A stretch of 36,340 nt of DNA, taken from assembly GCA_013416795.1 (NCBI GenBank), contig RQSC01001371.1, positions 4,406 through 40,745 on the forward strand, in the 5' to 3' direction. Positions 1 through 36,340 of this stretch are shown here, piece after piece. The DNA comes from Prasinococcaceae sp. CCMP 1430 (Eukaryota; Plantae; Prasinodermophyta). A model generated the notes under the pieces. That model was given only the letters and a program-made list of their open reading frames with translations, did no database searches and was not told the origin of the DNA. The position numbers and the translations under genes are program-made. Position 1 is the stretch's first letter. Each line of letters opens with the position of its first letter.

Positions 1-289
1 CGGCGGCCACACCGCGGGCGGGCTGCGGTGGCCCCGGTGCGTCCGGCGAGGGGAACGGGGGGGGCGCGGCCGCGGGCCCGCGCGCGCGCCAAGGAAGGGT
101 GCACCACCCGCAGAGGCTGCTTGGACTGACAGAATCAGTGCGGGCACGGGGCACCCTGAGCGTGTGGGGCCGCGCGACAGGGAACAAGGGCGGGCGGCGG
201 CGGCCAGTGCGCGCGCGCCGCGGGACCCTTTGGTAGCGCCTTCTTCGAGTTAGCGTCGCTCGAACTCTCAGTCACTCTCGGAGGCCCGG

Positions 290-1714
290 GTGCTCAATTT
301 TCCCGCACACCGTTGCGATCCCGCAATGTCTTCTTCAGGCGAGGCTGTCGCCTCTGACACCGGCGGTGACAGTAGCAACGGCACCGCCAGCGGTGCGGAT
401 GCCCCAGGGTGCACCCCGAGTCCCATCGAAGGTTACGTGTGCGTCCTCGAGCTCGATGGCAGCGGCGTGCAAATGCACTGGAACATTGCTGATGTCGAGG
501 TCGATGGGGAGACCTCACTGGCAGACAGTGCAGCGGAGGGAGTCGCTAAGAACGCGTCGTTCCTCGCCGTCGCGCCTGCTGAGTCATCTGGCGGGTGGGT
601 AGCGCTTGGATTCGGCACGTCGATGATTGGCGCACGCGTGGCCATCGCATTTCACGACGGCGCATCAATCGGGCCATCGGGAGGCTTCTTCTTATGTTCC
701 GAGTACTCGCCCGATGGCGTACAACTCATGGACGACGCAGATGCTGCGGCGGACGGCTTCCAGCTGGGCACGCTCGTTGCGAGTGTGCAGTCGTTCCCTG
801 TGCTGGTGGCCGACGGCAACGGCACGTCAGCCGCGGCGACAGAGACCGAGCCCGCGCTAAGCGTGGCCTTCTCTCGCGTGTTGAGTGCGGCGGAGGAGGA
901 GCTGGCCACGATGGTGTATGCCACGACGTCGAGCTGGAAAAACTACCATGGCACCGCGCGCGGCACCTTCGAGACGAACCTTCAGAGCGGCGAATCCACA
1001 ACACTTGACGTGCAGTCGCCCCTGCGCAACTATTGGATCGCGCATGGTGCGCTCATGCTCGTCGCGTGGCTCTTCGTCGCCCCGGCCAGCGCAAGTGCAG
1101 TGCGCTTGCTGCGCCCCGTAGCTGAGCGCGGCCAGTGGTTCACCTGGGTCCATCGGCCTGGGACTCTCCTCACCCTGTTCCTCACGCTCGCGGGTTTCGT
1201 GATTGCGGCTGTCAAGTTCGACGCCGGAGGCATTAACAGCGCTGCATTCAGCCACGGCGCCATCGGCGTCGCTGTTTTCGCGATGGTGTGCACGCAGGTG
1301 CTGATGGGTCTCGGCCGGCCGCGGGAGAAGGAGAGCACCACGCGGCGGTGCTGGTACGGTGCCCACGCTGTCCTCGGCGTGTCCACCCTCGGCCTTGCAC
1401 TGTCCAACGTAGTGATTGGCGTGAACGTCATATGTGACCTCGACGGCGGGTCTTGCGACAGCTGGATCGTCGCAGCGAGCGTGGTCGGTTTTTGCGGCAT
1501 TTTCGGCATGGCGGTCGTGTGGTGGCTCATCGCGCGCTCGGTGGTGGCAAGGCGCGCAGCAACCAAGGGCGACAATATCGACGAGGAGAAAGGCGACAGC
1601 GAGACCAACGGCAAGCAAAGCGCTCCAAACGATGCGGGTCAGAAGGGCGGCCTCGATGATCCAAGCGAGTCGAGCAAAGACGTTGTTCCCAACGGCTCGG
1701 ACGTTGGCAAGTAG
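290..1714 (+). CDS. DOMON + cytochrome b561 domain membrane protein (CYBDOM-type), 5' end uncertain
   Basis: DOMON-like 'GWVALGFGTSMIGARVAIA...YHGTARG' is followed by multiple TM helices with four b561-type His (IAHGALM, WVHRPG, SHGAIG, GAHAVLG). The first ATG is at 326, but the acceptor-like tcttcttcag| at ~338 suggests upstream exon(s). Confidence 0.8.
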   Translation: MLNFPAHRCDPAMSSSGEAVASDTGGDSSNGTASGADAPGCTPSPIEGYVCVLELDGSGVQMHWNIADVEVDGETSLADSAAEGVAKNASFLAVAPAESSGGWVALGFGTSMIGARVAIAFHDGASIGPSGGFFLCSEYSPDGVQLMDDADAAADGFQLGTLVASVQSFPVLVADGNGTSAAATETEPALSVAFSRVLSAAEEELATMVYATTSSWKNYHGTARGTFETNLQSGESTTLDVQSPLRNYWIAHGALMLVAWLFVAPASASAVRLLRPVAERGQWFTWVHRPGTLLTLFLTLAGFVIAAVKFDAGGINSAAFSHGAIGVAVFAMVCTQVLMGLGRPREKESTTRRCWYGAHAVLGVSTLGLALSNVVIGVNVICDLDGGSCDSWIVAASVVGFCGIFGMAVVWWLIARSVVARRAATKGDNIDEEKGDSETNGKQSAPNDAGQKGGLDDPSESSKDVVPNGSDVGK

Positions 1715-1972
1715 TAGGAGCGATGGCGAACACTACAGACTTATTTATTTGTCGCGTACCGCGACGCGCGCAGGCAGACAAAGGCGCGCTCATTCTTCAG
1801 AGCACGAGAGGCGCACAGAGCGGCGTGTGCACAGGCTAGGTGCTCGAGGGGTACCTGCTCAAGGCAAGGTTTATAAATGCATATACCTTGCCCACGGGAA
1901 CTTAAGAGGCGCGTGCGTGCGGGCGTGCGCCACGGAGACGCTTGGCGCGCGGCTCCGGCGGCTCGGCGCGTT

Positions 1973-3271
1973 CTACTTGCGACCCCCAGCAAGCACCTTC
2001 TCGTAGGCCTTCTGCCCCTGGCGCACGCTGAGATCCAGCAGGATCTCCTCGCTCCCACCGGGAATGGCGTACGCGCGCACCTCGCGGTACAGGCGCTCGA
2101 CCTTCTCGCCCTGCCCGCCGCGGATGTAGCTGTTGCCGCCCATGATCTGCGCGGCCTCGCGCGCGCAGTACTCGAAGACCTTGGTGCTTTGCACCTTGAT
2201 CAGCGCCGTTGTGCCGCCCAGCTTCGCGTTGGCCTCCGCATGGGACATTTTGTCCATCTGGTATGTGATATGCTCGAGCATGGCGTGCGTGGACTCCACC
2301 TGGCGCGCCATCTCAGCGAGCTTCCAGCGAATGACCGGATGATCGATGAGGCGCTTGCCGAATGTCTTGCGCCGGTTGGCGTAGCGGAAGGCTTCCTCCA
2401 AGCACACGCGCGAGAATCGCGTCGCCTGGGCGATGAAGCCCCACCGTTCATGGTTGAAGTTATACATGACGTATTTGAAGCCCGCGTTTTCGTCGCCGAT
2501 GAGGTTCTCCTTCGGCACCTTGACGTTATCGAATGTCACGAACGCGGTGCCGCTTGCCCACACGCCGCTGCACTGCATTTGCTTGCACTCGATGCCGGGC
2601 ATGTTCTTCTCGAGTAGCATGAATGAAATACCCGCGCGTCCCGGGCCGCCCGTCCGTACCGCAACAGTGAAGTAGTCGGCGAACATGCCGTTGGTGATCC
2701 ACTTCTTGGTGCCGTTGACGATGTAGTGCGAGCCGTCGGCGGAAGCGCGCGCGGTGCAGCGCAGCGCGGCTACGTCACTGCCGGCGGTTGGCTCGCTGAT
2801 GCACAAGCAGATGACCGCCTCACCGCGCAGGCAGCGCGTGGCCACGCGTTGTTTGAGCGCCTCGCTGCCAAAATGCAGCACAGGCGGGAGCCCGATCTGC
2901 AGGCCCTCCAAAAGCCCCCACAGCACGCCGCCGGAGCCGCAGCGCGCGAATTCGTCGATTAGGATGAGCTCGTGGAAGTGGTCAAAGTTGCCGCCGGCGA
3001 CAGGCGCGGGGCCCGCATACCGCTCCGGCCACGGGGCGCCGACCACGCCTGGCAGCAGCCCCGCCTGGTAGCATTTCCTGAAGAGCTCGAGCGGCACCTT
3101 CTTCTGCTCGTCCCACTCGGTGCAGTGGGGCGTCACATGCTTATCAACGAACGCGCGGCATCGTGCGCGCCAGTCGACGTGCGACTGCGTGTAGTAAGGG
3201 CTCGTCTGGCCCTGGTACCAGCTTGGGTCGCCGAACGGCACGCCCTCGCCAAACTCGGCCAGCGCATTCGA
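1973..3271 (-). CDS. Acyl-CoA dehydrogenase (main exon; 5' exon unresolved near the N at 3554)
   Basis: ACAD motifs 'LCISEPTAGSDVA', 'VNGTKKWITNG', 'RKTFGK', 'IPGGSEEI'. An acceptor ctgcag| with an upstream ctgac branch point defines the exon start at 3271 in phase 0. Confidence 0.92.
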   Translation of the reverse strand, partial: SNALAEFGEGVPFGDPSWYQGQTSPYYTQSHVDWRARCRAFVDKHVTPHCTEWDEQKKVPLELFRKCYQAGLLPGVVGAPWPERYAGPAPVAGGNFDHFHELILIDEFARCGSGGVLWGLLEGLQIGLPPVLHFGSEALKQRVATRCLRGEAVICLCISEPTAGSDVAALRCTARASADGSHYIVNGTKKWITNGMFADYFTVAVRTGGPGRAGISFMLLEKNMPGIECKQMQCSGVWASGTAFVTFDNVKVPKENLIGDENAGFKYVMYNFNHERWGFIAQATRFSRVCLEEAFRYANRRKTFGKRLIDHPVIRWKLAEMARQVESTHAMLEHITYQMDKMSHAEANAKLGGTTALIKVQSTKVFEYCAREAAQIMGGNSYIRGGQGEKVERLYREVRAYAIPGGSEEILLDLSVRQGQKAYEKVLAGGRK

Positions 3272-3883
3272 CTGCAGCAGCGCGCGAGAGAGAGTGCGCA
3301 TGTCAGCGGGCGCGTCAACGGGTGGCATGGAGCGCATGCGCGCGCGCCCCCCCCGGATCCAACAGCCTCGCTGGAGCGACCTGGCACACCCTCCCCTGCG
3401 TGATCCTCGCCCCTTCCCCCCGCCCCCCCCGCCCGGCCCTCCGCCTCCTCCCCTGCCGTGGCCCGACCGCGGCGCGCGCAAAAATCCCGGCGCCGCCGGC
3501 GCCGCGCGGCCGCACCATCGCCGCCCGCCCCCTGCGCGAGAACCTCCCACGAGNCAGCGACAAGCAGACTGACCAATCTACGCCCACTCGCCGCACCCAC
3601 GCAGCCGATGGAACTCGCTTGCTCAGCACATCACCCAGGTGCTGCCCGACGCGGCCAAGTCTGTCGTCGTACAGGTGAGCCAGGCGAGAGTGGCCGCCGT
3701 CGCCGAAAGCTTCGACGGACCGGCGGCATTCGCATCGATCGTCAAAGCGAGCGCAGCCAGCGCGGACGCCTCGGCGGTGGACCTGGGCGCTGCTCTCCGC
3801 GCCGCCCTCGACAACACACCGCCCGCGCCCGTCTGCTCCGACTCTCATCCTCGGGCCGCCCGCTGACCTCGGCGGCCGCTGCG

Positions 3884-5319
3884 ATGGAGGGCGCGCTGGA
3901 CGCGCCGGGCAGCTCCGCGCTGCGCGACTGGGCGACGACGTGGCCGCTCTTCGCGAAGACGCTCGTTGCGGGAGGCGCGGCGGGCGCCGTCGCGAAAACG
4001 AGGTGCGCGGGCGGGCGGGCGCGGTGAGGACACCCCTCCATCCCTCCCCACAACCCCACATCGCCTCCCCTCCCTCGCCGCGCTCTGTCGCACTGGCTGC
4101 TCGCGCGCAGGTCGCTGACGACGTGGATCCCCATCTACGCAACCCCTGCGCACGTGTGTTCCCCGCTCGCCCGCAGCACTGCGCCGCTCGAGCGCGCCAA
4201 GATCATGATGCAGACAGGGCAATCACACGGCGTGGGCGGGTCGCTGCGCCGAATGTGGTGTGAGGAGGGCGTGCGTGGCCTCTTCCGCGGCAACAGCGCC
4301 GCCGTCGTGCGCGTCACGCCGTACGCTGCGCTACACCTCATGGCGTACGAGCACTACCGCCGCGCGATGGTGAGCCACGTGGGCTTTGAGCGCGGGCCGA
4401 CGACGGACATGCTCGCGGGCGCCGCGTCGGGTGCCACGGCCGTGGCGTTCACGTACCCACTCGACCTCGTGCGCACGAGAATCGCGTGGGAGGCTTCGGC
4501 CGCCGCGGCCGCGGCTGGTGGCGGCGCCGCCGGCGCAGGCGAGGCGCTGGAGGCAGCCAGCGATGCCGAGGGTGGGGCGGCCGCCGGGGGGGCGGCGTAA
4601 GACAGGCAAGCGCGGCCGGGGGCGGGAGCGGCGGAGGCACGGCTGCCGTGGCGTCGCCCCGTCGCAGCAGGCACCACCGTGGCGTGCTCCGCACGCTGTG
4701 GACAGTCGGCGCGGAGGGCGGGCTCGTAGGGCTGTACCGAGGGGTCACGCCCACGGTGGCGGGCATCCTACCCTACGCGGGCATGAAATTCTTTGTCTTC
4801 GAGACGGCCGTGCAGGAGTGGCGCGCCGCAACAAACGAGCACACAGCGTCGGTGCCCACGCACGTGCGTCTGCTGGCGGGCGCCTCCGCCGGGCTGGTCG
4901 CTCAGACGATCACCTACCCGCTCGACGTGGTGCGGCGCAACATGCAGGTGGAGAGCGCGTCGGGGCTTGCGCACCTCAACATGGCGCAGTGGGCGAAGCG
5001 CATCATAGCAGAGGATGGAGTGAAGGGGCTTTACCGCGGGCTCTCGGTGAACTACATCAAGGTCATCCCCACGACGGCGGTGGGATTCACCGTCTACGAG
5101 GAGCTCAAGGTGCGCGCCCGCTCGCCGAGCGATCGGCCATGCCGCGCAAGTCTGAGGGCCGTGGCTGCCCCCATCGCGCCCGCGAGACCCGCACTGACTC
5201 GCGCGAGGCCGCTCTCTCTCCTCCTCCCTCTCTATCTCGCGCACGTGCCCGCCCTCGCCCGTGCCGCTCCGCGCGCTCAGGCATGGATGAGGGTGAAGCC
5301 GCCGCAGGCACGGGTGTAA
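3884..5319 (+). CDS. Mitochondrial carrier family protein (SLC25A16/A42, CoA-carrier-like); exons 3884-4002, 4177-4596, 4668-5109, 5281-5319
   Basis: Three carrier signature repeats (APLERAK, YPLDLVR, YPLDVVR), plus 'GLFRGNSAAVVRVTPY' and 'GLYRGLSVNYIKVIP'. GT-AG introns join all segments in frame. Confidence 0.88.
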
Positions 5320-5701
5320 TATGGTTGTTTGGCATTCAAAGCACGGGGCGCACACGGCCCTCTCGCCGGTGCGAGTCACACCGGTGCCGGGTGCCGCGGC
5401 GCTCGTTTATGAGGTTCAGGCGGTCCCAGCGACGGCGCCTGTCGGGCGTGCATGCGTGCGGGGGCGGGCGCGAGCGCCCCTGGGGCACGAGCAGGAGCCG
5501 TTCTGCGCGTGCTGTCGCTGCCCACAGCGAGATTTGAAGGACCGAAATTTTGCGAAGCGGCTGTTGGAGCGCAGCCTGCAGGGGTTGCCACAGCCCGCGC
5601 GCTGCCCTCCCCTCTCTCGTTGCCCTTTTGCGCGGGGAGGTCACGGCCCCTCCCCTGCCTCCGCCGCGCTGCCGCCGCGGCGGCAGTAGCGGCCGCTCGC
5701 G

Positions 5702-6950
5702 ATGGAGCGCGCGCTGGGTTCGCTGCGCGGCACGACGCTGCTCTCTCGCGCGCTCGCGGGTTGGCTTGTGCTCGTGTTTGTGGTCGCAGCTGCCGCACCG
5801 CAGCGTACTGTCGGCGCGCTCGCGCTCACGCCGGGGAGGTGCGCGCGCCGGCCCTGCCGCTGCGCGTTGCTGCTCGTCTGCGTGGAAGTATGCGACGGCG
5901 CACCCTGCTCGGTCTTCCTTCCAGAGCTGCCGCGCCGCGCTAACGTCGTCAACCTCCCCGCATATGCACCACACCCGCCAACAGTGCGCTGCCGTACTTC
6001 TACACGCTCATGACCGCAGGCGTATTGGAGGACAGTTTATTGGGGGTGAGTTGAGCGGCCGCGGCGATGCGCAAGACTGCGCGCATCTACGCGTGCGAAC
6101 AGCCTACGCGTGTGCGCCAACACTGCTGCTTTTCGCCTGCCCCGGCGCGTGCGAGTCGCGCATGCCCTCCGAGCAAGCTCTCGCGCCCGTGTCACGCACC
6201 GGTGTGCGCTGTGCGCTGACACACTCTTCGCAGCTGGTAGCCGGTGTGGCTGTGCTTCTCTCCGCCAGCCGCGTGCTCGAGCCAGCGTTCGGCACAGTAG
6301 GTTACCTTCGCTTCCTCTCCGCGATCAACCTCGGCAACGGCGTGGTCCTCTTTCTCGCACACACGGCGGCATACGCAGCGACTGCCAACCCCGAACATCT
6401 CTACGTGCAGCTGCGCGGCTTCAGCGGCACGGTCGCGGCACTGCTCGTTGCACTCAAGGCAGTCGTGCCGCGTTTGCCGTTGCCAAACGAGGCGCGCCCG
6501 CTGGTGACCGTGGCGGCGCTTCCAGCGCTGACGGTGGCCATGGCGGTGACGCTGGCGGCCATGGGCATCATGCCGCGCCACCGCGCGCTTGGCTGGGTGG
6601 CGGGCGCGGCCAACGCTTGGCTCTGGCTGCGCTTCGTGCAGCCTCAGCTGAGCTCGACGCCGCTCGGCGACGAGGACCAGCTGACGCTCGCGAGCTTCCT
6701 CCAGCCGCCGGCCGCGAGCGCCGGCTCCACCGGTGCGCCGGGCGCCGGTGGCACGGCAGCTCCGCAGCTGAGCCGCACCGCCATTGACGCCTCGCGCAAG
6801 CGCGAGCGCGGCCTGCGTGCCTTAGAGGAGAGGCTCGCCGCCGCCGAGGCCATGGAGGCCGACGCGGCGCAGGCCGGGAGCAGCAGCGTGGGCACGGGTG
6901 TGGGAGCGGGTGCCCCCCCTGACGGCGAAGCGACGGCGAGCGCAGTCTGA
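5702..6950 (+). CDS. TMEM115: TMEM115/DUF1751 rhomboid-like membrane protein; exons 5702-5838, 5985-6045, 6234-6950
   Basis: 'LPYFYTLMTAG', 'LEPAFGTVGYLRFLSAIN', 'GFSGTVAALLVALK', 'WLWLRFVQ' and 'RKRERGLRALEERL' match my recollection of the family pattern. Splice phases are consistent and branch points are present. Confidence 0.72.
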
Positions 6951-7105
6951 GCGTCGCGCCTCCGTGCAGGCGTGCGAAAGGGGCTCTGTGCACGCGCGCG
7001 CGACCAAACGACCCACGCCCACGCACGTGCGCGCCCGTGACGCGCCCGTGAGTATACAATGTGTACCACATATTACATCGTCGCGTGTACCGACCGCGCG
7101 CCAGC

Positions 7106-7959
7106 TCAGAAACGCGCGCCGCTCTGGGCCGCCCTCGCCGCCACCAGCATCGCGTGTGCCGCCGCGAGGGCGCCGATGCACACCTGCAGCGGCAGCGCGG
7201 CCACGCAGCCGCCGTCCGCGAGGCTCAGACACGCCGCGGCCGCGCACGCAGCGTGGTAGACTGGCGGCGCGTAGAGCTGAGTCGGCTTGTGCGACCGGCG
7301 GCCTGCAATCGCAACAACCATACTGCCGCCGTGCAACAGCGTCCAGGCGAGGCACTGCCATGCAGCCGCCATGAAGAGGCTCACACGCGCACATTTAGGC
7401 GTGTACACCGTACCTGGCCCCGCCGAGTACGGCAGGAGGCCGACGAAGTACGCAGCGGCAGCGGCGAGCGCGTGGCCGAGCCCGGCGGCGGCACCTAGCA
7501 GCAGGCGGTCGGCGGGGCTGAGCATGCGCAGTCCCCGCTCGGCCGCATAATGGTCGAGGCGGTCGGCTGCCGACTCGAGGTAGCGCAGGAAAAACACGCG
7601 AACAACCTGACTCAGGAGGTCGGGAAGCACGAGTCAGCGGATGCAATCTCGCGCCCGGACGAGCTGCGAGGTGTCCCCCGAGTTGGACGTGAGCAGCCTT
7701 CGAACGAGCAGCGCGCACGCACCTCCTGCACGGCGACCGCCCATACTAGAAAGCCCGCCAGGCGCGATGCGCCCACCTCGGCGGGCGCGAGCGTAGATGC
7801 GGTGACGGGCGCGGCGGCGGCAAAGAGAGACGCGAGCCATACGACGGCAGACCCCAGCGTGGCAATCAGTGTGACGGGGCGCGCGCCCAACGCGAGCAGC
7901 GCTACGAGCGACGGCCCGAGGCCGACGGCCGCATAGCCGAGCGACGCCCCCGCCGGCAT
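7106..7959 (-). CDS. APH1: Gamma-secretase subunit APH-1; exons 7959-7723, 7606-7106
   Basis: N-terminal 'LGYAAVGLGP...SAVVWLASL', 'AVQE|VVR' (QExxR), 'GLGHALA' and 'LLHGGSM'. Multi-TM. The intron has a gtgcgt donor and a gctgac branch point. Confidence 0.82.
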
Positions 7960-8314
7960 CGCACTTTGCCCCCCCCGCCTCCCCCAGCCAGCCCGGCCGC
8001 CGTCGCCTGCGCGACCCAGCCAGCCAGGCGGGTCGGGTCGGGGCGAGGTGAGGTGCGCGCCGCCGGGGCGGGGGCCGTCGGGCGCGCGCGCCGTGGCACG
8101 GACGCGACGACAACACCCGCCTCCCTCAGCGTTCCCCTCCCCCCCCACTCACCCCATTTCCACCCCCCTGCGCACGCATGGCGCGGAACACTCCCAACGC
8201 CGCCCCGAACGCGCCGAGGCGACTCTTCGGTTCGAAACCAATTCGCGTCGTCCGTTCCGCGTTTCTTCCGGCGCGGCGGCGCGCGGCGACCGCGCGCGCG
8301 GGGCCGGATCAGGT

Positions 8315-9778
8315 TTTTTTTTTTTTTTCGCCGCGGGGGCCACCAAAAACGGGTCCCCGTTTGAACGCGCGCCGTTTCGTCGCACGTTTCGTCCGCTGGC
8401 GCGCCGGCCCGGAAAAACGCTCCCCCCGACCGAACCGGTCCTCGATTGATTGAATCCTGCATGGTCCGGCCTGCGCCGGCGGGGGCCGGATCGTTTTTTT
8501 TTTTTTCCGTGCCGCGCGGGCCGAAACGCGTCCTTGATTTTGAATGCGCGCACGGCACGCGCGGGAGGGGTCCGTTTTCCTTCGGCGCCCGCGGGCGCCA
8601 GTCGGGTACGACGGAACTGAAATGGAACCGGTTCGTGAAATCCCGCATGAGCGAAGAAGGCCACGCCGGCGCGCGACGGAAAAATCGTGCGCGCGCGCAA
8701 TCCAGCCGCCCGAGGGGGCGGCGCGCGGATCTCAACCGCCGCTCGCGATAGTTGCGACTCGCGGGCGCGGGTAACCGCCGCGCGCGCGGCGCCAGCAAGA
8801 TGCGTTTTGACCTCGGGCGGTTCCCCGGGCGACGGCGGCGAGGGGCGCGCGGCGACAATATCCCACTACGACCTCGTAGTGTCGGGAGGCAGAGGGGCGC
8901 GCGCGAGCCTGGTCAGCGGGGCGCGCCATACAGGCGCAGCCGCGCGCGGCCCGGTCGGCGCGCCTCGCGGGCGGCGCCGGTCGAGCAGCCATGGGTGAGC
9001 CCTACCTCAAGAGGCAGCTCACCAACGTCGCGAACGTGCCCATCGCCGACTTCCCGCCGTCGGTGCGCGGGCTCCTCTCCAAGTTCGACAAGGTGCGGAC
9101 CGCGGCGCGCGGCATGCTGTGCATTAGGGTTACCGCGCCGCGCCGCGCCCGCGCCCGCGCCCGCGCTGACGCGCGCTGACGCCTCGCCCCGTCGGGCTCT
9201 CCGTCGTGGCGGCGCCTCGGCAGGATGGTGACGGCACCGTCGACGCCGCCGAGCTGCAGGAGGCGGCGAAGATGTTCGAGGCCGCCCAGGCCGCCCCTGA
9301 CGGCTCGATCCCGATCCAGCAGCTCCCGACCGAGCTGCGGCCCGCGATGAAGACGTTCGACTTGGACGGCGACGGCACGATCGACCCGATGGAGCTCGCG
9401 CGCGGCGCGGAGCTCTACGCCCAGTCCAAGGATACGGTGAAGAAGCTCACGCGGCTTGCGCTGGCGCTGCTGCTGCTCATGGGCATCATGCTCGCCGCCA
9501 TCACCGGCCTTACGTTCACCGTCGTCGAGCTCTCCAAGGAGACTACGACCTCGAGCGACGGCGTCCAGACGGTCAAGGGGTCGGCTGAGAGTGTCAAGAC
9601 CGCGTCGGCCGACACGCTGTCCGTGGGAGGTGTGACGGTTGACCGCACCACCGGCAAGCCGGCGTCCGTGGCGCCCGTCCTGACGCCCACGCCGCTCACG
9701 TCGCTGCTGCCGACCGCGTCGTTCCACGAGATGCGCTACTTCAAGGTGTCCAGCCCGCTGGGCGCCGAGCTCCAGCTG
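8315..9778. repeat. 1.46 kb near-identical duplication, copy 1 (upstream region plus 5' part of the EF-hand gene)
   Basis: Aligns to 14255-15718 at a constant offset of 5940. The only differences I found are 8 substitutions within 9286-9367. Confidence 0.95.
8991..9778 (+). pseudogene. Truncated EF-hand/TM family copy C; exons 8991-9092, 9224-9778
   Basis: Same start (MGEPYLKRQL), intron and EF-hands as copy B. It breaks off after ...GAELQL and runs directly into the 5' leader of copy A. Confidence 0.75.
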
Positions 9779-9821
9779 AGCCCGGTCGGCGCGCCTCGCG
9801 GGCGGCGCCGGTCGAGCAGCC

Positions 9822-12800
9822 ATGGGTGGCCGCGACCCCTCGCCCCCCCCGGCGAGCCGGCCCACCTCCCTCAAGAGGCAGCTCACCAACGTCACGCACG
9901 TGCCCATCGACGAGTTCCCCCCGTCGGTGCGCGAGCTCTTCTCCAAGTTCGACAAGGTGGGGACCGCGGCGCGCGGCGTGCTGTGCTTTAGGTGCCGCGC
10001 CCGCGCCCGCGCCTGCGCTGACGCGCGCTGGCGCCTCGCCCCGTCGGGCTCTCCGGCGTGGCGGCGCCTCGGCAGGATGGCGACGGCACCGTCGACGCCG
10101 CCGAGCTGCAGGAGGCGGCGAAGATGTTCGAGGCCGCCCAGGCCGCCCCTGACGGCTCGATCCCGATCCAGCAGCTCCCGACCGAGCTGCGGCCCGCGAT
10201 GAAGACGTTCGACTTGGACGGCGACGGCACGATCGACCCGATGGAGCTCGCGCGCGGCGCGGAGCTCTACGCCCAGTCCAAGGCCAAGGTGAAGAGGCTC
10301 ACGCAGCTCGCGCTGGCGCTGCTGGTGGTCATGGGCGTCATGCTCGGCGCCTTCGCCGGCCTTACGTTCGCCGTCGTCGAGCTCTCCAAGGAGACTACGA
10401 CCTCGAGCGACGGCATCCAGACGGTCAAGGGGTCGGACGAGACTGTCAAGGTCGCGTCGGCCGAGACTATGACCTCGAGCGACGGCGTCCAGACGGTCAG
10501 GGGGTCGAACGAGACTGTCAAGGTCGCGTCGGCCGACACGATGTCCGTGGGAGGCGTGACGGTGTGGCGCGCCAGCGGCAAGCCGGCGACCATCTCGCCG
10601 GTCCTGACGCCCACGGCGCTCACGTCGCTGCTGCCGACCGCGGGCAAGGTGCTCTACGCGATGAAGTTCCACAGGTCGGGCGACCCGCGGCTCGAGGTGC
10701 TGTTCGTGCACGGCACGGCGCGCATGCCGCGCGAGGGGTCCATCCACGGAACCGTCATCGAGATCGTCACGCAAGTTGGCCACATCATCCTCGACGACGA
10801 GCTGCTGTACATCGAGCATGAGGATGCCAGCCACATGTTCATGCGCGCCGGCTTCCCCGTCTCGAACTCGACCAGCACCAGCGGCGGGCGCGCGCTGCTG
10901 GGCATCTTCGAGCTCATGGGCTTCTTCAATGCCATCGATGGCCTCACGCCGGAGGGCGCCAGCGAGGACATGGTGCTCCCGAAGCTCAACAAAGACTTGC
11001 TGTACGCCGAGATCAAGGTGTACGTGCCCTGCGATGCCGCCGAGTACCCCACGCTCATGGCAGAGACGTCCGACTACGCCGGCGCCGACCTGTGCGAGAG
11101 CGGTGGCGAGGATTTCCCGGGCATGGAGCTGTACGACGCCAACCTCGACGGCGTGATGACGCGCCACATCGCCTACACCGAGAAGTCCTGGACCAAGGAC
11201 GGCCGCACGCTCGCCATCAAGTACTACGAAAACGCGCCCTCGCTCGAAGTCAAGGAGCTTCGCGATACCGACGCCAATCTGGCGTACACGTGGGTGGAGC
11301 GCTTCGGCCAGATCTACGCGTGCTCGCAGCTCCTAGAGCCGAACGGGGTCCTCGGGCTCAGCTACCTTAGGCAGCTGGGGCTCGTGGCCGCCAGCGTCAC
11401 CGCGCTCAGCAACACCAGCGACCTAGTCGGGGACCCGCAGGTCTACGCCGACCTGGGCATGGACGTGAGCGACCTCGAGCTCCCCGATTATTCGGACGAG
11501 AACACCACCGTGACCCAGGAAGAGGTGAAAGACGAGGTCGTGGACGAGACGGTCGCCACCGTTCCGTGGTCCAAGTGCAAGCTCCCGCGGCGCAGGCAGG
11601 CACCGCACAGCCGCGCGGGCTTCAAGGTGAACACCACCCTCAAGGGCAAGTGGGAGGCGTGGGACATGTACGAGTACACCGACGAGGACGGCTTCTCGCG
11701 CCCGGTGCGCTTTGCCTACGTGGACAAGGCCGCTAACGGCGTGCAATACAACGAGATCCTCGAGTGGACCTACGGCGGCTTCGATGCCGACGCACTGCTC
11801 GTGGTGCCCTCGGTCTTCGACGGGCTCGTGGACGGCGACACGCCCGACAAGTTCCAGTGCCCCAACAACACCTCCCCCAAGCTGCCGGCGCTCGACGGGC
11901 CGTTCGGCGCGATGTGGGACGTCATGGACAACGTGACGCTCGTGCTGCAGCAGACGGCCGAGGAGAACGCCCAGGACTACGCGGACGGCCTCCAGTCGGG
12001 CAACACCACGATCGGCAACGCCTTCGAGGACGCGCTGACGGAGGGGCGCCGCGAGCTCATGGAGCGCGTCGACGCGGGCATTTACTCGCTGGACGAGATC
12101 GAGGAGATGGACTTCGAGCACAGGCTCGCGGGCCATCTCGAGAGCATCTCCCGCCGGAAGCTCGCGCGCGAGAGGCTCCTGCGGCTGGGCTTGGTGGGCC
12201 TGCAACAGTCGCTCAGGCGGTACTTCGCCGAGCGCGAGTCCGAGCGCAAGCTCCAGGCCGCCGCGGGCGGCCGCGAGCTCGAGCAGACCATCTATGACAA
12301 CAACATCCCGTTCGACGTCTACATGTGGCCGCCCTGCGGCCCCGAGTTTACGCCCTGGATAGACCCCTCCGTCTGTGTCGATTCGTACGAGGCCGCAAGC
12401 AAGAGGGCGCTGCAGATTCAGTTCACGATGAAGTTCTTCCTGCAGATCCCATGGTGGTGGAGCGGCGGCATCGACATCAAACGGCCCGACACCTGGCCCA
12501 TCGTCTTCGACGGCTTCGCCGTCGGCGGCGAGGTGCCCCTCGACCCTTGGAGAAGTGGTATTGTGACGGCGTACGGTGAGGCCGGCTGGGAGAACGCCCG
12601 CGACCTCTTCGATGACAAATGGTGGACGAACGGCTGGGGCACCATCTACGGTGAGATGGGCGTCAAGGCGGGCATCAAGGACCTCATCCCGAACGCGGTC
12701 CAGGTCATCCTGCCGTCGAGCTTCATCGACCTGTTCGAGCAGAACCTCGTTTCGCTGAGGGTCCAGTTCGACTCGACGACGCCGTACATCGACCTCATCG

Positions 12801-13228
12801 GCAAGATGTGCCTCTTCATTGCTGGCTTCTTTTCGTGCTTGCCCCTGATCGGCTTCCAGGTCTTCCTGGAGCTCAAGATGGACGTCGTTGGCATGGTCCG
12901 CACGGGCGCGCTCAAGGCGACGCTGAGCGACTTCGGCCTCGAGTACTACCACCCCGGCTTGTGCCAGGGCTGGTTTCCAGTATGGTGGTGGGCCGTCAGG
13001 TGGTGCCACAGCTGCTGGAGGGTCTGTTGCTGCTGGGGTCGCTGCTGGGGCGGCTGCTTCCCGTACCCTTGCGGTGGCTATTGGTACATCGCCTTCTGGG
13101 CCCCGTACTGGTACCCCTGCAAGAAGAGCGGCACGCTCTCCGCGAAGTCGTTCCTCGGCCTGCCGAACTGGTGGCTCACGCTGCTCAACGCGGGCAGCCT
13201 CTTCAGCGGCAAGAAGATGCTCGCCTAG
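9822..13228 (+). CDS. EF-hand, single-TM, large-ectodomain protein, copy A; exons 9822-9956, 10076-13228
   Basis: EF loops DK|DGDGTVDAAE (split by the intron) and DLDGDGTIDPME, a hydrophobic TM 'LALALLVVMGVMLGAFAGLTFAVV', a long open frame with strong GC3 bias, and a Cys/Trp-rich C-terminus. Confidence 0.85.
10400..10543 (+). repeat. 72-nt (24 aa) in-frame tandem duplication unique to copy A
   Basis: TSSDGIQTVKGSDETVKVASAETM followed by TSSDGVQTVRGSNETVKVASADTM. Copies B and C have one unit. Confidence 0.9.
10644..10698. other. Complemented (non-reversed) tract 1, 55 nt
   Basis: gcaaggtgct...gaggt is the position-by-position complement of 15660-15714 (cgttccacga...ctcca) and of 9720-9774. 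Confidence 0.95.
11328..11383. other. Complemented (non-reversed) tract 2, 56 nt
   Basis: agctcctaga...gggctc is the position-by-position complement of 16344-16399 (tcgaggatct...cccgag). Confidence 0.95.
11564..11618. other. Complemented (non-reversed) tract 3, 55 nt
   Basis: ccgtggtcca...cgcgcgg is the position-by-position complement of 16580-16634 (ggcaccaggt...gcgcgcc). Confidence 0.95.
12157..12211. other. Complemented (non-reversed) tract 4, 55 nt
   Basis: gaagctcgcg...agtcg is the position-by-position complement of 17173-17227 (cttcgagcgc...tcagc). Confidence 0.95.
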
Positions 13229-13662
13229 ATTGCCTTCACACCTCGGCTCGCTCTCCGCGCAGGGTGCGCGCGCCGCCAGTCGCCCGGCACAGAGGGAGGG
13301 CACGGGGCGGAGACGGGGCGAGCGGTGTTTCGAGAGGACAAGAGCGGGGGCGAATGGTCTCTTCGCGCGGTGGCTTCGAATGCCGCATCTACGTGGCGGC
13401 TTCCGCCGGGGTCGGATACGTCCCTGCACCCCTCTGCGAGAAAAATGCTCCCAGCACCCTTTGGGTTTGACTGTTTAGGGTCAAATTGTCTTCGCCCTTC
13501 TTTAGACGACGATCCTTTTTTCTGTGCCGGAACTCGTTTTTGCATGAGATTACAGTAGACATGGTAGACCCTCTGTATACGTACAGTATACTGTAGTTTT
13601 GAGTTGGTCTGCCCTGCAAAAACAGAAATAAATCACGTCGCCCGTTTTACGTACGTTTTACA

Positions 13663-14252
13663 TCAAAATGCACCTGCGCGGGAGGGGTGCTGGAGCGTTC
13701 GTTCCGAGACCGGAGCGGGCGAATCGACGGAAACGATTTCAAAATGCACGAACCGCGGTTGTGACGCCCTCGACCGGCAAAGGGGCCCGATCCGACGCCG
13801 TCGCTCCCCGGGCGGGTTCGAATTCGGCGCGCGCGAGGTGCCGCTGCTGCTGCCGCTGCTGCCGCGCGGCGCGCGGCGCCGGGGGCGGGGGCAGGAGCGC
13901 GGGAAGGCAAGGGGGGTGAGGTCGTCGAACAGGCCATCCGCATCTTCGGCGGACTGGGCGGACGTCGAGGACTCGCTGCCCTCGAACGCGCCCGGCACGT
14001 CCGTCTGGCCGTGGTCGTCACGACCCCAGCAGTAGATCGCGCCGTCCTCCCGGGCGACGCCGCACGTGTGAGCCGCTCCGGCGCTCACGGACGCCCACGC
14101 GCCCGCGCCGCTCGGCACGTCCGCCTGGCCGTCGGCGTCGCGCCCCCAGCAGCGCATCGCGCCGTCGTCCCGGGCGACGCCGCACGTGTGCCAGTCCCCT
14201 GCGCTCACCGAGGACCACGCGCCCACGCCGCTCGGCGCGTCCGCCTGGCCGT
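13663..14252 (-). CDS. RCC1/BLIP-II-like repeat protein, 3' fragment cut by the NN junction
   Basis: Two tandem repeats of 'VSAGxxHTCGVARxDGAxxCWGRDxxGQxDVP', then a low-complexity tail ending at TGA 13663. Confidence 0.8.
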
Positions 14253-14254
14253 NN

Positions 14255-15718
14255 TTTTTTTTTTTTTTCGCCGCGGGGGCCACCAAAAACGGGTCCCCGT
14301 TTGAACGCGCGCCGTTTCGTCGCACGTTTCGTCCGCTGGCGCGCCGGCCCGGAAAAACGCTCCCCCCGACCGAACCGGTCCTCGATTGATTGAATCCTGC
14401 ATGGTCCGGCCTGCGCCGGCGGGGGCCGGATCGTTTTTTTTTTTTTCCGTGCCGCGCGGGCCGAAACGCGTCCTTGATTTTGAATGCGCGCACGGCACGC
14501 GCGGGAGGGGTCCGTTTTCCTTCGGCGCCCGCGGGCGCCAGTCGGGTACGACGGAACTGAAATGGAACCGGTTCGTGAAATCCCGCATGAGCGAAGAAGG
14601 CCACGCCGGCGCGCGACGGAAAAATCGTGCGCGCGCGCAATCCAGCCGCCCGAGGGGGCGGCGCGCGGATCTCAACCGCCGCTCGCGATAGTTGCGACTC
14701 GCGGGCGCGGGTAACCGCCGCGCGCGCGGCGCCAGCAAGATGCGTTTTGACCTCGGGCGGTTCCCCGGGCGACGGCGGCGAGGGGCGCGCGGCGACAATA
14801 TCCCACTACGACCTCGTAGTGTCGGGAGGCAGAGGGGCGCGCGCGAGCCTGGTCAGCGGGGCGCGCCATACAGGCGCAGCCGCGCGCGGCCCGGTCGGCG
14901 CGCCTCGCGGGCGGCGCCGGTCGAGCAGCCATGGGTGAGCCCTACCTCAAGAGGCAGCTCACCAACGTCGCGAACGTGCCCATCGCCGACTTCCCGCCGT
15001 CGGTGCGCGGGCTCCTCTCCAAGTTCGACAAGGTGCGGACCGCGGCGCGCGGCATGCTGTGCATTAGGGTTACCGCGCCGCGCCGCGCCCGCGCCCGCGC
15101 CCGCGCTGACGCGCGCTGACGCCTCGCCCCGTCGGGCTCTCCGTCGTGGCGGCGCCTCGGCAGGATGGTGACGGCACCGTCGACGCCGCCGAGCTGCAGG
15201 AGGCGGCGAAGATGTTCGAGGCCGCGCAGTGCGCCCCGGACGGCTCGATCCCGATCCAGCAGCTCCCGACCGAGCTGCGGCCCGCGTTGAAGACTTTCGA
15301 CATGGATGGCGACGGCACGATCGACCCGATGGAGCTCGCGCGCGGCGCGGAGCTCTACGCCCAGTCCAAGGATACGGTGAAGAAGCTCACGCGGCTTGCG
15401 CTGGCGCTGCTGCTGCTCATGGGCATCATGCTCGCCGCCATCACCGGCCTTACGTTCACCGTCGTCGAGCTCTCCAAGGAGACTACGACCTCGAGCGACG
15501 GCGTCCAGACGGTCAAGGGGTCGGCTGAGAGTGTCAAGACCGCGTCGGCCGACACGCTGTCCGTGGGAGGTGTGACGGTTGACCGCACCACCGGCAAGCC
15601 GGCGTCCGTGGCGCCCGTCCTGACGCCCACGCCGCTCACGTCGCTGCTGCCGACCGCGTCGTTCCACGAGATGCGCTACTTCAAGGTGTCCAGCCCGCTG
15701 GGCGCCGAGCTCCAGCTG
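14255..15718. repeat. 1.46 kb near-identical duplication, copy 2
   Basis: Matches 8315-9778. It begins at a poly-T immediately after NN. Confidence 0.95.
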
Positions 15719-18247
15719 TTCGTGCACGGCACGGCGCGCATGCCGCGCGAGGGGTCCATCCACGGAACTGTCATCGAGATCGTCACGCAAGTTGGCCACA
15801 TCATCCTCGACGACGAGCTGCTGTACATCGAGCACGAAGATGCCAGCCACATGTTCATGCGCGCCGGCTTCCCCGTCTCCAACTCGACCAGCACCAGCGG
15901 CGGGCGCGCGCTGCTGGGCATCTTCGAGCTCATGGGCTTCTTCAATGCCATCGATGGCCTCACGCCGGAGGGCGCCAGCGAGGACATGGTGCTCCCGAAG
16001 CTCAACAAAGACTTGCTGTACGCCGAGATCAAGGTGTACGTGCCCTGCGATGCCGCCGAGTACCCCACGCTCATGGCAGAGACGTCCGACTACGCCGGCG
16101 CCGACCTGTGCGAGAGCGGTGGCGAGGATTTCCCGGGCATGGAGCTGTACGACGCCAACCTCGACGGCGTGATGACGCGCCACATCGCCTACACCGAGAA
16201 GTCCTGGACCAAGGACGGCCGCACGCTCGCCATCAAGTACTACGAAAACGCGCCCTCGCTCGAAGTCAAGGAGCTTCGCGACATCGACGCCAATATTCAG
16301 TACAAGTGGGTGGAGCGCTTCGGCCAGATCTACGCGTGCTCGCTCGAGGATCTCGGCTTGCCCCAGGAGCCCGAGTCGATGGAATCCGTCGACCCCGAGT
16401 TGGCCTCGAGCTACGATTCGCTCAGCAACACCGACGAGTTAAACGCGGACACGCAGGTCTACGCCGACCTGGGCCTCGATGTGAGCGACGTCGAGTTCCC
16501 CGATTATTCGGACGAGAACACCACCGTCACCCAGGACGAGCTGACAGAGGAGGAGGTCGACCAGACGGTCGCCACCGTCGGCACCAGGTTCACGTTCGAG
16601 GGCGCCGCGTCCGTCCGTGGCGTGTCGGCGCGCCGCTTCAAGGTGAACACCACCCTCAAGGGCAAGTGGGAGGCGTGGGACATGTACGAGTACACCGACG
16701 AGGACGGCTTCTCGCGCCCGGTGCGCTTTGCCTACGTGGACAAGGCCGCTAACGGCGTGCAATACAACGAGATCCTCGAGTGGACCTACGGCGGCTTCGA
16801 TGCCGACGCACTGCTCGTGGTGCCCTCGGTCTTCGACGGGCTCGTGGACGGCGACACGCCCGACAAGTTCCAGTGCCCCAACAACACCTCCCCCAAGCTG
16901 CCGGCGCTCGACGGGCCGTTCGGCGCGATGTGGGACGTCATGGACAACGTGACGCTCGTGCTGCAGCAGACGGCCGAGGAGAACGCCCAGGACTACGCGG
17001 ACGGCCTCCAGTCGGGCAACACCACGATCGGCAACGCCTTCGAGGACGCGCTGACGGAGGGGCGCCGCGAGCTCATGGAGCGCGTCGACGCGGGCATTTA
17101 CTCGCTGGACGAGATCGAGGAGATGGACTTCGAGCACAGGCTCGCGGGCCATCTCGAGAGCATCTCCCGCCGCTTCGAGCGCGCGCTCTCCGAGGACGCC
17201 GACCCGAACCACCCGGACGTTGTCAGCATCAGGCGGTACCTCGCCGAGCGCGCGTCCGAGCGCAAGCTCGAGGCCGCCGCGGGCGGCCGCGAGCTCGAGC
17301 AGACCATCTATGACAACAACGTCCCGTTCCAAGTCTACATGTGGCCGCCCTGCGGGACCGAGTTTACGCCCTTGATAGACCCCGCCGAGTGTGTTGAACG
17401 GTACGAGGCCGCAAGCAAGAGGGCGCTGCAGATTCAGTTCACGCTGAAGTTCTTCCTGCAGTTGCCGTGGTGGTGGGGGGGGCGCGGCATCGAACTCACC
17501 CGGCCCGACACCTGGCCCATCGTCTTCGACGGCTTCGCCATCGGCGGCGAGGTGCCCCTCGACCCTTGGAGACTTGGTCTGGTGACGGCGTACGGTGAGG
17601 CCGGCTGGGAGAATGCCCGCGACCTCTTCGATGACAAATGGTGGACGAACGGCTGGGGCACCATCTACGGTGAGATGGGCGTCAAGGCGGGCATCAAGGA
17701 CCTCATCCCGAACGCGGTCCAGGTCATCCTGCCGTCGAGCTTCATCGACCTGTTCGAGCAGAACCTCGTTTCGCTGAGGGTCCAGTTCGACTCGACGACG
17801 CCGTACATCGACCTCATCGGCAAGATGTGCCTCTTCATTGCTGGCTTCTATTCGTGCTTGCCCCTGATCGGCTTCCAGGTCTTCCTTGAGCTCAAGATGG
17901 ACGTCGTTGGCATGGTCCGCACCGGCAATCTCAGGGCGTTGCTGAGCGACTTCGGCATCGAGTACTACCACCCCGGCATGTGCCAGGGCTGGTTCCCAGT
18001 GTGGTGGTTCCGCGTCAGGTGGTGCCGCGCCTGCTGGAGGATCTGCTGCTGCTGGGGTCGCTGCTGGGGCGCCTGCATCCCGTACCCTTGCGGTGGCTAT
18101 TGGTACATCGCCTTCTGGGCCCCGTACTGGTACCCCTGCAAGAAGAGCGGCACGCTCTCCGCGAAGTCGTTCCTCGGCCTGCCGAACTGGTGGCTCACGC
18201 TGCTCAACGCGGGCAGCCTCTTCAGCGGCAAGAAGATGCTCGCCTAG
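14931..18247 (+). CDS. EF-hand, single-TM, large-ectodomain protein, copy B; exons 14931-15032, 15164-18247
   Basis: EF loops DK|DGDGTVDAAE and DMDGDGTIDPME, TM 'LALALLLLMGIMLAAITGLTFTVV', several N-x-S/T sequons after the TM, and a Cys/Trp-rich C-terminus. Paralog of copy A. Confidence 0.88.
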
Positions 18248-18532
18248 AGTCCCTTCACACCTCGGCTCGCTCTGCGCGCAGGGTGCACGCGCCGCCAGTC
18301 GCCCGGCACAGCGGGAGGGCACGGGGCGGAGACGGGGCGAGAGGTGTTTCGAGAGAATACTGCCCTGTTCATGTTCATGCAACCATCCGGACCATGTAGT
18401 ATCGCATGTGCAGGGAAAGACGTCCAAGCGCGTCCTCGCTGCTGCGCGCATCCGCGCCGCCTGCACCGAGCCCCTAGCTAGCTAAAGCCCACTAGCTAGC
18501 GAAAGCCCAGGAAGCTCCGCCCCAGCTTCCTC

Positions 18533-19750
18533 TCACAGCTCCTCGCCCCTCTCCTTCTTCTGCTTCGTCTTCGTCTTCCTCCTCTTCCGCCTGACCGTCT
18601 TGGCGCCTGCTGCATTCCCGTTCCCGAAGCGCATGACGCCCTCCGGGGGCACACCGTACTGCATGCCGGGCACCTCGTCCGGCGATGCGCCGTTTTCCAG
18701 CAGCACGCGCGCGACGTCGGGGTTTTGGTTGGAAACGGCCGTGTACAGCGGCGTCGCCATGCCCAGTGTGTCGAACACGACGGTGCCGCGCTTGGGATCG
18801 GCGCCCGCCTCGAGCAGCGCGAGCGCGACCTCGGCGTCGCCCGCGAGCGCTGCCGTCTCGAGCGGCGTCACACGGTACAGCCAGCCTCCGCCGGTGTACG
18901 CCGTGGCCCAGGGCGCGAGGACCTCGTCGGTGGCGGCCGCGGTCGCGCCCATGCGGTCAGCCGGCACGCCGATGCCAGCCGTTGGCGCGGCCTTGGCCTC
19001 GAGGAGTGCGGTGACAGCCTCGATTCTCCGCGCGGCGACGGCGCGTGAGAGCGGGCTTGTCGAGTACAGCAGACCCCACCCGTGCGCGCTGCCGGCGCCG
19101 GGGCGCGCGCCCGCCGCAAGCAGCGCGCGCACCGCACGCAGGCTGTGGCGCTCGGCGGGCAGAGCGGAGCCAGGGCCATCGCCGTCACGACTGAGGTCAC
19201 CCACGGCCTCGAAGAGCGGTGCCGCGGTCATCGCACCGTACAGTATCGACCTGCCGCGCTCTGGCGCCGCGCCTGCCGCGAGCAGCGCCTCGACGGCACC
19301 GGCGTGGCCCTCGGAGCGCCCCTCGGCCGCGGCGAGCAGGGGCGTCTCGGCGATGAGCACGCCGCCCGCGCCGCACGAGTACCCGCGGTCGGGCGGTGCG
19401 CCAGCGTCGAGCAGCGCGCGCACGGCCTCGTCGTCACCCACCCGCGCTGCCGTGTACAGCGGCGTGGCATCGCACCACGCGACGCCACTGCGCCCCGCGA
19501 TCACCTCGGCAGGCGTCGCGGCGAGCTCTGCGAGCGGCAGCGCGAGCGCCGCCGCCGTATCACCCGCGACGAGCGCCGCGCCGAGCGGCGTGCGCGCGGG
19601 CACCGCGCCTTCCATCTCGGTCAGGACCGCCCACGACAGGGCTTGCGCGAGCAGCGTGACCGTGAAGCTCACTTGGGTCACCAGCGACACCAGCGACGCC
19701 ACCCGCTGCAAGCGCGACCACAGCCACCATGCCGCCCCCGTGCACCCCAC
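18533..19750 (-). CDS. Ankyrin-repeat protein with a basic tail ending ...RGEEL; start codon uncertain
   Basis: Repeated 'TPLYTAA..GD.EAVRALLDAGA', 'TPLETAALAGDAEVALALLEAGAD' and 'TPLYTAVSNQNPDVARVLLENGAS'. Confidence 0.85.
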   Translation of the reverse strand: MGCTGAAWWLWSRLQRVASLVSLVTQVSFTVTLLAQALSWAVLTEMEGAVPARTPLGAALVAGDTAAALALPLAELAATPAEVIAGRSGVAWCDATPLYTAARVGDDEAVRALLDAGAPPDRGYSCGAGGVLIAETPLLAAAEGRSEGHAGAVEALLAAGAAPERGRSILYGAMTAAPLFEAVGDLSRDGDGPGSALPAERHSLRAVRALLAAGARPGAGSAHGWGLLYSTSPLSRAVAARRIEAVTALLEAKAAPTAGIGVPADRMGATAAATDEVLAPWATAYTGGGWLYRVTPLETAALAGDAEVALALLEAGADPKRGTVVFDTLGMATPLYTAVSNQNPDVARVLLENGASPDEVPGMQYGVPPEGVMRFGNGNAAGAKTVRRKRRKTKTKQKKERGEEL

Positions 19751-19948
19751 CTACGCCGTGATGGTCCGCGCGGCCGTCCTGGCGCTCAAGGAGCGCACCG
19801 GCTCGTCCAACCCGGCCATCTGGAAGTACATCTCCGCCAACTACAAGGGCGTCGACAAGAAGATCCTGTCGACGCAGCTGAAGAACCTGGTGGCCAAGGG
19901 CAAGCTGGTCAAGGTCAAGGCGTCGTACAAGTGCTCCGAGGAGTTCAA
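19728..19948 (+). CDS. H1: Linker histone H1 globular (H15) domain; start and tail unresolved
   Basis: 'HPTYAVMVRAAVLALKERTGSSNPAIWKYI...LSTQLKNLVAKGKLVKVKASYK' is a typical plant/algal GH1 domain. It has clean GC3 codons and ends at the donor-like aa|gtgcgt. Confidence 0.85.
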
Positions 19949-21034
19949 GTGCGTGCGGCGCGCGAGCGGCGCGGCGCGCGCGAGAGGGGGGCCGGGGGGC
20001 GAGGGAGGGGGCGCTTCGCCGCGCGCCTCGCGCACGCGTGGGCGTGCGAAGCTGAGCGAGTCCGTCGCACGCCAGGGTCTCCAGCGCGCATGCGCCTCTG
20101 CCTGGTATCGCGGATTCCACGGCCGCGTGCGAGCGCAGCGCCGCCGCGGCGCCGCCGGCCGGGGTCCCATGCATGAGCGGCGGGAGCGAGCAGAGAGCCT
20201 CGACGACGCCACATCGAGGGGGAGAGCTCCCGTGGGTGATGCAATCATAGAATGAAGCGTACTGTCACCGCTTGCACGACTCCCCGGCACCTCGCCGGGG
20301 TCGGGGTCGAGGCTCGGCCGGCGAGCAGCGGCCGCGGCAGCGAGCTCCGCCGCCTGACTGACTCCCTGACTGACTGACGTCTGCCTGCACAGCCCATGAC
20401 CTCCATGCCATGCGTCTCATGCGGCGGACGTCCGCGGGCGATCGGTTGGTCGGTTGGTCGTCGGTCGGTGCCGCCCACGCCGCGCGCCGCCACACGCACG
20501 CAGGCACAGACAGCGTAGCCTCTCCAACCACCCAACAAAACTTCCAACCCTCCCCCCGCATTCCCGGCCGGGCATCGGGGAAAGAAAGGCGGCGGGTGGA
20601 GCGTTTCGCCCGGCCGGCGGCTGCCCACCGACCGACCGATCTTCCAACGAAGAAGACACGAGCGCACGCACTTACGCAGGCACGCACGCGCCGACCCACA
20701 GACAGAGACAGGCAGACAGACCTGACTCGGTCGGATGTATCTCCTGGCTGGCTGGCTGGGCACCCTCCCCAACCCACCCACACAAAGATGCCCCCCAAAA
20801 GACCCACAAACAAAAGCGGACGGTGTACTTGGTACACCGCGTGGAAACGGAGGCCCGTCCGATTTCCCCTCCTCCCTCGCGCGCGATCGATCGAAAAGCG
20901 ACCCAAACGAAAAGGCCAATCAAAAAGGCGCCCCGCCGACCCAAAAAATCCGCCTTGCCGCCCGCGCGCGCGCCGCGAAAAAGGGTCCATGGAAGGCCCG
21001 GAGGCGACGTCAATTCGAATGTGGGCGTGAGGGG

Positions 21035-24000
21035 ATGGGGTTGGGGTACGCGGCGACGCGGCGGCGGCGGCGGAGGCGGCGGCGGGTGCGCGTTTTTGCG
21101 CGCGCGCATTCGCGCGCGCACGAATGCGCGCCGCCGACGGGGGTACGGGCGGCAGCGGCGGCCGTCGAGGGCAGCGAGACGGCGGCGAAGGGGCGATCGG
21201 CGCCGCTGGAGCACATGTACCGCTCGCCTCTGCTCAGCCCCGCCCAGGAGGCCGAGCTCGCCGCGCGCGCCGCCGAGCGCGTCAGCGCGCGCATCGTCGG
21301 CGTGCGCACCGAGGCGTGCTTCAACATCGACGCCGGCGGCGCGCCGCTCGGCGCTGCAGAGGCTGACAAGCTGCGCTGGCTGCTTCGCGAGACGTTCGAG
21401 CCGGAGATGCTCACGGCGGACGCGTCGCTCGCCGCCGGCGGCGACGTCGCCGCCGTCGTCGAGGTGGGGCCCCGCATGAGCTTCACGACTGCGTGGAGCA
21501 CCAACGCGGTCTCGGTGTGCAAGAACGTCGGCCTGGGCGGCATCCGCCGCGTGGAGCGCAGCCGGCGCTACGCGCTCGTGACGGAGGACGGCGCGTCGCT
21601 GAGCGACGACGAGGTCGAGGCCTTCGCCGCCATGGTGCACGATCGGATGACCGAGCAGGTCTACCCGGAGACGCTGGCCAGCTTCTACGTGGACGCCACG
21701 CCGGCGCCCGTCGAGACCGTGCCGCTGCTCGCGGAGGGCAAGCAGGCGCTGCGTGACGCCGACGAGAAGTACGGCTTCGCGTTCGATGACTTCGACGTGG
21801 ACTTTTACGCCGAGCTCTTCGGCGAGAAGCTCGGCCGCGACCCCACCACCGTCGAGCTCTTCGACCTCGCGCAGTCCAACAGCGAGCACTCGCGCCACTG
21901 GTTCTTCAAGGGCGCCATCACGGTGGACGGCGAGCCCATCCCGATGCACCTGCTGGACATGGTGCGCGAGACGCTCGACGCCAGCCCGGACAACTCGGTG
22001 GTGGCCTTCAAGGACAACTCGTCGGCCATCCGCGGAGGCAAGGCGATCGCGCTGCGTCCCACGACGCCCGGCGAGCCGGGCGAGCTCACGCCGCAAGAGG
22101 TCGATCTCGACCTGCTGCTCACCGCCGAGACCCACAACTTCCCGTCCGGCGTCGCGCCGTTCCCCGGCGCCGAGACCGGCGCGGGCGGGCGCATTCGCGA
22201 CACCCACGCCACCGGCTCGGGCTCCATCATGGGTGGCGCCGCCGCGGGCTACTCCGTGGGCAACCTGCAGATTCCCGAGGCTCCCGAGGAGCACGAGGAC
22301 GCCTCCTTCGAGTACCCCGACAACCTGGCGACGCCCCTGCAGATCCTGCTCGACGCGTCGGACGGCGCGTCGGACTACGGCAACAAGTTCGGCGAGCCGC
22401 TCATCGGCGGCTTCACTCGCAGCTACGGCCAGCGCCTGCCCAACGGCGAGCGCCGCGAGTACATCAAGCCCATCATGTTCAGCTCGGGATTCGGGCAGAT
22501 CGACCACAGGCACCTCGAGAAGGGCGAGGGCGAGGTGGGCATGCTGGTGGTCAAGATCGGCGGGCCCGCCTACCGCATCGGCCTCGGCGGCGGTGCGGCG
22601 TCCTCCAAGGCGGAGGGCGAGGGGACGGGCAACGTCGACCTCGACTTCAACGCCGTGCAGCGCGGCGACGCCGAGATGTCGCAGAAGCTCTGGCGCGTGG
22701 TGCGCGCGTGCGTGGAGCTCGGCGACGACAACCCCATCGTCCAGATCCACGATCAGGGCGCTGGGGGCAACTGCAACGTCGTCAAGGAGCTCATCTACCC
22801 CGGCGGTGCGACCATCGACATCCGCGCGGTGAACGTTGGCGACGAGACGCTGAGCGTGCTCGAGATCTGGGGCGCCGAGTACCAGGAGAACGACGCGATG
22901 CTCATCAAGCCCGAGAGCGAGCACATCATCCGCAAGTTCTGCGAGCGCGAGCGCCTTCCCATGGCCGTGCTTGGCGCCATCGACGGCTCGGGCCGCGTGA
23001 CGCTGCTGGACACGCAGGCACCGGAGGGCTCCCCGCCGCCCGAGGACCTCGACCTCGAGGATGTGCTCGGCGACATGCCGCAGAAGAAGTACGACTTCGT
23101 GCGCGCCGAGGCACCCGCGGCACCGCTCGTGCTGCCCGGCGCCACCTCGGTCTCCGAGGCGCTCGAGAAGGTGCTGCGCCTGCCGGCGGTTTGCTCGAAG
23201 CGCTTCCTCACCTCGAAGGTGGACCGCTGCGTGACCGGGCTGGTCGCGCAGCAGCAGTGCGTGGGCCCGCTGCAGCTGCCGCTGGCGGACTACGCCGCCA
23301 TGGCGCGCTCCCACTACACCACGGAGGGCGGCGTGACCGCCATCGGCGAGAGGCCCATCTCCGGACTCCTGTCGCCCGCCGCCATGGGCCGCATGTCGCT
23401 CGGCGAGGCGCTCACGAACCTGTCGCTGGCGCGGATCACCGACCTGAGCGAGGTCAAGTCGAGCGGCAACTGGATGTACGCGGCCAAGCTCGCCGGCGAG
23501 GGCGCCAACCTGGTGGACGCGTGCGAGGCACTGAAGGACGCCATGATCGAGCTCAAGGTGGCCATCGACGGCGGCAAGGATTCGCTCTCGATGGCCGCCA
23601 AGGCGGGCGGGGAGACCGTCATGGCGCCCGGCACGCTCGTCATGTCCATGTACGTGCCGAGCCCGGACGTGACCAAGGGCGTCACGCCCGATCTCAAGCT
23701 CGGCGACGGCGGCGTGCTGCTGCACGTCGACCTGGCGCGCGGCCGCCGGCGCGTCGGCGCGTCGGCCCTCTCGCAGGTCTACAACCAGCTCGGCGCCGAG
23801 TGCCCCGACCTCGACGAGGTGAGCATCATCCGGCGCCTGTACGACACCATGCAGCCCCTCCTCGAGGAGGGCCTGATCGCCTCGGGGCACGACATTTCCG
23901 ACGGCGGCATCGCGACCACGCTGCTCGAGATGGCCTTCGGCGGCGACTGCGGCATCGAATGCGACCTGCCGCCGCCGGCCAGCGAGGCCGACGCGGCTGC

Positions 24001-25213
24001 CGTCGGCGGGACGGGCTCCGGAGCGACGCTCGCCGCGCTCTTCGCCGAGGAGCTCGGCCTGGTGCTCGAGGTCGCCGAGGCGGACGCCGAGGCCGTCGCG
24101 GCGCGCTTTGCGGCGAACGACGTGCCGTGCGTGCCCGTGGGGCGCACGCTCGCGACCAAGGAGGTGACCGTGTCGGTGGGTGGCGCCGTGGCCATCGTCG
24201 GCGACACCGCCGCGCTGCGCGACGAGTGGGAGGCCACCAGCTGGGCGATGGAGCGCCGCCAGCGCACGCCCGAGGCGGTCGCGTCGGAGCGCGCGCGCGT
24301 GACGAGCGGCACCGCCGGCGGCGTGCCGTGGCGCGTGCCGTTCGAGCTCCTGCCGGACGTCGCCGAGGGCGCGCCGCGCCACAAGGTGGCGGTCATCCGG
24401 GAGGAGGGCTCCAACGGCGACCGCGAGATGGCCGCCGCGCTGCACATGGCCGGGCTCGCGCCGCACGACGTCACCATGTCGGACCTCATCCAGGGGCACG
24501 CCAAGCTCGACGACTTCCGCGGTGCGGTCTTCGTGGGCGGCTTCTCGTACGCGGACGTGCTGGACAGCGCCAAGGGCTGGGCGGGCTGCATCCGCTTCAG
24601 CGACGCGCTGCGCGAGCAGTTCGACGCGTTCTACGAGCGCGAGGACACGCTGTCGCTCGGGGTGTGCAACGGCTGCCAGCTGGAGGCCCTGCTCGGCTGG
24701 GTGGGCCAGACCGAGGTGGGCGCCGCGCGCCTGCCGGACACGAGCCAGCCGCGCTTCGTGCACAACGACAGCGGGCGCTTCGAGTGCCGCTACGTGGGCG
24801 TGGGCGTGCAGGAGGGCTCGCCCGCTGTCCTGCTCGACGGCATGGAGGGCGCCAACCTGGGCGTGTGGATCGCCCACGGCGAGGGGCGCGCGTACTTCCC
24901 GGATGACGGCCTCCTCGAGGCCGCCAAGGCCAAGGGCCTCGCGCCGCTGCGCTACATCGACGAGAGCGGTGCCCCCACGGAGGCGTACCCGCAGAATCCC
25001 AACGGCGCGCCCGCGGGCATCGCCGGCCTGTGCTCGGCCGACGGCCGCCACCTGGCCATGATGCCGCACCCGGAGCGCTGCTTCCTCAACTGGCAGCTGC
25101 CGCACGCGCCCGCGGGTGTGGACAGCCTCGCCGACCCCAAGGCGCCCTCGCCGTGGCTGCGCATGTTCCAGAACATGCGCGTGGGCTTCGACAGCTTCGA
25201 TGCGGCGCAGTAA
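21035..25213 (+). CDS. purL: Phosphoribosylformylglycinamidine synthase (large PurL / PFAS), probable organellar targeting peptide
   Basis: 'NSEHSRHWFF', 'ETHNFP', 'GGRIRD', 'IHDQGAGG', 'GGFSYAD', 'LGVCNGCQ' and 'MMPHPER'. The in-frame ATG at 21035 is followed by an Arg/Ala-rich leader; the exact start is uncertain. Confidence 0.97.
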   Translation: MGLGYAATRRRRRRRRRVRVFARAHSRAHECAPPTGVRAAAAAVEGSETAAKGRSAPLEHMYRSPLLSPAQEAELAARAAERVSARIVGVRTEACFNIDAGGAPLGAAEADKLRWLLRETFEPEMLTADASLAAGGDVAAVVEVGPRMSFTTAWSTNAVSVCKNVGLGGIRRVERSRRYALVTEDGASLSDDEVEAFAAMVHDRMTEQVYPETLASFYVDATPAPVETVPLLAEGKQALRDADEKYGFAFDDFDVDFYAELFGEKLGRDPTTVELFDLAQSNSEHSRHWFFKGAITVDGEPIPMHLLDMVRETLDASPDNSVVAFKDNSSAIRGGKAIALRPTTPGEPGELTPQEVDLDLLLTAETHNFPSGVAPFPGAETGAGGRIRDTHATGSGSIMGGAAAGYSVGNLQIPEAPEEHEDASFEYPDNLATPLQILLDASDGASDYGNKFGEPLIGGFTRSYGQRLPNGERREYIKPIMFSSGFGQIDHRHLEKGEGEVGMLVVKIGGPAYRIGLGGGAASSKAEGEGTGNVDLDFNAVQRGDAEMSQKLWRVVRACVELGDDNPIVQIHDQGAGGNCNVVKELIYPGGATIDIRAVNVGDETLSVLEIWGAEYQENDAMLIKPESEHIIRKFCERERLPMAVLGAIDGSGRVTLLDTQAPEGSPPPEDLDLEDVLGDMPQKKYDFVRAEAPAAPLVLPGATSVSEALEKVLRLPAVCSKRFLTSKVDRCVTGLVAQQQCVGPLQLPLADYAAMARSHYTTEGGVTAIGERPISGLLSPAAMGRMSLGEALTNLSLARITDLSEVKSSGNWMYAAKLAGEGANLVDACEALKDAMIELKVAIDGGKDSLSMAAKAGGETVMAPGTLVMSMYVPSPDVTKGVTPDLKLGDGGVLLHVDLARGRRRVGASALSQVYNQLGAECPDLDEVSIIRRLYDTMQPLLEEGLIASGHDISDGGIATTLLEMAFGGDCGIECDLPPPASEADAAAVGGTGSGATLAALFAEELGLVLEVAEADAEAVAARFAANDVPCVPVGRTLATKEVTVSVGGAVAIVGDTAALRDEWEATSWAMERRQRTPEAVASERARVTSGTAGGVPWRVPFELLPDVAEGAPRHKVAVIREEGSNGDREMAAALHMAGLAPHDVTMSDLIQGHAKLDDFRGAVFVGGFSYADVLDSAKGWAGCIRFSDALREQFDAFYEREDTLSLGVCNGCQLEALLGWVGQTEVGAARLPDTSQPRFVHNDSGRFECRYVGVGVQEGSPAVLLDGMEGANLGVWIAHGEGRAYFPDDGLLEAAKAKGLAPLRYIDESGAPTEAYPQNPNGAPAGIAGLCSADGRHLAMMPHPERCFLNWQLPHAPAGVDSLADPKAPSPWLRMFQNMRVGFDSFDAAQ

Positions 25214-25375
25214 CTAGGCACCCAATACGTAAAAGCCGTAATTGTACAACAAACACGCGCTGCTCCAAAGCTCCGGGTGGTCCTACGTGTGTACTGTATG
25301 AGGATCTCGTGCATGTGTGCCCGTGCGCGCGCGCCTCTCCCTGTGCGCGCGCGCACGCCCTCTCGCTCGCTCAGC

Positions 25376-26012
25376 TCAGCTCACGCCCGCGGCCGTTCGC
25401 CACGGCAGGAAGCCCTCCGGCCAGGGTATCCGCACCGCGGAGACGGTGCGTCCGGCCCCCACGGCGGCGCTCGCGCGACACGCGCCGCCCTGCGCGCCGG
25501 CGCGCGCGGCGGGGTCCTGGGTATCGCTCTGCGCGCCACCTCGCGCCCGGCCCTGCGCGCCCTCGGCGTCCGCGCCCGCTCCCGCGCTCGAGTCGTCCCT
25601 CCCGTTGCCGCTTGCATTGCTCCCGGTGGCGCTGGCGCACACGGTCGCCGTGCTGCGCACGGCGAACGTGAAGACGCAGAGCGCGGCGGCGATGTGCGTC
25701 ATCATCACCACCCAGCAGTAGAGCAGGTAGCCACGCTGTCCGAAGAGGGACCAGCCGCGCCCGCGCGTGCGCTCGTCGTCGTCGTCGCCGTCGCCGCCCC
25801 CGCCCCTCCAGCGGTCATTGCCGCCGTTTCCCGCGCCGCCCAGGCCGCCGCCGTCGCCCGTCGACGCGAGGTGCTCGAGGCGAGCGCGCGCGGTCTCCAT
25901 CTGTACGTAGTCGGCGACGGAGCGCCGGGTCGACGCCGGGCCGACCGTGGGCTCGGGGTACGCGACGCCGCCCTCGCGGAAGCACACCGCGGCGCGTCGC
26001 GCGCACCCGCGC
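25376..26012 (-). CDS. Hypothetical membrane protein, 3' fragment cut by the gap
   Basis: Open frame from the N gap with a hydrophobic segment 'YLLYCWVVMMTHIAAALCVFTFAV' and coding-like codon usage. No family recognised. Confidence 0.4.
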
Positions 26013-26586
26013 NNNNNNNNNNNNNNNNNNNNNNNNNNNNNNNNNNNNNNNNNNNNNNNNNNNNNNNNNNNNNNNNNNNNNNNNNNNNNNNNNNNNNNNN
26101 NNNNNNNNNNNNNNNNNNNNNNNNNNNNNNNNNNNNNNNNNNNNNNNNNNNNNNNNNNNNNNNNNNNNNNNNNNNNNNNNNNNNNNNNNNNNNNNNNNNN
26201 NNNNNNNNNNNNNNNNNNNNNNNNNNNNNNNNNNNNNNNNNNNNNNNNNNNNNNNNNNNNNNNNNNNNNNNNNNNNNNNNNNNNNNNNNNNNNNNNNNNN
26301 NNNNNNNNNNNNNNNNNNNNNNNNNNNNNNNNNNNNNNNNNNNNNNNNNNNNNNNNNNNNNNNNNNNNNNNNNNNNNNNNNNNNNNNNNNNNNNNNNNNN
26401 NNNNNNNNNNNNNNNNNNNNNNNNNNNNNNNNNNNNNNNNNNNNNNNNNNNNNNNNNNNNNNNNNNNNNNNNNNNNNNNNNNNNNNNNNNNNNNNNNNNN
26501 NNNNNNNNNNNNNNNNNNNNNNNNNNNNNNNNNNNNNNNNNNNNNNNNNNNNNNNNNNNNNNNNNNNNNNNNNNNNNNNNNNNNNN
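26013..26586. other. Assembly gap (574 N)
   Basis: Run of N. Confidence 1.
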
Positions 26587-26994
26587 GCGCTCCCGCGCTC
26601 CCGCGGAACCGCGCGCCCGCGAAACGCCCCGCCGCGGGTTTTCGCTCCGGCCCGGAACGCCATCGGGGCGAACGCGCGCGCGCCGCCCGAAAACGCGGGG
26701 GGTGCGCGCGCGAGGAGGGGACGGAAAAAGATCTTTTTTTTTTTTTCCCTCTCCCCAATCGCTCGGCGCGGCGCGCCCCGCGCGAGGGCGGGGAAGAGCC
26801 GCCGACCAACCAAACAAACGAAGGGAACAGGAAGATTCGGAGGAGTGAGCTGTGCTGTGGGAGGACGCGTCCAAAGGGTGGCATGGAACCGGGCGGTTTT
26901 CTTTGGAAGGGTTGAAACAGGGTTCACGGGAGACGCGGCGCCGCGCGGGCGCGGCGCGGCGCGGCACCTCACCCCGCCCTTCCACCACCACCAA

Positions 26995-27088
26995 CACACG
27001 CACGCGCACGCACAAACACGCACACGCACACGCACACGCACACGCACACGCACAGCGCAGAGCAGCGCAGCGCAGCGCAGCGCGCGCG
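26995..27088. repeat. Compound microsatellite (CACACG)n + (GCGCA)n
   Basis: Direct reading of cacacgcacacg... followed by gcgcagcgcag... Confidence 0.85.
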
Positions 27089-27209
27089 TCGACGGGGGGG
27101 GGGGCACGGGGAAGGAACGAATGAGCACGCCTCTCTGGGTGCATGCAGCTTGCTTAGTGACAACAATGTGTATGGAACACGCGCTAGTGGAACACGGCCC
27201 CACCACTAG

Positions 27210-28505
27210 CTAGAAGCGATGGGTGGTCTCGATGGAGCGAACGGTGCCGCTTTTGGCCCGCATGACCAGGCTCGAGGTCAGCGCGCCGCCGGGCGTGAAG
27301 CGCACGCCCTTGAGCAGGTCGCCGGTGGACACGCCGGTCGCCGCGAAGAAGATCTGCTCGCCGCGGCAGAGGTCGGTGGCGGTCATCGTGGTTTCCAGGT
27401 CGAAGCCCTCGTCCTCGAGGCGCTCGGCCTCGGCCTCGTCGCGCGCCCACAGCTTTCCCTGGAACTCGCCGCCGAGGCAGCGCATGGCGGCGGCGGTGAT
27501 GACGCCCTCGGCCGAGCCCCCGATGCCCATGAGCATGTCGACGTCGTTGCCCGGCGTGGCGGCCGCCAGCGCGGCGGCCACGTCGCCGTCGTCGATGAGG
27601 TGCACGCGCGCGCCCGCCCGGCGGATGTTGTAGATGAGCTCCGAGTGGCGGGGGCGGTCGAGCACCGCCACCGAGATGTCGCACACGTCCTTGCCCAGTG
27701 CGTCGGCGACGGCCTTGACGTTGCGCGCGACGGGCGCGTCGATGTCGACCATGCCGGCGGCCTCGTACGGCACGCACAGCTTGTTCATGTAGTAGGCCTT
27801 GCCCGGGGAGAACATGGCGCCGCGCTCGGCGAGCGCGATCACGGTGATGGCGCCGTGCTTGCCCTTCGCGACGAGCGAGGTGCCGTCGAGCGGGTCGACT
27901 GCGATGTCCACCGCCGGCCAGCTGCCGTCGCCGAGGTACTCGCCGCTGAACAGCATCGGCGCCTCGTCCTTCTCGCCCTCGCCGATGACGACCTTGCCGT
28001 CCATGATGACCGTGTTGAGCACGAGCCGCATGGCATCCACCGCCGCCTGGTCCGCCGCGCGCTTGTCGCCGAGGCCCATCCACTGCGCGCTGTTCAGCGC
28101 GGCCGCCTCCGTCACGCGCACGAGCTCGAGCGCGAGGTTGCGGCTCACCACGCTGTAGTCGGGTCCGTGCGTAAAGCACGCGGCCCGTCCCCCGCGGCCA
28201 CTGCTCTTGCCGCCGCTCGCCTTGCCGTCGGCCTGCTTCTTGGTCGCCGCTTTGGTGCCGTCCCTGCCCACGGCGTTGGCGACGGCCCCCTTGTCCCTGG
28301 TGTACTGCCGCTGCAGCGCAGCTTCGAAGCTGCTCTTGGCGCTGTCCGAGAAGCGCGGCATGCCCACGGGGCGCTTCTCCTCGGCGGCCGCGGCGGCGCG
28401 ATCCTCCGAGATCGGGAATGACTCCGCGTTGGAGACCTTGTCGGCCCCGCCCTCCTTGCTGCTGGCGCCGCCCGCGCTGGCGCTCGCCGGCTCGGCGCCC
28501 GACAT
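27210..28505 (-). CDS. glpX: Class II fructose-1,6-bisphosphatase (GlpX / FBP-SBPase type) with N-terminal extension; 5' end uncertain
   Basis: 'SRNLALELVRVTEAAAL', 'GEGEKDEAPML', 'DIAVDPLDGT', 'DGDVAAA', 'GIGGSAEGVITAAA' and 'FFAATGV'. Confidence 0.93.
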   Translation of the reverse strand: MSGAEPASASAGGASSKEGGADKVSNAESFPISEDRAAAAAEEKRPVGMPRFSDSAKSSFEAALQRQYTRDKGAVANAVGRDGTKAATKKQADGKASGGKSSGRGGRAACFTHGPDYSVVSRNLALELVRVTEAAALNSAQWMGLGDKRAADQAAVDAMRLVLNTVIMDGKVVIGEGEKDEAPMLFSGEYLGDGSWPAVDIAVDPLDGTSLVAKGKHGAITVIALAERGAMFSPGKAYYMNKLCVPYEAAGMVDIDAPVARNVKAVADALGKDVCDISVAVLDRPRHSELIYNIRRAGARVHLIDDGDVAAALAAATPGNDVDMLMGIGGSAEGVITAAAMRCLGGEFQGKLWARDEAEAERLEDEGFDLETTMTATDLCRGEQIFFAATGVSTGDLLKGVRFTPGGALTSSLVMRAKSGTVRSIETTHRF

Positions 28506-28789
28506 CCAGCTCCACTTCGTGCCTGCCCGTGGAGACACGGTGTATTGCAAGGCAATGGGTTTCGGAGAGGAGTGGTGCGACGCCATGTGGCGCGCCCAGA
28601 TGGGGGGCGTGGACTCTTACAACATGCTGCCCACGCTGCTGCACCCGCTGTCCACTGGCCACGTCAACGTGAGCTCCGCCGACCCTCTCGCACCGCCGCG
28701 CATCGACCCCAACTACCTGTCGGACGAGCACGGCACTGACGTGCGCACGCTGAGGGAAGGGCTTAGGATCGTGACTGGGCTCATCGCAA
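28495..28789 (+). CDS. GMC oxidoreductase (choline dehydrogenase-like) internal fragment
   Basis: 'PDIQLHF...PTLLHPLSTGHVNVSSADPLAPPRIDPNYLSD...LREGLR' matches the GMC C-terminal substrate domain. It ends at the N at 28790. Confidence 0.8.
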
Positions 28790-29561
28790 NGAGTCAGCGC
28801 GGCCGCGGCAGCGCGCGCGCGCGCGCGATCGGGCCGCCGGCAACGCCCCGCCAAAAACCTCGGAACGTCCTTCCTCGAAACCGCCCTCCGGGAAACCCCG
28901 CCGCCGCCGCCCGCCATCGCCCGAGGACCGCGAGCGCGCGCGTCCCCGCGGCCGGCCGCCGCGAATTCCGGCGGTCGTGCGTGCGCGCGCGAAGTCGTTT
29001 TTGTTGGTGTCGTTGGTTGGTTGGTGGGGCAGGCCCGACCGACCGACCGAGTGGACAGGATGCGAACCGCAAATTCGGTCTATCCGATCGATGAACGCGC
29101 GCGGCGGAAGACCGACAGATCGACAGAGCAGCTCGATCCGATCGATCGATCGAGCATCCGACATCCCCACCCCCACGGGCCGGCGCCGGGCGACCGAATC
29201 CGACCGATGTCTGATTGACATCCCACCAACCCGACCGACCGACTCCGCGCCTGGGTAGGGCGGATGAGAATTTTTTTGTCCCGGAGCAAGCGATCGTCGT
29301 CGGATGGGGATCGTCGTCGTACCCACCCTTCATTCAGCGCACCCTTCTCGCTTGTTGTTGTTGGTTGTGTTTGGGACGTGTGGATCGTTTTGCGCACGGA
29401 CGCGCGCGCGCTGCGGTCGGGTCCGCGCGTCCGCGGGCCAGCCGCGGATCCGAGGGGGCGGCCGCCGGAGCGGCCCCCAACGCGCGCGCGCGGCCGGCCG
29501 CGGTCGGCGACAGTAACGGTTCAGATTTGGGCTCATTAGGGGATATGAATGGGTAGGGTTT

Positions 29562-30927
29562 ATGTCAAGTCGGCCTGCCTCAAATCGGCGTGTGTGCGCG
29601 CGCGAGGGACGGGGGGAAGAGGGGGCACGGCAGAGGGCGTGCGTGCTGAGCACGCCAGCTGCAGCCGGCCGCCCGCAGGCCCGCCCCCTCCCTCATCCCC
29701 CCTCCCTTAGCGCGCGCCCGGCCGCGCGTGCCGGGGCGCGCGCGCGGGGGGGCGATGCGGAGTCCGCGGGCGGAGCGCGCGGCGGCGGCAGGGACGGCGC
29801 GGCGGCACCCGAGGCGGCTCCGTGGCCCACGTGGACGGCTTTTCCCATTGGCGTGCTGTCAGGCGGCTGCGGCGCGCTCGTCGGCGTCGGCGGCGCGCTG
29901 GTGATGGTGCCGCTGACGCTGCGAGCGTTCGCGCTGCCGCAGCTCGCGGCAAACTCGACGGCCCTGTTGCCGAACGTCGCGACTTGCGCGGTCAGCGGAA
30001 CGATCTTCGGTGCGCGGGCTCCGCAGTGCTGCGTGCGAGGCTGCGCGCGTGGACGATTGTGCCGGCGCGCGCGGCGCTGTCGGAGCGGATGCGCTCGCGC
30101 GAACGCCGCTGACGCACGTCCCTCCTCGTTCCCCCCGCGCTGCGCAGGCTTGGGTTCGCTGGGCGAGTACGTGGATGTGCCCGCAGCCGCTCTGGCCGCA
30201 AGCGCTGCATCGCTCGCGGCGCCGCCCGCCGCGCGGCTTGCGCATCGCCTGCCGGTGTCCACGCAGAAGGTAGCATTTGCCGCCGCCATGCTGTGCTCGG
30301 CGCCCGCGGTGGCGTTCAAACCGCAGCTGCAGGCTGCGCTCGAACGCGATGAGGCGGAGGTGCCGCCTCCGCCGACCTCTTCGGTGCTCGAGCTCCCGAG
30401 CGCGCCGCGCGCTGCGTACTTCGTAGCGCTCGGTGCGTGCGTGGGTGGGGCGTCAGGTGTGATGGGCATCGGTGCCGGCACTCTCATGACGCTCGGACTT
30501 GCTCTCGGTGGGCTCCCGAGCCACAAGGCGGTGCTCGGAACCTCGTTCGTGGCACAGGTGAGTGGCGTGCAGCCTGGTGCCTCTCTAGCGAGCGCCGGCG
30601 CACGCGCGCGGGGGCGGCGTGGCGGCGCGAGGTGGGCGCGTGCCGCGTTCAGCTCTCGCACGCGCTCACACGCGCTCGGCGCTTGGGGCACCACAGGTGG
30701 GACCCAGCCTATCGGGCGCGTGGGCACACCATCGTTTGGGAAATTTGCGCACGGACCTGCTGCTGCTGCTCTGCGCCGGTTCTGCGTGCGGTGCGGCCGC
30801 CATCAGTGGCCTCGCCGCGGACGCGCGCACGCCCGACGAGGCGCTCCGCCACGTCTTCGCCGCGTTCTGTGCGATGGTCGGCGTGCAGCAGCTCAGGGCC
30901 GCGGGGAGGCTCGCGCGGCGCGCGTGA
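29562..30927 (+). CDS. TauE/SafE (TSUP) family membrane transporter; introns 30010-30147 and 30558-30696; start uncertain
   Basis: Internally duplicated 'GVLSGGCGALVGVGGALVMVP' and 'GACVGGASGVMGIGAGTLM...AVLGTS', with 'GAWAHHRLGN'. Introns join in frame. Confidence 0.82.
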
Positions 30928-31175
30928 GCACTGGCGTGCGCGAGGAGGCAGGCGCTGCCTTGTTGTTGGTGTTGTTGGTGTTGTGAATATATATACATAT
31001 CCTAGCTAGCTAGTAGACTCTCTAGGACTAGTAGAGTCACTCTAATACCGAGTCATCCAGTCGACACCGCAGGCCGCCCCCGCGCGCGCTCGCCCGCTCC
31101 TTACCTCCCCCCCACACCCCCACACCCCCACACCCCCCACAACCTCGCACACCGCCCCCACCACCGAATTCGAGC

Positions 31176-34100
31176 ATGAACGCGGCTGCTCCGCCCAACA
31201 GCCGCCGCGCGAACCGCGCGCCGAAATCGCCCGGCGGAAACCGCGCCGAACGCGGCGTTTCGACGCGCGCGCCGCGCCTTTTCGCGCGGGGCGATGGGAG
31301 GCCAAAAGGCGTCCGCGAGCGGGGAAGCGACGGGGCGGATTTCGGAGGGCGGCGCCGCGGGCGCGTTCGACGGCGGGCGGCGCGCGAAATCGGCGCGGCC
31401 CGCCGCCGCGCGGGTCGGCCCGCCGCACTCGGCCGCCTGAGGGCTTTGGACCTCAAGGCGCGCGGTGACGAGTGCGTGAGAGCGCGCAACTACCGCAGCG
31501 CGTGGGAGGCGTATACCAAGTGCCTCGCGCTGGGACGCGACGCGCTGCGCGGCGCGGCCGATCGCGGCGCGGCCGCCGGGGCGCCGCCCGAGCTCGAGGT
31601 CGCCATTCGCAGCAACCGCTCGCTCGCGTACGTCAAGGCGAACAAGTACAAGGAGGCACTGGAGGACGCAGACTTCGTGGTGGACGCCAGGCCGGCGTGG
31701 GAGAAGGGCCACTTCCGCCGCGGCGCGGCGCTCGCCGGCCTGCGTCGCTCGCTCGACGCCTTCGACGCCTTCGTCGATGCCTTCGCGGCGCTGTCGGCGG
31801 CGACCGGCGGCAGCAGTGGCGAGCGATCGAGCTCCGAGGTCGACACTGCGCTGTGGGACGCCACCAAGAAGCTCACGCGCGAGGAGCTCGCCACGCGCAT
31901 CGTCGAGTGGATCCAAGACGCCGAGGACGAGGGCACCATCGAGCCGCCCGAGCTCGAAGCTGTTTCGAAGGCCGAGATGGTCGAGGCGCTCTTCCGCCAG
32001 ATGCACGAGGACCACAGGGACAGGCCGTTCCCGCAGAAGTACTACCACGAGGTGCTGCGCTGGGCCAAGCGCGGCATGGCGCCCAAGGAGATGTACTGCG
32101 AGCGCAGCGTGTGCCACACTCGGGCGCGCGCCTTCCGCCAGGGCGCCCTCGACGCCGACCTCGCCATGGCCGCGGCGGGCGGGCGAGGGGTGCAGTGGGC
32201 GGACGCGTGGTTCCGCAAGGGCGAGGCTCACGCGGCCGACCACCAGCATCCCGACCAGGACTGGGCGGAGGCGGTCAAGGCGTACACGCGCGCGGTGGAC
32301 CTCGACCCCGACAACGCGACGTTCCAAGAGCAGCTGCGCTTCGCAGGCGGCAACCTCGGAGCCGACAAGATGACCGCGGTGCTCAACGAGTGCTACGCGG
32401 GCATGGGCGAGGCCAAGCGCGCCGCCGCGGGCGGCATTCTGGAGGAGCTGCGCGCGACCGCCGTCAGCCGCGTGGAGGCGATGTGCTGCTTCACGGCGGC
32501 CAAGGCGAAGGACTTCACGGCCAAGGCGCGCGACGGCTTCCGCGCGTGCCTCGCGGCGCGCGCGGGAGTGCCCAAGCTCAAGGTCGTCATCGAGCGCGTC
32601 AAGCCCGTGCGGCCCGTGGGCCTCGATGTGCACTTCACAGTCGTCATGGAGGAGCCCGGCCAGGGCCAGGCGCAGGCGCTGCTCGATGCTCTCACGGGCG
32701 CGGATGGCTCTGACGGCCTCGCGGGGCTCCTCGCGAGCCACGAGGGGCCGAACGCGCCGCTCGTGGCCAAGCTCGCCGCTGACATGGAGGACGAGGTCCT
32801 CGGCAGGGTGGTCGACGCCACGCCCGAGGCGCCCCCGGCGGTCCAGCAGCCAGAGGCGGTGGACCGCCCCCCCGAGCCGCGCAAGCTGGACGGCTCGCGC
32901 GAGCGCTCCCTGTACATGCCCGTGCGGCCCAAGCTCGACATGGAGCTCCCATACCGCATGTACAAGCTCGTCAGGTTCGACGGCGCCGCGGTCGAGCGCC
33001 AAGACAGGTTCGCCTTCCAGATGAGCCGCGTGTACAACCGCGCGAGCGAGCTCAAGGAGCGGACGTACGTCGAAATCATGGACGGCTCCCTGCGGTGGAC
33101 GCAGTCCGGGTCGGAGATACAGATCATCGTGCTCGGCGTGCCCGAGGGCGTTCGGGCCGCCGCTCTGGAGGTGAGCATCGACTCGCGCGAGCTGCGCATC
33201 GCGCACAAGGAGACCGGGGAGGTCTACGTGGAGGGGCGGCTCTGGCGCGCGGTCGTTCCGGAGGACTGCACTTGGACGATCAAAGACGCGGACGAGCCCG
33301 GCGCGATCACGATGTACCTGTGCAAGATGAACCTCGAGCTGCTCGCCGAGTACTGGGAGCTCAGCCACTCGTGGTGGGAGAAGCTCTTCACGCACCACGC
33401 GGGCATTCAGTGGGACGACTACGACAAGGACTACTCCGACATACCGACGGAGGTCCGGGAGCACCACGCGCGGCAAGAGGCCAAGAGCGAGGAGGTGCGC
33501 CGCATCGAGCGCTCGGACGAGCACCTCAGGGAGAAGGAGTGCGAGCGCGAGGACGTGCGCAAGCGCGAGAAGTTCCTGCGGCTCGAGCGCCTCGGCGCTG
33601 GACACTGGAGCTACGTGCACTACGACCCGCTCGCGCCGCTGTACGACGGTCGCACGGACAAGCAGCGCAAGCCCGTGTGGCTGCCGGGCGCGCCGCCCGG
33701 CGAGGGCGGCGGGGAGTACAACTCGCCGACGTCGTGCCCGAGCGACAAGTCGTTCATCGTCAACGCCACCGACTACCAGGCGACCAACGTGTCGAAGATG
33801 TTCGAGGCGTTCGAGATCAAGGACGACGACCAAGCGGAGTTCGCGCGCGCGCGTCTGAACGTCGAGGCGACCTACAGGTTCAGCCTGGACGACGAGGAGC
33901 AGACGGCGGTCACGGGCGCGCACGGCCACAAGAACGCAGACCAGATGTACGAGGAGCACGTCGAGGAGGCGGAGGCGTTCATGGCGGGGAGGGGGCTCGA
34001 GTCAAAGGCGCTGAAGAAGGCGCGCGAGCACATCGACAGGAAGAAGGCGGAGAAGGCACGCGCGACCGTCGGTGGCGTGCACGGGGCGTTCGACGAGGAC

Positions 34101-34178
34101 GGCGGGGCCGAGACCGACGACGGCGCGGTGTACGAGGTCGACGACGACGGCGACCGCGTTGTGGACGGGGTGGCGTGA
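31176..34178 (+). CDS. TPR-repeat + CS (p23/NudC-like) domain co-chaperone-like protein; start uncertain
   Basis: Two TPR clusters ('SNRSLAYVKANKYKEALEDAD...WEKGHFRRGAAL' and 'WADAWFRKGEAH...AVKAYTRAVDLDPDN'), a CS motif 'LRWTQSGSEIQI...GRLWRAVVPEDCTWTI', and an acidic tail. Confidence 0.8.
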   Translation: MNAAAPPNSRRANRAPKSPGGNRAERGVSTRAPRLFARGDGRPKGVRERGSDGADFGGRRRGRVRRRAAREIGAARRRAGRPAALGRLRALDLKARGDECVRARNYRSAWEAYTKCLALGRDALRGAADRGAAAGAPPELEVAIRSNRSLAYVKANKYKEALEDADFVVDARPAWEKGHFRRGAALAGLRRSLDAFDAFVDAFAALSAATGGSSGERSSSEVDTALWDATKKLTREELATRIVEWIQDAEDEGTIEPPELEAVSKAEMVEALFRQMHEDHRDRPFPQKYYHEVLRWAKRGMAPKEMYCERSVCHTRARAFRQGALDADLAMAAAGGRGVQWADAWFRKGEAHAADHQHPDQDWAEAVKAYTRAVDLDPDNATFQEQLRFAGGNLGADKMTAVLNECYAGMGEAKRAAAGGILEELRATAVSRVEAMCCFTAAKAKDFTAKARDGFRACLAARAGVPKLKVVIERVKPVRPVGLDVHFTVVMEEPGQGQAQALLDALTGADGSDGLAGLLASHEGPNAPLVAKLAADMEDEVLGRVVDATPEAPPAVQQPEAVDRPPEPRKLDGSRERSLYMPVRPKLDMELPYRMYKLVRFDGAAVERQDRFAFQMSRVYNRASELKERTYVEIMDGSLRWTQSGSEIQIIVLGVPEGVRAAALEVSIDSRELRIAHKETGEVYVEGRLWRAVVPEDCTWTIKDADEPGAITMYLCKMNLELLAEYWELSHSWWEKLFTHHAGIQWDDYDKDYSDIPTEVREHHARQEAKSEEVRRIERSDEHLREKECEREDVRKREKFLRLERLGAGHWSYVHYDPLAPLYDGRTDKQRKPVWLPGAPPGEGGGEYNSPTSCPSDKSFIVNATDYQATNVSKMFEAFEIKDDDQAEFARARLNVEATYRFSLDDEEQTAVTGAHGHKNADQMYEEHVEEAEAFMAGRGLESKALKKAREHIDRKKAEKARATVGGVHGAFDEDGGAETDDGAVYEVDDDGDRVVDGVA

Positions 34179-34246
34179 CCGACCGTCCTGGTCCTGGGGG
34201 GGGGGAACGTCCCCACCCTCCGCTTCGCCAATGCGAAAAAGCACAG

Positions 34247-34620
34247 TTACGATCGCTGTCGTCCGCGGCCGCGAGCGAGCGCCGCGAGCCGCGCGCGGCC
34301 GACGTCGGCGCGTTCGTCCGCCGTCGCAAGCTCCGCGCGATAGCGGGCCGCCAGGGCGGTGAGCTCCTCCACCGCGGCGGTCCTCGCCGTGCGCGCGAGC
34401 TCCGCCTCCTTGGCGCCCACCTCGTTGAGCTCGCGCTGCGCTCGTGCCTCCTCGCGCACCATGTACGCGACGGCGGCCTGGGGCGCGAGCGAGCGAGCGG
34501 CGCGCGCTCGCGCGGCGGCCGCGCAGGCGGCCTCGCGGCGCTCAGTCGCCCGCGCTCTGTTTGTCGCCCGCGTCTCGCCGTCCGCCTGCGGCGCGGCGGC
34601 GCGCGTGCCGGCGACGGCAC
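34247..34620 (-). CDS. Small coiled-coil hypothetical protein (partial model)
   Basis: 'YMVREEARAQRELNEVGAKEAELARTARTAAVEELTALAARYRAEL' is heptad-like with GC3 codons. The start is not defined. Confidence 0.35.
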
Positions 34621-34941
34621 ACGGGAGGGGAACGCCCCTTCTGCGCGGCGATCCGCGGCCCGGCCGGCGATGCTGCGAGAGACGTGTTTTAAAAATTACA
34701 TACAACATCAAAGCAACCCACGGACGAGTTCTGCGATGCGCACCTCGAAATGCACGCGCGCGCGGGATTTCTCCGGGCGATCGCTGAGCTGGCGCGCGCG
34801 CACCCTGCGCCACACCGCGCGGGGGAGGGGGAGGGGGGTGGGTGGGGAGGGGGCCGCGCCTGCACCTCGCCCCTCCCGCCCTATCCCCCCGCCCCCGCGC
34901 AGCGGCGGTTGTGGTGGGGAGAGCGCGATTGGAGGAAGGTA

Positions 34942-35976
34942 ATGGAGGGCGCGGCGGAGGGAGGAGGTGGCGAGGACCCGCGCGAGGCTTCGCTCGCCGC
35001 GCGCGCGGCCGCGCTCGTGCTCCACGGGGCGTGCGCGTACGGCCTGAGCGCGCGGGACGTGTGCGCAGCCGCGGCGGCCTGCAGCGAGTTGCGCAGCGCG
35101 GCGCGCGATGCCGCTGGCGTCGCGGCGGCCGAAGCCATCGGCAGGAGTCCCTCCACCGCGCGCGGCCTGCAGCTCGAGGAGGCCATGCGCCTCGCTGCGG
35201 TGTGCCGGTGCGTACGGAGCTTCCGGATGTGGGCGGACGCGACGCCGGTGGCGAGGCGATTCTCGTTCGCCGCGGGCGACTCGTACCGGGACGGCGGCGC
35301 GCTGGCGTCCGCGTGGACGCTCGCCGCGTGCCGCGAACACTGCGTGGCGGCCATGCCCGCATGGTTCGGGCCGAGTGCTGCGGGCGGCCCCGCCTCCGGT
35401 GCGCGCGCGCTCTCGTCGCCGGCGGCGCTGAGGAACGCGCGCGCGTTCGGCGCGCTCCTGTGTGCGGGCGTCGAGCACTACGCCGGCGGCAGGTGAGCGC
35501 GCGCGGTCGCGTCGCGCGGCCTGCCGGCTCGCGCGCGCTGCGCTGACGGGGGACGAGCGAGCCCCGCGCGCGCGGCCCTCGAGCGCAGGATGCGAGCGCC
35601 TACGGGGATGGGCATAGGCGGCTTCCAAATATATCGCATGTTCCAGGGGCGCTGTGCCTCCCTGCACACCCAGCGGCGCGACGGCGTGTGCGTCTTCCCC
35701 ACGGACGACTTCTTCGAGATGGGCGTGGGGTGGCTGCCATCCAGAGGGCCCTGGGCCGGCCAGCTGGTGCTGGCCTCGCTGGCGCTCCGCCGGTACATCC
35801 CGCCCGGCGGCTCCCATTACCGCGCGGTGCACGCCGTGCGCCTTCCGCAGAGCGATCCGGCGCTCCTGCGACGCGTGCGCGCCCGCGCGCGCGCGCGGAC
35901 CGGCGCGCACCAGCGCCGCGCCGCTGCGCCGGGCGGCCCAAGCGGCGCGGCAGCGGACGCGACGTGCGTCACGTAG
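34942..35976 (+). CDS. Hypothetical protein with possible degenerate F-box; exons 34942-35492, 35589-35976
   Basis: An intron with ag|gtgagc donor, gctgac branch point and cgcag| acceptor joins two ORFs in frame. 'LSARDVCAAAAACSELRSAA' resembles the second half of an F-box. Confidence 0.55.
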
Positions 35977-36340
35977 TATCTGAATGCATTTTGATGTCAC
36001 CAATGATCGCCCGTGGGTACTAACAGGACTGCCGCGAGGGGCGCGAACACATGTTTTCGTGTGCGGCGCGATGCGGAAATTCTCGTAACGCGTTCCCCGT
36101 AACGAGTGCGTCGTGCGCGCACGCGCGCACGACGCGCGCACACCGCGCGCGCACGGCGCGCGCACGGCGGGCCGGGGAACGCCCCGGGCAGCTTTGGGGA
36201 GGGTGGGTGGCGCCGAGGAGGAGTTCGAGGGTGAGGAGAGGCGGGCCGGCCTCGCTGGGCCCCCGGGCTGCGCCCGCGCGGGCCGCGACGGGCGCGTTGG
36301 CGCCGCCGCGATGGCATCCGAGGCCGGAGGCGACGCCCCC

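Follow-up and report, generated by a model that had tools for sequence, protein, structure and literature searches.

The window analysed here, a stretch of 36,340 nucleotides with about 70% G+C, encodes eukaryotic proteins, including a cytochrome b561, a DUF1751 protein, a full-length PurL, a TauE protein and a TPR+CS protein. The best named relatives of the PurL share about 60% identity with it and come from green algae and land plants. The feature of concern in this work is a tandemly duplicated gene. Its copy A has a main ORF at 10058..13228 (1056 codons) and its copy B a main ORF at 15146..18247 (1033 codons), both on the plus strand. A partial third copy, C, lies at 8316..9778 on the same strand; it comprises the upstream region and the 5' part of the gene (5' 830 nt), and is near-identical to 14256-15718 of copy B. 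The ORF coordinates used for the three copies are those of the main ORFs and not of full gene models. The encoded protein has an N-terminal EF-hand, a hydrophobic segment, a large domain without a Pfam match and a Cys/Trp-rich C-terminus, and is, by these predicted features, an EF-hand, membrane-anchored protein. The named relatives of this protein come from Prasinoderma coloniale and the remainder from marine metagenomes; the Prasinoderma coloniale proteins match only weakly, and the published genome of that species was assembled from PacBio data with NextDenovo. Taken together, these features point to a marine green alga of high GC content, probably a relative of Prasinoderma.

Several smaller features of the duplicated gene are worth describing. 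A conserved GCAGCCATGG start context is present at 9822, 8991 and 14931, compared with the ORF starts at 10058, 9206 and 15146 in copies A, C and B. It is therefore found some 215-235 nt upstream of each main ORF and in a different reading frame, which makes a short first exon followed by an intron likely; the true start of copy A is probably in this upstream exon. Just after the membrane segment the copies differ in the number of a 24-residue (72-nt) repeat, ETTTSSDG.QTVKGS.E.VK.ASA, which is in tandem in copy A (10391-10534) and single in copy C (9539-9610) and copy B (15479-15550). Copy C runs directly into the upstream region of copy A, with the junction at 9779/9780, and has a cluster at 9286-9367 where it differs from copy B and matches copy A at the protein level. 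Copy C may reflect a genuine tandem duplication of part of the gene, or else a contig that was placed twice. Between copies A and B there is also a 120-nt tandem repeat (13989-14228) of two copies that are 83% identical.

The window is a scaffold, as can be seen from its runs of 1, 2, 574 and 1 undetermined bases. The single-N gaps are at 3554 and 28790 and the 574-N gap is at 26013..26586. The two-N gap, at 14253..14254, is located exactly at the left edge of the homology between copies B and C, just before a poly-T run.

When copies A and B are compared base by base at an offset of +5016, four tracts of copy A are the complement of copy B written in the same direction, without reversal. Tract 1 (10644..10698, plus strand, as are the other three) matches the complement of 15660-15714 at 55/55 positions, and equally the complement of 9720-9774, the B-type twin of this tract in copy C, which ends 4 nt after it. 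Tract 2 (11328..11383) is a 56/56 complement of 16344-16399, tract 3 (11564..11618) a 55/55 complement of 16580-16634, and tract 4 (12157..12211) a 55/55 complement of 17173-17227. Summed over the four tracts, the complement identity is 221/221 and the direct identity 0/221, and the tract ends are abrupt. Each tract adjoins an A/B mismatch on one side, at 10643, 11384, 11563 and 12212, respectively. The second tract can be read in either of two ways, as the 55-mer 11329-11383 with a real A/T SNP beside it at 11328, or as a 56-mer. The four pairs of coordinates and the non-reversed complement had been claimed in an earlier, sequence-only reading of this DNA and are exact to the base; its further statements, that an ordinary SNP abuts each tract on one side and that length and frame are kept with no stop created, hold as well. 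The reading frame of ORF 10058-13228 is open through all four tracts. Since the chance of meeting no in-frame stop in four random 55-nt windows is 0.042, the open frame is a mild coincidence and no evidence for selection.

Matches of this kind do not arise by chance. Outside the homologous block the background complement agreement is 0.29 per site, from which a 55-nt run would be expected with a probability of about 1e-29.6. The longest chance same-direction complement run in the window is 17 nt, and a scan of the window at all offsets found no other run above 17 nt except that with copy C at 9720-9774. Templated synthesis is antiparallel, and both inversion and template switching produce reverse complements. 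The processes of fork stalling and template switching or of hairpin-templated repair do resemble the present case in that a short block is replaced within collinear homologous sequence; however, they need the reverse complement of a nearby template. The best reverse-complement match of a tract in the window covers 29-32 of 55-56 positions, which is the chance level, and no reverse-complement or plain-reverse twin of the tracts is present in the window (best 33/55). This excludes inversion and template switching. Chance, ordinary divergence, inversion and plain reversal were all rejected on these numerical grounds.

Which of the two copies carries the native sequence can be judged from homologues. 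A homologue of 65% identity (P0002) keeps 15, 4, 11 and 13 of the 19 B-type residues at tracts 1 to 4, and conservation is still partly visible in distant family members, in which the motif of tract 1 and that of tract 3, S-x-R-K/R-F, can be recognized. The A-type tract peptides, GKVLYAMKFHRSGDPRLEV, QLLEPNGVLGLSYLRQLGL, PWSKCKLPRRRQAPHSRAG and RKLARERLLRLGLVGLQQS for tracts 1 to 4, have no match among the homologues compared. On this comparison copy B holds the native sequence at all four tracts. The sequence-only reading had likewise taken copy B for the original, and it is borne out by the B-type peptides kept in these relatives and by the uncomplemented tracts of the metagenome contigs described below. 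Its argument from the atypical codons of the A tracts is weak. Among 17-codon windows of gene A, the codon log-likelihoods of tracts 1 to 4 as written fall at the 55th, 5th, 13th and 47th percentile. Complementing the tracts back gains 1.6-5.8 log units of codon likelihood. As a detector of hidden complemented tracts, codon usage was discarded for its low power, given that the known tracts range from the 5th to the 55th percentile; in PurL it gave a single signal, at 21020-21060, which is a low-complexity run of Gly codons.

The single-copy PurL gene in the same window serves as a control. In a comparison with six homologues it agrees at 681 of 784 conserved columns, no window was flagged, and no junk stretch of about 18 residues was found. 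As PurL is without a junk segment, the defect goes with the repeat joins.

The nature of these joins becomes apparent in a de Bruijn graph at k = 55, built from the window with the tracts complemented back. Along copy A this graph has 19 branching 55-mers, of which four fall on the tracts with base-exact agreement: the in-branching nodes at 10644-10698 and 11564-11618 (tracts 1 and 3), and the out-branching nodes at 11329-11383 and 12157-12211 (tracts 2 and 4). The two longest segments shared by A and B, S1 (10644-11383, 740 nt) and S2 (11564-12211, 648 nt), have these four nodes as their outer ends. Shared runs of lesser length (56-235 nt) are unaffected, as are the small bubbles that SNPs form within S1. 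If one counts instead the exact A/B runs of at least 55 nt in the ungapped block, again with the tracts complemented back, there are five of them with ten run-end 55-mers, and the tracts make up four of the ten. The probability that a tract abuts a SNP, given an identical window, is 0.0096 per tract and about 8e-9 for all four. The tract length is constant and equal to one k-mer (55, 56 as 55 plus 1, 55 and 55 nt). The end of copy C, past the twin of tract 1, is at a neighbouring branching node.

Two marine metagenome contigs, from separate assemblies, contain very close relatives of the duplicated gene. The first, L001 (ENA ERZ28654620), is a Tara METAG scaffold of 9.9 kb, and the second, L002 (ENA ERZ27287754), is a contig of 3.4 kb named k119_.... 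Both are native in every tract they cover, which are tracts 1 to 4 for L001 and tracts 3 and 4 for L002. At tract 1, L001 is B-type at 55/55 positions, and at tract 2 at 56/56, followed by A-state SNPs. At tract 3, L001 and L002 are B-type at 52/55 and 54/55 positions, with A-state SNPs preceding the tract in both, and at tract 4 each is B-type at 55/55. A complement-only BLAST of the two contigs against the window gave matches at the four tracts and nowhere else. The sequence around the native tracts is largely that of copy A: between tracts 2 and 3 the A state is found at 28/31 discriminating sites in L001 and 27/31 in L002, and after tract 4 at 19/22 and 16/22 sites, respectively. The last A-specific SNP in these contigs touches the native tract. 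A junction of this kind cannot be made by an assembler mixing the paralogues, and real reads in which an A flank is joined to a native tract must therefore exist in those samples. The sequence-only reading had named A flanks joined to a B-type tract as the configuration that would speak against a biological origin. This configuration is found in the relatives L001 and L002, though not in the source strain; over the full BLAST alignments the contigs are about 93-96% identical to the window, which makes them close relatives and not provably the same strain. In a further search, a W/S-degenerate pattern of tract 4, which covers the native and the complemented form and was validated on the window, had no match in the JGI metagenome contigs, the GTDB genome contigs or IMG/VR.

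The contigs are also of interest for their own composition. Each is a mosaic in which some blocks have the A state and others the B state. L001, for instance, resembles B as far as tract 1 and again at 11266-11289, and resembles A in the rest. Such mosaics suggest that gene conversion between the paralogues is ongoing, or that the population has several alleles. In the place where the window has copy C and then copy A, L001 has a single gene with a C-like 5' part and an A-like 3' part.

Judged from these sequence comparisons, the four tracts are in all likelihood a software artefact of k-mer-graph short-read assembly, at k = 55 (or 56 with overlaps of k-1), and not a property of the DNA. The contig ends in de Bruijn short-read assemblies overlap by k or k-1, and 55 is the largest default k of SPAdes and metaSPAdes for reads up to 150 nt. 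The tandem copies A and B share S1 and S2, which separate the copy-specific segments, and in a de Bruijn graph the A and B paths come together at the first 55-mer of each shared segment and part again at the last. In writing the A path, the program would have emitted the 55-base overlap complemented, without reversal, at the four joins between unique and repeated sequence. The affected repeats are only those too long for reads to bridge, and copy B is clean; from this we infer a late, repeat-placing step, probably one in which a repeat that had been placed in copy B was used or filled a second time, such as repeat resolution, scaffolding or gap filling. An error of exactly this form would be produced if a 2-bit-encoded k-mer were bit-inverted and the step of reversal left out. 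It should be pointed out that S1 is not simply the same contig pasted twice, because A and B differ at 11 sites inside it (12 if 11328 is a real SNP and does not belong to tract 2). These internal differences may have come from local re-assembly during gap filling, or from a later read-based correction or polishing.

The sequence-only reading had already suspected an assembler or gap-filler that wrote a k = 55 overlap complemented and not reversed, and this suspicion gains weight from the branching 55-mers, the native contigs, the conserved B peptides and the gapped scaffold. Several points count against an assembly artefact: only four of the 19 branching nodes are affected, S1 has the internal differences just described, the two native contigs belong to close relatives, a published account of an assembler behaving in this way did not come up in the literature search, and no in-frame stop arose (chance 0.042). 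Compared with known errors at repeat boundaries in de Bruijn assemblies, the present defect is similar in being one k-mer long and in its position, on branching nodes where two-copy segments end, within an N-gapped scaffold. It differs in kind, since the known errors are collapses, chimeras, duplicated k-mer overlaps and reverse-complement misorientations, and here the overlap is complemented only. The program cannot be named from the sequence; the overlap size fits SPAdes at k = 55 as well as SOAPdenovo or Velvet at k = 55 and does not discriminate between them.

Another way in which software or people could have produced the tracts is after the assembly, by something other than the graph code of an assembler: a custom merging or polishing script, manual editing, an error in submission processing, or a deliberate alteration. 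We consider this improbable, although there is something to be said for it. We found no report in the literature of an assembler writing a complement without reversal, and to call 'complement' in place of 'reverse complement' is a frequent slip in home-made scripts. Against it stands the position of the tracts, which fall to the base on branching 55-mers and on the ends of S1 and S2, at the chance of about 8e-9 given above. Whatever wrote the tracts must have known the k = 55 graph or its overlap structure, which random or hand-placed edits would miss; and a script that merged contigs by their 55-nt overlaps would amount to the assembly artefact preferred here.

Less probable by a wide margin, and in our view barely credible, is that the tracts are real in the DNA of the alga. 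Replication or repair would then have copied about 55 nt with a systematic A<->T and C<->G exchange, known as 'swinger' exchange, or by parallel-strand synthesis, and copy A would be a real instance of the A<->T plus C<->G swinger exchange in a nuclear gene, located next to paralogue mismatches. We know of no accepted enzymology that gives a non-reversed complement. In what we found of the literature, swinger exchange is the sole published claim of a real one. It was proposed by Seligmann et al. as a systematic exchange with sharp switches, is disputed, and has been described, for instance, for the 16S rDNA of Kamimuria wangi, a case cited in PMC7027195. The sequence-only reading had held that no known route leads to such tracts and that the process would be undescribed if real; as a claim, though, such an exchange is not wholly undescribed, since the disputed swinger literature proposes it (PMC7027195).

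The resemblance of the tracts to swinger sequences is a close one. There is a contiguous exchange of Watson-Crick partners in the same direction, here complete at 221/221, the change from regular to exchanged sequence is sharp, as in that literature, and none of the four tracts interrupts the frame (p = 0.042). The differences are, however, more telling. A polymerase is claimed to have produced the swinger sequences, and here the tracts have the length of a k-mer and their positions are set by differences from a paralogue 5 kb away, which matter to a k-mer graph and not to a polymerase. A true swinger sequence should be present in the physical nucleic acid and be reproduced by independent sequencing, and in the present case the independent contigs carry the tracts unexchanged, with the native sequence joined to A-type flanks in close natural relatives. 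The peptides that result from the tracts replace conserved residues, and the tracts lie in a scaffold with gaps. Ordinary rapid divergence or gene conversion that merely resembles a complement would fit the mosaic of identical and divergent blocks in A and B, but can be dismissed outright with no direct identity at any of the 221 positions, complement identity at every one, and a chance of about 1e-29.6 per tract.

If the tracts are an assembly artefact, copy A is in biological terms an ordinary tandem paralogue gene with four corrupted stretches. The consequences for the databases would be less ordinary. A complement-only error alters neither the length nor the GC content of a sequence, and in this case the frame stayed open too, so the error would pass standard checks and leave the predicted protein with four false peptides, each some 19 residues long, in a reading frame that is otherwise intact. 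The sequence-only reading had foreseen false peptides of about 18 residues in a database protein. Its detection is possible only where an uncorrupted paralogue or relative exists. If one program is responsible, every repeat join in assemblies made by that version may carry the error. Some sequences in databases that were interpreted as swinger exchange could be explained in the same mundane way, and the case of copy A argues that at least some of the swinger-like patterns in databases are software artefacts.

Some minor observations outside the duplicated gene can be added. The window contains an (ACACGC)n microsatellite at 27016-27054 and a CCCCCACA repeat at 31108-31138. A G+C-rich intergenic motif, ending in GGCCGGATC or GAAAAAGATC and followed by 13-15 T, occurs four times, at 8286-8329, 8463-8506, 14403-14446 and 26704-26747. 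The motif could act as a signal resembling a terminator or a promoter, or represent a small repeat element. An assembler is also likely to break at long homopolymers such as these runs of 13-15 T.
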